In this document: piece by piece, positions 1 to 64,000 of the stretch
Position numbering within the stretch: position 1 is the stretch's first letter
How the letters are laid out: the number at the start of each line of letters is the position of its first letter
From: Alphaproteobacteria bacterium
GTDB taxonomy: Bacteria; Pseudomonadota; Alphaproteobacteria; Rickettsiales; UBA998
Direction: 5' to 3'
Length of the DNA stretch: 64,000 nt
Assembly (NCBI GenBank): GCA_004292675.1
Contig: RDXO01000014.1
Location: 34,313 to 98,312, forward strand
Translations under genes and position numbers: made by a program
The notes under the pieces: generated by a model
Told to the model about the DNA's origin: nothing
What the model saw: only the letters and a program-made list of their open reading frames with translations
Databases searched by the model: none

Positions 1-135
1 ACATGAAAGCGTGATTTTATCTTCGCACTCATAAATCAGCTTTGCGTCAATAAAATCAAGCACGTGCTTTGCTAAATTCCGTTCTCGCTTCTCTTCATCC
101 CATTCATATGTAACTACATTTGGAAATACAAAAAT
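1..135 (-). pseudogene. BrnT/DUF497-like toxin gene fragment, cut by the left window edge and lacking a canonical in-frame start
   Basis: The minus-strand frame reads LIFVFPNVVTYEWDEEKRERNLAKHVLDFIDAKLIYECEDKITLSC and continues past position 1. YEWDxxKxxxNxxKHxxxF matches the DUF497/BrnT N-terminal signature. There is an in-frame TAA at 139-141 and no ATG/GTG/TTG before YEWD. The nearest ATG (105-107) is 1 nt out of frame. Confidence 0.35.
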
Positions 136-266
136 TAGTTATAGCAAGCACGGCAAGGGATCTTGCGCAAAATAGGCATCTACTTCTGCCATTGACGTGA
201 AAGGTTGAGGTTTTTGGAACATGTGATGATTATAACAGCGTTTATTATCTCTGTGAAGCTAAATTG

Positions 267-914
267 TTAAACGACTCTATGCGCAAGGATGCGCAACAAT
301 CGATACAGCACCCACGCATTTACCATATGCCACATAAAATGTGTACCATAGGGCAGAATATCGCATAAGGGTTTATCGAGTGTGCGCATGAAAAGCGAGC
401 ATGTCCATAAGAATACGGTATGCAATAAGGGTTTTGCCCATGGTGTGTGCGTGATGTACCCTAGTGCCGTGATGCCACTTAAGATGATATAAGTGGGTAG
501 ATAAAAAATCGTCCCATAGAGCGTATCAGGAGGGAACAACGCCGTAAAGATAATATTACTTCCGAGCATCAGTGCGAGCGCGATAAGGATATTTCGCCAC
601 CTCATACCCCATAAACGGCGCAAAAAAGCAGCCAAATAACCATAAATAAAGAGGGTAATGGGCAACACATCCATCATTAAAGTGGTGGATGTGGGGTAAA
701 TATGCCATGCGCCACTCCCCATCCCAATGCCGCATAATAGGAATATAAGCGCGTACATATCAGGAACATCACGCCAATGTAGGGAACGCACTAAGTTCAC
801 GATCCGCCATGCAGCAAAGATAAAAGCAAGATTCGTGACCGCATTCAAAGGTTCTGCCCAAAGGGAGGGATCGCCCGTGCGTTCACAATAATCATGCAAA
901 AGATGCGGTTGCAT
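267..914 (-). CDS. Ceramidase-family (alkaline ceramidase-like) polytopic membrane hydrolase
   Basis: 215-aa multi-TM ORF. The N-terminal YCERTGDPSLWAEPLNAVTNLAF resembles the YCE..EP.N..TN start of the ceramidase family, and conserved His residues lie in later helices. It sits 3 nt downstream of the nfu-like gene. Confidence 0.55.
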   Translation of the reverse strand: MQPHLLHDYCERTGDPSLWAEPLNAVTNLAFIFAAWRIVNLVRSLHWRDVPDMYALIFLLCGIGMGSGAWHIYPTSTTLMMDVLPITLFIYGYLAAFLRRLWGMRWRNILIALALMLGSNIIFTALFPPDTLYGTIFYLPTYIILSGITALGYITHTPWAKPLLHTVFLWTCSLFMRTLDKPLCDILPYGTHFMWHMVNAWVLYRLLRILAHRVV

Positions 915-917
915 AGA

Positions 918-1472
918 TCACACCGCTTCGACAGATTGCACCTCTGGTATGTAATGTTTCAGCATATTTTCAATGCCCTGTTTTAGGGTAAGGGTAGAGC
1001 TTGGGCATCCTGAGCATGATCCGTGCAATTCTAAAAACACAATCCCTTCAACAAAGGAGTGAAAAATGATATCCCCACCATCTTGCGCAACAGCAGGGCG
1101 AACTTTTGCCTCAATCAACTCTTTGATCTCTTTGACAATATCAGAATCTTCTTCCCCAGAATGGGCAGCTTTTGGAGCGGAAGTTTTTTGCTGTATGATG
1201 GGCGCACCTGAGAGGAAAAAATCCATCAGTGTGGTGAGAATATCCGCTTTTAAGAGCGACCAATCAAAGGTAGAATCCTTGGTGATCGTCACAAAATCTG
1301 AGCCAAAAAACACCGCATTGACACCCGAAATGCGAAAAAGTGCCATCGCTAAGGGGGATTCCTCCGCCATATGTTCACCTGTATAAAAACGTGTCCCTGC
1401 TTCCAGCACTGCCCGACCGGGTAAGAATTTCAATGTTTGTGGATTGGGGGTTGTTTCCGTTTGAATGAACAT
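918..1472 (-). CDS. NifU/Nfu-type Fe-S cluster scaffold protein
   Basis: 184 aa. It has the N-terminal MFIQTETTPNPQTLKF (Nfu N-domain) and a C-terminal CSGCPSS CxxC motif. Confidence 0.9.
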   Translation of the reverse strand: MFIQTETTPNPQTLKFLPGRAVLEAGTRFYTGEHMAEESPLAMALFRISGVNAVFFGSDFVTITKDSTFDWSLLKADILTTLMDFFLSGAPIIQQKTSAPKAAHSGEEDSDIVKEIKELIEAKVRPAVAQDGGDIIFHSFVEGIVFLELHGSCSGCPSSTLTLKQGIENMLKHYIPEVQSVEAV

Positions 1473-1498
1473 GGGGGAATCCTCTCTAATCAGGATGG

Positions 1499-2821
1499 TT
1501 AATCATTGCGATAATTATGTTTATTAATTTGTCGTCCGCGCCCCAAAGCAAGAGCGCGCTTCGGTACATCTTCAGTGATGACGCTTCCTGCGCCAATCAC
1601 TGCACCATCACCAATGCACACAGGGGCAACGAGTGAGCTATCCGATCCGATAAACACATCAGAACCAATCATGGTTTTATGTTTATGTGTGCCATCATAG
1701 TTGCAGGTGATCGTACCTGCTCCGATATTGGTATGCGCACCAATTTCAGCATCACCAAGATAGGAGAGATGCCCCGCTTTCACTCCTTCATGGAGTGTGC
1801 TGTTCTTCACCTCAACAAAATTACCAACAGCACTATGATCATGCATCATCGTGCCAGCACGCAAGCGTGCATACGGACCAACGGATACATGATTGTGCAA
1901 GGTTGCCCCTTCAATATGGGTAAAGCTACGGATGGTGCAATGATCGCCAATAGTCACACCAGTGCCGATGGTGACATAAGGATGAATCAGCACATCATAG
2001 CCAAACTGTGTATCCATTGAAAGAAACACTGTTTCAGGCGCAACCATGCCCACACCGTCATCAAGGGCGCGCCCACGCAATCTTTTTTGGATGATGGCTT
2101 CTGCTTGGGCAAGCTCTGTACGGCTATTGATGCCGAGCATATCTTCTTCATCCGCAACGACATAATGGCAGGATAATCCAGCATTATGTGCTAATGCCAC
2201 GGCATCGGTGAGGTAATATTCGTTTTTAACATTATTGTTGCTGATAGACGGGATAATGTCATGTGCATAGCGACCTTGCAATGCCATAATTCCACCATTG
2301 CATAAAGGAATAGCACGCTCTGCATCTGTGGCATCTTTATATTCAACAATATGGGTGACGCGCCCATCCGCATCGGTACATAAACGCCCATAATGTGCAG
2401 GATTTTGGGGGCGCATGGCGGAAAGCGTAATAGCGTGATGTTCCGTATGTTCCAACATCGAGGTTAATAATGAGGTGCGAATCAACGGGGAATCCCCAAA
2501 TAACACCAATAATCTATGTTCAGGATCACAGTGGGGCAAAGCAGATTTGACCGCATCCCCCGTGCCACGCGCTTCTTCTTGGATGATATGGGTGATCATC
2601 GCGGCATCCATGATGCGGTTGGCTTCAGCACGCACATCGTCACCATGAGGGGAAGTGATCAAGCAAATACGCTGCGGATGAAGGGCGCGTGCTTGTTCAA
2701 TAACATGCCGTAGCACCGACCAGCCCGCCAGCATGTGGATCACTTTGGAGCGATCGGATTTCATGCGACTGCTTTGTCCTGCCGCAAGGATGATAACGGT
2801 AAGGGCGCGTGATTCTGTCAT
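1499..2821 (-). CDS. glmU: Bifunctional UDP-N-acetylglucosamine pyrophosphorylase / glucosamine-1-phosphate N-acetyltransferase
   Basis: 440 aa. It has the ILAAGQSSRMKS nucleotidyltransferase motif and C-terminal hexapeptide (left-handed beta-helix) repeats. Confidence 0.93.
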   Translation of the reverse strand: MTESRALTVIILAAGQSSRMKSDRSKVIHMLAGWSVLRHVIEQARALHPQRICLITSPHGDDVRAEANRIMDAAMITHIIQEEARGTGDAVKSALPHCDPEHRLLVLFGDSPLIRTSLLTSMLEHTEHHAITLSAMRPQNPAHYGRLCTDADGRVTHIVEYKDATDAERAIPLCNGGIMALQGRYAHDIIPSISNNNVKNEYYLTDAVALAHNAGLSCHYVVADEEDMLGINSRTELAQAEAIIQKRLRGRALDDGVGMVAPETVFLSMDTQFGYDVLIHPYVTIGTGVTIGDHCTIRSFTHIEGATLHNHVSVGPYARLRAGTMMHDHSAVGNFVEVKNSTLHEGVKAGHLSYLGDAEIGAHTNIGAGTITCNYDGTHKHKTMIGSDVFIGSDSSLVAPVCIGDGAVIGAGSVITEDVPKRALALGRGRQINKHNYRND

Positions 2822-2824
2822 AGA

Positions 2825-3718
2825 TTACCTATCCAAGAGGATGCCACATGCTTCATAGGCCGCTGCAACTGTATTGCGCATCAAACATGCAATAGTCATA
2901 GGACCAACACCGCCCGGCACAGGGGTAATCCAGCCAGCTTTTTGGCGTACTTCTTCAAAAGCAACATCCCCCACCAGACGCGAGCTTCCATCAGGGAGTT
3001 GCACGCGGTTAATGCCCACATCAATCACGCACGCACCTTCCTTGATCCATGAGGCTTTCACCAATTCAGGGCGACCAACGGCTGCAACCACAATATCCCC
3101 TTGCGCGACAACAGAGGCAATATCACGGGTGCGCGAATGGCATAAAGTCACGGTGCAGCTTTGGGCAATTAAAAGTTGCGCCATAGGTTTGCCAACAATA
3201 TTAGATCGACCAATCACCACGGCGTGTTTGCCTTCAAGGTTTGTTCCGAGGGCATGATGAATAAGCATCAGTGAACCAAGAGGGGTACATGCGACAGGTG
3301 CATCTTCACCAGTGGCAAGTTTTCCTGCATTGAACGGATGGAAGCCGTCAACATCTTTGTGTGGGGAGATTGCATTGATCACTTCACGCTCATTCAGATG
3401 GGCGGGCAGGGGCAGTTGCACTAAAATCCCATGCACCGTTGGGTCATTATTCAGAGTGGTGAGTAGATGCAGTAATTCTTCCTGGCTTGTCGATGCGGGT
3501 AGTTTGAAATCGCGTGAGATAATGCCCACTTCAGCGCAGGTTTTTGCTTTTGATTGAATATAATAATGGCTTGCAGGATCATCACCCAACAACACAAAAG
3601 ATACGCATGGCGTTACCTTATGCTGTTGGATGAGGCGTTGTACATCCTGTGCTAATTGAGTGCGCAAATGGGCAGCAAAGGTTTTGCCATCAATAAGTTG
3701 TGCGGTCATAATGTGCAT
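2825..3718 (-). CDS. folD: Methylenetetrahydrofolate dehydrogenase / methenyl-THF cyclohydrolase
   Basis: 297 aa. It has [14 protein letters not shown] and PGGVGPMT, typical of FolD. Confidence 0.95.
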
Positions 3719-3720
3719 CT

Positions 3721-3766
3721 AAAAAATGAAATAGATGAGAGCAAAACAAACTTTGCTCTCATCTAT
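3721..3766 (-). terminator. Probable intrinsic terminator downstream of sodB
   Basis: A perfect 15-bp stem (3731-3745 / 3752-3766, loop ACAAAC) is followed on the minus strand by TTCATTTTTT. Confidence 0.5.
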
Positions 3767-3826
3767 AGCACTTCAATTTTTCCATTAACCATCGTGGACG
3801 GGTAATAGAATTGAGTAGTGCTATAG
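3763..3826. repeat. Family A hairpin element (A1), termini CTATAGCAC / GTGCTATAG
   Basis: 64 bp. Its reverse complement aligns with A2 (8486-8547): ctatagcactactcaatt.tatt..cc...gatgg.taa. Confidence 0.75.
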
Positions 3827-3853
3827 TTTATAATGAATCGTTATAGGGAAGAA

Positions 3854-4471
3854 TTATGCAGCCTGTGCTTTGCGTGCATTGACAAGATTTTCATTGGCAA
3901 AATCCCAATTCACCAACTGATTCAAGAACACACCAATATAATCAGGGCGACGATTTTGGAAATCAATATAATACGCATGTTCCCACACATCCATCGTCAA
4001 TAGTGGAATTTTTCCTTCGGTTAAAGGAGTCTCTGCATTAGACGTTTTCGTGATCTCGAGCTTCTCGCCGTTTAGCACCAACCATGCCCAACCGCTACCA
4101 AACTGACCAACGCCCGCTGCTTTGAACTGCTCAACAAATGCATCATAGCTACCAAAATCTTGGGCAATACGTTCTGCAATCGCACCTGTGGGCGCGCCGC
4201 CACCTTGTGGCTTCATGCTGTGCCAATAGAAAGTATGATTCCATACTTGCGCGGCGTTATTAAACAAGGCTTGATGCTCTTTTTTTCCTGCTGTGGCATG
4301 GATGATGTCTTCTAACGAATGCGTTGCAAATGTTGTGTTTGCAATCAATTCATTCATTTTCATAACATAGGCATTATGGTGCTTGCCATGATGAATCTCA
4401 AGAGTTTCTTTAGAAATATGCGGAGCAAGAGCGTCTTTTGCATAGGGTAATTCTGGTAAAGTAAAGCTCAT
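3854..4471 (-). CDS. sodB: Superoxide dismutase (Fe-type)
   Basis: 205 aa. Motifs are HHGKHH, AAQVWNHTFYW and DVWEHAYY. The AQ.WNH form is Fe-type. Confidence 0.92.
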   Translation of the reverse strand: MSFTLPELPYAKDALAPHISKETLEIHHGKHHNAYVMKMNELIANTTFATHSLEDIIHATAGKKEHQALFNNAAQVWNHTFYWHSMKPQGGGAPTGAIAERIAQDFGSYDAFVEQFKAAGVGQFGSGWAWLVLNGEKLEITKTSNAETPLTEGKIPLLTMDVWEHAYYIDFQNRRPDYIGVFLNQLVNWDFANENLVNARKAQAA

Positions 4472-4612
4472 AATACATGCCTCATGGAATAAAAAATTAA
4501 TACAGCTATTAAATAGGTATCATGCACCCCAATGTCAAGCGATGCTTTTTGAATTTTTGTTCAAAATATTCTTTGACATTATTGAGTTGAATGGCTAAGA
4601 AGCTGCACCATT

Positions 4613-5059
4613 ATGCACTCGATACAATCCCATCATTCACAGCCAGAATTCATTAAAAAACCGCTGCACGAAATGACGCATGAGGAATGGGAATCGCTTT
4701 GTGATGGCTGTGGTTTATGTTGTCAGATTCGTATCGAAGATGGGCGCACGGGGAAAATGCATTTTTCACCGGTAGCGTGCAGGCTTTTGTGCCTTTCCTC
4801 GCATCAATGCAAAGATTATCCGAATCGTAAGGCGCATGTGAGCGATTGCGTGCGTATTACGCCAGAAAATATCTATCAGCTTTCATGGCTTCCCCATAGT
4901 TGCGCCTATAAACTGGTGGCGTATGGCAATGATTTACCGCAATGGCATCATCTTGTGTGCGGTGATCGTGAACGTGTGCATCAGCAGGGCATATCGATGC
5001 GGGGCAGAACTATCAGTGAAGATGAGGTACAATGGAGTGATTATGGCGTGCTTTCATGA
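4613..5059 (+). CDS. ycgN: UPF0260/YcgN-family cysteine-cluster protein
   Basis: 148 aa. It has the CDGCGLCCQ cluster plus downstream Cys residues, and the size is typical of YcgN. Confidence 0.75.
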   Translation: MHSIQSHHSQPEFIKKPLHEMTHEEWESLCDGCGLCCQIRIEDGRTGKMHFSPVACRLLCLSSHQCKDYPNRKAHVSDCVRITPENIYQLSWLPHSCAYKLVAYGNDLPQWHHLVCGDRERVHQQGISMRGRTISEDEVQWSDYGVLS

Positions 5060-5186
5060 TGAAATGTCACATGCGTGATATGTTCTTTAGGGGATTTACG
5101 AAAACCATTATAGTACTTGTTGCGTTGGTGTGATCGTTATGGTATGCAGATAAAAAATTGTATTTCTCATTATAAAATAGGGTTCT

Positions 5187-6005
5187 ATGTCGCATTATCA
5201 AAAAAGAATTTTCATGTTGTCTCATCGTTCATTGCGTATGATGGCTGCCAGTGCATTATGCATCATGATGGGGGCTTCTGCATCTTATGCGACACCCGCC
5301 GAATCTCACGTCACAGAAGCGAAGCCCGATTATGTCACGAAGGGTGAATTTGATGCGATGGTGAATCGTTATTTGATGGATCATCCCGAAGTACTATTGA
5401 AATCATTGGATAATATGCAGCGCGCCACCCAAGAAAAGGGCTTGGAAGAATCGAAAAAAGCAATAGAAGGACAGAGTGCTAATTTATTCTCTGATTCGAC
5501 ATTGCCAACCTTTGGGGCAAAAGATGCGCCTATTCCCGTGGTTGAGTTTTTTGACTATAATTGCTCAGCCTGCAAATATATGTTTAATCCGATTGATGCC
5601 GTAAAAGCGAAACAAATCCAAGATGTACGCATCATTTTTGTAGAGTTCCCTATTTTCGGAGAAAAATCCGAAGAACTCGCAAAAATTGGTCTTGCGGTAC
5701 ATGCATTAAAGCCTGATGCTTATTATGGTTTCCATAGTGCGATGATGAAACATAAGGGAACGATCACCAAAGATCAAGCTATTGATTATGCTGGAAAAGC
5801 TGGTATTGATCGTGCGGATTTAGAAAAAGAGTTGCTTTCTCCTGCGATTGCAGCGCGCTTGAAAAAGAATCAAGATTTAGGTCATGCGATTAATGTCACA
5901 GGTACGCCGTTTATGGTGATTGGCAAAACTCCTATTCCTCATGCCTTGGATGCCGAACATCTTGACAAACACATTGAAAATGCACGTGCTGCCTTGAAAA
6001 AATAG
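5187..6005 (+). CDS. Periplasmic DsbA-family thiol:disulfide oxidoreductase
   Basis: 272 aa. It has a signal-like MMAASALCIMMGASASYA and a thioredoxin-fold CSAC (CxxC) site. An alternative ATG lies at 5214. Confidence 0.8.
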   Translation: MSHYQKRIFMLSHRSLRMMAASALCIMMGASASYATPAESHVTEAKPDYVTKGEFDAMVNRYLMDHPEVLLKSLDNMQRATQEKGLEESKKAIEGQSANLFSDSTLPTFGAKDAPIPVVEFFDYNCSACKYMFNPIDAVKAKQIQDVRIIFVEFPIFGEKSEELAKIGLAVHALKPDAYYGFHSAMMKHKGTITKDQAIDYAGKAGIDRADLEKELLSPAIAARLKKNQDLGHAINVTGTPFMVIGKTPIPHALDAEHLDKHIENARAALKK

Positions 6006-6014
6006 CATGGTGAT

Positions 6015-6058
6015 GGAACGCCTCTGATTGCGGATTCGTATTCAGGGGCGTTCTTTTG
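6015..6058 (+). terminator. Intrinsic terminator after the dsbA-like gene
   Basis: The stem GGAACGCCTCTGA (6015-6027) pairs with TCAGGGGCGTTC (6042-6053), with one mismatch, and is followed by TTTT. Confidence 0.6.
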
Positions 6059-6132
6059 AAGCAGGTTAGCTGCGATTTTTCTTGTGTTTTTTGTTTATTC
6101 CGAGTATCACCTACCATGGCGTTCATAGAATG

Positions 6133-6171
6133 CTGAATTTAGTTGAATCTGTGCGATTTTACTAAGTTCAG
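6133..6171 (+). promoter_or_regulatory. Hairpin in the pnp 5' leader (possible RNase III-type autoregulatory stem)
   Basis: CTGAATTTAGT (6133-6143) pairs with ACTAAGTTCAG (6161-6171), with one mismatch, 43 nt upstream of the pnp ATG. Confidence 0.25.
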
Positions 6172-6213
6172 TCTATGCGCTTTTGTTTTACTGAAAAAAT
6201 CAAAGGAATGATT

Positions 6214-8406
6214 ATGTTTACAATTACTAGAAAATCAATCGAGTGGGGCGGAAAACGCTTAACGCTAGAAACAGGTAAAATCGCTCGTCAAGCAGATGGT
6301 GCGGTGATGGTGACGTATGGCGAGATTACGCTCTTATGTACCGTTGTTTCTGCTAAAAAAGCCAAGCCTGATATTGATTTCTTCCCTCTTACGGTGAATT
6401 ATCAAGAGAAAACTTTTGCAGCGGGGAAAATTCCTGGTGGCTTTTTTAAGCGTGAAGGTCGTCCAACAGAGCGTGAAACGCTCACATCGCGTCTTATTGA
6501 TCGTCCGATTCGTCCTTTGTTCCATGATGAGTTCAAGAACGAAACGCAAGTAGTTTGCACCTTGCTTGCTACGGATAAAGAAAGCAATCCTGATATTGCA
6601 GCATTGATTGGTGCTTCTGCTGCCTTGACGATTGCAGGTGTGCCATTTTTTGGTCCTGTGGCAGGCGCACGCGTTGGTTATACAGCGGGCGACTATGTGT
6701 TGAACCCAACGGATGCACAATTACAAGAAAGTACATTGGATTTGGTGGTTGCGGGAACGCAATCCTCTGTGTTGATGGTGGAATCAGAAGCGCAAGAATT
6801 ATCTGAAGAAGTAATGTTGGGTGCGGTGATGTTTGGTCACAAACAGATGCAGCCAGTGATTGATTTGATTGTTGATTTTGCAGAATGCTGTGCAAAAGAT
6901 GCGTGGGCGGTGAATGCTTATGAGCGTGCAGAAGAATTATATGCTGCAGTGAAGCTCGCAGGAGAAGATGCATTTCGTGCGGCGTATTTATTGCGTGATA
7001 AGCAAGCACGTCAAAATGCGCTATCTCAAGCACGTGATGTGATTATGCAGGCATTAGAAGGCAGTGATCATCCATCCATTAAAATCGTTTCTGCTATTAA
7101 AAAATTAGAGCAAGCGATTGTGCGTTCTGATTTGATTGCAACCAAAGAGCGTATTGATGGTCGTGGTCTTGCCGATATTCGTCCGATTGAAGTGGAAGTG
7201 GGCATTTTGCCTCGCACGCATGGTTCGGCGTTGTTCACCCGTGGTGAGACGCAGGCATTGGTCGTTACCACGCTTGGAACATCGCAAGATGAACAAATTA
7301 TTGATGCGCTTGAAGGTGAATATAAAGAAAAATTCATGCTGCATTATAACTTCCCTCCTTATTCCACAGGGGAAGCAAGCCCGATGCGTTCGCCGGGTCG
7401 TCGTGAGATTGGTCATGGTAAATTGGCATGGCGTGCTGTGCGTCCATTATTGCCAACATCAGAAGAGTTCCCTTACACAATTCGTATCGTTTCTGAAATC
7501 ACAGAATCAAATGGTTCATCATCCATGGCAACCGTATGTGGCTCATCTATGGCTATGATGGATGCGGGTGTTCCTTTGGCGCGTCCAGTTGCGGGTATTG
7601 CTATGGGGCTGATCAAAGAACAGGATGCCTTTGTGGTGCTTTCGGATATTCTTGGAGATGAAGATCACCTTGGTGATATGGATTTCAAGGTAGCGGGAAC
7701 GGCGCGTGGTGTGACTGCATTGCAAATGGATATTAAAATTGATGGTATCACCGAAGAAATCATGAAGGTGGCATTGGCGCAAGCATCAACAGGTCGCAAG
7801 CATATTCTTGGTGAAATGGAAAAAGCTATCACCCAATCACGTGACGATGTTCGTGAAAATGCACCAAGCATCACCACCATGAATATTCATAAAGATAAAA
7901 TCCGTGAAGTGATTGGATCGGGTGGCAAAGTCATCCGTGAGATTTGTGAACAAACAGGTGCGAAGATCGATATTGAAGATGACGGCACGATCCGTATTTA
8001 TGCGGTGACAGGCACAGCAGCGCAAGCAGCACGTGATTGGATTCATAATATCGTTGCTGAACCTGAAGTAGGTAGAATCTATGACGGTAAAGTGGTGAGC
8101 ATTGTTGATTTTGGAGCATTTGTCAATTTTGTTGGTCCGCATGAAGGTCTTGTGCATGTGAGTGAGATTACGGGTGAGCGTATTGCTGATGTGCGTTCGG
8201 TGCTTGCTGAAGGCGCGATGGTGAAAGTGAAGCTGGTAGAAAAAGATCAGCGTGGCAAATTCCGGTTATCTATGCGTCGTGTAAATCAAGAAACAGGTGA
8301 AGAAATCATCATTGAAGAAGAAGAAGGCGAAGAGGGTGAAGCACGATCAGCGCGTCCAGAACGCAATGATCGTTCGCGCCGTCCACGTAGAGACAAACGC
8401 GGATAG
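6214..8406 (+). CDS. pnp: Polynucleotide phosphorylase
   Basis: I moved the start to ATG 6214 (MFTITRK..), which has AAAGGA upstream. The protein has two RNase PH domains ([15 protein letters not shown]), a KH domain and an S1 domain ([18 protein letters not shown]), and an acidic/basic tail. Confidence 0.95.
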
Positions 8407-8408
8407 AA

Positions 8409-8472
8409 CTATAGAAATTCAACTTAAGATTTCTCAGTTTTTGGTGAAATCTTAAGTTGAGAAATTTCTATA
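8409..8472. repeat. Family A-like hairpin element with termini CTATAGAA / TTCTATA, just after the pnp stop
   Basis: ctatagaaattcaacttaagatttc pairs with gaaatcttaagttga(gaa)atttctata. It probably also serves as the pnp terminator. Confidence 0.65.
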
Positions 8473-8485
8473 AGTCATTAATAAT

Positions 8486-8547
8486 TATAGCACTACTCAA
8501 TTTTATTGTCCATCTAAGATGGGTAAGTGTAAAATTGACGTGCTATA
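8486..8547. repeat. Family A hairpin element (A2)
   Basis: tatagcactactcaattttattgtccatctaagatgggtaagtgtaaaattgacgtgctata. It belongs to the same subfamily as A1, in the opposite orientation. Confidence 0.75.
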
Positions 8548-8566
8548 TACGGAGTTTTAGAACCTT

Positions 8567-9508
8567 ATGAACCCTGCCCATTCTGCTTATGCTGTAGAAA
8601 TTGAAGGATTGCAAAAGTCCTATCGTGGGCGGGGGGCTGAGGCGAAGATGGCGGTGAAAGGTATTGATTTACGTATTCCCCGTGGATCATTTTTTGGTTT
8701 GCTTGGTCCAAATGGTGCAGGAAAATCAACCACCATCAATATCTTAGCTGGTTTGGTAAAAAAAACCGCAGGGCGTGTTGTTATTAGTGGCTATGACAGT
8801 GATACGCATGAGCGTGAAGCACGACAAATGATTGGTGTCGTGCCGCAAGAATTGGTATTAGATACGTTTTTCACGGTACGCCAAGCATTAGAGCTTCATG
8901 CGGGTTATTATGGGATTCCCGCGAAAAAACGTCAAACACAACATATTATTGATGTGATGGGGTTGAGTGATAAGGCGGATGCGCGTCCGCGTAGCTTATC
9001 GGGGGGAATGCGTCGACGTTTGTTAATTGGCAAAGCCTTGGTGCATCAACCTGATATATTGGTGTTAGATGAACCAACGGCGGGCGTTGATATTGAGCTA
9101 CGCACCCAATTATGGGATTATGTGCGTGAATTGAATCGTCAAGGGACGACGATTGTCCTTACCACCCATTATTTAGAAGAAGCAGAAGCATTATGCGATG
9201 AAATTGCGATCATGAATCATGGTATGGTCGTCGCATGTGATACGAAACGTCGTTTGATGGAAGGGTTTGATAGTAAATGCGTGCTGGTTCGACTCACGCA
9301 ACCTATCCATGATCTTCCTGAAATATTGCATTCTCAAGGTTGGGAGCTGCAAGCGGATGGGCGGTTGCTGCGTCATTATGCACCACGCGATAGCATTATG
9401 GATGCGATGTTGGCTGAACTGCACGCGCATGGATATGAAGTGGCAGATTTATCGACCCGTGAAACGGAATTGGAAGCTATTTTTCGTCATCTTACCTCGA
9501 TGCATTAA
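8567..9508 (+). CDS. ABC transporter ATP-binding protein (no permease gene adjacent)
   Basis: 313 aa. Walker A is GPNGAGKST, the signature is LSGGMRRR and Walker B is LVLDEPT. Confidence 0.9.
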   Translation: MNPAHSAYAVEIEGLQKSYRGRGAEAKMAVKGIDLRIPRGSFFGLLGPNGAGKSTTINILAGLVKKTAGRVVISGYDSDTHEREARQMIGVVPQELVLDTFFTVRQALELHAGYYGIPAKKRQTQHIIDVMGLSDKADARPRSLSGGMRRRLLIGKALVHQPDILVLDEPTAGVDIELRTQLWDYVRELNRQGTTIVLTTHYLEEAEALCDEIAIMNHGMVVACDTKRRLMEGFDSKCVLVRLTQPIHDLPEILHSQGWELQADGRLLRHYAPRDSIMDAMLAELHAHGYEVADLSTRETELEAIFRHLTSMH

Positions 9509-9510
9509 CT

Positions 9511-11406
9511 ATGAATATGGGAAGGTCGATTCAGTATGCATCATTGCAGATGCAGGGGGAAACGCCCGTCTCATCTGCATATGATGATGTCTATTATTCT
9601 AAGGCGGGTGGTATAGCGGAAAGTTCCTATGTGTTCATCAAGGCACAAGAATTAGAACAACGTATGCAGGGGCGCGTTCACCCCATGCATATTGCGGAAC
9701 TAGGGTTCGGCACAGGCTTGAATTGCGCGTTGCTTGCCGATGCATGGATGCGTAATGCACCTTCCCATGCACCGCTCTTTTTGTGGAGTGTTGAGAAGCA
9801 TCCCATTGCACCTGCGCAATTTGCAATGCTGCATGAGGCATGGTCTGACGTGCTACAGCCTTATGCGCACGCAATGCAACAATGCTATCCCGCACCGATT
9901 GCAGGCGTACATTCGCTATGGCTTGTTGAGGGCAGGGTGCATCTGAGCTTATGCTTTGGTGATGTGATGGATTATCTGCCTCATCTTCCTCACGGCACAA
10001 TGGATGCATGGTTGTTGGATGGTTTTTCCCCTGCCAAAAATCCCGAAATGTGGAATGCGGAATTATTGCATCATCTAGGGCGTGCTAGTGCCAAGGATGC
10101 GACTATTTCCACCTTCACGGCGGCATCTTCGGTGCGGCGCGGATTGCAGGAGGCAGGTTTTACATTGGAAAAAATACGCGGCTTTGGTTATAAACGTGAG
10201 ATGCTGAAGGGGCGCAAACATACTCAAGGCATCGATGCGGTGCGTGCCAATATTCCTAAAAGCGTTGTGATTATTGGTGGCGGTATTGCGGGTGCGAGTG
10301 TGGCGTATGCGTGTGCGCACTATGGCATGACAACGCACGTTTTAGAAGCACGCGCTGATGTGGCGCAAGAAGCATCAGGAAATCCAGCGGGGATTATTTA
10401 TCCCTATATGGGGTCTGTATGGGATGCTGCCACATTATTTTATATGCATGGATTGAGCCATCTTCAGCATGTGTTGGCATCACTCGCAGAGCGTGGCACG
10501 TGGTATGATGTATGTGGAGCGCATTATTATCCTAAAGACGATAGTGAAGCGGAGCGCATACGGGTACAAAATCTTTGTCATGCGTTAGAACTCGATGCAT
10601 CCATGGCATATCCAACGCAGCACGGATCGATGCTACCCACGGCGGGATGGATTGCCGTGCCGCATTTTGTGCGCCATTTGTTGGATGCTTCCCATGCGCA
10701 ACTGCATTGCGGGGTGCGTGCTGAGAAGATGCATTATAATGGGCAGATGTGGCATGTTCACGATACGCATGGAGGTATGTATCATGCGGACGCTGTGGTG
10801 CTGGCGAATGCCTATGCCGCACAAGCATTGCTTGCGGATCATGCCTTGCCAATGCGGCAGATTCATGGGCAAATTACCTATCTTCCGCAACAGGATGTGC
10901 AGAACGCACCAACGCATGTCGTGTGTCATCATGGTTATATGACTCCTGCTATTGAGGGAGTGCATTATATTGGGGCAACTTTTGACCCAGAGGAGGAGGA
11001 GGCATCTGTTACGAGTGCGCGCCATCGTGTGAATCTTGAATCATTGCATCAACGTTTTCCTCATATGCTGCCATCTGTGCCTGATCCTGATCTGATGCAG
11101 GGGCGTTCCGCATTTCGTACTGTGAGTGGGGATCGCTTGCCGATGATAGGAATGCTGGATAATCCCGATGATGTGCATCATGCCCTGCAACATTCCTATC
11201 ACCCCGCACGGCGTAAGGCGATAAAAAAAATGCCACATCTCTATGTAAGCCTTGCGCATGGAGCGCGTGGGCTTGTTTCTGCCCCGCTTGCGGGTGCAAT
11301 CATTGCAGCGCAGATGCATAATGTGGCGATGAGTGCGCATCCTTTGGTGATGCAGGCACTTGATCCCATGCGATTTATGGTGCGTGCATGGAAGAAAAAG
11401 ACCTGA
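9511..11406 (+). CDS. mnmC: Bifunctional tRNA (mnm5s2U34) methyltransferase / FAD-dependent cmnm5s2U34 oxidoreductase
   Basis: 631 aa. The N-terminal methyltransferase domain has DGFSPAKNPEMW. The C-terminal FAD domain has VIIGGGIAGAS. Confidence 0.85.
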   Translation: MNMGRSIQYASLQMQGETPVSSAYDDVYYSKAGGIAESSYVFIKAQELEQRMQGRVHPMHIAELGFGTGLNCALLADAWMRNAPSHAPLFLWSVEKHPIAPAQFAMLHEAWSDVLQPYAHAMQQCYPAPIAGVHSLWLVEGRVHLSLCFGDVMDYLPHLPHGTMDAWLLDGFSPAKNPEMWNAELLHHLGRASAKDATISTFTAASSVRRGLQEAGFTLEKIRGFGYKREMLKGRKHTQGIDAVRANIPKSVVIIGGGIAGASVAYACAHYGMTTHVLEARADVAQEASGNPAGIIYPYMGSVWDAATLFYMHGLSHLQHVLASLAERGTWYDVCGAHYYPKDDSEAERIRVQNLCHALELDASMAYPTQHGSMLPTAGWIAVPHFVRHLLDASHAQLHCGVRAEKMHYNGQMWHVHDTHGGMYHADAVVLANAYAAQALLADHALPMRQIHGQITYLPQQDVQNAPTHVVCHHGYMTPAIEGVHYIGATFDPEEEEASVTSARHRVNLESLHQRFPHMLPSVPDPDLMQGRSAFRTVSGDRLPMIGMLDNPDDVHHALQHSYHPARRKAIKKMPHLYVSLAHGARGLVSAPLAGAIIAAQMHNVAMSAHPLVMQALDPMRFMVRAWKKKT

Positions 11407-11446
11407 CTGTCATCATTTTGTCACATAAAACGAGTATCATCAATCT

Positions 11447-11995
11447 ATGAATAATGCCATTCCCCCATCACATCAGACGAACCCTGCCATTCCTGCCCTT
11501 GAGGAACAATATAGTCGTCTTTCTGACAACATCAAACGCCTAGAATCTGTGCAATCCACACCAATGGGAACAGCGGCGGATCTTGGAGAGGTGTCACTTG
11601 CAAATACGCAACCCGCAGCAGTGCCACAAGCATTGCAGGAAGAAATTCAGTCGCGCTTTGCTTTTGAGATTGGCGTGCGACAAGAGGGAGAATGGCAACA
11701 AACGCGATGCGGTGCGTTGGTTGAAGTGGGTGGCAATCATGTTTCCGTCACTCAGAGTACAGTCCAACAGACGCGCTATGTTGTGCCAACGCAAGTGTTT
11801 GAACAAAATAGGAATGAACGTGCAGATACTGAGCAGAGATTCTATTTCTTTCGTATTGGGGGGCAACCACTTCCACCACCACGTGTGGAGGTAGGGGAAC
11901 GTTACGGTGATACGGACGCGTGCTGGAGCGCAACACCGAACGTTCTTGAGGGTAAACGTATTCAAAATGAACAAAATAAAGGGCGCACGCGATAA
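11447..11995 (+). CDS. Hypothetical protein
   Basis: 182-aa ORF filling the gap between mnmC and ppx. I recognise no motif. Confidence 0.45.
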   Translation: MNNAIPPSHQTNPAIPALEEQYSRLSDNIKRLESVQSTPMGTAADLGEVSLANTQPAAVPQALQEEIQSRFAFEIGVRQEGEWQQTRCGALVEVGGNHVSVTQSTVQQTRYVVPTQVFEQNRNERADTEQRFYFFRIGGQPLPPPRVEVGERYGDTDACWSATPNVLEGKRIQNEQNKGRTR

Positions 11996-12003
11996 AAAGA
12001 TTC

Positions 12004-13482
12004 TTACCGACTCAGATTCTTCCCATGTTTGAGCCATAGTCGCATGGCATCGCGTAGTTCTTCATGACGATTACCCAAAATAGGGTCTAACAAAGTATCA
12101 TTACCTACATGCGATTGAATCAATACATCATCCGTGTGTGGATCGCGCTTTGGTGTATAATCATGTAAGATGTGCGCGCATCCTGCTGTGATGCCGTACG
12201 CCATGTCCGCTAATTGCCCAAGGATGAACGCAAAACAACGTTGATGCTCCTGCAATAAATCAAGTGCGGGATGTTTGAATTTGAGCTTGGCGCGGTGTCG
12301 GTGATATAAAGCTAAGGCAAGCATCACTTGTTGATTGTGCATCAAGCCATAGCCTAGTGTGGAAATCATGCGTTCAAAGGCATATTCGGCGCGATAATCA
12401 GGATGTACGGTCATGGCGACATCACTTACCCAGCAAAAGGCGCGTACTAAGCGTTCATAATGCATATCACATGGCAAAACAGAAAGAATCCAATCGGCGA
12501 GGGCGCAACGATAATGTGGATCAGAGTGCGGTACTGCTACGGCTTGCATCATGGCAAGCAATGGGTCATAAGGCAGTTTAGGCGGATGCACTGTCATCAA
12601 CGCCCCTTCACGAATACCGCCTGAAGAAAATAATATGCGCGATGCCGTCGATTGAACCATGAGGGTATGCAGCACGATTAATGCGGGGATAATCCCATCA
12701 TAACGCCGCCGTGGTACGGCTTCGAGGCGAATCCCTTTGCTTACATCATGGCGCATCTGTTGTAATAATTGTTCAATTTCATCACGCGTCAACACATAAT
12801 CATGGATGACGTGCAACGGGTAATGGTGACGGCGCATATGATGTTTGGCAATCGCACGAAAACTTCCGCCCACTGCATAAAGGGTAGATATTTCTGGCAA
12901 TTCAACAATTTTAAGCATGTCCGTGAGATGGCGCGCTAGCCCTTCATCCTTATGTTCTTGATAATATTTGGTGAATCCTAAGACTCCCATTGGCAAAGAA
13001 CATAGCGCATCGACTTCCCCATGCGACATAATATGCGCACATTCCGTACTTCCCCCTCCCATATCCACCACAAGCCCCGAAGGTTGGTAGGTAGTGCATA
13101 AGACTCCACGTGCTGCATAAAGTGCTTCTTCTTTGCCTGTGAGAATAGTGATAGGATAGCCTAAGATTTTAGTGAGTTCTGCAGCAAAGGATGATCCATC
13201 ACGGGCATTGCGGATAGCAGCCGTGGCAAGCACGATCACTTCATTGGGCTTGCGGGCATGAATTAGTTGCGCAAAACGGCGAATGGTGCGCAATACATGC
13301 TCTTTTGCTTCTTTTTTGAGTGTTCCGCCTTCGGATACGCCTTCACCGAGTAAGCAGCTATGTTTTTCGTTGAACATAGGCTGTGCATGATTACCGCGAT
13401 ATTCATAAAATACCAAGCGCACACTATTTGAACCAATATCAAGAACGGCAACTAATGAATCGGTGTTATGGGGCATCATCAT
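12004..13482 (-). CDS. ppx: Exopolyphosphatase / guanosine pentaphosphatase family (Ppx/GppA)
   Basis: 492 aa. It has the VLDIGSNSVRLV ASKHA-fold phosphate-1 motif and DMGGGSTE. Its ATG shares one base with the stop of the upstream gene. Confidence 0.85.
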   Translation of the reverse strand: MMMPHNTDSLVAVLDIGSNSVRLVFYEYRGNHAQPMFNEKHSCLLGEGVSEGGTLKKEAKEHVLRTIRRFAQLIHARKPNEVIVLATAAIRNARDGSSFAAELTKILGYPITILTGKEEALYAARGVLCTTYQPSGLVVDMGGGSTECAHIMSHGEVDALCSLPMGVLGFTKYYQEHKDEGLARHLTDMLKIVELPEISTLYAVGGSFRAIAKHHMRRHHYPLHVIHDYVLTRDEIEQLLQQMRHDVSKGIRLEAVPRRRYDGIIPALIVLHTLMVQSTASRILFSSGGIREGALMTVHPPKLPYDPLLAMMQAVAVPHSDPHYRCALADWILSVLPCDMHYERLVRAFCWVSDVAMTVHPDYRAEYAFERMISTLGYGLMHNQQVMLALALYHRHRAKLKFKHPALDLLQEHQRCFAFILGQLADMAYGITAGCAHILHDYTPKRDPHTDDVLIQSHVGNDTLLDPILGNRHEELRDAMRLWLKHGKNLSR

Positions 13483-14516
13483 TACTCCACATAGGCATCA
13501 TAGGGACGACGAAATTGTTCAAGTTGGAAATTGCCAAGGGCATAGAGCCAATCGCGGGTACGTTCATTGATGGCTTGGGCTTCTTCCGCTACTTCGAGCA
13601 TGGGTTTGATGTTGGGTTGTGATTCATCGCGTATGTCTGGGTCGGCATCGGCGTGGAATCGCGCCCATACGGCATCATTGATGCTGTGGAAATAGATAGT
13701 CAACATCAAGCCATCAAAGGTGGTAACATATAATACATCAGGTGTTGTGCCGAATGCTTTGCTTGCGGGTAACACATCGGTGAATAAGATACGTTCAAAA
13801 AATACAGCAGGATCAAGCGGGCGATGTTCGCGTTCTTTGCGTCCATCGTTAGGTTGTGGCAGTAATGCCAAACGCTCCGTACTACGCAGACGACTAAATT
13901 GATAGTTCTGCCCTTCTGAAAACTGATAGCGAATCGCAGCAATGCGTGAGGCATTGATAGAAAACATAGAACGATCTGCCCAATCAGCCACATTAGGTTT
14001 GGTTTCAAGACGACCACTCACCAACAAAGCCTGCGCTTGCCCTTCACGACGCACATAGGTTGCAGAGCGATCACGGTTGAGATTACCAATCCAAAGATCA
14101 TGCAATGTGGTAGAACCGTGCATAAGCTGGAGGCGTACAGCGTGTTCTTCATCAAGCCCTAAATCCGCATAACGCTGTGGATCAGAGGTTTTTGGGGCGC
14201 GAATCTCACTTTGCGTCAAGAGGAGCATCAAGGCACGGATCATTGGCTCGGAAGCGGGGAAGCCGTGCATTTGTTCAATCGTCCATGTGCCATGCTCATT
14301 GCGTGCCATCGTGACCTTGCTGTCCGTATGCTCTAGGCGGATTTGATTAATGCTCTCTAAGGACGCGCTCAAATCAGGGAACAGGCGAGGATGTGCGACC
14401 ACATCATCATTATGTGTTCTGTGTATCTGATTAGGGCGTATCACCATAGCAGCGATCACGGCAAGTATGGTGAATAAGGCGACTATGCCATCACGGCGCG
14501 ATATGAATTTTTTCAT
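13482..14516 (-). CDS. DUF4340-like membrane-anchored protein (accessory to the GldG-type ABC system)
   Basis: 344 aa with a single N-terminal TM (IVALFTILAVIAAMVI). It overlaps the GldG-like gene by 4 nt. The assignment rests on architecture and context only. Confidence 0.5.
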   Translation of the reverse strand: MKKFISRRDGIVALFTILAVIAAMVIRPNQIHRTHNDDVVAHPRLFPDLSASLESINQIRLEHTDSKVTMARNEHGTWTIEQMHGFPASEPMIRALMLLLTQSEIRAPKTSDPQRYADLGLDEEHAVRLQLMHGSTTLHDLWIGNLNRDRSATYVRREGQAQALLVSGRLETKPNVADWADRSMFSINASRIAAIRYQFSEGQNYQFSRLRSTERLALLPQPNDGRKEREHRPLDPAVFFERILFTDVLPASKAFGTTPDVLYVTTFDGLMLTIYFHSINDAVWARFHADADPDIRDESQPNIKPMLEVAEEAQAINERTRDWLYALGNFQLEQFRRPYDAYVE

Positions 14517-16393
14517 CGTGCGACTCCTTTTCTATTGCGAATTTTTCTTAAACGTGCAGGAACGATAAATGATGCGATGAATAATAGGCAGGGGACGCTC
14601 AGGATATTAATCCATGCAAGGCGTGTTCCTAATGCTTCAATTTCTTGCTCTAATTGATGTTGTACGGCGCGTAATTGTGTGCGTGTCGCAAGAAATATCT
14701 CTCTAAAGCGGCTAATTTCTTTTTGTTGTTCTGCTGTGAATAAGGCGTTTGAATCATTTTGTTGTTTTTCAATGCCTTGTAATTCATGAATCCGTGTTTC
14801 CATGTCAACTAATTGCTCTTTCAGCTCATGCTCTTTGGTACGGTAGCGTTGCTCGGCTTCGCGCTTCATCGTATCCAACACCGCAAAGGTGCGATTTTTG
14901 CTGTGACGGGTGCGTAAATTGATTAATGCCCCTTCGCCCGTGAGATATTCTAAGCTATTAAGGATGAATGCACCATTATCTGCCGTCGGCATAATAAGGT
15001 TTTTTCCTGAAAATTCCTGTGTTTTTGCCCAATAATCATTCTGTAGCATATCGACATCGCCCACCACAATCAGATGAATGGGATGTTCAGAACGCGCTAG
15101 ATGCTTTTTTTGCTGATCTTTGCTAAGGCTTTCACGAGCAAAGGCACTATCGACAATACCATTAAGTTGCGCAGCAAGCACAAGAGGTTTGTTTTGTGAT
15201 GTGTAGTTGCGATAGATGGATAAGGTCTCGCTTTCTTTTTCTGCATCGGCAACCGAAGCCTGCATGGCATTGACAGAGGTGTGAATGAGTGGCTCTAGCA
15301 CCACAGAAGCGTTGTCATCGCGGGTGAAAAATCCTGATTCAATCATACGGACATGTTCTAAGGACGCAGTAATAACAGAATCATCAGAAAAATCACTGCC
15401 TTTTAGATCAAGCCATGTGACGTTGGGATAGGTGAGTAATTTAGAGGATGCATCCATCGCTTCCACCTGAATGGCAGCATGGCTATCGGCAGCAACAAAG
15501 CCTTCAGAGAATTTTATCCCCCAATGTGATAATAGGGGTTCAAGGGAGCTGTGTTTTTGTTCAAGTGTCGAGATTTTAGCTTTGCTATCCAGCATGATGA
15601 GTGCCTTGCCACCCGCTAAGAGATATTGATCCAACGCATAGGTAAGTTCTTTGGTAAATCCTACAGGATGCACCACCCAGACTGCATCAACATCAGTATC
15701 AAAACTTGTGGCATGTTTGTCAATCACCTGCACATCAAAGGCTTCATCCACTTGTTCATAAATCGCCCAAGGCGGAGTGAAGGCTTGTTGCGTTACCGTT
15801 ATGCCACGCTCCCCACTTAGCCCGCCACGCATTGGTAGCCCGCTGATAATGGCAATTTTTTTGCGACGCGGTTGTGCCATTTCAGTAATGAGGCGCATCA
15901 CGTCATATTCCAAAAATTGCTCGCGGGCAGGGTCAAGAAACGGCATCACCCCACGTTGATCGGTGCTGTTTTCTACGCTCATACCGAAATAAAATTTCGT
16001 GCCTGCGGTATCCATAGGAATACCCTCAAGCCCATGCGTCATGGCTAAATCTTCTGATTCCGTAAAAGGTTCAGGATTCAAAAATTCCACTTTCAACATG
16101 CCCCTTGTGCGCTCAACAGATTGCGCCAAAAGGTTACGCACACGCACCGCATAGGCTTGAAAAATAGGTAAATCCTTTGCAGCACGTTCACTGAAAAATA
16201 CGCGAATTGTAATGGGTTCTTTGAGATTGTGCAGTAAGGTCGTCGTGGCATCAGAAAGGCTATAGAGTTTCTGCTCGGTTGCATCCACGCGTAGATCATA
16301 GGCTAGGTTGCGCACAAGCATATTGCTCGCAAATAAGAGTATGAGTGCTATGATGCTATTGAATATTAATCGGGGTGAAGCGATAGTACGCAT
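14513..16393 (-). CDS. GldG-like auxiliary component of an uncharacterised ABC-type transport system
   Basis: 626 aa. N- and C-terminal TM anchors flank a large soluble domain with a coiled-coil. It follows an ABC ATPase and an ABC-2 permease. Confidence 0.65.
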   Translation of the reverse strand: MRTIASPRLIFNSIIALILLFASNMLVRNLAYDLRVDATEQKLYSLSDATTTLLHNLKEPITIRVFFSERAAKDLPIFQAYAVRVRNLLAQSVERTRGMLKVEFLNPEPFTESEDLAMTHGLEGIPMDTAGTKFYFGMSVENSTDQRGVMPFLDPAREQFLEYDVMRLITEMAQPRRKKIAIISGLPMRGGLSGERGITVTQQAFTPPWAIYEQVDEAFDVQVIDKHATSFDTDVDAVWVVHPVGFTKELTYALDQYLLAGGKALIMLDSKAKISTLEQKHSSLEPLLSHWGIKFSEGFVAADSHAAIQVEAMDASSKLLTYPNVTWLDLKGSDFSDDSVITASLEHVRMIESGFFTRDDNASVVLEPLIHTSVNAMQASVADAEKESETLSIYRNYTSQNKPLVLAAQLNGIVDSAFARESLSKDQQKKHLARSEHPIHLIVVGDVDMLQNDYWAKTQEFSGKNLIMPTADNGAFILNSLEYLTGEGALINLRTRHSKNRTFAVLDTMKREAEQRYRTKEHELKEQLVDMETRIHELQGIEKQQNDSNALFTAEQQKEISRFREIFLATRTQLRAVQHQLEQEIEALGTRLAWINILSVPCLLFIASFIVPARLRKIRNRKGVAR

Positions 16394-16398
16394 GATAT

Positions 16399-17130
16399 TT
16401 ATCCTTTTTTATATTCCACAATCAGCAAGGTCATATATAACCAAAAGACAATGGAACTAACGAAATAAAATATACTTGGTAATTCCAGCACGCCATGCAT
16501 CATATCATCAAAATTGCTGAGAAAACTCATTGCCAAGCACAGATTCAGCACGGATTGTGGCAACCATCCTTCTAAAAAATTCGTCACCACGGGAAAGCCT
16601 AACAAGACGCACACCAACGTCACCGCTGCGGTGATAATAAAAGCGACGATTTGGCTACGTGTTGTTGCTGACATCGCACTTCCTAGGGCAATATACGCCC
16701 CCGCCATAAGGCTACTGCCAAGATAAGACACTAAAATCACGCCATGATCAGGATTGCCTAAATAATTCACCGTGATCCATAAGGGCAAGGTACAGGCAAG
16801 TGCGACCAGCACAAACCACCAAGCTGCAAGAAATTTCCCAATAATAATATGCGCGATAGGCACAGGAAGCGTCATAAGTAATTCTCCTGTGCCACTATGG
16901 CGTTCTTCCGCCCAAAGGCGCATAGTCACGGCGGGGACAAGAAACACATAAAGCCACGGATGCCAACGAAAAAACGGCTCTAAATCCGCAATGCCACGTG
17001 TGAAATAATTGCCAAGATAAAAGGTAAATGCACCTGATACCAACAAAAATACCACTAAAAACACATAGGCTACGGGTGTTTGAAAATAGCTGCGAAATTC
17101 TCTTTGTGCTATGGTTAGGATGCTGCTCAT
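16399..17130 (-). CDS. ABC-2 type transporter permease (GldF-like)
   Basis: 243 aa with about 6 TM segments. It overlaps the ATPase gene by 4 nt. Confidence 0.8.
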   Translation of the reverse strand: MSSILTIAQREFRSYFQTPVAYVFLVVFLLVSGAFTFYLGNYFTRGIADLEPFFRWHPWLYVFLVPAVTMRLWAEERHSGTGELLMTLPVPIAHIIIGKFLAAWWFVLVALACTLPLWITVNYLGNPDHGVILVSYLGSSLMAGAYIALGSAMSATTRSQIVAFIITAAVTLVCVLLGFPVVTNFLEGWLPQSVLNLCLAMSFLSNFDDMMHGVLELPSIFYFVSSIVFWLYMTLLIVEYKKG

Positions 17131-17858
17131 TGTTTATTCCCCTGCTGTGCCAGCATACAAAATACCTCGTCTAAATTGTCATTTTTATAGGTTGCGCGTA
17201 ATTGCGCGGGCGTACCATCTGCGATTAATGCACCGTTGGATATAATCACGGCACGGCTGCATACGGCATCCACTTCTTCTAAAATATGGGTAGAAATAAT
17301 CATCGCTTTGTGCTGCGCCATGGAACGAATCAGGGCGCGCACTTCACGTTTTTGCAAGGGATCAAGCCCATCAGTCGGCTCATCCAATATCAGCACCTCG
17401 GGGTCATGGATAATGGCTTGCGCCATCCCCACGCGACGTTTATAGCCCTTAGAGAGCGTTTCAATCGGTTGCTCGAGAACAGATTCAAGCTGCAACCAAC
17501 CAATCACTAATTCAAGCCGTTCACGCGTGCGGGCGCGGGATAATCCCCGCATTTTTGCCATAAAACATAAAAGCTGATAGGGGGTCATTTCAGGATAAAG
17601 CGGCACACCTTCAGGCACATAACCGATGCGTTGTTGCGCTTCCACAGGGTGGCGCATCACATCGATCCCATCAATCATGATGCTTCCTGCATCAGGGGTA
17701 AGATAGCCCGTAATCATCCGCATGGTTGTCGTTTTTCCTGCGCCATTTGGTCCAAGAAAGCCCAATACCTCCCCATTCGCAACGGATAAAGAAAGATTGC
17801 GCACGGCATGTACCGATCCAAATCGTTTTGATAATCCTTTACACTCGATACGTATCAT
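17127..17858 (-). CDS. ABC transporter ATP-binding protein (GldA-like)
   Basis: 243 aa. Walker A is GPNGAGKTT, the signature is LSKGYKRR and Walker B is LILDEPT. Confidence 0.9.
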   Translation of the reverse strand: MIRIECKGLSKRFGSVHAVRNLSLSVANGEVLGFLGPNGAGKTTTMRMITGYLTPDAGSIMIDGIDVMRHPVEAQQRIGYVPEGVPLYPEMTPYQLLCFMAKMRGLSRARTRERLELVIGWLQLESVLEQPIETLSKGYKRRVGMAQAIIHDPEVLILDEPTDGLDPLQKREVRALIRSMAQHKAMIISTHILEEVDAVCSRAVIISNGALIADGTPAQLRATYKNDNLDEVFCMLAQQGNKQ

Positions 17859-17926
17859 TGCGCACTCATAAAATAATTGTAAGGCTGATCACCCTATGTT
17901 CATGTATAGAGCTATTCTGCCATAAG

Positions 17927-19375
17927 TCAAGTCCCACAAAATGTTTCATAGGCACATGATCCTTTAGGTGGGGGTTGTGTACGATATATTTCTTGAGGTT
18001 CGGCGTAGGGTGTGCGTAAAGTTTCAACCAATGCGTGCAATGGATGCATATCACCTACATCATTGGGTGTGACCGCCGCTTCTAATGCTTCTTCCACAAG
18101 GTGGTTGCGGGCAATTACAGCGGGATTATTGCGCTGCATGAGGGCAGTATCGGGCTGCATAGTACGCCATTGTTGCACCCATTCATGCCACAAAGGGTGC
18201 GTGTGCATTGTCTGGTGCGCGTAGTTTGCGGTATTATCGTTTGCTAATGCCGCCAGAGTACGGAATGTTAGCGTATAATCCGCCTCACATGCGTGCATCA
18301 TGGTGAGTAACGGCGTGAGAATTGCCCATAATGTCTGTTCGGGATGATGTGCGATGCCCAATTTCTTTTGCATTCCATGTGCATAGCTATGTTCAAAGGC
18401 AGCATAAAATAACTCACGCACCTGATCCGCCTGCATGGGTTGCTCTAAAAGAGGGCGCAATGATTCGCTTAATACCCAAAGATTCCATACGGCAATGCTT
18501 GGTTGATTCCCATAAGCATAGCGTCCATGACGATCAATAGAAGAAAATACAGTGGCGGGATCATAATGATTCATGAAGGCGCATGGACCAAAATCTATAG
18601 TTTCTCCGCTAAGTGTCATATTATCTGTATTCATCACGCCATGGATAAATCCGACCAGCATCCATGCAGCGATTAACTCCGCTTGTGCATGAATGATGGC
18701 GTGCAGTAAGGCTTCATAAGGCTGTGCTTCTTTCATAAGGTGCGGATAATGGCGTTGCAGGGCATAATCTGCAACCGCTTTTAAGGCATCATATTCTTGA
18801 TGTGCTGCAAAATACTCGCATGTTCCGACTCGTAGATGGCTTGCAGCAATGCGCATCATAACGCCAGCAGGTTGTATAGGATGCAAGGTATGCGGGCGTT
18901 TGATGATCATGGAGGATGCGATCACGCCTAAGGTGCGTGTTGTGGGAATGCCCAACCCTGCCATTGCCTCACTAATGATATATTCGCGCAGTGCGGGCAT
19001 GAGTGGGCAACGTCCATCACCATTGCGTGAAAAACGCGTTGTGCCTGAACCTTTGAGTTGCACATCCCACAAGCGTCCGTGCGGATCACGCACTTCTCCC
19101 AGCATAAGAGCGCGCCCATCCCCTAATTGCGGCACAAAATTGCCATATTGATGTCCTGCATAGGCTTGTGCAAATGGTTCGCTGTGCGGTAAGCGGTATG
19201 TTCCAGCAAGCACTTCTGCCCATGATTCGGGGGATAGGGCATCATAATCAATCCCTAAGGCGAGGGCGAGAGGTGCGTTCCACACCACCATGCGCGGGTT
19301 AGGTAAGGGTACGGGATCACGACGTTCAAAACAAAGAGGTGGTTGCTTAAGATAAGTGTGGGAAGCATCAAACAT
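17927..19375 (-). CDS. selO: Protein adenylyltransferase SelO (YdiU family pseudokinase-fold AMPylase)
   Basis: 482 aa. Motifs are QLGDGRALMLGE, LKGSGTTRFSR and HGVMNTDNMTLSGETIDFGPCAFM. Confidence 0.9.
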   Translation of the reverse strand: MFDASHTYLKQPPLCFERRDPVPLPNPRMVVWNAPLALALGIDYDALSPESWAEVLAGTYRLPHSEPFAQAYAGHQYGNFVPQLGDGRALMLGEVRDPHGRLWDVQLKGSGTTRFSRNGDGRCPLMPALREYIISEAMAGLGIPTTRTLGVIASSMIIKRPHTLHPIQPAGVMMRIAASHLRVGTCEYFAAHQEYDALKAVADYALQRHYPHLMKEAQPYEALLHAIIHAQAELIAAWMLVGFIHGVMNTDNMTLSGETIDFGPCAFMNHYDPATVFSSIDRHGRYAYGNQPSIAVWNLWVLSESLRPLLEQPMQADQVRELFYAAFEHSYAHGMQKKLGIAHHPEQTLWAILTPLLTMMHACEADYTLTFRTLAALANDNTANYAHQTMHTHPLWHEWVQQWRTMQPDTALMQRNNPAVIARNHLVEEALEAAVTPNDVGDMHPLHALVETLRTPYAEPQEIYRTQPPPKGSCAYETFCGT

Positions 19376-19385
19376 GGCTTTAATC

Positions 19386-20147
19386 CTATTTTACTATATG
19401 TCCTAAGGCAAGAATTTTTCCCGTGCTGCGTTGCCCTTCATGCACAAGTACGACAGCACCACGCGCACGTTCCATACGTTCGTTGCCTAGATTAATTGTC
19501 GTATCCACCACATCACCTTCCCATGCGGGGTGTAAAATATCGATCGTTTGCACGGGATGGGTATAGGTTATTTTTTTACCATAAAGCACCCCACCACGAA
19601 TGGCTACCGTTTCTGATGGACCATAGAGCATCAGCGTGATTTTGGCTTTATGCGCGCCTAATTTCATTGCGGGGATGCGTATATGCAAGCGATCTTCATC
19701 AAGATAATCTAAGGAAATAGGGACTATAGGTGTTTTTGTGCGTGCCAAGAGATTGGATAATTTGAAGACATCATTGCCTTTTAAGGTCTCACGACCATTA
19801 ATGATGAATTCTGGAGTGTTAAGTGATCGTTGTGGCGCAATAGTCGTGCTGTAGGAAGTTTGTCGTTTGGTGCAAAAACCCCGAGATAGGGTATCCTTCC
19901 ATCCTGAATAATTCCAATAATCCACAGGGCATGATAAGGTGATGATATGAGGATTTTTCTGCGTAATCTGTTCTACTAATGCATCCGCTTTGGGGCAGTC
20001 TTCGCAGCTTTGAGAGGTGAATAATTCTAACAAGATAGGAGATTGTGCCGACAACCCCCACGGAATGAGTGTCAGCATAAGGGTACATAACCACAATAAA
20101 TGAGAAGAAAAATGCATAATGAACAGCCTAATTGGAGCGTTTTTCAT
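19386..20147 (-). CDS. DUF1223-family secreted thioredoxin-fold protein
   Basis: 253 aa. A hydrophobic signal-like N-terminus is followed by LELFTSQSCEDCPKAD. Confidence 0.65.
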   Translation of the reverse strand: MKNAPIRLFIMHFSSHLLWLCTLMLTLIPWGLSAQSPILLELFTSQSCEDCPKADALVEQITQKNPHIITLSCPVDYWNYSGWKDTLSRGFCTKRQTSYSTTIAPQRSLNTPEFIINGRETLKGNDVFKLSNLLARTKTPIVPISLDYLDEDRLHIRIPAMKLGAHKAKITLMLYGPSETVAIRGGVLYGKKITYTHPVQTIDILHPAWEGDVVDTTINLGNERMERARGAVVLVHEGQRSTGKILALGHIVK

Positions 20148-20149
20148 AT

Positions 20150-20204
20150 TATAGCGCGTAGCGATAGGTTAGTTTAAAGAACCTATCGGCTAGGTCGCGC
20201 TATA
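20150..20204. repeat. Family A hairpin element (A3, CGATAGG subfamily)
   Basis: tatagcgcg-tag-cgataggtt-agtttaaag-aacctatcg-gctaggt-cgcgctata. It has two nested 9-bp stems. Confidence 0.75.
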
Positions 20205-20214
20205 AACATAGAGA

Positions 20215-20278
20215 CTATAGCACGAATTTTCAGTAGGGTTGCTCTTAAAAAAGAACAAACCTACTGAAACGTGCTATA
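20215..20278. repeat. Family A hairpin element (A4)
   Basis: ctatagcacgaattttcagtagggtt..aaacctactgaaacgtgctata. It has the family termini but a distinct palindromic core. Confidence 0.7.
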
Positions 20279-20326
20279 AAAACATTTTATTGATAGTACT
20301 ATACTGGATAAGATGCAATAGAGATA

Positions 20327-20860
20327 ATGATGAAAATGACAGAAGAACAGATATTATATGAAGGTGATTGGTTGCGTTTTTGTCGTCGTGGTACGTTTGA
20401 ATATGTGCGACGAGTGCGTGGGCGAGCAGCCGCTATTATCATCGCCATGACGGAAGATCAGCATGTGGTACTGGTGGAACAATACCGACATTCAATGGAT
20501 TGCTCTGCATTAGAGCTTCCCGCGGGGCTTGTTGGGGATGAAATAGTCACAAAAGAAGAAACCATTCTTGAAGGGGCGCAGCGTGAATTGCTTGAAGAAA
20601 CGGGCTATGAAGCCACAAGGATGCATCTTATGAATTATGGTCCTGCATCTTCGGGGTTAAGTAGTGAATTAATGTATTTCTGCTATGCTGAAGGGCTGGT
20701 GAAGCGTCATGAAGGTGGTGGGGATGCGACAGAGAATATCATCGTGCATCATGCGCCACTTGCGACAATCCATGATTATCTTGCATCTGCTCAGGCGCGT
20801 GGAGTGTCGATTGATCCGAAAATCTATCTTGGCTTATATTGGATTGGGCAGCGCAGCTAG
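20327..20860 (+). CDS. Nudix hydrolase (ADP-ribose pyrophosphatase-like)
   Basis: 177 aa. The Nudix box is GAQRELLEETGYEA. Confidence 0.8.
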   Translation: MMKMTEEQILYEGDWLRFCRRGTFEYVRRVRGRAAAIIIAMTEDQHVVLVEQYRHSMDCSALELPAGLVGDEIVTKEETILEGAQRELLEETGYEATRMHLMNYGPASSGLSSELMYFCYAEGLVKRHEGGGDATENIIVHHAPLATIHDYLASAQARGVSIDPKIYLGLYWIGQRS

Positions 20861-20991
20861 TGCGCAATGCGGTGCATGTTGTTTAATTTTTATTATTGAT
20901 TGTGCGGTAAATATATGCTATAGTAAAGGCTACTATATCATATAGTTCTTTTGATTTTTATTTGATCATTATTACCTAAAGGCGTACAGCT

Positions 20992-21645
20992 ATGGAAGAT
21001 AACGAATTGCAAGCCAATAGACGCAATAATAATGCAGGACGACCTGGTCCTGTCAAGGTTGAGCATGTAACATATCGTGATTTTGGTCCTATTGTTCAGC
21101 ATACACAAGTATGTGTAGGTAAAGATTGTTATGGTTGGGGTCCTCAAGGAAGTGTAGGTTGGCAAGGTGTTGGGTTGAATGCGCCTCCAAATTTTTCCTA
21201 TGAGGCGCGTGAAACTGGTCGGGGTGCATGGATTTCAGATAGCTATACGATACCCAATACCACACGGCAAGATGTGCTAGCTGCCCTGAAAGATTTAGGG
21301 CAGGATTTATTGAATGAGGGCATAGGGTACAGTACCAATAATATGGGGAACAATATTAATTGTCATGGATTTGCAAGCATAGCCAAGGATCAGTTACCCC
21401 AAAGAGCGCAGATATTAACGCAATTAAGAATGCGTGGTGCGAGTATTGGGGATGATGGTGAGATGGTGTTGGCGAACACCATGAATAATGAACAGTTGAG
21501 CAAACTTGAACAAGAAGTAGGGCAGATTTTTGCGCAATTAAAAGATAGGGGCGTTGTGATGTCGAGCGATGTATCGAGTGCTACGATTCAAGCGACTCCC
21601 AATATTTTTACCATGCAAGCTAATAAGGGGATGGAACGCGGATAG
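20992..21645 (+). CDS. Hypothetical protein with a possible PLAAT/LRAT-like (permuted NlpC/P60) catalytic set and a conserved C-terminal tail
   Basis: 217 aa. H25 and H37 are spaced by 12 residues (HVTYRDFGPIVQH) and C124 lies in NINCHGF. Compare the HWAIYVGDGYVVH and NCEHF motifs of PLAAT/LRAT enzymes. The tail GQIFAQLKDRGVVM..ANKGMERG is shared with the next gene. Confidence 0.45.
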   Translation: MEDNELQANRRNNNAGRPGPVKVEHVTYRDFGPIVQHTQVCVGKDCYGWGPQGSVGWQGVGLNAPPNFSYEARETGRGAWISDSYTIPNTTRQDVLAALKDLGQDLLNEGIGYSTNNMGNNINCHGFASIAKDQLPQRAQILTQLRMRGASIGDDGEMVLANTMNNEQLSKLEQEVGQIFAQLKDRGVVMSSDVSSATIQATPNIFTMQANKGMERG

Positions 21646-21676
21646 GATAGTAAAACTTAGGTTGCATATTAGATAG

Positions 21677-22255
21677 ATGTCCAGCAGGCACGGATTGGGT
21701 GTCATGAATAACATCATGGGTGCTTTTGGATTTACCACTATGGTGTGTGGTGATCAGGCTGTCTATACCGCGGCTGCCCTTGAACAGAGAGGATGGGATG
21801 CGCGGGTTGTGAATGGTGAACGAGGTCTATTAGGCATGACATCCACCCATTCATGGATTGAAGTCAAGGTGGATGGTAAATGGGTGGAAGCAGATCCGTG
21901 GGCAAGGGCAACCATTCCAAGTGATAATGCAAAGCAATATAAGATCACGGGAACGTGGGATGTTCAGCGTGGGCAAGCGGAAGACATTCTGCAAGAATTT
22001 CGCAAAAGATCAGGTGCAAGCAGTGATTTAGAACCAAAAATGCACGCACAAGGTACGGAGCAAACTACGCCGAACATTGTAGCGCAAGATCAACAACAGC
22101 AAAAAATGCAGATGCTCACCCAAGGAATGGGGGACATTTTTGCACAACTCAGACAAAGTGGTGTGGTGATGTTAGGTGAAGGGCAGGGGGTTTCTAGCCC
22201 AACCAGTGGATTTAATCAAGAAATGATGGCAAATAAAGGGATGGCACGCGGATAG
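21677..22255 (+). CDS. Transglutaminase-like cysteine peptidase-fold protein with the same C-terminal tail
   Basis: 192 aa. The triad pattern is C24 (MVCGDQAVY), H58 (THSWIEV) and D72 (EADPW), with spacing typical of a transglutaminase core. The tail is GDIFAQLRQSGVVM..ANKGMARG. Confidence 0.55.
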   Translation: MSSRHGLGVMNNIMGAFGFTTMVCGDQAVYTAAALEQRGWDARVVNGERGLLGMTSTHSWIEVKVDGKWVEADPWARATIPSDNAKQYKITGTWDVQRGQAEDILQEFRKRSGASSDLEPKMHAQGTEQTTPNIVAQDQQQQKMQMLTQGMGDIFAQLRQSGVVMLGEGQGVSSPTSGFNQEMMANKGMARG

Positions 22256-22293
22256 TTATCATTATTTTTCTTGCCGCCAATCATGATATATTA

Positions 22294-22500
22294 ATGACTT
22301 ACTCTCCCGCCTTCGGGGGAGTCCAAGAATCAAGGTTTTTCAGCGAAAAACCGCAGATGATTGGGTGGGGGGCAATAGAATGCACCCCCACGGTTCAGCA
22401 TCGGATTTCTTTTGAGAAATCCTTGCTTCACTGGCTCCCCCGCAAGCGGGGGAGCATAAAACCGAATGCATAGCGTGTAATATTTACATAATGTGAAGAG
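22294..22500. repeat. Family C multi-hairpin element (C1, long form)
   Basis: It contains at least five stem-loops (actctcccgccttcgggggagt, ggtttttcagcgaaaaacc, gtggggggcaatagaatgcacccccac, ggatttcttttgagaaatcc, gctcccccgcaagcgggggagc). Both ends align, as reverse complement, with C2 at 62793-62880. Confidence 0.7.
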
Positions 22501-22688
22501 TGGCAAGATTATTTTTCTTGCTATGTGTGCCAAAAACTGATAACATCATAATGTATCACTTATTTTTAGCCATATATCAATGTAGCTAACAATTTAATTT
22601 TTGTCTTCCAAGACAAATAAAGCCTTTCTTACCTTAAGTGGGGTATGACTGATTACCTTTGTACATTGCAAAATTCTTAGGTAACACA

Positions 22689-22970
22689 ATGACTTATCAT
22701 CGTTCTCAGCTTACAAGTTCTAATGGACATGTTGTAGGAATTGATAGCCCGATTCCCTCAAGCCCGCCTGTTGCAAAAGCAAATCGTCATGACGCGTATG
22801 TTCAACGATTAGTTGATGGTGGTTTAGAAGCCATTGAGGCAGAAGAAGCACGATTGTTGGAAAATCGAAAACAAGCCGACAACATCTATGCTTTTGAAGG
22901 CATAGATATTGGTTTAGATTTATGCCAACGCGCTCGTACAATCTTACGTGATAAGAATCCGCAAGGATAG
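22689..22970 (+). CDS. Hypothetical small protein (93 aa from ATG 22689)
   Basis: The ORF is followed by a good intrinsic terminator at 22985-23018. I assign no confident family. Confidence 0.45.
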   Translation: MTYHRSQLTSSNGHVVGIDSPIPSSPPVAKANRHDAYVQRLVDGGLEAIEAEEARLLENRKQADNIYAFEGIDIGLDLCQRARTILRDKNPQG

Positions 22971-22984
22971 ATTGAATGAGAAAA

Positions 22985-23018
22985 AGCCCCCCTCATATAA
23001 GAGGAGGGCTTTTTCTTT
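22985..23018 (+). terminator. Intrinsic terminator after the 93-aa ORF
   Basis: AGCCCCCCTC / GAGGAGGGCT stem with one mismatch and loop ATATAA, followed by TTTTTCTTT. A-rich on the 5' side. Confidence 0.6.
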
Positions 23019-23020
23019 AT

Positions 23021-23072
23021 CTATAGCACGTGTCGATAGGCTCTTTAACTAACCTATCGTGACGCGCTATAG
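23021..23072. repeat. Family A hairpin element (A5, CGATAGG subfamily, inverted relative to A3)
   Basis: ctatagcacgtgtcgataggctctttaactaacctatcgtgacgcgctatag. The loop orientation is the reverse complement of A3. Confidence 0.75.
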
Positions 23073-23084
23073 ATAAAATACTGC

Positions 23085-23154
23085 GTCATGCCTGCGCAGG
23101 CAGGCATCCAGAGCAACCTTTTGACTAGACTCCTGCCTACGCAGGAGTGACGAG
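23085..23154. repeat. Family B double-hairpin element (B1)
   Basis: gtcATGCCTGCgcagGCAGGCATccag..N22..gACTCCTGCctacGCAGGAGTgacgag. It has two perfect 8-bp stems. Confidence 0.8.
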
Positions 23155-23226
23155 TCCTAACAGATAACAAATAGATAAGTTAAATATTTCCAGAAAATCA
23201 GGTTAACTATAGTCGTTATCAAACAA

Positions 23227-24804
23227 CTATAACGCAATCACCTGCACTTGCTTCACACTTGGAAGTTCCGCAATCGCTTTTTTCAATTCAGGCGATATAT
23301 CTTGATCCACTTCCACTAACGCTACTGCATCGCTCCCCTCCGCATTGCGCCCCAAATGGAAGTTGGCAATATTGATCTGTGCATCCCCAAGCAATTTACC
23401 CAGCGCACCAATCAGACCTGGCTTATCTTCATTGTTCACATACAGCATACGTGCCGACGTACTAGCCTCGAGCTTTGTACCATGCAATTCAACAATGCGT
23501 GGGCTACCTGCAAATAATGTACCCGACACATTACGCGTGCGACGTTCTGTGGTGACGTTGATACGGATAAGGCTTTGATAATCCGCCACATCAGGGCTAG
23601 TCGTTTCACTCACGCGGATGTTGCGATCTTTAGCAATCACGGGAGCATTCACCATATTCACCCCATCCATCAATGCGCTGAGCAAGCCTTTGAGTGCAAC
23701 GGCTGTGAGTGGTTTAGTGTTGAGTTTGGATACACTACCAAGATATTCGACATGAATCTCTTTAATGCCCGTTTCGATGATCTGCCCTGCAAAGCTACCC
23801 AACTGTTCTGCAAGTGTGAAGTAGGGGCGTAGTTTCGCGGCATCTTCTGCAGAGACGGACGGCATATTCACGGCATTGGTGACCGAACCATCCAGCAAAT
23901 AATCTGCCATTTGTTCTGCCACTTGCAACGCGACATTGACTTGCGCCTCGCCTGTTGATGCACCAAGATGCGGTGTGCAAATCACGTTATCTAAGCCGAA
24001 TAAGATGTTTTCTTTCGCAGGTTCAATTTCAAACACATCCAGTGCTGCACCTGCCACATGCCCTGCTTCTAGGGCTTCTTTTAATTCACCTTCATGAATT
24101 AATCCACCACGTGCGCAGTTGATGATGTACACACCTTTTTTCATCTTAGCGATATTGGTTTTGCCAATGATATTGCGCGTACCTTCATTAAGCGGTGTAT
24201 GTAAGGTGATAAAATCCGCCCGTGCAAATAATTCATCCAATTCTACCTTTTCCACATGAATATCACGCGCGCGATCAGGGGAAAGATACGGGTCAAATGC
24301 GACGACTTTCATCTTCAAGCCATGCGCACGGTCAGCAACAATCGATCCAATATTGCCACAGCCAATAAGCCCTAATGTTTTGCCGTACAGTTCCGTACCC
24401 ATGAAGCGGTTTTTTTCCCATTTTCCTTGGTGCGTCGAGCTGCTTGCTTGTGGGATGGAGCGTGCTAATGACATCATCATCGCGATAGTATGTTCTGCTG
24501 TGGTTACTGAATTACCAAATGGCGTATTCATCACCACCACACCATGCGCAGATGCGGCAGGAACATCGACATTATCAACGCCAATACCAGCACGCCCAAC
24601 AACTTTGAGGTTGGTAGCTTTTGCCAAAATCTCTTTGGTGACAGTGGTGGAAGATCGAATGGCCAAGCCGTGATATTCCCCAATAATTGCTTCTAATTCT
24701 TCAGGGGATAAACCTATTTTAGTATCCACGTGAATGCCGCGCTTGGTGAAGATTTCAGCGGCGAGTGGGCTTAATTTATCGGATACGAGAACTTTGATGG
24801 TCAT
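23227..24804 (-). CDS. serA: D-3-phosphoglycerate dehydrogenase (long form with ACT domain)
   Basis: 525 aa. It has GRAGIGVDNVD, the GLIGCGNIGS NAD motif and a C-terminal ACT-like region. Confidence 0.95.
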   Translation of the reverse strand: MTIKVLVSDKLSPLAAEIFTKRGIHVDTKIGLSPEELEAIIGEYHGLAIRSSTTVTKEILAKATNLKVVGRAGIGVDNVDVPAASAHGVVVMNTPFGNSVTTAEHTIAMMMSLARSIPQASSSTHQGKWEKNRFMGTELYGKTLGLIGCGNIGSIVADRAHGLKMKVVAFDPYLSPDRARDIHVEKVELDELFARADFITLHTPLNEGTRNIIGKTNIAKMKKGVYIINCARGGLIHEGELKEALEAGHVAGAALDVFEIEPAKENILFGLDNVICTPHLGASTGEAQVNVALQVAEQMADYLLDGSVTNAVNMPSVSAEDAAKLRPYFTLAEQLGSFAGQIIETGIKEIHVEYLGSVSKLNTKPLTAVALKGLLSALMDGVNMVNAPVIAKDRNIRVSETTSPDVADYQSLIRINVTTERRTRNVSGTLFAGSPRIVELHGTKLEASTSARMLYVNNEDKPGLIGALGKLLGDAQINIANFHLGRNAEGSDAVALVEVDQDISPELKKAIAELPSVKQVQVIAL

Positions 24805-24818
24805 GATAGTACCTTATG

Positions 24819-26000
24819 TTATGCTGCTTTTGTTGAATATTCATGTTTCACGCTTGCAAATGCGAAATCCAGCCACGGCAAGAGTGCCTCAATATCGGAG
24901 GTTTCCACCGTAGCTCCGCCCCAAATGCGCAGTCCTGCAGGGGCATCGCGGTAGCCATTAATATCATAGGCAACGCCTGCTTTTTCTAATGTACTGGCGA
25001 TCTGTTTAGTGACATCATATTGTGCGTTTTGCGGCAAGGCGGTAAACCAGCTATCAACAATCGATAAACAAATCGAGGTGTTGGAGCGATGCTCAGGATT
25101 ATGCGCAAGAAAATCGACCCACGATGTGCGCTCTACCCATGCGTTGATGGTGGCAAGGTTGGTATGCGAGCGGGCAATTAATGCATCTAGTCCGCCAATA
25201 TCTTTTGCCCAACGCAAGCCATCCAACGCATCTTCAACGCAGAGCATTGATGGGGTGTTGATCGTCTCACCTTTGAAAATACCATCAATCAGCTTGCCAC
25301 CTTTGGTTAAGCGGAAGATTTTAGGGAGTGGCCATGCGGGCGTATAGGATTCTAAGCGCGCCACTGCACGTGGAGAAAGCACAATCATGCCATGCGCGCC
25401 TTCACCGCCAAGCACTTTTTGCCATGACCATGTGGTGACATCCAATTTCTCAAATGGCACATCCATCGCAAAGACGGCGGAAGTAGCATCACAGAAGGTA
25501 AGCCCTGCACGATCATCAGAAATCCAGTCACCATTCGGTACGCATACGCCCGATGTTGTGCCGTTCCATGTGAAACATACATCATGATCCCAGTTGATGG
25601 CAGATAAATCTGGTAATGTACCATAAGGTGCAATAGTAGTTTTGCAGTCTTTTAGTTTTAGTTGCTTCACGGCATCGCTTACCCAGCCTTCGCCAAAACT
25701 TTCCCATGCAAACATTTCTACGCCACGTGCGCCGAGCATTGTCCACATTGCCATTTCATAAGCACCTGTATCAGAGGCAGGAACAATCCCGATGACATAA
25801 TCGTCAGGGATGCGCAGAATCTCACGGCTTAAATTGATGACTTCGTGCAGTTTTTTCTTGCCCAAAGAGGAGCGGTGCGAGCGACCAATGGCAGCATCGC
25901 GTAATGCATCCAGCGACCAATCAGGGCGTTTCGCGCATGGACCAGAGGAAAAGCAAGGGTTGTGGGGTTTTGTGGTTGGTTGGCTTGGTGTTATGCTCAT
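24819..26000 (-). CDS. serC: Phosphoserine aminotransferase (long type)
   Basis: 393-aa ORF with aminotransferase class V-like features, located 14 nt upstream of serA in the same operon. Confidence 0.8.
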
Positions 26001-26137
26001 GGTTAGTTATCCATTTTGATTATGTGCAATAAGAGTTATAACGTCTTTTTTGGTGCGTGGCAAGCATAAAATGCATATTACACATTTTTGAAATGTAGCT
26101 TAATGCGCTAATTAAACATAAAAATAATGTCCTATAG

Positions 26138-27325
26138 TTACAACGCCGTCCCCGCAGCATAACCTGATGCCCATGCCCATTGGAAGTTGAACCCACCAAG
26201 ATGTCCTGTCACATCCACCGCTTCACCAATGCAATAAAGCCCGCGCACATTGGTTGCTTCCATCGTTTGGGATGAAAGATCGCGTGTATCAATCCCCCCA
26301 AGCGTGACTTCTGCCGTGCGGTAGCCTTCTGTCGTGGCGGGATGATAACGCCAATGATGCACCTGCTGTGCAATATTATCACAATGCGCATTAGAAAGTT
26401 CTGCACATGCCCCACTCATGCCAATCCGTTCAAGCAAAAATTGCGCTAATCGTTTGGGAAGAAGGGTAGAAAGTACGCTTAGCACTTCTTGTTTGGGTGA
26501 TGTGGTGCGTGCATCTTTGAGCATAGTTGCTACATTATGATGCGGAGCAAGATTCAGGGCGATGGCTTCTCCCTCACGCCAGTAGGAGGATATTTGCAAA
26601 ATCGCAGGACCGCTGAGTCCTTTATGCGTAATCAGCGATGCTTCCTCAAAATGCACCTTGCCATGTGTAGCAATGCTTGCAAAGGCAATGCCCGCTAAGG
26701 GCTTCATTTGGCTTAACGTCGCATCATCACTCACAAACGGCACGAGTCCCGCACGGGTGGGGACGATGCGCAGCCCGAATTTTTTAGCCACGTCATAGGC
26801 AAAGCCAGTCGCGCCCATCTTCGGAATAGAAAGCCCGCCTGTGGCGAGTATGATCTTGTCACTTTGCACTTCGTGGGATGAGGCGCATTGAATGATGAAC
26901 TTCCCGTCGCGGTGCTGTACATCCGTGATCGATTGCTGCATCTGAATGGTTACGCCATGATGCGCACATTCATCGAGCAGCATCTGCACAATCTGCCGTG
27001 AGGAATGATCGCAAAAAAGCTGCCCCAATGTTTTTTCGTGATACGCAATATTATAACGCTGCACCAGTGCGATAAAATCCTGTGGCGTATAACGCGATAA
27101 GGCAGAGATACAAAAACGTGGATTTTCAGAGAGAAAATTTTTCGGTGTGCAATGGATATTGGTGAAGTTGCAACGCCCCCCGCCTGAGATGCGTATTTTC
27201 TCCCCTGCATGGGTGGCATGATCCAGCACCAACACGCGATGCCCTCGCGCTCCTGCGGTGGCGGCGCACATTAAGCCTGCTGCTCCTGCACCTAGGATGA
27301 CTACGTCATAGTGGGTGAATGTCAT
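26138..27325 (-). CDS. HI0933/YhiN-family NAD(P)/FAD-dependent flavoprotein
   Basis: 395 aa. It has DVVILGAGAAGLMCA and RISGGGRCNFTN. Its ATG overlaps the pepN stop (ATGA). Confidence 0.85.
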   Translation of the reverse strand: MTFTHYDVVILGAGAAGLMCAATAGARGHRVLVLDHATHAGEKIRISGGGRCNFTNIHCTPKNFLSENPRFCISALSRYTPQDFIALVQRYNIAYHEKTLGQLFCDHSSRQIVQMLLDECAHHGVTIQMQQSITDVQHRDGKFIIQCASSHEVQSDKIILATGGLSIPKMGATGFAYDVAKKFGLRIVPTRAGLVPFVSDDATLSQMKPLAGIAFASIATHGKVHFEEASLITHKGLSGPAILQISSYWREGEAIALNLAPHHNVATMLKDARTTSPKQEVLSVLSTLLPKRLAQFLLERIGMSGACAELSNAHCDNIAQQVHHWRYHPATTEGYRTAEVTLGGIDTRDLSSQTMEATNVRGLYCIGEAVDVTGHLGGFNFQWAWASGYAAGTAL

Positions 27326-30033
27326 GCGGCACTCTGACGCGCTTGCATCGATGCAAGCGTTTTCTGCACAATTTCACGTACATTCGGGGAAAATGCATAG
27401 TGTTCAATATGCTGTAGGCTGCTCAACATCAATGCACGGCGCGTTGGCTCAAAGCGTGGTGCAGTCGCAAGACGTTTGCTCAAACCTGCTGCTACCATAG
27501 GGTTAAATTGCTCAATGCTTAAAATATGCTCGGCAAGGAAGCGATAGCCTGAACCGTCCGTGTGATGCATCCAGCGCATATTGCCCGCAAATGATCCAAT
27601 AAGAGCGCGGATATTATTCGGATTTTTGCCATCATAGGCAGGATGCTCAAGCAAACGGCGTACATCGTCCAACACATCGCTGCGATCAGCGGAGGCTTGA
27701 TCGGCGAACCATTGCGTCATCGCTAGATTATTATTCGCGTAGCGTGTTGCATAGGCATCCAGCACCTCAGCACGCTGCGCGCTGTCACCTGCATCAAGCG
27801 TCAAACGCAATCCTACGCGCACATCCGTCATATTATGAAATGCACGGCATTGACTGATCGCATAAGGAAGATACGTCTTTGTATCTGCACTCACAAGGTA
27901 GGATAGAGCGAGATTTTTCAAAGCACGTTCTCCCGCATCCTGCACATTCCAAAGATAAGGGCGTGCCTCAGTGCTGCGGTTGCGCATATAAAGCGCGTGC
28001 CACTTGTCGCATAATGTTTGTGCAATAATGCGCTTGAGGCTGGCGCGTCCGTGGTGGATATGTTCGGGATTGACCGTGCCTTCATCTTGCAATTCAGCAA
28101 TATAGCCCATATCAGGCAAGGTGAGGCTACGTGCCATCAGGGCAGGGGAGAGGCTATCATCGGCGAGTACGTCCTCTATGCTTGCGATAAGAATATCCTG
28201 CACATGTTCACTAAGCGATCCATCGCGCATTATCTGCGTGATAGCATGAAGCATGAGTTGTTGCCCTGCTTCATAACGATTAAACCCGTCCGTATCATGC
28301 TTCATCAGGAAGGCATATTCCGCCACGGTGCGATCATAACATATCAGCACGGGAGCAGACCAAGCGCGTAAGATAGACAAGGTTGGGCGTTCTGGAACAT
28401 CGGAAAAGACGAACGATTCTTCAAGGGCGCGTACATGCAGCACATCCTCATTGGTGATGCAGGGTGTCTCACAATGTAGAGGGATAGTTGTTCCATCTGC
28501 ACTCAGCAATCCTAGGCGTACAGGAATATGAAAGGGCTGGTGCTTTGGCTGATTCCACAAAGTGGGCAATAGTTGGCGAATATGGAGGGTGTAACGCTTG
28601 GAGCTAGCATCATAGCTATCATGCACGTCAAGCGTTGGTGTACCTGCTTGATTGTACCATGTTGCTTCAAATTGTGAGAGATCAATCGGCTGTGCAGAAT
28701 TATTGCTCGCATCCTGCATGGCGCGTACAAAATCTTCCGTAGTCGCTGCTTGCCCATCATGACGATCAAAATAGAGATCGCACCCAGCTCGGAAGGTGGC
28801 TTCACCAAGCATGGTATGCATCATGCGGATGACTTCTGAACCTTTTTCATAGACGGTGGCGGTGTAGAAATTCTCTATTGCTCCCACTGATTGCGGACGG
28901 ATTGGGTGCGCCATGCTGCTTGCATCCTCCGCAAACTGCACGGTACGCATATCCTGCACATCATCGATACGTTTCACAGCGCGATCATTCATATCGGCAG
29001 TGAACTCCGCATCACGGAATACCGTAAAGCCTTCTTTTAAGGAAAGCTGAAACCAATCACGGCAGGTGACGCGGTTGCCCGACCAATTATGGAAATATTC
29101 ATGCGCCACGACTGCTTGGATAAATTCATAGCGTGTATCCGTTGCGGTATCAGGATCAGCAAGAATCGCTTGGGCGTTGAAGATGTTTAAGCCTTTATTT
29201 TCCATTGCACCAAAGTTGAAATCATGAACAGCAACGATTTGGAATAAATCAAGATCATATTCACGCCCAAAGCGTTCCTCATCCCACTTCATCGATGCTT
29301 TGAGGGATTCCATCGCATGAACAGCGCGTGGCGTGTCTCCTGCATCGGTATAGATGACTAAATCAACCGTGCGCCCTGATCGGGTGGTGAATGTGTCACG
29401 TAGCGCATCAAGATTTCCCGCCACAAGCGCAAACAAATAGCACGGCTTGGGATACGGATCATGCCATGTGATTTCGTCTCTACCATCGGCGCGTAAGGTG
29501 CGCTCTGATGGATTGCCATTCGAGAGCAACTGCGCATATGCACCATGTGGCGCGATGATGGTTGTGGTGAAGATGCTTAAACAATCAGGGCGATCATGAT
29601 AAAAAGTGATATTACGAAAGCCATGCGCTTCGCATTGTGTGGTAAATTTGCCCCCAGACGTATACAGACCATTGAGCGATCTATTGGCTTGTGGATTGAT
29701 TTTTGTGGTAAAACCGAGCGTAAAAGGGCGATGGGGCAATGCGGATAAAGTGAGTGTTTCACCAACGCGTTGTGCATGTTCACGCGGGTAGGGGGCATCA
29801 TCAAGGCGTATTGCCAACAACTCCATGGTGGGTACATCCGAACCGTTTGGGGCAATTTCGGGCGCGCCCGAAAGCTGCAAAGGTTGCGCTGCACCATCAC
29901 CATGAGGGCGCATATGCAAGAGAGATGTCACAATCACTTCATCTTCTGCGAGCAACTCAAAAGTGAGTTCCGTTCGATCAATCACATGAGTGAGTGGTTG
30001 ATAATCACGCAAATAAAGCTCTTTTGCAGACAT
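27322..30033 (-). CDS. pepN: Aminopeptidase N
   Basis: I trimmed the start to ATG 30033 (MSAKELYLRDYQP). It has GAMENKGLNIF and HEYFHNW..LKEGFT (HExxH+E zinc site). The upstream extension in the ORF track overlaps the esterase gene. Confidence 0.95.
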   Translation of the reverse strand: MSAKELYLRDYQPLTHVIDRTELTFELLAEDEVIVTSLLHMRPHGDGAAQPLQLSGAPEIAPNGSDVPTMELLAIRLDDAPYPREHAQRVGETLTLSALPHRPFTLGFTTKINPQANRSLNGLYTSGGKFTTQCEAHGFRNITFYHDRPDCLSIFTTTIIAPHGAYAQLLSNGNPSERTLRADGRDEITWHDPYPKPCYLFALVAGNLDALRDTFTTRSGRTVDLVIYTDAGDTPRAVHAMESLKASMKWDEERFGREYDLDLFQIVAVHDFNFGAMENKGLNIFNAQAILADPDTATDTRYEFIQAVVAHEYFHNWSGNRVTCRDWFQLSLKEGFTVFRDAEFTADMNDRAVKRIDDVQDMRTVQFAEDASSMAHPIRPQSVGAIENFYTATVYEKGSEVIRMMHTMLGEATFRAGCDLYFDRHDGQAATTEDFVRAMQDASNNSAQPIDLSQFEATWYNQAGTPTLDVHDSYDASSKRYTLHIRQLLPTLWNQPKHQPFHIPVRLGLLSADGTTIPLHCETPCITNEDVLHVRALEESFVFSDVPERPTLSILRAWSAPVLICYDRTVAEYAFLMKHDTDGFNRYEAGQQLMLHAITQIMRDGSLSEHVQDILIASIEDVLADDSLSPALMARSLTLPDMGYIAELQDEGTVNPEHIHHGRASLKRIIAQTLCDKWHALYMRNRSTEARPYLWNVQDAGERALKNLALSYLVSADTKTYLPYAISQCRAFHNMTDVRVGLRLTLDAGDSAQRAEVLDAYATRYANNNLAMTQWFADQASADRSDVLDDVRRLLEHPAYDGKNPNNIRALIGSFAGNMRWMHHTDGSGYRFLAEHILSIEQFNPMVAAGLSKRLATAPRFEPTRRALMLSSLQHIEHYAFSPNVREIVQKTLASMQARQSAA

Positions 30034-30070
30034 AGGAATCCTTTTCTTTAAGATACAAATTCTTTTCCGC

Positions 30071-30742
30071 TCACGCGCCTTGCAACAACAATACTTTTTG
30101 CAAAAACATACATGCTGCATCAATACCTTGTGCATTAATAGTATGCCCCATGCCCCGTTGCGGATGGGCTTCCACATCAATATCCGCTTTAAGCAAGGTA
30201 GCTTCGGCATCCACCATAGCAGCAAATGGCACAACATCATCTTGTTCACCATGCACCAAACATACAGGAGGGTGCGCGGTAATTTCTTTCACAAACTCTG
30301 CACTTGAAATAATCGCGCCAGAATAGCCAATAATCCCCGCGCACGGTTGCGCACGTGTGAGAAGCGTATGCAGTGCCATCATTGTTCCCTGAGAGAATCC
30401 AATAATAATGAGATCATTCATGGTTAAACGAAAGCGATCCAATGCGCCGTCAATATAGTTATTTAACAAAGGCTTGCACGCATTAATGCCTGTGATCATA
30501 TGCGCCATATCCCGATCTTGTAAACTAAACCATTGCCGCCCCATCGGTGCCATATCGCAATAAAACGGTGCGTGTGGCGAAAGAAAATGCGCATCGGGCA
30601 GTATTTCGGAAAATTCTTCTGCAAGCCCAATCAGATCCGTGCCATCTGCACCCACGCCATGCAAAAAAATTACTAATTGTTTTGGTGCGCCACCTGAGAG
30701 CGGTGCAACTTCAGGGCCATCCATCGATAAAATTTCATACAT
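30071..30742 (-). CDS. Alpha/beta hydrolase, phospholipase/carboxylesterase family
   Basis: Start at ATG 30742 (MYEILS). It has LVIFLHGVGADG and the GFSQGTMMA nucleophile elbow. Confidence 0.85.
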   Translation of the reverse strand: MYEILSMDGPEVAPLSGGAPKQLVIFLHGVGADGTDLIGLAEEFSEILPDAHFLSPHAPFYCDMAPMGRQWFSLQDRDMAHMITGINACKPLLNNYIDGALDRFRLTMNDLIIIGFSQGTMMALHTLLTRAQPCAGIIGYSGAIISSAEFVKEITAHPPVCLVHGEQDDVVPFAAMVDAEATLLKADIDVEAHPQRGMGHTINAQGIDAACMFLQKVLLLQGA

Positions 30743-30936
30743 AGCAATGCTTCCTTCAATAAAAAAATGCCATAATATACCCATTTCGCTTGAAGGAGTT
30801 GAGTCCTTGCAGCGAAATTAAGGGTAGTTCTTACTCAAAATACTCATCGTTTCTACATGTTGATATTAAGCATCTTCATGTGCGATGAGTACACCATACG
30901 CAACGTGTGGTTTGATTGCAATTCTGTTTTATGCTA

Positions 30937-31440
30937 TCATGACTTATTCATTGCGGAATTAGTAATCGCGGGATTATTTGTAAGCATTGCAGCATCACGT
31001 TGTGCCGTTGCTGCATCGATCTGTGGTGATGGGATAGGTTGCGGAAGTTGCTCCTTCTCATGTTCTTTTATGGCACTATGCACCAAATAACCTGCCGTTA
31101 CTCCCGCAAGAATACCACCTGCGATAATCCCATAATGCAAAGGGCAATTAGGCAAAATCCTTCTTTGAACCGAAGTGATGAAATTTTCATATGTTTCTAG
31201 CCATGCACTACCATTATTTATTTGCTTGGCATCTTCCGTAGCCGTACACAAAAGTTTCTTATCATACTGATGCATAATCGCTTTGAAACCAAACCATGAA
31301 GTTGTTCCCCCCATGATCCCATTTAGTGCCGTTTGAGCAAACATCCCCCATTGATCCGAAGGCTCATCAGCATGGTTGTTGGCTTTTTGCCTTTGATCAT
31401 AACTATGCGTAATGTAGGAATCGTCACTATTTTTTGTCAT
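30937..31440 (-). CDS. Hypothetical single-pass membrane protein
   Basis: 167 aa with one clear TM (HYGIIAGGILAGVTAGYLV). I recognise no family. Confidence 0.45.
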   Translation of the reverse strand: MTKNSDDSYITHSYDQRQKANNHADEPSDQWGMFAQTALNGIMGGTTSWFGFKAIMHQYDKKLLCTATEDAKQINNGSAWLETYENFITSVQRRILPNCPLHYGIIAGGILAGVTAGYLVHSAIKEHEKEQLPQPIPSPQIDAATAQRDAAMLTNNPAITNSAMNKS

Positions 31441-31725
31441 GAATAAACCATTATCTAATAGCTATGGATTGTTTATATTTTTATTACACCATAAAAAAAT
31501 ACTCATGTCACGCATTTTTTCTTGACAATGCAAAAAAAAATGAGCTAAAAATACGGCTTCCCTTACTGCACCTTCAAACTTTTTTGAAAAAATGTTTTGG
31601 TGCTTTCTACGTACTCTCTGTAATTAAAGAGAGTGCCTTTCTTTCCTAAGGTTGTGTGTCGTGAAAAACCACAACTGGTAAGGGCTACAGTACATTACGT
31701 TCTGAATAATAAGGAGTCTAAGCTC

Positions 31726-32400
31726 ATGTTAAGCTCAATCGCTCAAGCAATCAAAACAGTTCGCGGTATTCTTGATCCCAAAGAACTGCTTGATATATTG
31801 GCAGATAAGTCAGATGAAATCTTGGAAATCGTCAAACGCATTGAAGCTACTGTTGGACGCATTGAAACCATGCAAAATGCTATGGTCTATGGTCACATTG
31901 GAGCAGCAAAGACGGAATTGCAAGATAGCTTTTCGGATGAACTTTCTGTGCAAGAAAAACTTGAACACATTGCTCATGCACGTCGTGAGTTGCAATATGC
32001 TTTTCATGTGTTGGAGAAAATTCCTGAGGCACGCGCAAATGTGATTGAAATTGCTTTTTTGATTGCGTACTGCCGTATGCTCGAAGGAAAGCCCAACCTC
32101 GCACAAGAATGGATTAACAAAGCGATTCCGTTTTATCGCGGAATGCAGCAAGATGTTGAAAAACACTTGAACCATCTTACCTCTGAGCGTAAGGCGTGTC
32201 GTGTTGGCGGTGGATTTGCGTTTGTTGTTGGTGCGTTGTTGTTTATTCCAACAGGAGGTGCAAGCTCTGTATTTATGCTATCTGGTGGTGCTTTGCTGGT
32301 CTTGTCGAAAGATGAGGAAATTAAGCGTCATTACGATGTTGTAGTAGAGTTTGACCAAGATGTGCAAGAACTCAAACTTCTTGCACAGTCGCTCAACTAG
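31726..32400 (+). CDS. Hypothetical protein, helical N-domain plus a C-terminal glycine-rich hydrophobic hairpin
   Basis: ATG 31726 is preceded by AAGGAG at 31711-31716. The C-terminal part is VGGGFAFVVGALLFIPTGGASSVFMLSGGALLVL. A strong terminator lies at 32451-32485. Confidence 0.55.
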   Translation: MLSSIAQAIKTVRGILDPKELLDILADKSDEILEIVKRIEATVGRIETMQNAMVYGHIGAAKTELQDSFSDELSVQEKLEHIAHARRELQYAFHVLEKIPEARANVIEIAFLIAYCRMLEGKPNLAQEWINKAIPFYRGMQQDVEKHLNHLTSERKACRVGGGFAFVVGALLFIPTGGASSVFMLSGGALLVLSKDEEIKRHYDVVVEFDQDVQELKLLAQSLN

Positions 32401-32450
32401 ACTCAACTAAACACTTTTTCTTTTGCGTTAATTTTCTGAATGAACGCTTG

Positions 32451-32485
32451 GAGGCATACCCCAAAAAGGTATGCCTCTTTTTTTT
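32451..32485 (+). terminator. Intrinsic terminator
   Basis: GAGGCATACC (32451-32460) and GGTATGCCTC (32468-32477) form a perfect 10-bp stem followed by eight T. Confidence 0.8.
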
Positions 32486-32539
32486 ATGCTTAGCAAATGC
32501 AACTTGTAGTTTGATTGCAATTATGTTTTAGTACAACGC

Positions 32540-35305
32540 ATGAACAATAATCAAAAAAATGCTCAACGCAGCAAACTTGTCGTGATTGATGGCTCAGGCT
32601 TCATCTTTCGTGCGTATCATCGCTTGCCACCATTATCGCGCAAAGACGGCACGCCCATTGGTGCGGTCTATGGATGTACAACGATGCTACTCAAACTCCG
32701 TGAAGAATTGCAGGCGACGCATTGCGCCGTGGTGTTTGATGCAGGGGGCAAGAATTTCCGCCATGATCTATATAAAGAATATAAAGCGCACCGCCCGCCT
32801 TTGCCTGAAGATTTAATCCCGCAATTCCCGATTATACGGGATGCTGTCCGTGCGCTTAATCTTGCGGTGGTGGAGCAAGTGGGCTATGAGGCGGATGATA
32901 TTTTAGCAAGTTATGCCCAGCTTGCGAAAGCCCGCGATATGGATATATGCATCGTGACTTCGGATAAGGATATGATGCAATTAATCGCGGAAGGGGTGAT
33001 GATCTATGATCCGATGAAGCAATCCTTGGTGCGTGAGGAGGATGTGATCGCAAAATTTGGTGTGCCTCCTCATCAAGTGATTGAGGTGCAAGCACTCATG
33101 GGGGATGCAACGGATAATATACCGGGGATCAAAGGCATTGGGGTGAAAACCGCTGCAGAGCTGATTTTGCATTACGGCACGCTGGAGAATCTTTTAGCGC
33201 ACACGCATGAAATCCCGCAAGCGAAACGTCGAGCGTTGCTGGAAGATGGCGCACCTATGGCGTTGCTCTCAAAACAATTAGTGACGTTGTGCCGTGAATG
33301 TAGCGATTTGCCCGAAATAGATGAGTTGATAGTACGCCCACTTGATACATCCATGTTTGCTGCATTTTGTGCCGAGCAAGGTTTTACGGCGTTGCTGCAA
33401 CGGATTGGTGGCACTCCCATGGTTGCGCCAACTTCTGTGCCTATAGTGCAAACTCCTGCATCATTATCGTATCAGTCTATTGAGGAACGCCCTGCTTTGG
33501 ATGCGTTGATGGCACGTATTAAACATACGGGTTCTGTCGCGGTGCATTTGGTGATGGAATCAACCAACGCGCTTAAACAGCCTTGGCTTGGTATCGCGCT
33601 TGCACTCAAGGAAGGTGAAGCCTATTACGTGCCTTTTCTGCATGATGCTGCGCCGATCACACGTGATCTTTTTGCGCCTGCACCTGTTGCTTCTGAACCA
33701 AAGGGTATGCGCTTTGCTGAAATATTTCCTATATTATTGGAACTTTTGCAGGATGATGCTATCCTCAAAATAGGGTTTGATGTGACTCAGACACTCACGC
33801 AACTTTTGGTGCATGGATTATGTGGGCGACCATGGCGGGATGCGATGTTGCTTTCCTATTGTTTGCGTGCAGGGGATGCCTCTCACACGCTCGACGCACT
33901 TAGCCTTGAGCATTTAGGGTGTGCATTGCCAAGCGAAAAATCATGGCGTGGTACGGGGAAAAACCTTGTGCCATTACAGGATGTTTCACGTGAAACACTC
34001 ACGGAAGTCATGTGCCAAAAGGTGGATATGATCCTGCGCTTAGCGAATATGTTTCATGCGGGTGTTATCAAAGAACAACGTATCAGTGTGTATGAACTAA
34101 TGGAACGCCCCCTTATTCCGATTATTGCACAGATGCAAGCAACAGGCATTAAGGTGGATAAGAAGAAGCTCGCACAGCTCTCAGAGCTTTATGCGCAACG
34201 TCTTAGTGCATATGAGGCGGAGATTTATCAGCTTGCTGGGCATGAGTTTAATATTGGATCGCCGAAGCAATTAGGCATTATTCTATTTGATGAATTACAG
34301 CTTGCTAAGGGGAAGAAATCCAGCAAAAGTAAGGAATATGTCACCGATGCCGAAACGCTAGAAGAGCTTGCAGCACAAGGGCATCTTTTACCGCAACGCG
34401 TGCTGCAATGGCGACAATGCGCGAAGTTAAAAAGCACCTATACCGATGCATTGCAAAAGCAGATTGATCCTATCACAGGGCGTGTGCATACACGCTACGC
34501 CTTAGCAGCCACCTCCACGGGACGCTTAAGTTCGAGTGATCCCAACCTACAAAACATCCCCATCCGCACGCAAGAAGGGCGCGAGATTCGCACGGCGTTT
34601 ATTGCAGAGACAGGCTACCAACTTCTTTGTGCGGACTATTCACAGATTGAACTACGGTTGCTTGCCCATTGCTCAGGAAGTGAAACATTGATTGAGGCAT
34701 TTCGCAGGGGTAAAGATATTCATACCATCACGGCAATGCAAATGTTTGGTATAGCGGAAGATCAGGTGGATGCCGAGATGCGCCGTAAAGCCAAAACCAT
34801 CAATTTCGGGATTATCTATGGCATTAGTGCGCATGGCTTGGCAACGCGCCTTGGCATTTCCCGCGCTCATGCTGCTGATTATATTACGATGTATTTTGCG
34901 CAATATCCCGGTATTCAACATTATATGGAGCGCACCAAAGAACAAGCGCGCCGTCATGGCTACGTCACAACCTTATGGGGCAGGCATTGTTATACGCCAC
35001 TGATTAATGATAGTAACGGGATGCGGCGTGCTTTTGGGGAACGTGCCGCGATCAATGCGCCGTTGCAAGGCGGTGGTGCGGATATTATCAAAAAAGCGAT
35101 GATTGCGGTGGATGGGTTATTATGTTCCAAGAACGCGCAAAGCCGTTTGCTTTTGCAAGTGCATGATGAATTGGTGATAGAATTGGCAGATGCAGAAACA
35201 TCGCTTATCCCTGAAATTAAGCGGGTGATGGAACAGGTGGTGCAACTCGATGTGCCGTTGGTGGTGGATGTTGGCACAGGATTGCATTGGGGTGATGCGC
35301 ATTAG
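32540..35305 (+). CDS. polA: DNA polymerase I
   Basis: 921 aa. It has a 5'-3' exonuclease N-domain, DYSQIELR (motif A), KAKTINFGIIYG (motif B) and QVHDELV (motif C). Confidence 0.97.
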   Translation: MNNNQKNAQRSKLVVIDGSGFIFRAYHRLPPLSRKDGTPIGAVYGCTTMLLKLREELQATHCAVVFDAGGKNFRHDLYKEYKAHRPPLPEDLIPQFPIIRDAVRALNLAVVEQVGYEADDILASYAQLAKARDMDICIVTSDKDMMQLIAEGVMIYDPMKQSLVREEDVIAKFGVPPHQVIEVQALMGDATDNIPGIKGIGVKTAAELILHYGTLENLLAHTHEIPQAKRRALLEDGAPMALLSKQLVTLCRECSDLPEIDELIVRPLDTSMFAAFCAEQGFTALLQRIGGTPMVAPTSVPIVQTPASLSYQSIEERPALDALMARIKHTGSVAVHLVMESTNALKQPWLGIALALKEGEAYYVPFLHDAAPITRDLFAPAPVASEPKGMRFAEIFPILLELLQDDAILKIGFDVTQTLTQLLVHGLCGRPWRDAMLLSYCLRAGDASHTLDALSLEHLGCALPSEKSWRGTGKNLVPLQDVSRETLTEVMCQKVDMILRLANMFHAGVIKEQRISVYELMERPLIPIIAQMQATGIKVDKKKLAQLSELYAQRLSAYEAEIYQLAGHEFNIGSPKQLGIILFDELQLAKGKKSSKSKEYVTDAETLEELAAQGHLLPQRVLQWRQCAKLKSTYTDALQKQIDPITGRVHTRYALAATSTGRLSSSDPNLQNIPIRTQEGREIRTAFIAETGYQLLCADYSQIELRLLAHCSGSETLIEAFRRGKDIHTITAMQMFGIAEDQVDAEMRRKAKTINFGIIYGISAHGLATRLGISRAHAADYITMYFAQYPGIQHYMERTKEQARRHGYVTTLWGRHCYTPLINDSNGMRRAFGERAAINAPLQGGGADIIKKAMIAVDGLLCSKNAQSRLLLQVHDELVIELADAETSLIPEIKRVMEQVVQLDVPLVVDVGTGLHWGDAH

Positions 35306-35399
35306 GGGGGTGCTTTTAAGAGTTGCTTTTTTATCCTTCCCGTGTTACAATTATGTAGATTATTATCGTACACGTGAATATTTTGCGAAGGCTGTATAT

Positions 35400-35633
35400 A
35401 TGGTATCGAACTACATCATTAAGATCGTTAAAGATGATGAAGCAGGTGTGTACACGGCAACATGCGATGAAGTGCGTGGTTTGGTGGTGGAAGAAGAAAC
35501 GATTGAGGCAGTGATGCAGAGCGTTTCAGATCTATTGCCGTTGTTAGTGGCGGATAATCTTCAACATGATATTGATCAAGGGCGCACACCCTTATTCCAA
35601 CTTGCCAAATTCTCCGAATCCAGAGCGCATTAA
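35400..35633 (+). CDS. HicB-like (DUF1902-type) antitoxin candidate
   Basis: 77 aa from ATG 35400 (MVSNYIIKIVKDDEAGVYTATCDEVRGLVVEEETIEAV). This is the small N-terminal HicB-like fold. It lies just upstream of hicA. Confidence 0.55.
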   Translation: MVSNYIIKIVKDDEAGVYTATCDEVRGLVVEEETIEAVMQSVSDLLPLLVADNLQHDIDQGRTPLFQLAKFSESRAH

Positions 35634-35722
35634 ACATGCATAAAATTTAGCTTGCCGAATGATAGGGTGGCAATGTAGTATGGTCGCATGGTCGTCATAG
35701 TGGATGCAAAGGACTGTACATA

Positions 35723-35920
35723 ATGGGAAAGAATTTTTACCGTGATCTGACGGATATTTTGAAAGAAGAAGCGGGCGCATATTATCACCGTGCGGGCAAT
35801 GGTTCTCATGAAATATGGCGTACCAAAGATGGTCAAAGCATTTGCGTACCTCATAATTGCAAAGGGAAAGGAACAGCAAATACTATCCTCAAACAAGCAG
35901 GATTAAAAAAGCGTTTTTAG
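35723..35920 (+). CDS. hicA: HicA-family mRNA interferase toxin
   Basis: 65 aa. GNGSHEIWRTKDGQSICVPHNCKGKGTANTILKQAGL matches the YcfA/HicA pattern (GSHxxW..P.H...L..GTL..IL+QAG). Confidence 0.8.
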   Translation: MGKNFYRDLTDILKEEAGAYYHRAGNGSHEIWRTKDGQSICVPHNCKGKGTANTILKQAGLKKRF

Positions 35921-35997
35921 GATGAATGATTTCATGCTAGGAACATGATTTTTTTTGTGCTACACTCCCCTGAAATTATAGCTATAAGGAGTCCTAT

Positions 35998-36534
35998 ATG
36001 TCTAAAAAACACGCAAAAACATTATCCATTAAACAGGATGCAGAATTATCACATGAATCTTCTGCCGTGGTGGCACTCTATTCATCGCCTGAACAGAAAA
36101 ATGCGATTGCAGAATCATTGCGCACGGTGCTTGCTTCAACCCATATGGTGGCACTGCAAGCACGATCCTATCATTGGAACGTGGTAGGCGCGCGCTTTAT
36201 TCCGCTGCATGATTTTTTTGGTGAGCAATATGAAGCCTTGCAAGAAGTGGAAGACGAGATTGCAGAACGTGTACGCGCCCTTGGGCAACCATGTTTTGCG
36301 AGCGTGAAAGAATTTGCACGCCTAGCAACCATTCGGGAAGATGAACAACTCCCTAAATCTGCTAATGATATGTTAGAGCGTTATGCGCAGAATCTGGAAC
36401 ATCTGAGTGAGGGCGTGCGTTTATGTTTAGCATTGGCGCAAGAAGCACATGATGAAGTGACGGCAGATATGATGATTGGGCGGTTGCGCGAACAGGAAAA
36501 GGCATTATGGATGGTGCGTTCTATGTTGGCTTAG
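35998..36534 (+). CDS. dps: Dps-family DNA-binding ferritin-like protein
   Basis: 178 aa. It has SYHWNVVGARFIPLHDFFGEQYE and EDEIAERVRALG ferroxidase-site motifs. Confidence 0.9.
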   Translation: MSKKHAKTLSIKQDAELSHESSAVVALYSSPEQKNAIAESLRTVLASTHMVALQARSYHWNVVGARFIPLHDFFGEQYEALQEVEDEIAERVRALGQPCFASVKEFARLATIREDEQLPKSANDMLERYAQNLEHLSEGVRLCLALAQEAHDEVTADMMIGRLREQEKALWMVRSMLA

Positions 36535-36680
36535 GTTGTGTTCGTTTTTCTACTGCTGTTTGCTGCAAATGGTGGTTTGCTGCGCTTCCGCTACTCATGT
36601 ACCTTAAAGTACACTCCGTTGCGGTTCTCGCAAACCTGCCATTTTCGCTAGTACATCAGCGAAAACTCAACACAACCTAG
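36532..36680. mobile_element. Family D MITE-like element, copy D1 (149 bp, terminal inverted repeats)
   Basis: The TIRs are taggttgtgtt and aacacaacctag. By hand alignment it has about 21 mismatches and no indels over about 150 positions against D2. It begins at the dps stop codon, and its right end supplies the last codons and stop of the minus-strand gene 36667-38004. Confidence 0.8.
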
Positions 36681-38004
36681 ATCGCATCCGCCATGCACGG
36701 GCGCAAATGATCATAAACCATAAGCCACCAAGAATGGCAAGCCCACCACCAGTGCTTTGAATGCGTAGGAATAATTCCGCTTGGTTCATGGCTTCACTGA
36801 CGGCGTGCGGTGATTTACGCTGCACGCCATAACCACCTGATAAAAATAATCCCATAATATGCATGATTTGCCCTATTAGCAATAATCCCATTTGCCACGT
36901 AATGGAGCGATGCAGACGGTGAATGGCTGCTCCGTGTGATGCAAGCACATAATAGCTTGCCCCCATCATCGCAACGGTTACACCAACCAATGATCCATGA
37001 TAATGTGCAGGGATTTGTACGGTAATGCCACGAATCATCACAGCAAAGATGCCGCCTAGCCCAAATAGGAGTAGGGAACACCACAAAGTCACCCCATAAG
37101 GGGAACGTAGCGATGGCGCAAAGCGATGCTTGCCACGCGCTGCATCATAAATAAATTGCGCCACGCACACAATGGGAGGAATACCGCATATCCACCCCAT
37201 CATCCGAGTGAAGGCGGTGCGAAACTCACCGCTACTCACCTCATAGAACGCATAAGGCAGTGGCGTGAGGGCGAGGGCAATGAGGGCTACCCAAAAATAA
37301 CGCTGGTACGGGGTAAAAGAAAAGCCTTCGACGCTTGCCTTTGCTAGAAGCAGCCAGCATAACATCATCGCTTGCACCCAAAGAAATTGCAGCACATGCC
37401 CACCGCCCCAAAAAACCATCTCATAATAGAGTTCACCCGTCATGCCTTCATCACGCAAAGCAAATGCGCTTGCACTAAAGCACGCACATGCAGCCATCAA
37501 GAGGGCGTGGCTGCTACGATTCACCGTGCGCACGATAGGGCATAAGGCAGGTTGCCCAAGTGTGGTAAAGAAATAATAGCTTGATTGCAGCAAGCACAAA
37601 GCAAGCATCGCACCAAGTGCAATGAAAAATAGCGGATGTTCGAGGGTGGGGATATAATTATTCAAATGGGGCAGGGCAGTGCTATCAAGGCTTGCAAGCG
37701 TCATGCATACCATAGATAGGATCATCAATAGCCGTGATCCGCCATCCCACCATGGTACGCGCTGCTTATGTGGGTGCGTATCATGCGAGGAAAACATGAA
37801 CATAATGCACAAAAACCATACGCTGATCGATAGATTGACATGCGCAATGAGGCTACGACGAAATAAAGTCGCAAAAAGTTCAATCGATTTCACCGATGGA
37901 TGCCACGCCACCGCTACAATAATGGAAAAAATGCCCGAAAGTGCGAGTGCTGCAAGCCCAACAAAGAGCCAAGGAAGTTGGAAACGTGTCGAAGATGTGA
38001 TCAT
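36667..38004 (-). CDS. Stand-alone polytopic membrane protein with heme-copper-oxidase subunit I-like motifs
   Basis: 445 aa with about 12 TM segments. VFWGGGHVLQF resembles HCO helix VI and PAHYHGSLVG resembles helix X HxH. There is no helix-VII HH pair. The last 4 codons and the stop lie inside repeat D1. Confidence 0.5.
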   Translation of the reverse strand: MITSSTRFQLPWLFVGLAALALSGIFSIIVAVAWHPSVKSIELFATLFRRSLIAHVNLSISVWFLCIMFMFSSHDTHPHKQRVPWWDGGSRLLMILSMVCMTLASLDSTALPHLNNYIPTLEHPLFFIALGAMLALCLLQSSYYFFTTLGQPALCPIVRTVNRSSHALLMAACACFSASAFALRDEGMTGELYYEMVFWGGGHVLQFLWVQAMMLCWLLLAKASVEGFSFTPYQRYFWVALIALALTPLPYAFYEVSSGEFRTAFTRMMGWICGIPPIVCVAQFIYDAARGKHRFAPSLRSPYGVTLWCSLLLFGLGGIFAVMIRGITVQIPAHYHGSLVGVTVAMMGASYYVLASHGAAIHRLHRSITWQMGLLLIGQIMHIMGLFLSGGYGVQRKSPHAVSEAMNQAELFLRIQSTGGGLAILGGLWFMIICARAWRMRSRLC

Positions 38005-38083
38005 GGGATGTAGCTAACGCACAACCGCCTAGAATGCAAGCAATTTGCTGTACATTCGAGCAAAAACATCGTATAAAAATCTG

Positions 38084-39106
38084 ATGATGGATACGGATAC
38101 CTTACCGAAATGGATGCAGCGTTGGCTTTATGGTGCTGCTGTGTTGGTGTTGATGATGGTCTGCATTGGCGGGCTAACGCGCTTGAGTGAATCGGGGCTA
38201 TCCATTGTGCAGTGGAAGCTGGTTACGGGAACATTGCCGCCGCTTTCTCATGCCGCATGGATGCAAGAATTTCACGATTATCAAGCCACACCCGAATTCC
38301 TGAAAAAGAATTTTTCTATGAATCTTGCGGAGTTTAAGCAAATTTTCTGGTTGGAATATTTGCATCGCTTGCTGGGGCGTATCATTGGATTATGGTTTGT
38401 CGTGCCGACATTCTATGTGCTGCTACGCACTCATGCCACGCCAGTAATCAAAAAACGCATGGTGCTGATGAGTGCTTTGGTATGTATGCAAGGTGCTATC
38501 GGTTGGTATATGGTGCGTAGTGGATTGGTGGATGTGCCGTGGGTGAGTCCGTACCGTTTGGCGTTGCATCTTTCTATGGCAGCATTGCTCTGGTGCGTGG
38601 TGATTCGTACCCTGCTTGTCTCGCATAGTTCGCATAAAGGATGGGGGGTGTTTGCCATGATGTGGGGGCAATTAGTGCTTGGAGCATTAGTGGCAGGGCT
38701 TGATGCGGGGTATACTTATAATAGCTTTCCTCTGATGGATGGGCAGTGGATGCCGCCGCATATGATGATGCTGCACCCATGGTATCGTAACTTTTTTGAG
38801 CATATTCCTATGGTGCAATTTCTGCATCGCTGGTGGGCGTTTGTGGTGCTTGCGGGGGTGTTCCATCAGTGGTTGCGCGATCCCCATAGCCGATCAGCAC
38901 GCATTGTGTTGGCGGTGCTGCTGGTGCAAGTGATCCTTGGTATTGCAACTTTGTTGAGTGTGGTGCATATTGCGCTTGCAAGTGTGCATCAAATTATGGC
39001 ATTTATTCTGCTTGCGGTACAGTTAAGGCACATCTATCAGCCTGTGCAGACGAATATCCCGCATTCTAACCACAATAACCTCACTGCTAAGCCTCATTTT
39101 GTGTAG
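38084..39106 (+). CDS. ctaA: Heme A synthase (COX15/CtaA)
   Basis: Start at ATG 38084. It has [25 protein letters not shown] and conserved His residues in TM segments, and is about 340 aa. Confidence 0.85.
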
Positions 39107-39116
39107 TATATCCATT

Positions 39117-40379
39117 ATGAATATCAAAACCGCTTCTCGACCTATAGAATCTCTGGATGACACGCATCTTCATTATGATGCCATGTTTGCGGAGGCGATT
39201 GCCACCCTCAAGCGTGAAGGGAGGTATCGTGAGTTTCATCATCTGCAACGTCAGGTGGGGGATTTCCCCAATGCCTATAGCCATAGTACGCGCAAACAGA
39301 TTACTATTTGGTGCAGCAATGATTATCTTGGTATGGGGCAGCATCCAATCGTGCGCAACGCCATGCACAAAGCGATTGATACGATGGGAGCAGGGGCAGG
39401 GGGAACGCGCAATATTTCAGGCACGCACCATGCGATTATGCAACTGGAAGACACATTGGCGCAGTTGCATCAAAAAGAGGCTGCTTTAGTGTTTTCATCA
39501 GGCTATGTTGCCAATGAAGCGACATTGTCAACGCTTGGTAATGTGTTGAAAGAGTGTATTATTTTCTCTGATGCCTGCAATCATGCTTCAATGATTCAGG
39601 GGATTAAACATAGCAAAGCAACCAAGAAGGTGTTTCGTCATAATGATCTGGCGCATTTGCGGAGTTTGTTAGAAGAATCACCGAAAGATGTTCCTAAAAT
39701 CATCGCGTTTGAATCAGTATATTCAATGGATGGGGATATTGGATGCATTAAAGAAATCCTTGATCTTGCGCAAGAATTTGGCGCACTCACTTATCTTGAT
39801 GAAGTCCATGCGGTGGGGCTGTATGGTGCGCATGGGGCAGGGGTTGCACAGCGTGATGGGCAGATGCATCGTGTCGATATTATCCAAGGAACATTGGGTA
39901 AAGCCTATGGTGTGATGGGAGGCTATATTGCTGCATCCCATGCCTGTGTGGATATGATCCGTAGCTATGCATCGGGCTTTATCTTCACCACCACCATGAC
40001 CCCTGCCATGGCAGCAGGAGCAGAAGCAAGTGTACGTTATCTGATGCAGCACCCTGAATTACGCACAGCTCATCAACAAGCAGCGCACGCCTTGAAGCAA
40101 CGTTTTGCTGATGCGGGCATTCCCTATCTAAACACGCCAACCCATATTGTGCCTGTGATGGTGCATGACCCTGTGAAGTGCAAACGTGCATCTGATCTGT
40201 TGCGTGATGAGCATGGCATCTATGTGCAGCCGATTAATTATCCGACTGTGCCTCGTGGCACGGAGCGTTTACGCTTTACGCCAACTCCGATGCATACAGA
40301 AGCGATGATGGATGAATTAGTCGATGCTTTGGTGGATGTGTTTCAACTTTGTGATATAGCGCGAACGCATCATGCTTAG
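39117..40379 (+). CDS. hemA: 5-aminolevulinate synthase
   Basis: Start at ATG 39117. It has [22 protein letters not shown] and [13 protein letters not shown] (PLP lysine). Confidence 0.95.
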
Positions 40380-41697
40380 TTATTTATCCTTTTGGCTGAG
40401 ACGTTTAGAGCAACATCCTTTGCCCAATATTGATCTGAAATTAGATCGAATGGTGCATTTTTTGGATGTTATGGGTGCGCCACATCGCAACATTCCTCCT
40501 GCGATCCATATTGCAGGAACAAATGGTAAAGGATCAACCACGGCGTTTCTTTATGCGATGCTTGGGGCATTGGGCTTGAAAGTGCATCGTTATACTTCAC
40601 CGCATTTGGTGCGGTTCAATGAACGCATTGTACTTGCAGGGGAGCAAGCGACTGATATGCAGTTGGTGCAAGGTTTAGAGCAGATGGACGGAGCATTGCG
40701 TGATTGCCCTTTGACCTATTTTGAGAGTACCACAGCACTTGCCTTTCATCTTTTTGCGCAATATGCAGCGGATGTGACCTTGCTGGAAGTAGGCATGGGA
40801 GGTAGGCTTGATGCAACGAACGTCCTTGAGAAGCCTTTATGCACGGTGATTACCCCCGTTTCTTATGATCATCAAGAGTTTTTAGGCACAACGCTTTATG
40901 AGATTGCAGGGGAAAAGGCTGCCATTATGAAGCCCCACACCCCATGCGTTGTGGGAGCGCAACATGCGGATGCAGCGCAACATATTGAGGAACAAGCGCG
41001 ACGCTGTGAAGGTGTGCGGTTGCACCGCTTAGGGCATGAGTGGGACTATCGCGCAACATCTTCGGGTGGTATCTATTATGAATCTGCCACTATGTCCCGC
41101 GAATTTCCTCCTCCCGCATTGCTGGGGGCGCATCAAATGCATAATGCATCCCTCGCGCTTGCGGTGATGGATGTGTTAAGCACGACAACGCACCCTGCAT
41201 GGTGCAATTATGCTGCGTGGGATGCGGGCATGAGTTCTGCCTCATGGGCTGCACGCTTGCAGCGTTTGGATGCAACGGCGGTGCATAGCCTGTACGGCGT
41301 GGATGTGCCTGTCTATTTAGATGGTGGGCATAATCCTGATTCTGCAATGCAGATTGCTAAGTGGATTACCCAGCAAGGCATACGCCCCCATCTGATTCTT
41401 GGAATGCATCGTGATAAGGATGTGAAGCAGGTGCTGGAGATTCTCGCGCCACACTGCGCTCATATTGCCACCCTGACCATTCCCGATGACCCAAAGGCGT
41501 ATGATGCAAATGCCTTGGCAGAGTATGCGCGACATTATCATAACAGTGTTCGTTCATGCGCACGTCTAAATGAGGCAATGGAAGCATCAAAGATGACAGA
41601 GTCGCAAAATTCACCTATACTTATCTATGGATCGTTATATTTAGCGGGATATGTTCTAGGTTCTATTGATTTTTCTACTGCTACTTGCTGCAAATGA
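40372..41697 (+). CDS. folC: Bifunctional folylpolyglutamate synthase / dihydrofolate synthase
   Basis: 441 aa with the [11 protein letters not shown] Mur-ligase P-loop. It overlaps hemA by 8 nt. The last 13 codons and the stop lie inside repeat D2. Confidence 0.9.
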
Positions 41698-41805
41698 CGT
41701 TTTGCTACGCTTCCGCTACTCATGTACTTCTATGTACATTCCGTTGCGGTTCTCGCAAATCCGCCATTTTCGCTAGCGCATCAGCGAAAACTCAACAGAA
41801 CCTAG
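41657..41805. mobile_element. Family D MITE-like element, copy D2
   Basis: The TIRs are ctaggttctattg and caacagaacctag. It has the same orientation as D1. It encodes the last 13 codons ([13 protein letters not shown]) and the stop of folC. Confidence 0.8.
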
Positions 41806-41872
41806 GTTCTTTAGCGAACAAGCAATAGAACCGAGGTGCATGAGAACCGATCACATAGGAGAAGGATACACT

Positions 41873-42322
41873 ATGGCACATGAAGGATATGCGAAGCGCA
41901 TAGGGGAGCGCTTGCAGCATTATTGGGAATCGTCCCGTGGTGATCGCACTATGCCCTTTGAATCGGATATTGATACATCGCAACTAGAAGATGTGTGGGA
42001 TGCATGTTTTTTGATTCGTGTTGATGAGGGGAACGCACCACGCTATGTTTATATGGGAACACAGTTAGTTGAAGCCTATGGTGATGATATACAAGCGCGT
42101 GATGTGTGTGAACGCTTGGCATATCCTGCAAGTACCACGATGTTGCATCGTATCGATGAGGTGATTAGCTCGAAGGCAATCCAATATCAAGAAGGTGAAT
42201 TTATCAATGCGAGCGGGTTGCGTGTGTGCCATCGTTCGATTTTATTGCCGATGGCAACAGAGCATAAGCCCGAGGATGTGGCATTTATTTTAGGAGGAAT
42301 GCGATGGAAATATTACCTATAA
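41873..42322 (+). CDS. Small PAS-like domain protein (alphaproteobacterial PAS-fold family)
   Basis: 149 aa from ATG 41873, which has a GGAGAAGGA RBS. The sequence WDACFLIRVDEG..YVYMGTQLVEAYGDD resembles the small stand-alone PAS-fold proteins of alphaproteobacteria. Confidence 0.55.
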   Translation: MAHEGYAKRIGERLQHYWESSRGDRTMPFESDIDTSQLEDVWDACFLIRVDEGNAPRYVYMGTQLVEAYGDDIQARDVCERLAYPASTTMLHRIDEVISSKAIQYQEGEFINASGLRVCHRSILLPMATEHKPEDVAFILGGMRWKYYL

Positions 42323-42828
42323 ATCCTGATGAAGTATTAAAACCACGCCCCGTACATCCCTTTGGTGCGGTGGATGTGAAAAAACGTATTTTGCCAGAAT
42401 CAGCGCATACAACCTATCGTGTGCAGTTTGAAGATGGCACGCATCGTGATGTGCAAGCAGACCATGCCCGTGAAGCCTATCAGATGATCCAACAAGAACA
42501 CAGTGCCACACCGATCAAACGTATCTTTCATTTACGTTATCTGACGGAGGATGTCATACCGCCTGTGCGCACGCAACTCACAGCCCAAGAGGTGCGCGTG
42601 GAGATTGAGCCAAAAATTCAGTCTAAGGGAGGGCATATAATGGTTGAGATTCCCCCAAAGCCAATGCATAGCTTTGATGTGATGGAATATGAGGATCTTG
42701 CCCAAATCTATGCTGAGGAGCGTTTGGTATTGGCAACGCACGCGGAAGAACAAAAAGCTCTTGGCTATCAAGAAGAAGTGACGGATGCACCCATATCAAT
42801 CGATGAGGAAGTAAAACAGGATGAGTAA
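42304..42828 (+). CDS. Hypothetical protein (acidic C-terminus)
   Basis: 174 aa. AGGAGG at 42292-42297 lies 6 nt before the ATG. It overlaps the upstream gene by 19 nt and the downstream gene by 8 nt. Confidence 0.5.
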   Translation: MEILPINPDEVLKPRPVHPFGAVDVKKRILPESAHTTYRVQFEDGTHRDVQADHAREAYQMIQQEHSATPIKRIFHLRYLTEDVIPPVRTQLTAQEVRVEIEPKIQSKGGHIMVEIPPKPMHSFDVMEYEDLAQIYAEERLVLATHAEEQKALGYQEEVTDAPISIDEEVKQDE

Positions 42829-43864
42829 AAAATTACCCTCGAAGCGCATTAACCTTGCTTTGCAAGGAGGTGGTGCGCATGGTGCATTCACATGGGGCGT
42901 ATTGGATTATATCCTAGAAGATGGACGGCTTGATATTGATGGGCTTTCTGCCACCAGTGCAGGGGCGATGAATGCCTGCGTCTATGCTTACGGGATGCAA
43001 TGCGGGGGAAAAGAATTGGCGCGAAAGAAGCTGCATGATTTTTGGCACGATCTTTCCTGTTCAAGTCAATCGATGTTTGGTATTCCCGAAACACCGATTG
43101 ATGCTTTTTTAGGGCAGTTCCAACCTATTGAAACGCCCATAGGTTTTTATCTGTTTGAAAGTTTCACGCGAGTCTTTTCTCCCTATCAGTTCAATCCATT
43201 TAATATCAATCCGCTCAAAGATTTATTGTTGCGCCATGTGGATTTTAGCAATCTGCATCACTGCACGCATTCGGAGCTGTTTATCAGCGCAACCAATGTG
43301 AAGACCAACCGTATCAAAATTTTTCAGAATAAAGATGTGACAGCCGATGCAGTGATGGCATCTGCTTGCCTTCCCATGTTGTTTCAGGCGGTGGAAATTG
43401 ACGGCGAGTTTTATTGGGATGGTGGCTATATGGGCAATCCTGCATTGTTTCCGCTCTTTTATCATACCAATACTGATGATATGGTGGTGGTGCATATCAA
43501 CCCCATAGAACGCGATGAATTGCCAACTTCTCCTCATGATATTTTGAATCGCGTCAATGAGATCAGTTTTAATTCATCCTTGCTTCGTGAGTTCCGTGCT
43601 ATCGCCTTTATTGAGAAAATGCTGCAAGAAGATTGGATCAAGGAAGAGCATCGTCATAAAATCAGCCATCAGCAATTTTATATGCACTCTATTCGCGCCT
43701 GTGAAATTATGTCATCCTATAGTGTTGCGAGTAAATTTACGCCCAACTGGCATTTTTTACAGCATTTGCGGGATTTGGGTCGTGAAACGGCGCGGGAATG
43801 GCTTGCAGAACATTATGATGATATTGGGCATCGCTCTACGGTGAACCTACGGCGTGATTTTTAA
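42821..43864 (+). CDS. Patatin-like phospholipase
   Basis: 347 aa. It has the GGGAHGAFTWGVL oxyanion motif, the SATSAGAMNA serine motif and the WDGGYMGN catalytic Asp motif. Confidence 0.9.
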   Translation: MSKKLPSKRINLALQGGGAHGAFTWGVLDYILEDGRLDIDGLSATSAGAMNACVYAYGMQCGGKELARKKLHDFWHDLSCSSQSMFGIPETPIDAFLGQFQPIETPIGFYLFESFTRVFSPYQFNPFNINPLKDLLLRHVDFSNLHHCTHSELFISATNVKTNRIKIFQNKDVTADAVMASACLPMLFQAVEIDGEFYWDGGYMGNPALFPLFYHTNTDDMVVVHINPIERDELPTSPHDILNRVNEISFNSSLLREFRAIAFIEKMLQEDWIKEEHRHKISHQQFYMHSIRACEIMSSYSVASKFTPNWHFLQHLRDLGRETAREWLAEHYDDIGHRSTVNLRRDF

Positions 43865-44013
43865 TCATACGTGTTTTTATGATTGACGTAGCCGTGATAA
43901 TTATTTATGATAATTAACGAAAAAATATGTACATCTAGGCTTGCATCATCGTGCAAAATTGTGTACATAGTAATGCTGATGAGATGTACGATAATCACCC
44001 TGTGGAGAACATT

Positions 44014-45723
44014 ATGACCCTGAGTTTGCAACTGCCCATTCAAGAGCTAACCATGCGCCCGATCATTACGGTTGTTGGTGTGGGTGGCGCAGGTGGCAAC
44101 GCCGTGAATAACATGATTTCCGCCAATCTTGAAGGTGTGAAGTTCGTGGTTGCCAACACTGATGCACAAGCATTAGATAGCGCGCTTTCGGATCGTACTA
44201 TTCAATTAGGACGCGCCTTAACGCAAGGGCTTGGTGCGGGTGCAACCCCACAAATTGGTGAGCAAGCCGCCGAAGAAGCAGCCGAAGATATTTTTAACTC
44301 GATTGCAGGAAGTCATATGGTGTTCGTCACCGCTGGTATGGGGGGCGGTACGGGAACAGGTGCAGCACCCGTTGTGGCACGTATGGCACGCCAACAAGGC
44401 ATGTTGACCGTGGGTGTGGTGACGAAGCCGTTCCAATTTGAAGGTGCGCGCCGTATGAGCATCGCTGAACAAGGTATTGCGGAGCTACAAAAATATGTTG
44501 ATACGCTGATTATCATCCCGAATCAAAACCTATTCCGCCTTGCTAATGAAAAAACCACCTTTGCGGATGCGTTCCGTATGGCGGATGAAGTACTGCATTC
44601 TGGCGTGCGTGGCGTGACTGATTTGATGGTGAAGCCGGGGCTTGTTAATCTTGACTTCGCTGATATTCGTACCGTGATGCAAGAAATGGGCAAAGCGATG
44701 ATGGGAACAGGCGAAGCAACAGGTGATAAACGCGCATTGCAAGCGGCAGAAGCTGCAATCTCCAATCCATTGTTGGATGATGTATCCTTGAAAGGGGCGC
44801 GTGCAGCACTCATCAACATCACAGGCGGTAGTGATATGACGCTCTATGAAGTGGATGAAGCTGCCAACCGTATTCGTGATGAGGTTGACCCCGATGCGAA
44901 TATTATCTTTGGTTCTACATTCGATGAATCGATGCAAGGTACGATGCGCGTTTCTGTGGTTGCAACGGGTATTGACGGTGAAGCCGTGCGTCAAGAAATG
45001 GAAGCCCATGCGAATCGTGGCAAACCTTCCTCGCAAGCTCCAGCAGGTTCTAAAGCAACCTATAAACCTACCTCCGCTTATTATGTGGGGCGCAAACCTC
45101 AAGCGATGATGCATAATGCACCAACAACACCTGCAATGACACGTCGTGATGACCATGCGGATGATATGAATCCACCGATGATGCGTCAGGCTCGTCCTGC
45201 ACCATCAGCGTTTTCTGCTCCTTCAACGTCATCATCTGCATCGATGCGTCCGACGGAACAAAATGTTTTGCCAACTTCGGCGCAGCCCGTGCCGCAATCA
45301 TTTGAAGCGTCACAGGATCATGGACATCATCATCATGATCTTGATTCTTTTGCCGATGAAATTTACGATGCGCCACCAGCATTTGTAAGCCCAGCAACAC
45401 CACAGCAACCACCCGTACAGCGTCAATTTCAACAACCCAGACAAGCAGCACCACAGCATCACAATAATGATCATTATGCGGAACATGCGCCAAGCCAACA
45501 TGCAGGTTCTTCTTCACTTAACTTATTGAATCGTATTGCAGATGTTGGACGTTCTTTTAGTGGGCGTTCGCAGGAAAGTCAGGCAAAAGTGACAACGGGG
45601 CGTAATCATGATGCACGTCATCAAGGCTATGAACGCGAAGAATATCGTGATCAAGAAGAAGATAGCCATTATGAAATCCCTGCATTTTTGCGCCGTTCTG
45701 ATAAAAATAGTGATGCTTCATGA
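44014..45723 (+). CDS. ftsZ: Cell division protein FtsZ
   Basis: Start at ATG 44014 ([34 protein letters not shown]). It has the [10 protein letters not shown] tubulin signature, a long P/Q/S/H-rich linker and a C-terminal EIPAFLRR peptide. Confidence 0.97.
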
Positions 45724-47564
45724 ACCCAGAAGAAGCTCAGGCTTCGTTTGAAAAAATCCTAAGTGCCACCGCACGATCCATGATTGGCGTGGATGCGAAG
45801 CGCGATTTTTCGCTGCAAGGAAGCGTCCCGCCATCCTTATTAAGCCATCAAGCGCACGCCTTGCTTGGATCGAATCATGAGATGGTACGCGGTTTATGTG
45901 ATCGCATTGCGGTTGCAGGAAAATATCATCACCCCCTCACACATCATTCTTACGCCCCTGCGGATTCCATCGCACGTGCGGTATATGATGCCTTGGAAAT
46001 CGTTCGCGTGGAATATCTTGGGGGGCGTTATCTTTTAGGTGCGATGCGTAATATGCAGCAACAATGGTTGCATCATTGCGCTTCTTATGTACCGCATTAT
46101 CTTGAGGCATCCCCCCAGCAACCACTCATGCAGCAAGGGCAAATCCCCGTGGCGGAAATGGTGCGCGCTTTGTGGCTTGAGCATATCTATCCTGAAATAC
46201 CTATAGAACCATCATTACAACCATGGCTTAAAAAGTGGCGTGAACCATTAATGCGGGTGATGCAGCCCTATTTTACAGCACTGCGTGATGCCATGGAGAA
46301 TCCTAAGATTTTTGCGCAAGAAGCCGCTCGATTAGTGCAGCGGTTGAGTACTCTCGATGGTGCAGGAGAGGGTGGAGCGCATGAGCAAAATGATGGAACT
46401 ACTCAGAACGCACAACAGGGAGCTGCACAGAACGAAGCAGCATCTTCGCAACCTTCTGAAGCTCCGCCAGAGGCAGCAGAAGCATCATTAGACGATGATG
46501 GGGAAGAATCCTTGTTCGGGCGTGCCTCATCTACGGAGTCTGACGCTGGTGCGGATGGAGCGGCAGAAGCACAGATGCCGAGTGATGTGGCAGGTGAACA
46601 GCCCTATGCATCTTCCCCAATCGTGCCAACCTCATGGACGGCACAGCAGGAATATGCCATTTTTTCTACCCAACATGATGAGATTATTCGCGCCGAGCAT
46701 TTGGCATCACCAGAAGAATTGATACGCTTGCGTGCCGAATTGGATAAAAAACTTGCACAGGTGCAAGGCACATTTGCACGGTTGGCAGCGCGCCTGCAAC
46801 GGGTGTTGATGGCACGGCAGATACGCCATTGGACGTTCGATGAAGATGATGGCTTGATTGATAGTTCGCGCCTCGCACAATTAATTTGCAATCCGCTGCA
46901 TCGTCATATTTATAAGCGTGAACATGATGATGCGTCGAAGGATACTATTGTTACCTTGTTGCTGGATAATTCTGGATCGATGCGTGGTCGCCCCATTACG
47001 ATTGCAGCACTATCCTCCGATATTTTGGTGCGCGTTTTGGAGCGTGCGGGCATAAAAGTCGAGATTTTAGGGTTCACCACCAAAGAATGGAAGGGAGGCG
47101 CGCATTATAAAGCATGGGTTGCAGCGGGAAAACCCGCCCATCCCGGACGACTTAATGATCTCCGTCATATAATTTATAAATCCGCCGATATGCCATGGCG
47201 ACGGGCGCGTAGCCATTTAGGATTAATGCTCAAAGAGGGTGTGTTAAAAGAGAATATCGATGGTGAAGCCTTGGTTTGGGCGTATCAACGATTACGCGCA
47301 CGGCATGAAGAGCGCAAAATCCTGATGGTCATTTCCGATGGTGCGCCCGTTGATGATGCAACGCTTTCTGCCAATCACCCCGCTTATTTAGATAAGCATA
47401 TACGTTCCGTGATTCAGCACATCCAAGATGAAGGCGCGATTGAATTGGTTGCCATAGGCATTGGTCACGATGTCACACGCTATTATGATCGCTCCCTATG
47501 CATCAAGGATGTTGCTAAATTAGGAGAAACGATGACGAACGAACTCGTATCTTTGTTTTCTTAG
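45720..47564 (+). CDS. cobT: CobT-like vWA-domain protein (cobaltochelatase CobT family)
   Basis: 614 aa with an acidic central region and a C-terminal vWA domain with an [15 protein letters not shown]-type motif. Its ATG overlaps the ftsZ TGA (ATGA at 45720-45723). Confidence 0.8.
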
Positions 47565-47608
47565 AATCTGCCACGAACCTTTTTTCAAAGAACGCCCGTC
47601 ATGAATAT

Positions 47609-48367
47609 CTAATGGAGATCGCTCCAAATCTTGCGTTTGGTCAGATAAAATATGATGGTCATAATTCCAACAAAGCTCAACATTTTAAGCCCAAGACGTT
47701 TGCGAGCTTCCATCTCTGGTTCTGCTGCCCATTGGAGAAAATAGACGACATCTTTCGACATCTGATCAACGCTCGCTTCGGTATTATCCATATACTGCAC
47801 CTGTCCATCAGACAAAGGTTTGGGCATGGCAATTTTCTGCCCTGCAAAATAAGGATTATAATGTTGCCCTTCAAGCAATGCTACATCCGCAGGCGCATCT
47901 TCATATCCTGTGAGCAAAGAATAGAGATAATTCGCACCATCGGGGCGTGCTTTTACCATCAAACTTAAATCAGGCGGGTATGCACCATTATTCAAGGAGC
48001 GTCCTTGTTTTTCATTCGCGTAAGGCGAGGGCAATTTATCGGAAGGACGACCAGGGCGCATGAACATTTCACCATCATCATTTGGTCCGTCTTGTACTTC
48101 GTAGGAGCTAGCGAGTGCTTTGACTTCGGCTTCACTAAAACCGAGATCATGAAGATTACGGAAGGAAATGCGACTCAGGCTATGGCATGAGGCGCACACT
48201 TCTTTATAGACTTGGAAACCACGTTGCGCTGAAGGTTTATCGACAACCCCGAGCATACCATCAAACGACCATGTTTGTTGGATAGGATGTTTTGCATCTC
48301 CCCCTGCAAGCGCGCTGCTTGCTGCAAAGATTCCACAAAAAAGTGCGGTATATAATTTCATCGTCAC
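47609..48367 (-). CDS. petC: Cytochrome c1
   Basis: 252 aa with a signal peptide, CASCHS heme-binding site and a C-terminal TM anchor. Confidence 0.9.
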   Translation of the reverse strand: MTMKLYTALFCGIFAASSALAGGDAKHPIQQTWSFDGMLGVVDKPSAQRGFQVYKEVCASCHSLSRISFRNLHDLGFSEAEVKALASSYEVQDGPNDDGEMFMRPGRPSDKLPSPYANEKQGRSLNNGAYPPDLSLMVKARPDGANYLYSLLTGYEDAPADVALLEGQHYNPYFAGQKIAMPKPLSDGQVQYMDNTEASVDQMSKDVVYFLQWAAEPEMEARKRLGLKMLSFVGIMTIIFYLTKRKIWSDLH

Positions 48368-48380
48368 AAACTCCGAGGCC

Positions 48381-49949
48381 TTATGCTTTGGTATGTTTTT
48401 TTGTTATGGCTTCACCAATACTACGTGGTAAAGGCAGAGGTTTTTCTATGCGACCTAAAATAGGCAAAATCACAAGGAAATAGCCAAAATAATATGCCGT
48501 TGCTAATTGTGAAATGAGCGGATTCGTCCAAAAAGTAGCAATTTCTTTGGTGGTTGACCCATCCGCGTGTGTAACGGTGACAAAGCTACATGCATGGGCA
48601 TCTTGTCCTAAACATCCATCCGCAGGTGCAGCACCCATCCAGCCAAGGAATAAGCCGTTGAATACAAACAACCAGAAGAACGGACGAAACATAGGACGGA
48701 AATTGCCACTACGAACTTTTGAAGAATCCAACCACGGTAAGAAGAAGAGTACGATGAGCGATCCGAACATGGCAAGTACACCGCCCAATTTGGATTCAAT
48801 AATGCCTTCAAAGCACATAATCTCCCCTTGCGCATCCGTCGTACATGCCGATCCTGTGAAGCCAACAATCCCAGCAAACACTAATAAACCACCAAGCCCA
48901 AGCACACCCATGGGGATCATCATCGCAGGATGAAAAGCATTTATAGGGTTGAATAAGGATAATTTATTCGCTTTTGCAGCTTTTTTGGATAACATTAAAC
49001 CAAAAGCCGCGATAGCGATTCCCGGTATGATAAGCGGTGTATTAAAGGTGATAGCACGCAAAATCGCATAGAATGGCAAGAAGTACCATTCAGGCACAAT
49101 ATGCGCGGGTGTCACCATCGGATTAGCTTCGATGTAATTATCGGGATGCCCAAGATAATTAGGCGCAAAGAAAGTGAAATAACCAAACACCAAGAAGAAT
49201 ACGCCAAAACCAAAGAAATCTTTTGCCGTATAATAAGGATGGAACGGCACAGTATCCTGCTTACCTTTCACATCAATGCCCAAAGGATTGCTTGATCCAT
49301 GTTGATGCAAGGCAAGAAGGTGCAACATCACGACGGCAACCAAGATAAGCGGCATGAGGTAATGCAGTGCAAAAAAGCGATTCAGCGTTGGGTTATCCAC
49401 CGAGAACCCACCCCACAACCATGTCACGATGCTTTCACCAACAATAGGGAAGGCAGAGAAAAGGTTGGTGATCACTGTTGCACCCCAAAAGCTCATTTGC
49501 CCCCATGGCAACACATAGCCCATAAAAGCGGATGCCATCATCAGGATCAAAATCACGATCCCTAACCACCATAGAAGCTCGCGTGGTGCTTTATATGATC
49601 CATAATAAAGCCCCCGAAAAATATGAATAAATACCACAAGGAAGAACATGGATGCACCGTTGGCGTGCATGTAGCGTACCAACCAACCATAATTTACATC
49701 ACGCATAATATGCTCAACGCTTGAAAAAGCGAACTGCACATGCGGCGTATAATGCATGGCGAGGAAAATGCCTGTTAAAATTTGCGATACGAGAACAATC
49801 CCCGCAATCGAGCCAAAGTTCCAAAAATAATTCAGGTTACGCGGAGTCGGATAATCAACCAACGTATGCTGTAGGGTTGAAAAAATGGGCAGGCGGTAAT
49901 CCACCCATCCGATAATGCCTTTTTGTTCTGGTTGATTGGTTGAACCCAT
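48381..49949 (-). CDS. petB: Cytochrome b of the bc1 complex (unusually long, 522 aa)
   Basis: It has the canonical heme-ligand His pairs, [14 protein letters not shown] and the [13 protein letters not shown] motif. There are two insertions relative to canonical cytochromes b, at aa ~301-386 and ~443-478. Confidence 0.95.
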
Positions 49950-49957
49950 AACGTACC

Positions 49958-50494
49958 TTATCCAATTTTTATGTGCGTATCATCTGTAAAGCTATAATCA
50001 GGAATAGCGAGATTTGCGGGGGCAGGACCTTTGCGAATGCGCCCTGATGTATCATAATGTGAGCCGTGGCACGGGCAGAACCAGCCATTAAATTCACCCG
50101 CATTATTGCCCAAAGGCACGCATCCAAGGTGCGTACATACACCCAACATCACAATCCATTGTTCTTTTCCCTCTTTTACGCGCTCTTTATCCTCTTGCGG
50201 ATCGGGGAGGGTGTCCACCGTAACAGCGCGTGCTTCCTTAATTTCTTCTTCGGTGCGGTGACGGATAAAGACAGGTTTTCCGCGCCACATGACACGGATT
50301 TCTTGCCCCGGTTTTACCGATTCTAGGTTCACCTCCGTCGAGGCAAGTGCTAATACGTCCGCTGCAGGGTTCATGCTATCCACAAACGGCCATAACAGCG
50401 CACCAGCTCCAAGCGCGCCCATGGCCTGAGAAGCCAAGACGAGCATATCGCGTTTTTTCGGGTCTTTTAATTCATCATGATGTAATTCAGTCAT
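49958..50494 (-). CDS. petA: Ubiquinol-cytochrome c reductase Rieske iron-sulfur subunit
   Basis: 178 aa with the CTHLGC and CPCHGS 2Fe-2S boxes. Confidence 0.95.
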
Positions 50495-50583
50495 AAGCGT
50501 GCATACTCATATAAGAGTTCAAGACGATTTTTAGCCAAAGACCATTAATAATGCAAGCATATAGTATGAAAAAAATGCCTAAA

Positions 50584-51324
50584 TCACGACTTCTTGGCAA
50601 GAAGACGCGGTAGCGTATCACTTACATCACGAATTTCACCGGGATGCATATCGGCAAGATCGATATCGGCATAGGCAATACGGATCAAACGGCTGACGCT
50701 ATGCCCAAAATATTCACAGATACGACGAATCTCACGATTTTTACCCTCGTGCAAGGTAATGCGTACCCAACTATTGCTCCCGCCCGCACGTGATTGTTCA
50801 TGTTCAATATCAGCAGCGCGATAATGCATACCGTCAATGCTGACTCCTGTGCGGATGGTGTGCAGCGTGCGATCGCTCATCACCCCGCGAATTCGCACGC
50901 GATAGGTGCGCGAAAATGCCTGATCAGGATGTTCGAGATGGCGGGCAATATCGCCACGGTTAGTGAGTAATAAAACGCCTTCGCTTGATACATCGAGTCG
51001 TCCAACAGAAATGACTTTGCCGAGCGAAGGGGGGAGGGCATCAAAAACAGTGGGACGACCTTCGGGATCATGGTAGGTGCAGATTTCACCTATGGGTTTG
51101 TAATAGACCCATAATTTAGGGGGATCATCAATGCCAACAGGAATGCCATCAACACACACCTGATCGCCATCCATAATGCGTCGTGCTGGATGCAGTTCGA
51201 TGATGTTATTGACCGTAACACGCCCAGATTGAATGATAGCATCTGATGCACGCCTTGAGGCAACGCCTGAATCGGATAAATATTTATTCAGCCTTATCCC
51301 ACGAGTTGTTTCGGAATCTGTCAT
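50584..51324 (-). CDS. rRNA pseudouridine synthase, RsuA/RluB family
   Basis: 246 aa with an S4 domain (RLNKYLSDSGVASRRASDAII) and the catalytic GRLDVSSEGVLLLTN motif. Confidence 0.85.
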   Translation of the reverse strand: MTDSETTRGIRLNKYLSDSGVASRRASDAIIQSGRVTVNNIIELHPARRIMDGDQVCVDGIPVGIDDPPKLWVYYKPIGEICTYHDPEGRPTVFDALPPSLGKVISVGRLDVSSEGVLLLTNRGDIARHLEHPDQAFSRTYRVRIRGVMSDRTLHTIRTGVSIDGMHYRAADIEHEQSRAGGSNSWVRITLHEGKNREIRRICEYFGHSVSRLIRIAYADIDLADMHPGEIRDVSDTLPRLLAKKS

Positions 51325-51333
51325 AGGGGGCGG

Positions 51334-51861
51334 TTACGCGCCACGCTCAAATGCAGAACGACGCTCAGCAGCATAAAGCATGAGTGAGATTTTTTCTTGG
51401 CGTTCTTTTAATTCTTGCATATGTTTTTTGTTCATGATGCGTTCAAGAGCCAAATCAACATAATCTACTAGCACGCTAATGATGATTTCTACTTGTAGTT
51501 TAATTTTTTCAACAATCGCATCCGCAACATTGCGCACGCCTTCACCATAATTTGCGCCCATAGCTTTAGCACGCTCAGCGTAGGCATCCATGGCAATATA
51601 AATACGGCGGAGCGCACCTTCAATCTTCATGCGTCGTGTCGCACCATTTTGTTTTTTCCCCGCAACTTCAATAAACTCTTCACACAAAACATCAGCAGAT
51701 TCACCAATTTGCTCAATGAGTGGTTCTACCACTTCAAGTTGCGCTTTTGGGTCAAGCACATCTGCACCCTCAACGGTGGCTACCATAGCCTCCGCCAGAT
51801 CATAAAGTTCTGCAATTTTGTGATATTTAAGTTCCAGTTCCGAGAGCGTTTCTTGGGTCAT
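51334..51861 (-). CDS. Hypothetical acidic all-helical protein
   Basis: 175 aa. It is 9 nt upstream of the pseudouridine synthase gene and 39 nt downstream of the 343-aa orphan. Confidence 0.5.
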   Translation of the reverse strand: MTQETLSELELKYHKIAELYDLAEAMVATVEGADVLDPKAQLEVVEPLIEQIGESADVLCEEFIEVAGKKQNGATRRMKIEGALRRIYIAMDAYAERAKAMGANYGEGVRNVADAIVEKIKLQVEIIISVLVDYVDLALERIMNKKHMQELKERQEKISLMLYAAERRSAFERGA

Positions 51862-51900
51862 GGTATCTAAATCCTTATATAATTTTGCTTAATTATCATA

Positions 51901-52932
51901 TTATCGTGTATTAGTCAAGACTCCTTGTTCTGATTGCGCACGGTTTGCCATCATTTGTTCGGCGCGTGTGACAGCATCAGTGAAGATGGAGTTATTGGTT
52001 GGGGTGATAGTATTTTGCCCTTGTTGTTGTTCTGCGACGCGAACACCTTTTTCTGCAGCTATTTTATCGCGCCAAAAATTCTCATCTCTACCTTGGGCAG
52101 GGAGTGCAGTTATTGGCTCTGGTTCTGTTATCATTGGTGGTTGTTCAGTGACGATCTCACGGACGGGAGCATAGGTGGCATCCATCACTTGTTTGGGGAT
52201 GACGGGAGGGCTATCGAGTGTGATTGCGCCGACTTCTTTACCATCGGGTGTGCGGTTTCCCGGTAAAGTGCCGACTGATAATTTTTGCCCATCCGCCATG
52301 GTGACGTTAGTGGAAGTCAAGCCAGATGCAGCAATACCTGCGGGTAGTACGGCACTTGTAGCAGGGGTGCTTGCCGTTATGTGTGCTTGTTTTTGCTGTG
52401 CTTCACGTTCTTCTTTTGTGCCACCCAATAATGTAGTGGTAGTGCCTTCTGCAAAATCCCCAAGATGCGTGGTAATGAATTTCCCTGTTGTTACTTTCGT
52501 GGCTAGTTCTGCTGCAATGCCGATTGGTCCTGTGACGCTGAGTAGCACCCCTCCAGCTTCGACTGCTGCGCGTGCCACTTTTCCAGTTGCCCCAACATGA
52601 TCGCCTTCTTTCAGTTCATCCGCTGCACTGAGCAAGTGTGAACCCGCCGTAACCCCCGCAAGGATGCGATCAACGCCTGATATTTGCGTCATGCCCTCAA
52701 CAGCACCTTGCAGCACACCTGAATTAGTAGCACTAGCAGCAGTTTTGGCAGCCTCCCCAACTATAGGCACTGCCCCTGCTAATGCGTTTGCGCCATTCGC
52801 TAAGCCAAGCTGCATGGCAGGACCTATCGCTTCAGGAACGCGCAATAACACACTCGCGTTTTTGGTGAAACCCGTCAATCCTTCTTCGGAGGATTCTTCT
52901 TTTTCTTTCTCTAATGGTGCAGTGTTGTTCAT
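51901..52932 (-). CDS. Hypothetical Gly/Ala/Thr-rich protein
   Basis: 343 aa with no signal peptide. The N-half has small-residue (G/A-x3-G/A) helical stretches. The C-half is P/Q/T-rich. Confidence 0.5.
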   Translation of the reverse strand: MNNTAPLEKEKEESSEEGLTGFTKNASVLLRVPEAIGPAMQLGLANGANALAGAVPIVGEAAKTAASATNSGVLQGAVEGMTQISGVDRILAGVTAGSHLLSAADELKEGDHVGATGKVARAAVEAGGVLLSVTGPIGIAAELATKVTTGKFITTHLGDFAEGTTTTLLGGTKEEREAQQKQAHITASTPATSAVLPAGIAASGLTSTNVTMADGQKLSVGTLPGNRTPDGKEVGAITLDSPPVIPKQVMDATYAPVREIVTEQPPMITEPEPITALPAQGRDENFWRDKIAAEKGVRVAEQQQGQNTITPTNNSIFTDAVTRAEQMMANRAQSEQGVLTNTR

Positions 52933-53020
52933 GTTGAACCAATAACCATATTATTTACTACAGTTACCCTATCATAGATTGATGACAATATTATGACAAT
53001 AATGCGAATAAAATAAGTGA

Positions 53021-53100
53021 AAGGTAGGAATCCAGCAACACCAATAGTTTATGGATACCATCCTTCGCTGGTATGACAAGAAGTGAGAGTTATTGCAGAA
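53021..53100. repeat. Family B element, 5'-truncated variant (B4)
   Basis: aaggtaggaatccagcaacaccaatagtttatggataccatccttcgctggtatgacaagaagtgagagttattgcagaa aligns with B3 (62703-62782). Confidence 0.7.
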
Positions 53101-53103
53101 GTA

Positions 53104-55089
53104 TTAAATATCTAACGTATCCATCAACGCCATGCCGCGTAACTCGGTTTGCTCTTGAATAAACTGAAAGCGGAGTTCAGGTTTTTTCCCCATTAAGGCG
53201 TGGACTTGTGTTGCCGTGCTGCTGCGTTCATCATCGGCAATCAAGACTTTCAGCAAAGTGCGCTTGCCGTTGGTCATGGTGGTTTCTTTAAGCTGAGCAG
53301 GAGTCATTTCTCCTAGTCCCTTAAACCGTCCGACTTCGATGTTGCCACGTTCTTTGCTGAGGCGTGCAAGTAATGTTTCTTTTTCGGCATCATTGGCAGG
53401 GTAATAATGTTGCTTATTATGCGTGACGCGGTAGAGTGGCGGTTGCGCAATGAATAAACGCCCATGACGGATCACCTCAGGAAGTTCTTGATAGAAAAAG
53501 GTCATTAATAATGAGGCAATATGCGCCCCATCGACATCCGCATCCGTCATGATGATGATGCGTTCATAGCGCAATGCGCTAAGATCAAAATGCTTGCCAC
53601 TTCCGCAACCAAGGGCTTGAATAATATCGCTTATTTCTTGATTGGCATGGACTTTATCACGCGTGGCACTGGCAACATTCAAAATCTTACCGCGCAAAGG
53701 AAGAATGGCTTGCGTTTCCCGATCACGTGCTTGCTTAGCAGAACCCCCTGCGGAGTCCCCCTCTACGAGATAAAGCTCCGTACCCTCCCAACTATCACGG
53801 GAACAATCCGTCAATTTTCCAGGTAAGCGCAATTTTTGCGTGATGCTTTTGCGGTTAATATCCTTCTGTTTTTTGCGTGCTAAGCGTTCATCAGCGCGAC
53901 GGATCAGATGTTCAAGCAATAAGGATGCATGAGTCACATCCGCACTGAGCCAATGATCAAAAGGGTCACGCATGGCTTGCTCAACAAGGCGTGTCACTTC
54001 GGAGCTTACTAACTTCTCTTTGGTTTGTCCTTGAAATTGTGGTTCACGGATAAAAACAGAGATAATCGCATGGGCAGCACCAAAAATATCGTCTGCTGTG
54101 ATATTGTTTGCTTTTTTCTGCCCCGACATATCGCCATAGGATTTGAAGGCTTTGGTGATGGCAGTGCGCAAGCCCGCTTCATGCGTGCCTCCTTGTGGCG
54201 TGACGATTGTGTTGCAATAGCTATGCATGGTGGCTTCTTCATCGCGTGGCCATGCGATTGCCCATTCAACCCGCCCATTGCCTTCGGGAAGATCGGTTGT
54301 GCCTGAGGAAATATTGCCAACAATGGGGCGTTCTTGTAGTTCAAATTCCAAGAAATCTTTCAGCCCACTAGGATAATGCAATATAGCTTCAGCGGGAATA
54401 TCTGTGCCTTCCACAAGATGTGACGGGCAATTCCAGCGTATTTCAACACCTTTATAAAGAAAGGCTTTGGAACGCACAAATTGATACATTTTTGCAGGGC
54501 GAAAACGATGCGCCCCGAAGATTTCTGTGTCTGGTACAAAGCTGATGGTTGTGCCACGTCTGTTTGGCGCACCTCCCACCGTTTCAATGGGGGAGAGGGG
54601 ATTGCCCCGCGCATAAAGCTGTCGATAAAGCGTTTTTTCACGCGCCACTTCTACCACTAAATCTGACGATAAGGCGTTCACCACAGAAATACCCACCCCG
54701 TGCAATCCGCCTGAGGTTTCATAGGCTTTTCCTGAGAATTTACCCCCCGAATGCAGCGTAGTAAGAATGACTTCAAGTGCTGATTTATCAGGATATTTGG
54801 GATGCGGATCAATGGGGATACCACGACCATTATCGCGCACCGTCACACGATTATCATCATGCAGCGTTACTTCTATACGGTTGGCATGTCCTGCTACTGC
54901 TTCATCCATCGCATTATCAAATACTTCAGAGAGCAAATGGTGTAAGGCGTGTTCATCCGTGCCACCAATATACATGCCGGGGCGACGACGCACAGGCTCT
55001 AGTCCCTCCAATACTTCAATATCCTGCGCGGTATAGGATTGAGAAGCGGAGGCGGGAAGGGGGGCGTTTGCAAATAAATCATCGGTCAT
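53104..55089 (-). CDS. parE: DNA topoisomerase IV subunit B
   Basis: 661 aa with a GHKL ATPase N-domain and the EGDSAGGSAKQARDR Toprim motif. The length fits ParE rather than the roughly 800-aa GyrB. Confidence 0.88.
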   Translation of the reverse strand: MTDDLFANAPLPASASQSYTAQDIEVLEGLEPVRRRPGMYIGGTDEHALHHLLSEVFDNAMDEAVAGHANRIEVTLHDDNRVTVRDNGRGIPIDPHPKYPDKSALEVILTTLHSGGKFSGKAYETSGGLHGVGISVVNALSSDLVVEVAREKTLYRQLYARGNPLSPIETVGGAPNRRGTTISFVPDTEIFGAHRFRPAKMYQFVRSKAFLYKGVEIRWNCPSHLVEGTDIPAEAILHYPSGLKDFLEFELQERPIVGNISSGTTDLPEGNGRVEWAIAWPRDEEATMHSYCNTIVTPQGGTHEAGLRTAITKAFKSYGDMSGQKKANNITADDIFGAAHAIISVFIREPQFQGQTKEKLVSSEVTRLVEQAMRDPFDHWLSADVTHASLLLEHLIRRADERLARKKQKDINRKSITQKLRLPGKLTDCSRDSWEGTELYLVEGDSAGGSAKQARDRETQAILPLRGKILNVASATRDKVHANQEISDIIQALGCGSGKHFDLSALRYERIIIMTDADVDGAHIASLLMTFFYQELPEVIRHGRLFIAQPPLYRVTHNKQHYYPANDAEKETLLARLSKERGNIEVGRFKGLGEMTPAQLKETTMTNGKRTLLKVLIADDERSSTATQVHALMGKKPELRFQFIQEQTELRGMALMDTLDI

Positions 55090-55239
55090 ACCCTCTTATT
55101 TACCCTGCTCTTGTTCTGATTGCAACGCATTGATGAAGATCGTGTGGTAAAAAGTTCTATTTGATGGAGTTATGCTTTACGTATGTGTGGTTTTATCCTA
55201 ACCTTACACAGGGTATCATCTATCAAGGAGGGACTATAC

Positions 55240-55941
55240 ATGGATAAACGCTGTTCCAATGCACATGAAGCGTTAGAAGGGAAGCTAAACGATGGCATGG
55301 TGATTATGTCGGGTGGTTTTGGCTTATGTGGCATCCCCGAACATGCGATTGCAGAGATTAAAGCATCAGGCGTGCGGGGCTTGACTGTTATTTCTAATAA
55401 TTGTGGTGTCGATGAGTTTGGCTTAGGTGTGCTGCTCAAAACGCGTCAAATAAGCAAAATGGTTTCCTCTTATGTGGGTGAAAACAAGGAATTTGAACGC
55501 CAATTTTTGAATGGTGAATTATTTGTGGAGTTCAATCCGCAGGGGACGCTTGCTGAGCGTATTCGTGCAGGCGGTGCGGGTATCCCTGCTTTTTACACCA
55601 AAACGGGCGTTGGCACTATTGTAGCGCAAGGGAAAGAAACGCGGAATTTTAACGGACACACCTATCTTATGGAGACGGGATTGATAGCGGATCTTGCCAT
55701 TATCAAGGCGTGGAAGGGTGATAAATATGGTAATGTGATCTATCGCAAAACATCACGCAATTTCAATGCTCCTATGGCAACCGCAGCGCGTTATACTGTG
55801 GTGGAAGTGGAACATCTTGTTGAACCTGAACAGATGGATGCGGATCAGATTCATACACCGGGAATTTTTGTGGATAAAATCTTTGTCGGAACTGCGTTTG
55901 AAAAACGTATCGAGTTTCGTACAACACGCGAGGAGGCGTAA
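55240..55941 (+). CDS. scoA: Succinyl-CoA:3-ketoacid CoA transferase subunit A
   Basis: Start at ATG 55240, with AAGGAGGG upstream. It has SGGFGLCGIPE and VISNNCG. Confidence 0.9.
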   Translation: MDKRCSNAHEALEGKLNDGMVIMSGGFGLCGIPEHAIAEIKASGVRGLTVISNNCGVDEFGLGVLLKTRQISKMVSSYVGENKEFERQFLNGELFVEFNPQGTLAERIRAGGAGIPAFYTKTGVGTIVAQGKETRNFNGHTYLMETGLIADLAIIKAWKGDKYGNVIYRKTSRNFNAPMATAARYTVVEVEHLVEPEQMDADQIHTPGIFVDKIFVGTAFEKRIEFRTTREEA

Positions 55942-55944
55942 ATT

Positions 55945-56595
55945 ATGGCATGGACACGCGACCAAATGGCGGCACGCGCTGCTGAAGAATTACGCGATGG
56001 ATTTTATGTGAATCTAGGCATTGGGATTCCCACCTTGGTGGCGAATCATGTACCCAAAAATGTGCATATTACGCTGCAAAGTGAAAATGGTATGCTTGGT
56101 ATGGGGCCTTATCCTCTAGCGCATGAAGTGGATGCTGATCTCATTAATGCGGGCAAGCAAACCATCTCGGAATTGCCGTATAGTGTGTATTTTGATAGCG
56201 CGGTATCGTTTGGGATGATCCGTGGGGGGCATATTGATCTTGCCGTACTCGGTGCGTTGCAAGTATCAGAAGAGGGCGACCTTGCTAACTGGATGGTGCC
56301 GGGAAAAATGATCAAAGGCATGGGCGGTGCGATGGATTTGGTGGCAGGTGTGCGCAAAGTCATCGTCATTATGGAGCATAATGCGAAAGATGGCGAAGCA
56401 AAGCTGGTGCGGGAATGTAGTTTACCACTCACAGGAAAAGCCGTGGTGCATATGATCATCACGGAACTTGGGGTATTTGAGTTTCGTGATGATAAAAAAC
56501 TCTATATGATCGAGATCGCGCCTGAGGTATTAAAAGCAGAAGTGCGTTCACGCACGGATGCACATTTTGTGTTCGATTTGATCAATGAGCGTTGA
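55945..56595 (+). CDS. scoB: Succinyl-CoA:3-ketoacid CoA transferase subunit B
   Basis: 216 aa. LQSENGMLG contains the catalytic Glu (SENG motif). Confidence 0.9.
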
Positions 56596-56650
56596 TAGAG
56601 CATTGTGATTGTGCTATAGAGGTTGAGATTCTTATACCTTCTATATCTCT

Positions 56651-59600
56651 ATGACACAAAAACAGCTATTTACGATGCACGACATCCAAGCATCCTTTTC
56701 CAAAAGCACCATCAGCAAGGGGCGTGATTATGCCTATGGTGGATTGGTAGAAAATATGCGCTGGACAAGCGACAATGCAATCACGGCAGAGGTGCAAGGC
56801 ACATCGGCGCGCCCGTATGATGTGGAACTCGTAGTCATAGAACGCGATGGACGCTCTTATATTAGTAGCGAATGTAGCTGCCCTGTGGGACATCAATGCA
56901 AACATGGTGCAGCGACTGCACTTGAGGCAGTGCAAGAATTGGGAAAAGAAGTGATCCAACGCTTTATTCCTGAATCACCGCTCATTGATATGCTGGCAAT
57001 GACGCTGCCCCGCATAGTACCCACGGCAAAGCCCTATAGCCCCGTTGAACAATGGCTTCATTCCTTAGAGACTCCATCGTCTGACGTTATCGTGCCGCCT
57101 AATGCAACGAAGCAGGTCATATATCTCATTGAACCACCCATCAGAAATGAAGCATTTCGTATCTCTCCTCTTAGTGTCACGATATTGAAATCAGGCACAT
57201 TCAGCAAAAGTACGAGCTATTACAATGCGGAAAAACTGAATCATTATAAAGTAGCGTCTTTTATCACTGAAGAAGACACCGCATTACTACGCATGATCGA
57301 TGCCTTTACCGATGCACATTATGCGCAAACACAATTTACTATACCGTGTGGGAAAAAAGCCAATCTTATCCTAGAGCTGGCAATGAACACAAGGCGTTGC
57401 TATGCTGGTGCGCTTGATAATCCTGCACATAGCTTGCATTATGGCGAACCGTTGCAAGGTATGATTGCATGGAACATTCACGCAGATGGTTCGCAAAAAA
57501 CACAGCTTACGTCACGCAATAATACTGCCTCGTTGCAGCCATTAGGATTAGAGCCGTTGCATTATTTATGTGCGGCTACCCGTACTATTGGCATATTAGA
57601 AACAGAGTTGCATCCGAAACAGTTTTTGGCGTTATATCATGCCCCCGCCGTTCCCGCAGAACAGATTGAGCATGTGCGCCAAAAAATGAGCCAAATAATT
57701 CCCGATGCAGCGGAACATCTATTGCCTCAGGCGGTGGATGTGCAGCGTATCATGGGAACACCTATACCCACACTCACCCTTGGTGCGGTTAAAGCGCAAC
57801 CGATCAAACAAAATAGTTGGGGACAGACGAAACCGAACGGTGCGCCATGTGAATTGGCAACAGCAGAATTAGCCTTCACCTATGAGGGAAAACGCTTTGC
57901 ATGGCAAGATAGTATCACAGAATTTACACGTATGCATCAAGGTGTCGCACATATTATAGGCAGAAATCCACAAGAAGAACAACGCTTTGAGAAGCAATTA
58001 GCCGCCGCAGCGATTCAGATAGCGTTGCATGATATGGCGCAACATTATCAGACCCATTCAGCCCATGCCTATAAACGTATTATCACCAATAAGCACGGGG
58101 TGGCGCACGCAAACAAAGAGGTAGATGCGCAGTGGCGGCATGTGATGCAGAACATCATCCCGCAACTCAAAGAACAAGGCTGGAAGATTCGCATCGAGAA
58201 GGATTTTCCTTATAATATTATTGAAGCGGATGATGCATGGTACGCAGAAATCGATGAATCGGCACAGCCCCACAAAGGTAGCGGGATCGATTGGTTTGGC
58301 TTGGAGTTGGGGATTCATGTCGATGGTGAAAAGATGAACCTCGTGCCTATTTTGCTGAAGTTGCTTGAACATCAAAAAGATATATTTGATGTGATTGCCA
58401 CGCTTCCGCAGGGAGAACCTCTGATCATTCCTCTAGCTGATGGCAGAAGGCTTGCTTTGCCTGCACCGCGAGCGCAGATGGTATTGCAGACGCTGCACAA
58501 TCTTTTTCATGGGGAGCGTCTCAACAAAAGCGGGCAACTCACCCTACAACACACCGATGCCGCCTTATTGGCGGAAATGCACGCTGCTATGGAATCCGTA
58601 TCCTTGCGCTGGATTGGTGGTGAAAAATTACGCATGATTGGGGAACGCTTACGCAATTTCAAAGAAATCACCCCCGTTCAGCCTCCTGCAACATTTCAAG
58701 GTACATTGCGCCCCTATCAACAAGAGGGATTAAGCTGGATGCAATTCCTACGATCCTATGATTTAGCAGGTATTCTTGCTGATGATATGGGGCTTGGAAA
58801 AACCGTGCAACTTCTTGCACATATCGCCACGGAAAAAGCCGAAGGTCGCCTAACCCATCCTTTTCTGATTCTTGCCCCCACCAGCCTTATGGGGAATTGG
58901 CGTAGAGAAGCGCAGAAATTTGCGCCCTCTCTTTCGGTGCTGGTATCGCACGGATCGGAACGTAAAGAACAATTTGATCGCATAGCGGATCATGATATTG
59001 TGCTAACAACCTATCCATTGCTCCCACGTGATAAAGACACATTGCTCACGCATCAGTTTCATACGATTGTGCTTGATGAAGCGCAAACCATCAAAAATGC
59101 GCGTGCCAAGATTACCCAAATTGCCCTACAGTTGAAATCACAGCATCGTCTTTGTTTGACGGGAACACCACTTGAGAATCATTTAGGGGAACTTTGGTCT
59201 TTGTTTAATTTTCTTCTCCCGGGTTATTTAGGGGATACGCGAACCTTCACCTCATTATTTAGAAATCCTATTGAAAAAGAAAAGGATAGAGAAAAATCAC
59301 TGTCACTTTCACGCAAAGTACAACCATTTATCTTACGACGCACCAAGCAGGATGTTGCCACAGAATTACCACCAAAAACCGAAAGCATTCGCATTATTGA
59401 ACTGGAAGGCGAGCAGCGCGATCTCTATGAAACGATCCGCACCGCGATGCATGAAAAAGTGCAAGCAGAAATTGCGACGAAAGGCTTGAACAAAAGCCAT
59501 ATTATTGTCTTGGATGCCTTATTAAAATTGCGTCAAACATGCTGTGATCCTAGCCTTCTTGCGAGCGTGGAGGCAGCAAAAAAAGTCAAAGAATCCGCAA

Positions 59601-60118
59601 AGCGCACCGCCTTATTGGAAATGTTGATTCCTATGGTGGAAGAAGGGCGAAAAATCTTACTCTTTTCGCAATTTACCAGTATGTTGGATATTATCATAAA
59701 AGACTTAAAAGCACATGCCATTCCGTATGTGACGATTACGGGCAAGACAAAAGATCGTGAAACTCCCATCAAGCAATTTCAAGAGGGCGATGTGCCACTC
59801 TTTTTGATTAGCTTAAAAGCAGGTGGCGTTGGGTTAAATCTTACCGCAGCAGATACGGTTATCCATTATGATCCATGGTGGAATCCTGCAGCGGAAATGC
59901 AAGCAACGGATCGCGCTTACCGTATTGGGCAAGATAAACCTGTGTTTGTGTATAAACTCATCACTGCCAATACTGTAGAAGAAAAAATACTTCATATGCA
60001 GGAGCATAAGCGTGCATTGATGGATGGATTATTTGATCCCTCACATAAAAGTGCGGCACACCTCACCACAGAAGATATTAGCATACTCTTTGAACCACTT
60101 GTCGCACCGAATGGTTGA
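56651..60118 (+). CDS. SNF2-family helicase with N-terminal SWIM zinc finger
   Basis: 1155 aa. The SWIM finger is CSCPVGHQCKHGAA. It has DDMGLGKT (motif I), LDEAQTIKN (motif II) and QATDRAYRIGQ (motif VI). Confidence 0.9.
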   Translation: MTQKQLFTMHDIQASFSKSTISKGRDYAYGGLVENMRWTSDNAITAEVQGTSARPYDVELVVIERDGRSYISSECSCPVGHQCKHGAATALEAVQELGKEVIQRFIPESPLIDMLAMTLPRIVPTAKPYSPVEQWLHSLETPSSDVIVPPNATKQVIYLIEPPIRNEAFRISPLSVTILKSGTFSKSTSYYNAEKLNHYKVASFITEEDTALLRMIDAFTDAHYAQTQFTIPCGKKANLILELAMNTRRCYAGALDNPAHSLHYGEPLQGMIAWNIHADGSQKTQLTSRNNTASLQPLGLEPLHYLCAATRTIGILETELHPKQFLALYHAPAVPAEQIEHVRQKMSQIIPDAAEHLLPQAVDVQRIMGTPIPTLTLGAVKAQPIKQNSWGQTKPNGAPCELATAELAFTYEGKRFAWQDSITEFTRMHQGVAHIIGRNPQEEQRFEKQLAAAAIQIALHDMAQHYQTHSAHAYKRIITNKHGVAHANKEVDAQWRHVMQNIIPQLKEQGWKIRIEKDFPYNIIEADDAWYAEIDESAQPHKGSGIDWFGLELGIHVDGEKMNLVPILLKLLEHQKDIFDVIATLPQGEPLIIPLADGRRLALPAPRAQMVLQTLHNLFHGERLNKSGQLTLQHTDAALLAEMHAAMESVSLRWIGGEKLRMIGERLRNFKEITPVQPPATFQGTLRPYQQEGLSWMQFLRSYDLAGILADDMGLGKTVQLLAHIATEKAEGRLTHPFLILAPTSLMGNWRREAQKFAPSLSVLVSHGSERKEQFDRIADHDIVLTTYPLLPRDKDTLLTHQFHTIVLDEAQTIKNARAKITQIALQLKSQHRLCLTGTPLENHLGELWSLFNFLLPGYLGDTRTFTSLFRNPIEKEKDREKSLSLSRKVQPFILRRTKQDVATELPPKTESIRIIELEGEQRDLYETIRTAMHEKVQAEIATKGLNKSHIIVLDALLKLRQTCCDPSLLASVEAAKKVKESAKRTALLEMLIPMVEEGRKILLFSQFTSMLDIIIKDLKAHAIPYVTITGKTKDRETPIKQFQEGDVPLFLISLKAGGVGLNLTAADTVIHYDPWWNPAAEMQATDRAYRIGQDKPVFVYKLITANTVEEKILHMQEHKRALMDGLFDPSHKSAAHLTTEDISILFEPLVAPNG

Positions 60119-60123
60119 TGTTT

Positions 60124-60196
60124 GTCATGCTTGGCATAAGGCAGGCATCCAGTACAATAATTCTAACTGGACTCCTGCCTTCGCAGGAGTGACGAG
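60124..60196. repeat. Family B double-hairpin element (B2)
   Basis: gtcatgcttggcataaggcaggcatccag..ggactcctgccttcgcaggagtgacgag. The first stem is degenerate and the second is intact. Confidence 0.75.
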
Positions 60197-60205
60197 TATA
60201 ATAAG

Positions 60206-60241
60206 ATGTCACTTCAAGGACTTAATTCCTTGAAGTGACAT
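60206..60241. terminator. Perfect 15-bp hairpin between convergent genes (possible bidirectional terminator)
   Basis: ATGTCACTTCAAGGA (60206-60220) pairs with TCCTTGAAGTGACAT (60227-60241). There is no clear U-tract on either side. Confidence 0.35.
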
Positions 60242-60252
60242 GGGCGTAACCA

Positions 60253-61671
60253 CTAACGCCCTTTTCCGGCTTTATAAAAGCCTTTATTATGGTCATAGTT
60301 GGTATTATCAGTCAGCATTTGATCGGCATTGTCAGAACCAATGAGTGTACCACCTTGGACTTTGCCATGCCCTGTTTCACGCAATGCTTCACTGAGTGTT
60401 TCAAATTGATAGCCTTCTTGGCGTAATTGTGGCACGAATGCTTCAAGTTTCTGCACCACGGTGAGTTCATTGCCATCACCACGGAATGCATCATTTTTGT
60501 GAGGGAAACGCGGATCATTGGCGGGTAAATCTGCATTATGCATCAAGACATTGCTACGCCCTGCACGGATGCCAGCCAAAGCATCTGCTCCAAGTGCTGC
60601 ACCACTTTTGGTTTTATAATCCTCGGTATCCAAATCCCACATGGCAATCGCAAGCCCTTCTTCTGAAAGTATGCGCTGATAACGCTCATTGACAATTCCT
60701 CCTGGTGGACGGAATAGGGCAACATTATAATCAGGGAATTCCTCGCGCACAAGGTCGGTTAAGAATTTCTTTGAGTCTTGTACATCTTTACGGATGACAC
60801 TATCAGGTTTATCAGCAAGCGCATAATCGTGATTGGTGCTGTGTAATCCCACTTCATGCCCTTCACGTACCATACGTTTGATCAATTCACGTTTAGTGGG
60901 GTTATCAATCGTATCTGTGGTGATGAAGAAGGTGGCTTTGGCGTTATGTTTTTTCAAGAAATCCAATAAGTCTTTGGTGGCTTCCTCGCCTTTTGTTCCT
61001 TCTCCCATGATGCCATCATCAAAAGAAAGCTGCACATCTTTTTCACTTGTTCCGACTAAATTAATACGATCCGCTGGGTTTGCCCCTGCGATCACTTTAA
61101 TGGTTTGCGCAGCATCGGATGCTTGGCGTGCTACATCTGGGGTTACGCCTTGCGGTTTGGCAGGAGCAGCCGGAGTTGTGGTTTGCGTAGCTTGAGGTTG
61201 CGCAGCTTGAGTTTGTGTAGGTTGGTTTGGGGCAGCTTGAGTTTGTGCGGGGGCATTAGGCGGATATTTTTCATTCACATAGGCAGTTAATGCCTCTTTA
61301 TGTTGGGGGAACGTATTGATAAGTCTTTGAGTCATTAAAATATAGGCTTCATCTAATTTTTTTGCAACTTCAGGAGAAAGATTAGGGCGTTCCTTCACTA
61401 TTTCTTGGTGCATACCCTTCATAAAACTCTCAATAGTTGATTTTGCCTGCTCCAATGACGCTTTAGAGGGTTCTTGAATGGCAGACAATAATTTTTCAAA
61501 AATAGGTGCTGCCCTATCCACGGCGTTTTGTGTTTCCGCGCTAGGTTTGGCTGGAGTAGTTTGCAGTGTTGGAGCGGGTGGTTGTGCCGTTTCTGGTTGC
61601 GGTTGTTGCCCCCCCATCATGGTGGTGAACATGTTCGCTATCCATTGCATAAATTGAGTGAACCATTCCAT
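60253..61671 (-). CDS. Polysaccharide deacetylase (NodB homology domain) with a long unique N-terminal region
   Basis: 472 aa. The NodB motifs are LSFDDG, HSTNH and FRPPGG in the C-half. The N-half is helical with a Q/T/P/A-rich repeat. No classical signal peptide is visible. Confidence 0.8.
   Translation of the reverse strand: MEWFTQFMQWIANMFTTMMGGQQPQPETAQPPAPTLQTTPAKPSAETQNAVDRAAPIFEKLLSAIQEPSKASLEQAKSTIESFMKGMHQEIVKERPNLSPEVAKKLDEAYILMTQRLINTFPQHKEALTAYVNEKYPPNAPAQTQAAPNQPTQTQAAQPQATQTTTPAAPAKPQGVTPDVARQASDAAQTIKVIAGANPADRINLVGTSEKDVQLSFDDGIMGEGTKGEEATKDLLDFLKKHNAKATFFITTDTIDNPTKRELIKRMVREGHEVGLHSTNHDYALADKPDSVIRKDVQDSKKFLTDLVREEFPDYNVALFRPPGGIVNERYQRILSEEGLAIAMWDLDTEDYKTKSGAALGADALAGIRAGRSNVLMHNADLPANDPRFPHKNDAFRGDGNELTVVQKLEAFVPQLRQEGYQFETLSEALRETGHGKVQGGTLIGSDNADQMLTDNTNYDHNKGFYKAGKGR
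61181..61250. repeat. Imperfect ~30-bp tandem repeat inside the deacetylase gene (encodes the Q/T/P/A-rich linker)
   Basis: gcagcttgagtttgtg occurs at 61202-61217 and 61232-61247, with a related gcgtagcttgaggttgc at about 61185. Confidence 0.5.
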
Positions 61672-61870
61672 AATGCTTTTTCCTTATTGTTAGTAGTCTA
61701 TATTGATCTTATCTATACTCTTGTAATGTTTCAATTTTATGACAAAAACAAAAAAAAATGAGATAGAATATTCTACCTCATTTTTTAAGCGTATCAAGGA
61801 TACAAAGGTACTGAATGCATGGCATCAGAACCTAGTGATGAGAGAGCCGTAGCTCTCTCGGGTTTAATCA

Positions 61871-62422
61871 TCAGAACGGGCGTTCATCGATCACTTCGGG
61901 TTCACCAATGAAGGCGTTGCCGAACTGGCTTTCCATCAGGCGAGCGAAAATTGCTGCACGTTCACGAGACGTGAAGGATGCAACAAAAATGCGCCGACCC
62001 TCAGATCCAACAAACGCATCATGACAGAAACGATCCTGCACGACGTTCAAGTTTGAACTGGTGTAGCGAATCTGCACAGGGTAAATGGTTACCAGATATG
62101 CAGAAGCACGCGTAGGCAACTTATCTCCGCACGTAGCACGTGGAAAATAGGATTGCAGCGGTTGCGATGCTGGCAGTTGCTGAACAGGAGGAGGAGTTGC
62201 AGGTTGTTGATTTTGCCCCCCTGTTTGAGCTAACCAAATCAGATAGCGAACAAGTTCGTTACCTAATTGTTGCCTCACGCCATACCAAAACGGATCTTCT
62301 TGCTGAGCCACTATGACAGGTTGCGGGTTTGCAACAACGACTTCAGGCACAACACCGACGAACCGACAACTAAAGAAGCCAAGAAACCACCGACTGCATG
62401 TTTGATAGACATGATGAATCAC
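61871..62422 (-). CDS. Hypothetical protein, possible SPOR-like C-terminus, N-terminus uncertain
   Basis: 183-aa ORF from GTG 62422. An alternative ATG at 62412 in another frame encodes a signal-peptide-like 33-aa peptide. The C-terminal RIFVASFTSRERAAIFARLMESQFGNAFI has a SPOR-like pattern. Confidence 0.4.
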   Translation of the reverse strand: MIHHVYQTCSRWFLGFFSCRFVGVVPEVVVANPQPVIVAQQEDPFWYGVRQQLGNELVRYLIWLAQTGGQNQQPATPPPVQQLPASQPLQSYFPRATCGDKLPTRASAYLVTIYPVQIRYTSSNLNVVQDRFCHDAFVGSEGRRIFVASFTSRERAAIFARLMESQFGNAFIGEPEVIDERPF

Positions 62423-62691
62423 CGTTGTTTTATAGAGTGTACAAACACTGAAAGCTGAATGATGAAAAACATAATCCAGCGAATGAGCGGACTCTCATAA
62501 TGCTATGAGAGGTACAGAATCCATGAAGTTATGATTGCGGGGCAATATAAAAACATGAATCAAGGTACGCCTTGAACTATTACACACACACATCTTGTCA
62601 ATAGTTTTTTTTGATATTTTGTGATTTTTTTCATCGGTTTTGGATAAGCAAAAAATAACTCTTTGTTTTGTATTGATAAGTATTATAATGT

Positions 62692-62782
62692 GTCATGCCT
62701 GCATAGGCAGGCATCTAGTAACAATAATAGTTTATGGATACCAGTCTTCGCTGGTATGACGAGGGCTGAGAGTTATGCAGAA
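62692..62782. repeat. Family B element, variant with an ATACCAG second hairpin (B3)
   Basis: gtcatgcctgcataggcaggcatctag..ggataccagtcttcgctggtatgacgagggctgagagttatgcagaa. Confidence 0.75.
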
Positions 62783-62792
62783 CACCTTACCA

Positions 62793-62880
62793 CCCTTCAC
62801 ATTATTGTAAATATTGCACGCTATGCATTCGGTCTTATGCTCCCCCCACCCAATCATATCTCATGAGGGGGTAGTGACGA
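62793..62880. repeat. Family C element, short (internally deleted) form, C2
   Basis: cccttcacattattgtaaatattgcacgctatgcattcggtcttatgctccccccacccaatcat matches the reverse complement of both flanks of C1. It lacks roughly 70-80 nt of C1's interior. Confidence 0.7.
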
Positions 62881-62916
62881 ATTTTTTGTTTTGATCCCCA
62901 AAAAAAGCAACAGAAC

Positions 62917-63201
62917 CTATGAGCGCACCGATCCTTCTTTGATCCCTTCTTTTATCATGTCGGTGAAGATATAACGTACATGATCTTCAGGGCGAATTTT
63001 CCCTGATCCTATGGCAGCAATGCCCGCTTGGATCATACGTTCTGTTGGTTGCGTCGGCATAAAAGTGAGGTTTGCCGCTTTTAATGCCTGCATAACCGCG
63101 TTAGCTTGCTTGCTATAATCCTCAAAGAAGTAGGATTTATCCGCTTCTTGGATTGCTTTTGCGATAATCTTCTGTATAGATGGAGGGGATGACTGATTCA
63201 T
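62917..63201 (-). CDS. Hypothetical small protein
   Basis: 94-aa ORF with no recognised motif. Confidence 0.4.
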   Translation of the reverse strand: MNQSSPPSIQKIIAKAIQEADKSYFFEDYSKQANAVMQALKAANLTFMPTQPTERMIQAGIAAIGSGKIRPEDHVRYIFTDMIKEGIKEGSVRS

Positions 63202-63260
63202 TATGATATATAATAAGTAGGAATGGTCAAAAAAATACTAACAAAATATGAGTTTTAGCT

Positions 63261-64000
63261 ATGAATGTGCTTTCCCGCGCCCCGCGCATTGGTATTACGA
63301 TGGATCATGAAACCACGGCTTCTTATTCGCGCTATCCGTGGTACGCGCTGCGAGAAAATTATTGCAGCTCTATTGCGCAATCAGGGGGAGTACCCTTGCC
63401 GATTCCTCATGAACGTGCGTTGGTGGAAACCTATCTTGATATGATCGACGGGCTAGTGATTACGGGCGGGAATTTTGATGTATCACCTGCGCTCTATGGG
63501 CAAGAAATTGCAAGCGATACGGTATCTATGAAAGATAATCGAACCCTATGTGAATATGCACTGGTGCAAGGAGCATTGGCGCGATCCATGCCTATTTTTG
63601 GGATATGTGGCGGGCAGCAACTGCTTAATGTGGTGCTTGGGGGGACGCTGATCCAGCATATACCCGATGCGATTGCACAGCCACTTGCGCATGAACAACC
63701 TAATCCACGCCATGAAGCGGGGCATGTTGTGAATTTTGTGGAAGATAGTATGTTGGCGCGCATTGCTGGGTGCATTCAGACTCCTGTCAATAGTGCGCAT
63801 CATCAAGCGGTGGATGTAGTCGCGCCTAGGGTACGCGTCAATGCCTATGCCCCCGATGGGGTGATTGAAGGCATTGAACTGCCCGATCATCCTTTTTGTT
63901 TGGGTGTGCAGTGGCATCCTGAATTCTTTATCAGCGAGGTGGATCATAAGCTCTATAGTGCGTTTATTGAAGCTGCAAAAATCTATGGTGGAAATATTAG
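63261..64000 (+). CDS. Class I glutamine amidotransferase, peptidase C26 / gamma-glutamyl-GABA hydrolase-like (3' end beyond the window)
   Basis: This ORF is not in the ORF track because it runs off the right edge. My translation is MNVLSRAPRIGITMDHE..GLVITGGNFDV..MPIFGICGGQQLLNV..GVQWHPEF (Cys nucleophile and His-Pro-Glu motifs). Confidence 0.85.
   Translation, partial: MNVLSRAPRIGITMDHETTASYSRYPWYALRENYCSSIAQSGGVPLPIPHERALVETYLDMIDGLVITGGNFDVSPALYGQEIASDTVSMKDNRTLCEYALVQGALARSMPIFGICGGQQLLNVVLGGTLIQHIPDAIAQPLAHEQPNPRHEAGHVVNFVEDSMLARIAGCIQTPVNSAHHQAVDVVAPRVRVNAYAPDGVIEGIELPDHPFCLGVQWHPEFFISEVDHKLYSAFIEAAKIYGGNI

Follow-up and report, generated by a model that had tools for sequence, protein, structure and literature searches.

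Judged from its sequence, the petB product of the window, as we call the whole 64,000-nucleotide (64-kb) stretch of alphaproteobacterial DNA that was analysed, is a bc1 cytochrome b by every catalytic criterion, and the number of its predicted membrane helices is its sole departure from the family. Two further helices are predicted between the Qo-site ef helix and helix F, where they would form a transmembrane hairpin. We consider it rather probable that petB encodes a catalytically normal cytochrome b with a built-in accessory membrane element, that is, a structural add-on.

petB has the catalytic residues of a bc1 cytochrome b

The gene is a single ORF within a petA-petB-petC operon, all on one strand, and 8 and 13 nt separate it from its two neighbours (Table 1). 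Its product scores above the Pfam gathering score with PF00033 (274.9 bits), PF13631 (159.5) and PF00032 (112.1), the last match being broken in two by the first of two insertions, and its best phmmer matches in the PDB are the cytochromes b of Paracoccus denitrificans and Rhodobacter (E ~1e-147). The solved proteins of P. denitrificans (2yiu/9fks), R. sphaeroides (2qjp/8asi) and R. capsulatus (1zrt) share with it the fold, the heme ligands, the PEWY motif and the petABC operon. In an alignment of 83 sequences the heme-ligand histidines H95, H109, H196 and H210, arranged in pairs 14 residues apart on helices B and D for hemes bL and bH, are invariant. The same is true of each residue of the Qo-site PEWY motif (aa 286-289; P286, E287, W288 and Y289) and of K243 and D244 of the Qi site, where H217 is nearly so (at least 90%).

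The protein is not of the split b6/subunit IV type, in which two genes divide the chain past helix D, as it is encoded in one ORF of 522 aa and subunit IV models match it weakly, scoring 27.5 bits where the cutoff is 127. Helices A-H are all present and two more are predicted, which gives 10 in place of the eight of the family; this is variation within the cytochrome b family and no ground for exclusion from it. PetA has the usual length and cluster motifs and PetC is ordinary, and the preliminary description of this DNA had rightly called both so. Elsewhere the 64-kb window holds a ctaA gene, which indicates that a heme-A oxidase is present, and an Rfam scan of the window found no RNA family.

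Table 1 Features of the petABC region, in positions of the window; residue numbers refer to the petB product
Feature	Residues	Position (nt)	Strand	Remarks
petA, Rieske iron-sulfur protein	178 aa	49958..50494	-	Usual length and usual cluster motifs
petB, cytochrome b	522 aa	48381..49949	-	Single ORF; Pfam and phmmer
Insertion 1, whole	300-383	48801..49052	-	Relative to minimal 'AILRA-IPDKLGG' cytochromes b
Entry motif ITFNTPL	300-306	49032..49052	-	Conserved in carriers
Extra helix TM-I1	307-327	48969..49031	-	Predicted periplasm to cytoplasm; AF2, hydropathy
Connecting loop	328-340	48930..48968	-	Predicted cytoplasmic; short helix 335-339 (AF2)
Extra helix TM-I2	341-365	48855..48929	-	Predicted cytoplasm to periplasm; Gly face
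Periplasmic tail [18 protein letters not shown]	366-383	48801..48854	-	After TM-I2; 364-381 in alignment numbering
Insertion 2, GH loop	446-476	48522..48614	-	C446-x7-C454, then predicted beta-hairpin
petC, cytochrome c1	252 aa	47609..48367	-	Ordinary

The extra length lies in two insertions under purifying selection

Alignment by phmmer with the cytochromes b of Paracoccus and Rhodobacter gave three blocks (q9-304, q382-446 and q477-514). Relative to Paracoccus, insertion 1 spans aa 305-381 (77 residues; nt 48807-49037) opposite 11 residues, and insertion 2 spans aa 447-476 (30 residues) opposite 1 residue. These blocks, drawn against solved structures, bear out the earlier claim of a 522-aa cytochrome b with two insertions, for which the quoted peptides and coordinates (nt 48792-49049 and 48516-48623) were right within a few codons.

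There is practically no chance that the extra length is an artefact of assembly, frameshift or gene calling. The sole point in favour of such an origin is that the source is a metagenome-type assembly. Against it, the frame is uninterrupted with canonical sequence flanking each insertion, and the identical 522-aa protein recurs under five public accessions, on separate MAG contigs. The petB gene of the GTDB species representative (L001; RDZH01000017.1, 'Alphaproteobacteria bacterium PH2015_06S_46_36') is equal in length at 93.2% nucleotide identity. In comparison with this relative, dN/dS is 0.01 in the N-terminal core (aa 1-300), 0.091 in insertion 1 and 0.053 in insertion 2, hence below 0.1 in both insertions. 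Moreover, the hairpin recurs in 91 of the 121 sequences that we aligned. The artefact reading, which the preliminary description had named as one outcome that would count against it, is thus effectively refuted by recurrence in independent assemblies together with purifying selection. Both insertions are translated and under purifying selection, with a constraint looser than that on the core.

Insertion 1 is predicted to contain a transmembrane hairpin

The extent of insertion 1, which had been described as a single insertion of ~85 aa, was correct, but the alignment resolves it into two events that are nested in their distribution: 91 of the 121 aligned sequences have a transmembrane hairpin, and an 18-aa periplasmic tail is confined to five protein clusters. 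Its most conserved portion is the entry motif, for which the class consensus is ITFDIPLW. Among the carriers F302 is found in 100%, D or N at position 303 in 96%, P305 in 96% and W307, in place of which the window protein has I, in 89%; G310 follows with 91%.

Two hydropathy peaks within the insertion (aa 299-322 at KD 1.8 and aa 339-370 at KD 2.2) match those of the canonical helices. The AF2 model, made from the 83-sequence alignment, has a mean pLDDT of 81.8 and a pTM of 0.81; over aa 301-380 the pLDDT is 90-97, which exceeds much of the canonical core, and helices of 21 (307-327) and 25 residues (341-365) are predicted there, each at pLDDT 90-97. In cytochromes b of known topology, the end of the ef helix and the start of helix F both lie on the periplasmic (P) side. 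Because both ends of the insertion would therefore be periplasmic, the two added helices should form a hairpin with its loop in the cytoplasm. The distribution of charge, read from the aligned sequences, agrees with this topology by the positive-inside rule: the net charge of the hairpin loop is positive in 91 of 91 carriers (mean +3.7, from 4.6 K/R versus 0.9 D/E), and the outer ends flanking the hairpin have a mean charge of -0.9. In the window protein a basic stretch, KKAAKANK (aa 322-329), covers the end of TM-I1 and the initial two residues of the loop.

TM-I2 carries three glycines that are conserved among the carriers (G353, 84%; G360, 96%; G363, 100%) and whose spacing places all of them on one side of the helix. 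Such a one-sided Gly face is typical of tight helix-helix packing. The window protein shows each of the features by which we defined the hairpin class, namely the entry motif RA[IVF][TV]F[DN]xP (here within the segment [10 protein letters not shown]), two hydrophobic segments (peaks 1.8 and 2.2), a basic loop (charge +4) and the pattern G-x6-G-x2-G; W307I is its departure from the consensus.

It could be argued that the hydrophobic stretches are surface or re-entrant periplasmic helices and that the protein stays at eight transmembrane helices, the more so as the hydrophobic core of TM-I1 in the window protein measures just ~17-18 residues and contains two prolines. We regard this as very improbable, given a loop that is basic in every one of the 91 carriers between slightly acidic flanking ends, AF2 helices 21 and 25 residues long at pLDDT >90 and a hydropathy equal to that of the canonical transmembrane helices. 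The same three lines of evidence (AF2 helices, hydropathy and basic loop) uphold the two extra membrane helices and the 10-helix topology that had been proposed earlier.

Foldseek searches of the PDB with the model returned TM-scores of 0.86-0.88 on target length and ~0.71 on query length, at 46-47% identity. The low query-length score reflects extra parts that are covered by nothing in the PDB, and no solved structure covering the hairpin helices was found in this search. As to a source of the hairpin by internal duplication or from the membrane anchors of PetA or PetC, a hairpin profile found nothing above noise in PetA, PetC or the remaining part of PetB.

The hairpin is common in uncultured alphaproteobacteria

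Our view of the breadth of the hairpin rests on an alignment of 121 sequences, comprising the query and its best 120 matches, and on one motif scan. The 91 carriers in this alignment have insertions of 52-87 residues in proteins that are typically ~480 aa long, and all are from metagenomes. Scanning 185,579 GTDB species genomes with the entry motif yielded 41 stretches, eight of which were confirmed by tblastn with the window insertion. These eight genomes are MAGs without exception, bearing the labels 'Rickettsiales bacterium', 'Alphaproteobacteria bacterium', 'Pseudomonadota bacterium' and 'uncultured Azospirillum sp.', and no cultured organism was found among the hairpin-confirmed genomes of this set. 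A profile of the insertion only gave two matches in a library of 1.84 billion representatives, a fragment of the class and a spurious repeat protein; this says nothing on breadth, because clustering at 50% probably merges enlarged and canonical cytochromes b. Against a 90%-cluster database the same profile gave no match below 1e-5, apparently a limit of the word-index candidate step.

The typical carriers, a class of ~480-aa proteins of uncultured Alphaproteobacteria (for example P0019, P0029, P0034, P0040 and P0068), share with the window protein the hairpin at the same site, the entry motif, the basic loop and the Gly face. Unlike the window protein they are without the 18-aa tail and mostly without a GH insertion. 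At NCBI the members of this class are labelled 'Rickettsiales bacterium' or 'Alphaproteobacteria bacterium' MAGs.

Carriers and non-carriers are intermixed among close relatives

For comparison of the core we used 372 columns with both insertions masked. The closest core relatives of the window protein are canonical proteins of 405-411 aa (P0005-P0015; 84-87% identity) together with the carriers P0002-P0004 (82-89%), and not the typical members of the ~480-aa class, which reach ~78%. In a neighbour-joining tree of this one conserved protein with 200 bootstraps, the window protein (Q) and the carriers P0001-P0004 are monophyletic in 0 of 200 replicates, whereas the same carriers with the non-carriers P0005-P0015 form a clade in 143 of 200. 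Carrier P0003 (494 aa) pairs with non-carrier P0010 (410 aa) in 129 of 200 replicates, and the two share a core identity of 92.7%.

The intermixing of carriers and non-carriers, at up to 92.7% core identity, shows that the hairpin is dispensable for a working complex. Between very close relatives the whole hairpin has been lost, perhaps repeatedly, or gained, perhaps through recombination, and loss appears the more parsimonious of the two since the five carrier clusters share a unique tail. The synteny rluB-petABC is common to hairpin carriers and non-carriers, PetA and PetC do not differ in length between the two groups, those of non-carriers resemble the window's as closely as the carriers' do, and no co-varying gene adjoining petABC was found when carriers and non-carriers were compared. 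That non-carriers supply the hairpin in trans was rejected locally, the ORFs ~4 kb around petABC in L009-L011 giving no profile match.

The cysteines lie in two predicted periplasmic beta-hairpin modules

The product of petB contains just four cysteines (C369, C379, C446 and C454), which lie in the tail and in the GH loop. By topology and loop charge both Cys-bearing segments are periplasmic, as had been expected in the preliminary description. Within the 121-sequence alignment the 18-aa tail is confined to the five clusters of the window protein and of P0001-P0004, and its cysteines are found only in the window protein, in P0001 (a 98%-identical cluster) and in L001, i.e. at the species level. 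AF2 folds the tail into a beta-hairpin of two paired strands (369-371 and 377-379); C369 opens the first and C379 closes the second, which would make them cross-strand neighbours. A second beta-hairpin is predicted in the GH loop (strands 456-460 and 466-470) at pLDDT 85-89, a confidence that, for the species-specific tail as for the long GH insertion, is based on very few sequences.

A GH-loop insertion is present in 21 of the 121 aligned sequences and has at least two recurring forms. In type 1 (P0040, P0054, P0072, P0092, P0106, P0112 and P0114, several of them without the hairpin) the insertion starts with 'DGC' and a second cysteine follows 5-8 residues on (7-8 except in P0072), while type 2 reads 'SFCxGxxxC' (P0023, P0045, P0076 and P0089). 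Insertion 2 of the window protein, presented earlier as an insertion in its own right, is real but turns out to be the 'DGC-x7/8-C' module of type 1, which recurs in other alphaproteobacterial cytochromes b, lengthened by ~14 residues. Counted over the 21 insertions, cysteines number zero in eight and two in 13, and never one.

Two intra-module disulfides, C369-C379 and C446-C454, would be the most likely arrangement. They are made plausible by the cross-strand position of C369 and C379 in the AF2 prediction, by the zero-or-two counts in GH insertions, by the lack of any other cysteine in the protein and by a DsbA-like gene. The latter, of the thioredoxin fold, is located at positions 5187-6005 of the window. 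The four cysteines and the longer GH loop are a minor, species-level decoration. A search with a profile of the GH 'DGC..C' motif was uninformative, in that its 83 matches were short C-terminal fragments and all lacked the motif; the distribution of insertion 2 accordingly rests on the 120 best matches only. When metagenomes were scanned for proteins closely related to the C-terminal half, which bears the cysteines, only three distant matches (42-44% identity) came up.

Discussion

In the reading that we favour, the chain leaves the Qo-site ef helix, would cross to the cytoplasm through TM-I1, turn in a short basic loop and return to the periplasm by TM-I2 before entering helix F, which makes 10 transmembrane helices. 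The hairpin may pack by its conserved Gly face on the lipid-exposed side of the E/F/G/H bundle and could act there much as a fused supernumerary subunit would, by stabilising or shielding this face, with the chemistry of the Q cycle left unchanged. In the window species two periplasmic beta-hairpin modules would have been added, one as the tail behind TM-I2 and the other as the extended GH loop, each probably stapled by its own disulfide made by the periplasmic Dsb system.

Additions of a related kind are known. An extra fused N-terminal transmembrane helix of the Aquifex cytochrome c1 is treated as a fused supernumerary component, and subunit IV of R. sphaeroides, a separate protein with a single transmembrane helix, raises activity and is not essential (PMC10041115). 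Like mitochondrial QCR8/9/10 and the b6f subunits PetG/L/M/N, these are peripheral helices on a complete three-subunit catalytic core, and the basic reaction can do without them (PMC10041115). None of these elements is an internal hairpin of cytochrome b, and their likeness to the hairpin of the window protein would be one of functional analogy. One observation may speak against pure scaffolding: the conserved residues F302, D/N303, P305 and W307 directly follow the Qo-lining ef helix, and the conservation of the entry motif might point to a function in Rieske docking or at the Qo site.

That position is also the starting point for the idea that the insertions tune catalysis, the entry motif and the Cys-stapled loops reshaping the ef-loop region and altering the movement of the Rieske head domain, access to the Qo site or superoxide leakage. 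Insertion 1 starts one residue past the ef helix, a helix lining the Qo pocket, its entry motif tops conservation within the insertion, both Cys-bearing modules are periplasmic by topology and charge, and movement of the Rieske head is considered to be hindered mainly by the ef loop (PMC7908018). The gating segment as reviewed, however, comprises Rhodobacter residues 286-292 and lies upstream of PEWY (PMC7908018), whereas insertion 1 lies downstream. PetA is ordinary in length and sequence, the Cys modules are missing from nearly all hairpin carriers, and the hairpin comes and goes between near-identical cores, and we judge an effect on catalysis unlikely. The hairpin might instead be a docking module that sits on the outer face of cytochrome b and binds a partner, such as a terminal oxidase within a supercomplex or a cytochrome c anchored in the membrane, in effect taking the place of single-TM helices that are separate in other systems and occupy the interface there. 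In the CIII2CIV interface of R. capsulatus, TMH5 and TMH7 of cytochrome b and the c1 helix are packed with two such helices, those of CcoH and cytochrome cy (PMC7876108). In sequence, TMH5 and TMH7 flank helix F, at which the hairpin returns to the canonical fold; the conservation of the Gly face speaks for a specific contact between helices, and the ctaA gene shows a heme-A oxidase to be present. The Gly face could equally contact cytochrome b itself, however; very close relatives live without the hairpin, no partner was identified, and no gene beside petABC was found to co-vary between carriers and non-carriers, so that docking, too, seems to us an unlikely explanation.

Both ideas meet in the view that the hairpin and the Cys-stapled modules are one functional module, either a built-in interface for a bc1-oxidase or bc1-cytochrome c supercomplex or a redox-sensitive disulfide cap that, beside the Qo/Rieske docking region, tunes Rieske head movement to the redox state of the periplasm. 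We hold such a joint function to be unlikely, and return to the accessory membrane element as the working interpretation.

The Rhodobacter and Paracoccus proteins indicate how the hairpin may have arisen. Their ef-F linker is ~20-25 residues long and does not cross the membrane. It includes a short extra stretch at the same site as insertion 1, and its head ('RAFTADV') and end ('GIIDAKFFGV') align with the ends of insertion 1, the ITFNTPL head resembling 'FTADV'; the hairpin thus looks like the expansion of an indel hotspot. The window protein is nevertheless not of this short-linker type: the middle of the linker, 11 residues in a protein of eight transmembrane helices, is replaced by 77 residues with two further predicted transmembrane helices and the Cys tail, and the GH loop of Paracoccus and Rhodobacter is minimal (1 residue versus 30). 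Actinobacterial QcrB (535-573 aa; 7q21_B, 6hwh_b) is over-long as well and only distantly related (E 1e-15 to 1e-10 over aa 71-262). Its extra length is a C-terminal extension, and it is not known to have an ef-F hairpin.

Few membrane proteins have been studied as much, or are conserved as strongly, as cytochrome b, and for bc1 complexes its plan of eight helices is taken as fixed. The preliminary description had set as a second ground against it that the insertions be common and already characterised in the clade. The first half of this holds, as insertions of this kind are common in a clade, but we found neither a solved structure nor, in the searchable literature on the evolution and structure of alphaproteobacterial bc1 complexes, a description of a 10-TM cytochrome b. 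Public annotations name the carriers simply 'cytochrome b'. Among uncultured alphaproteobacteria a large group commonly has a 10-helix form, which would be noteworthy to a bc1 specialist, though not startling.

The gain or loss of the hairpin between ~93%-identical cores provides a natural experiment on adding and removing supernumerary membrane elements. Cytochrome b also serves as a marker in phylogenies of alphaproteobacteria and in tracing mitochondrial ancestry, where an unrecognised indel of 55-85 residues whose distribution departs from the phylogeny of the core can lead to distorted alignments and trees. If the disulfides form, the window protein would in addition be a rare example of a cytochrome b whose own loops are stabilised by disulfides.

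Cysteine motif and cytochrome c1 variants in relatives

Nine of the 91 aligned cytochrome b sequences that carry the hairpin, the pair of extra predicted transmembrane helices (homologue clusters P0023, P0034, P0043, P0065, P0068, P0077, P0078, P0095, and P0105), have a conserved C-x3-C-P(L/F)G(I/L)LP motif in the cytoplasmic loop connecting the two helices, at the equivalent of window protein residues ~322–345. In some of the nine, a second C-x3-C follows ~18 residues further on, as in RACSTVCPFGILPVFAGFLPKKQCGWSC. Four cysteines in a loop that faces the reducing cytoplasm suggest a possible metal site. The motif is absent from the window protein itself.

The cytochrome c1 of L007 (JBGTBD010000013.1), the locus of a hairpin-carrying metagenome-assembled genome, contains a ~95-residue insertion between the equivalents of window c1 residues 158 and 162; its PetC ORF begins at locus position ~3528. 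Fused cytochrome b-c1 proteins are familiar from Bradyrhizobium-type fbcH, and the 659-residue homologue P0102 similarly combines cytochrome b and c1 in one protein (PF00033 and PF02167). P0102 is one of the close canonical relatives and is without the hairpin.

Other genes in the window

The DsbA-like gene suggests that the organism harbors periplasmic disulfide-forming machinery, which bears on the disulfides proposed for the window cytochrome b (C369-C379 and C446-C454).

Features of the window outside the pet operon
Feature	Position (nt)	Strand	Description
DsbA-like	5187–6005	+	thioredoxin-fold protein; PF01323, PF13462
COX1-like ORF	36667–38004	-	445 aa, polytopic membrane protein
ctaA	38045–39106		heme A synthase; head-to-head with COX1-like ORF
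ftsZ	43951–45723	+	long FtsZ, 590 aa
CobT-like	45720–47564	+	vWA protein
ORF	51334–51861	-	175 aa; between rluB and GyrB/ParE-type topoisomerase gene
ORF	51901–52932	-	343 aa, Ala/Gly/Thr-rich; between same genes

Searches of Pfam and NCBIfam matched neither of the two ORFs near rluB. The ORF beside ctaA gave a full-length but marginal Pfam match to COX1 (PF00115; 36.1 bits, cutoff 34.8) and no match in NCBIfam or in a sequence search of the PDB; it possibly encodes a highly divergent heme-copper-oxidase-like protein. The FtsZ and CobT-like vWA genes, which overlap by 4 nt, follow directly after the 3′ end of the pet operon and are encoded on the other strand. These surroundings are ordinary housekeeping, and housekeeping and biosynthetic genes are found across the window (serA/serC, folD, glmU, pnp, polA, and selO).
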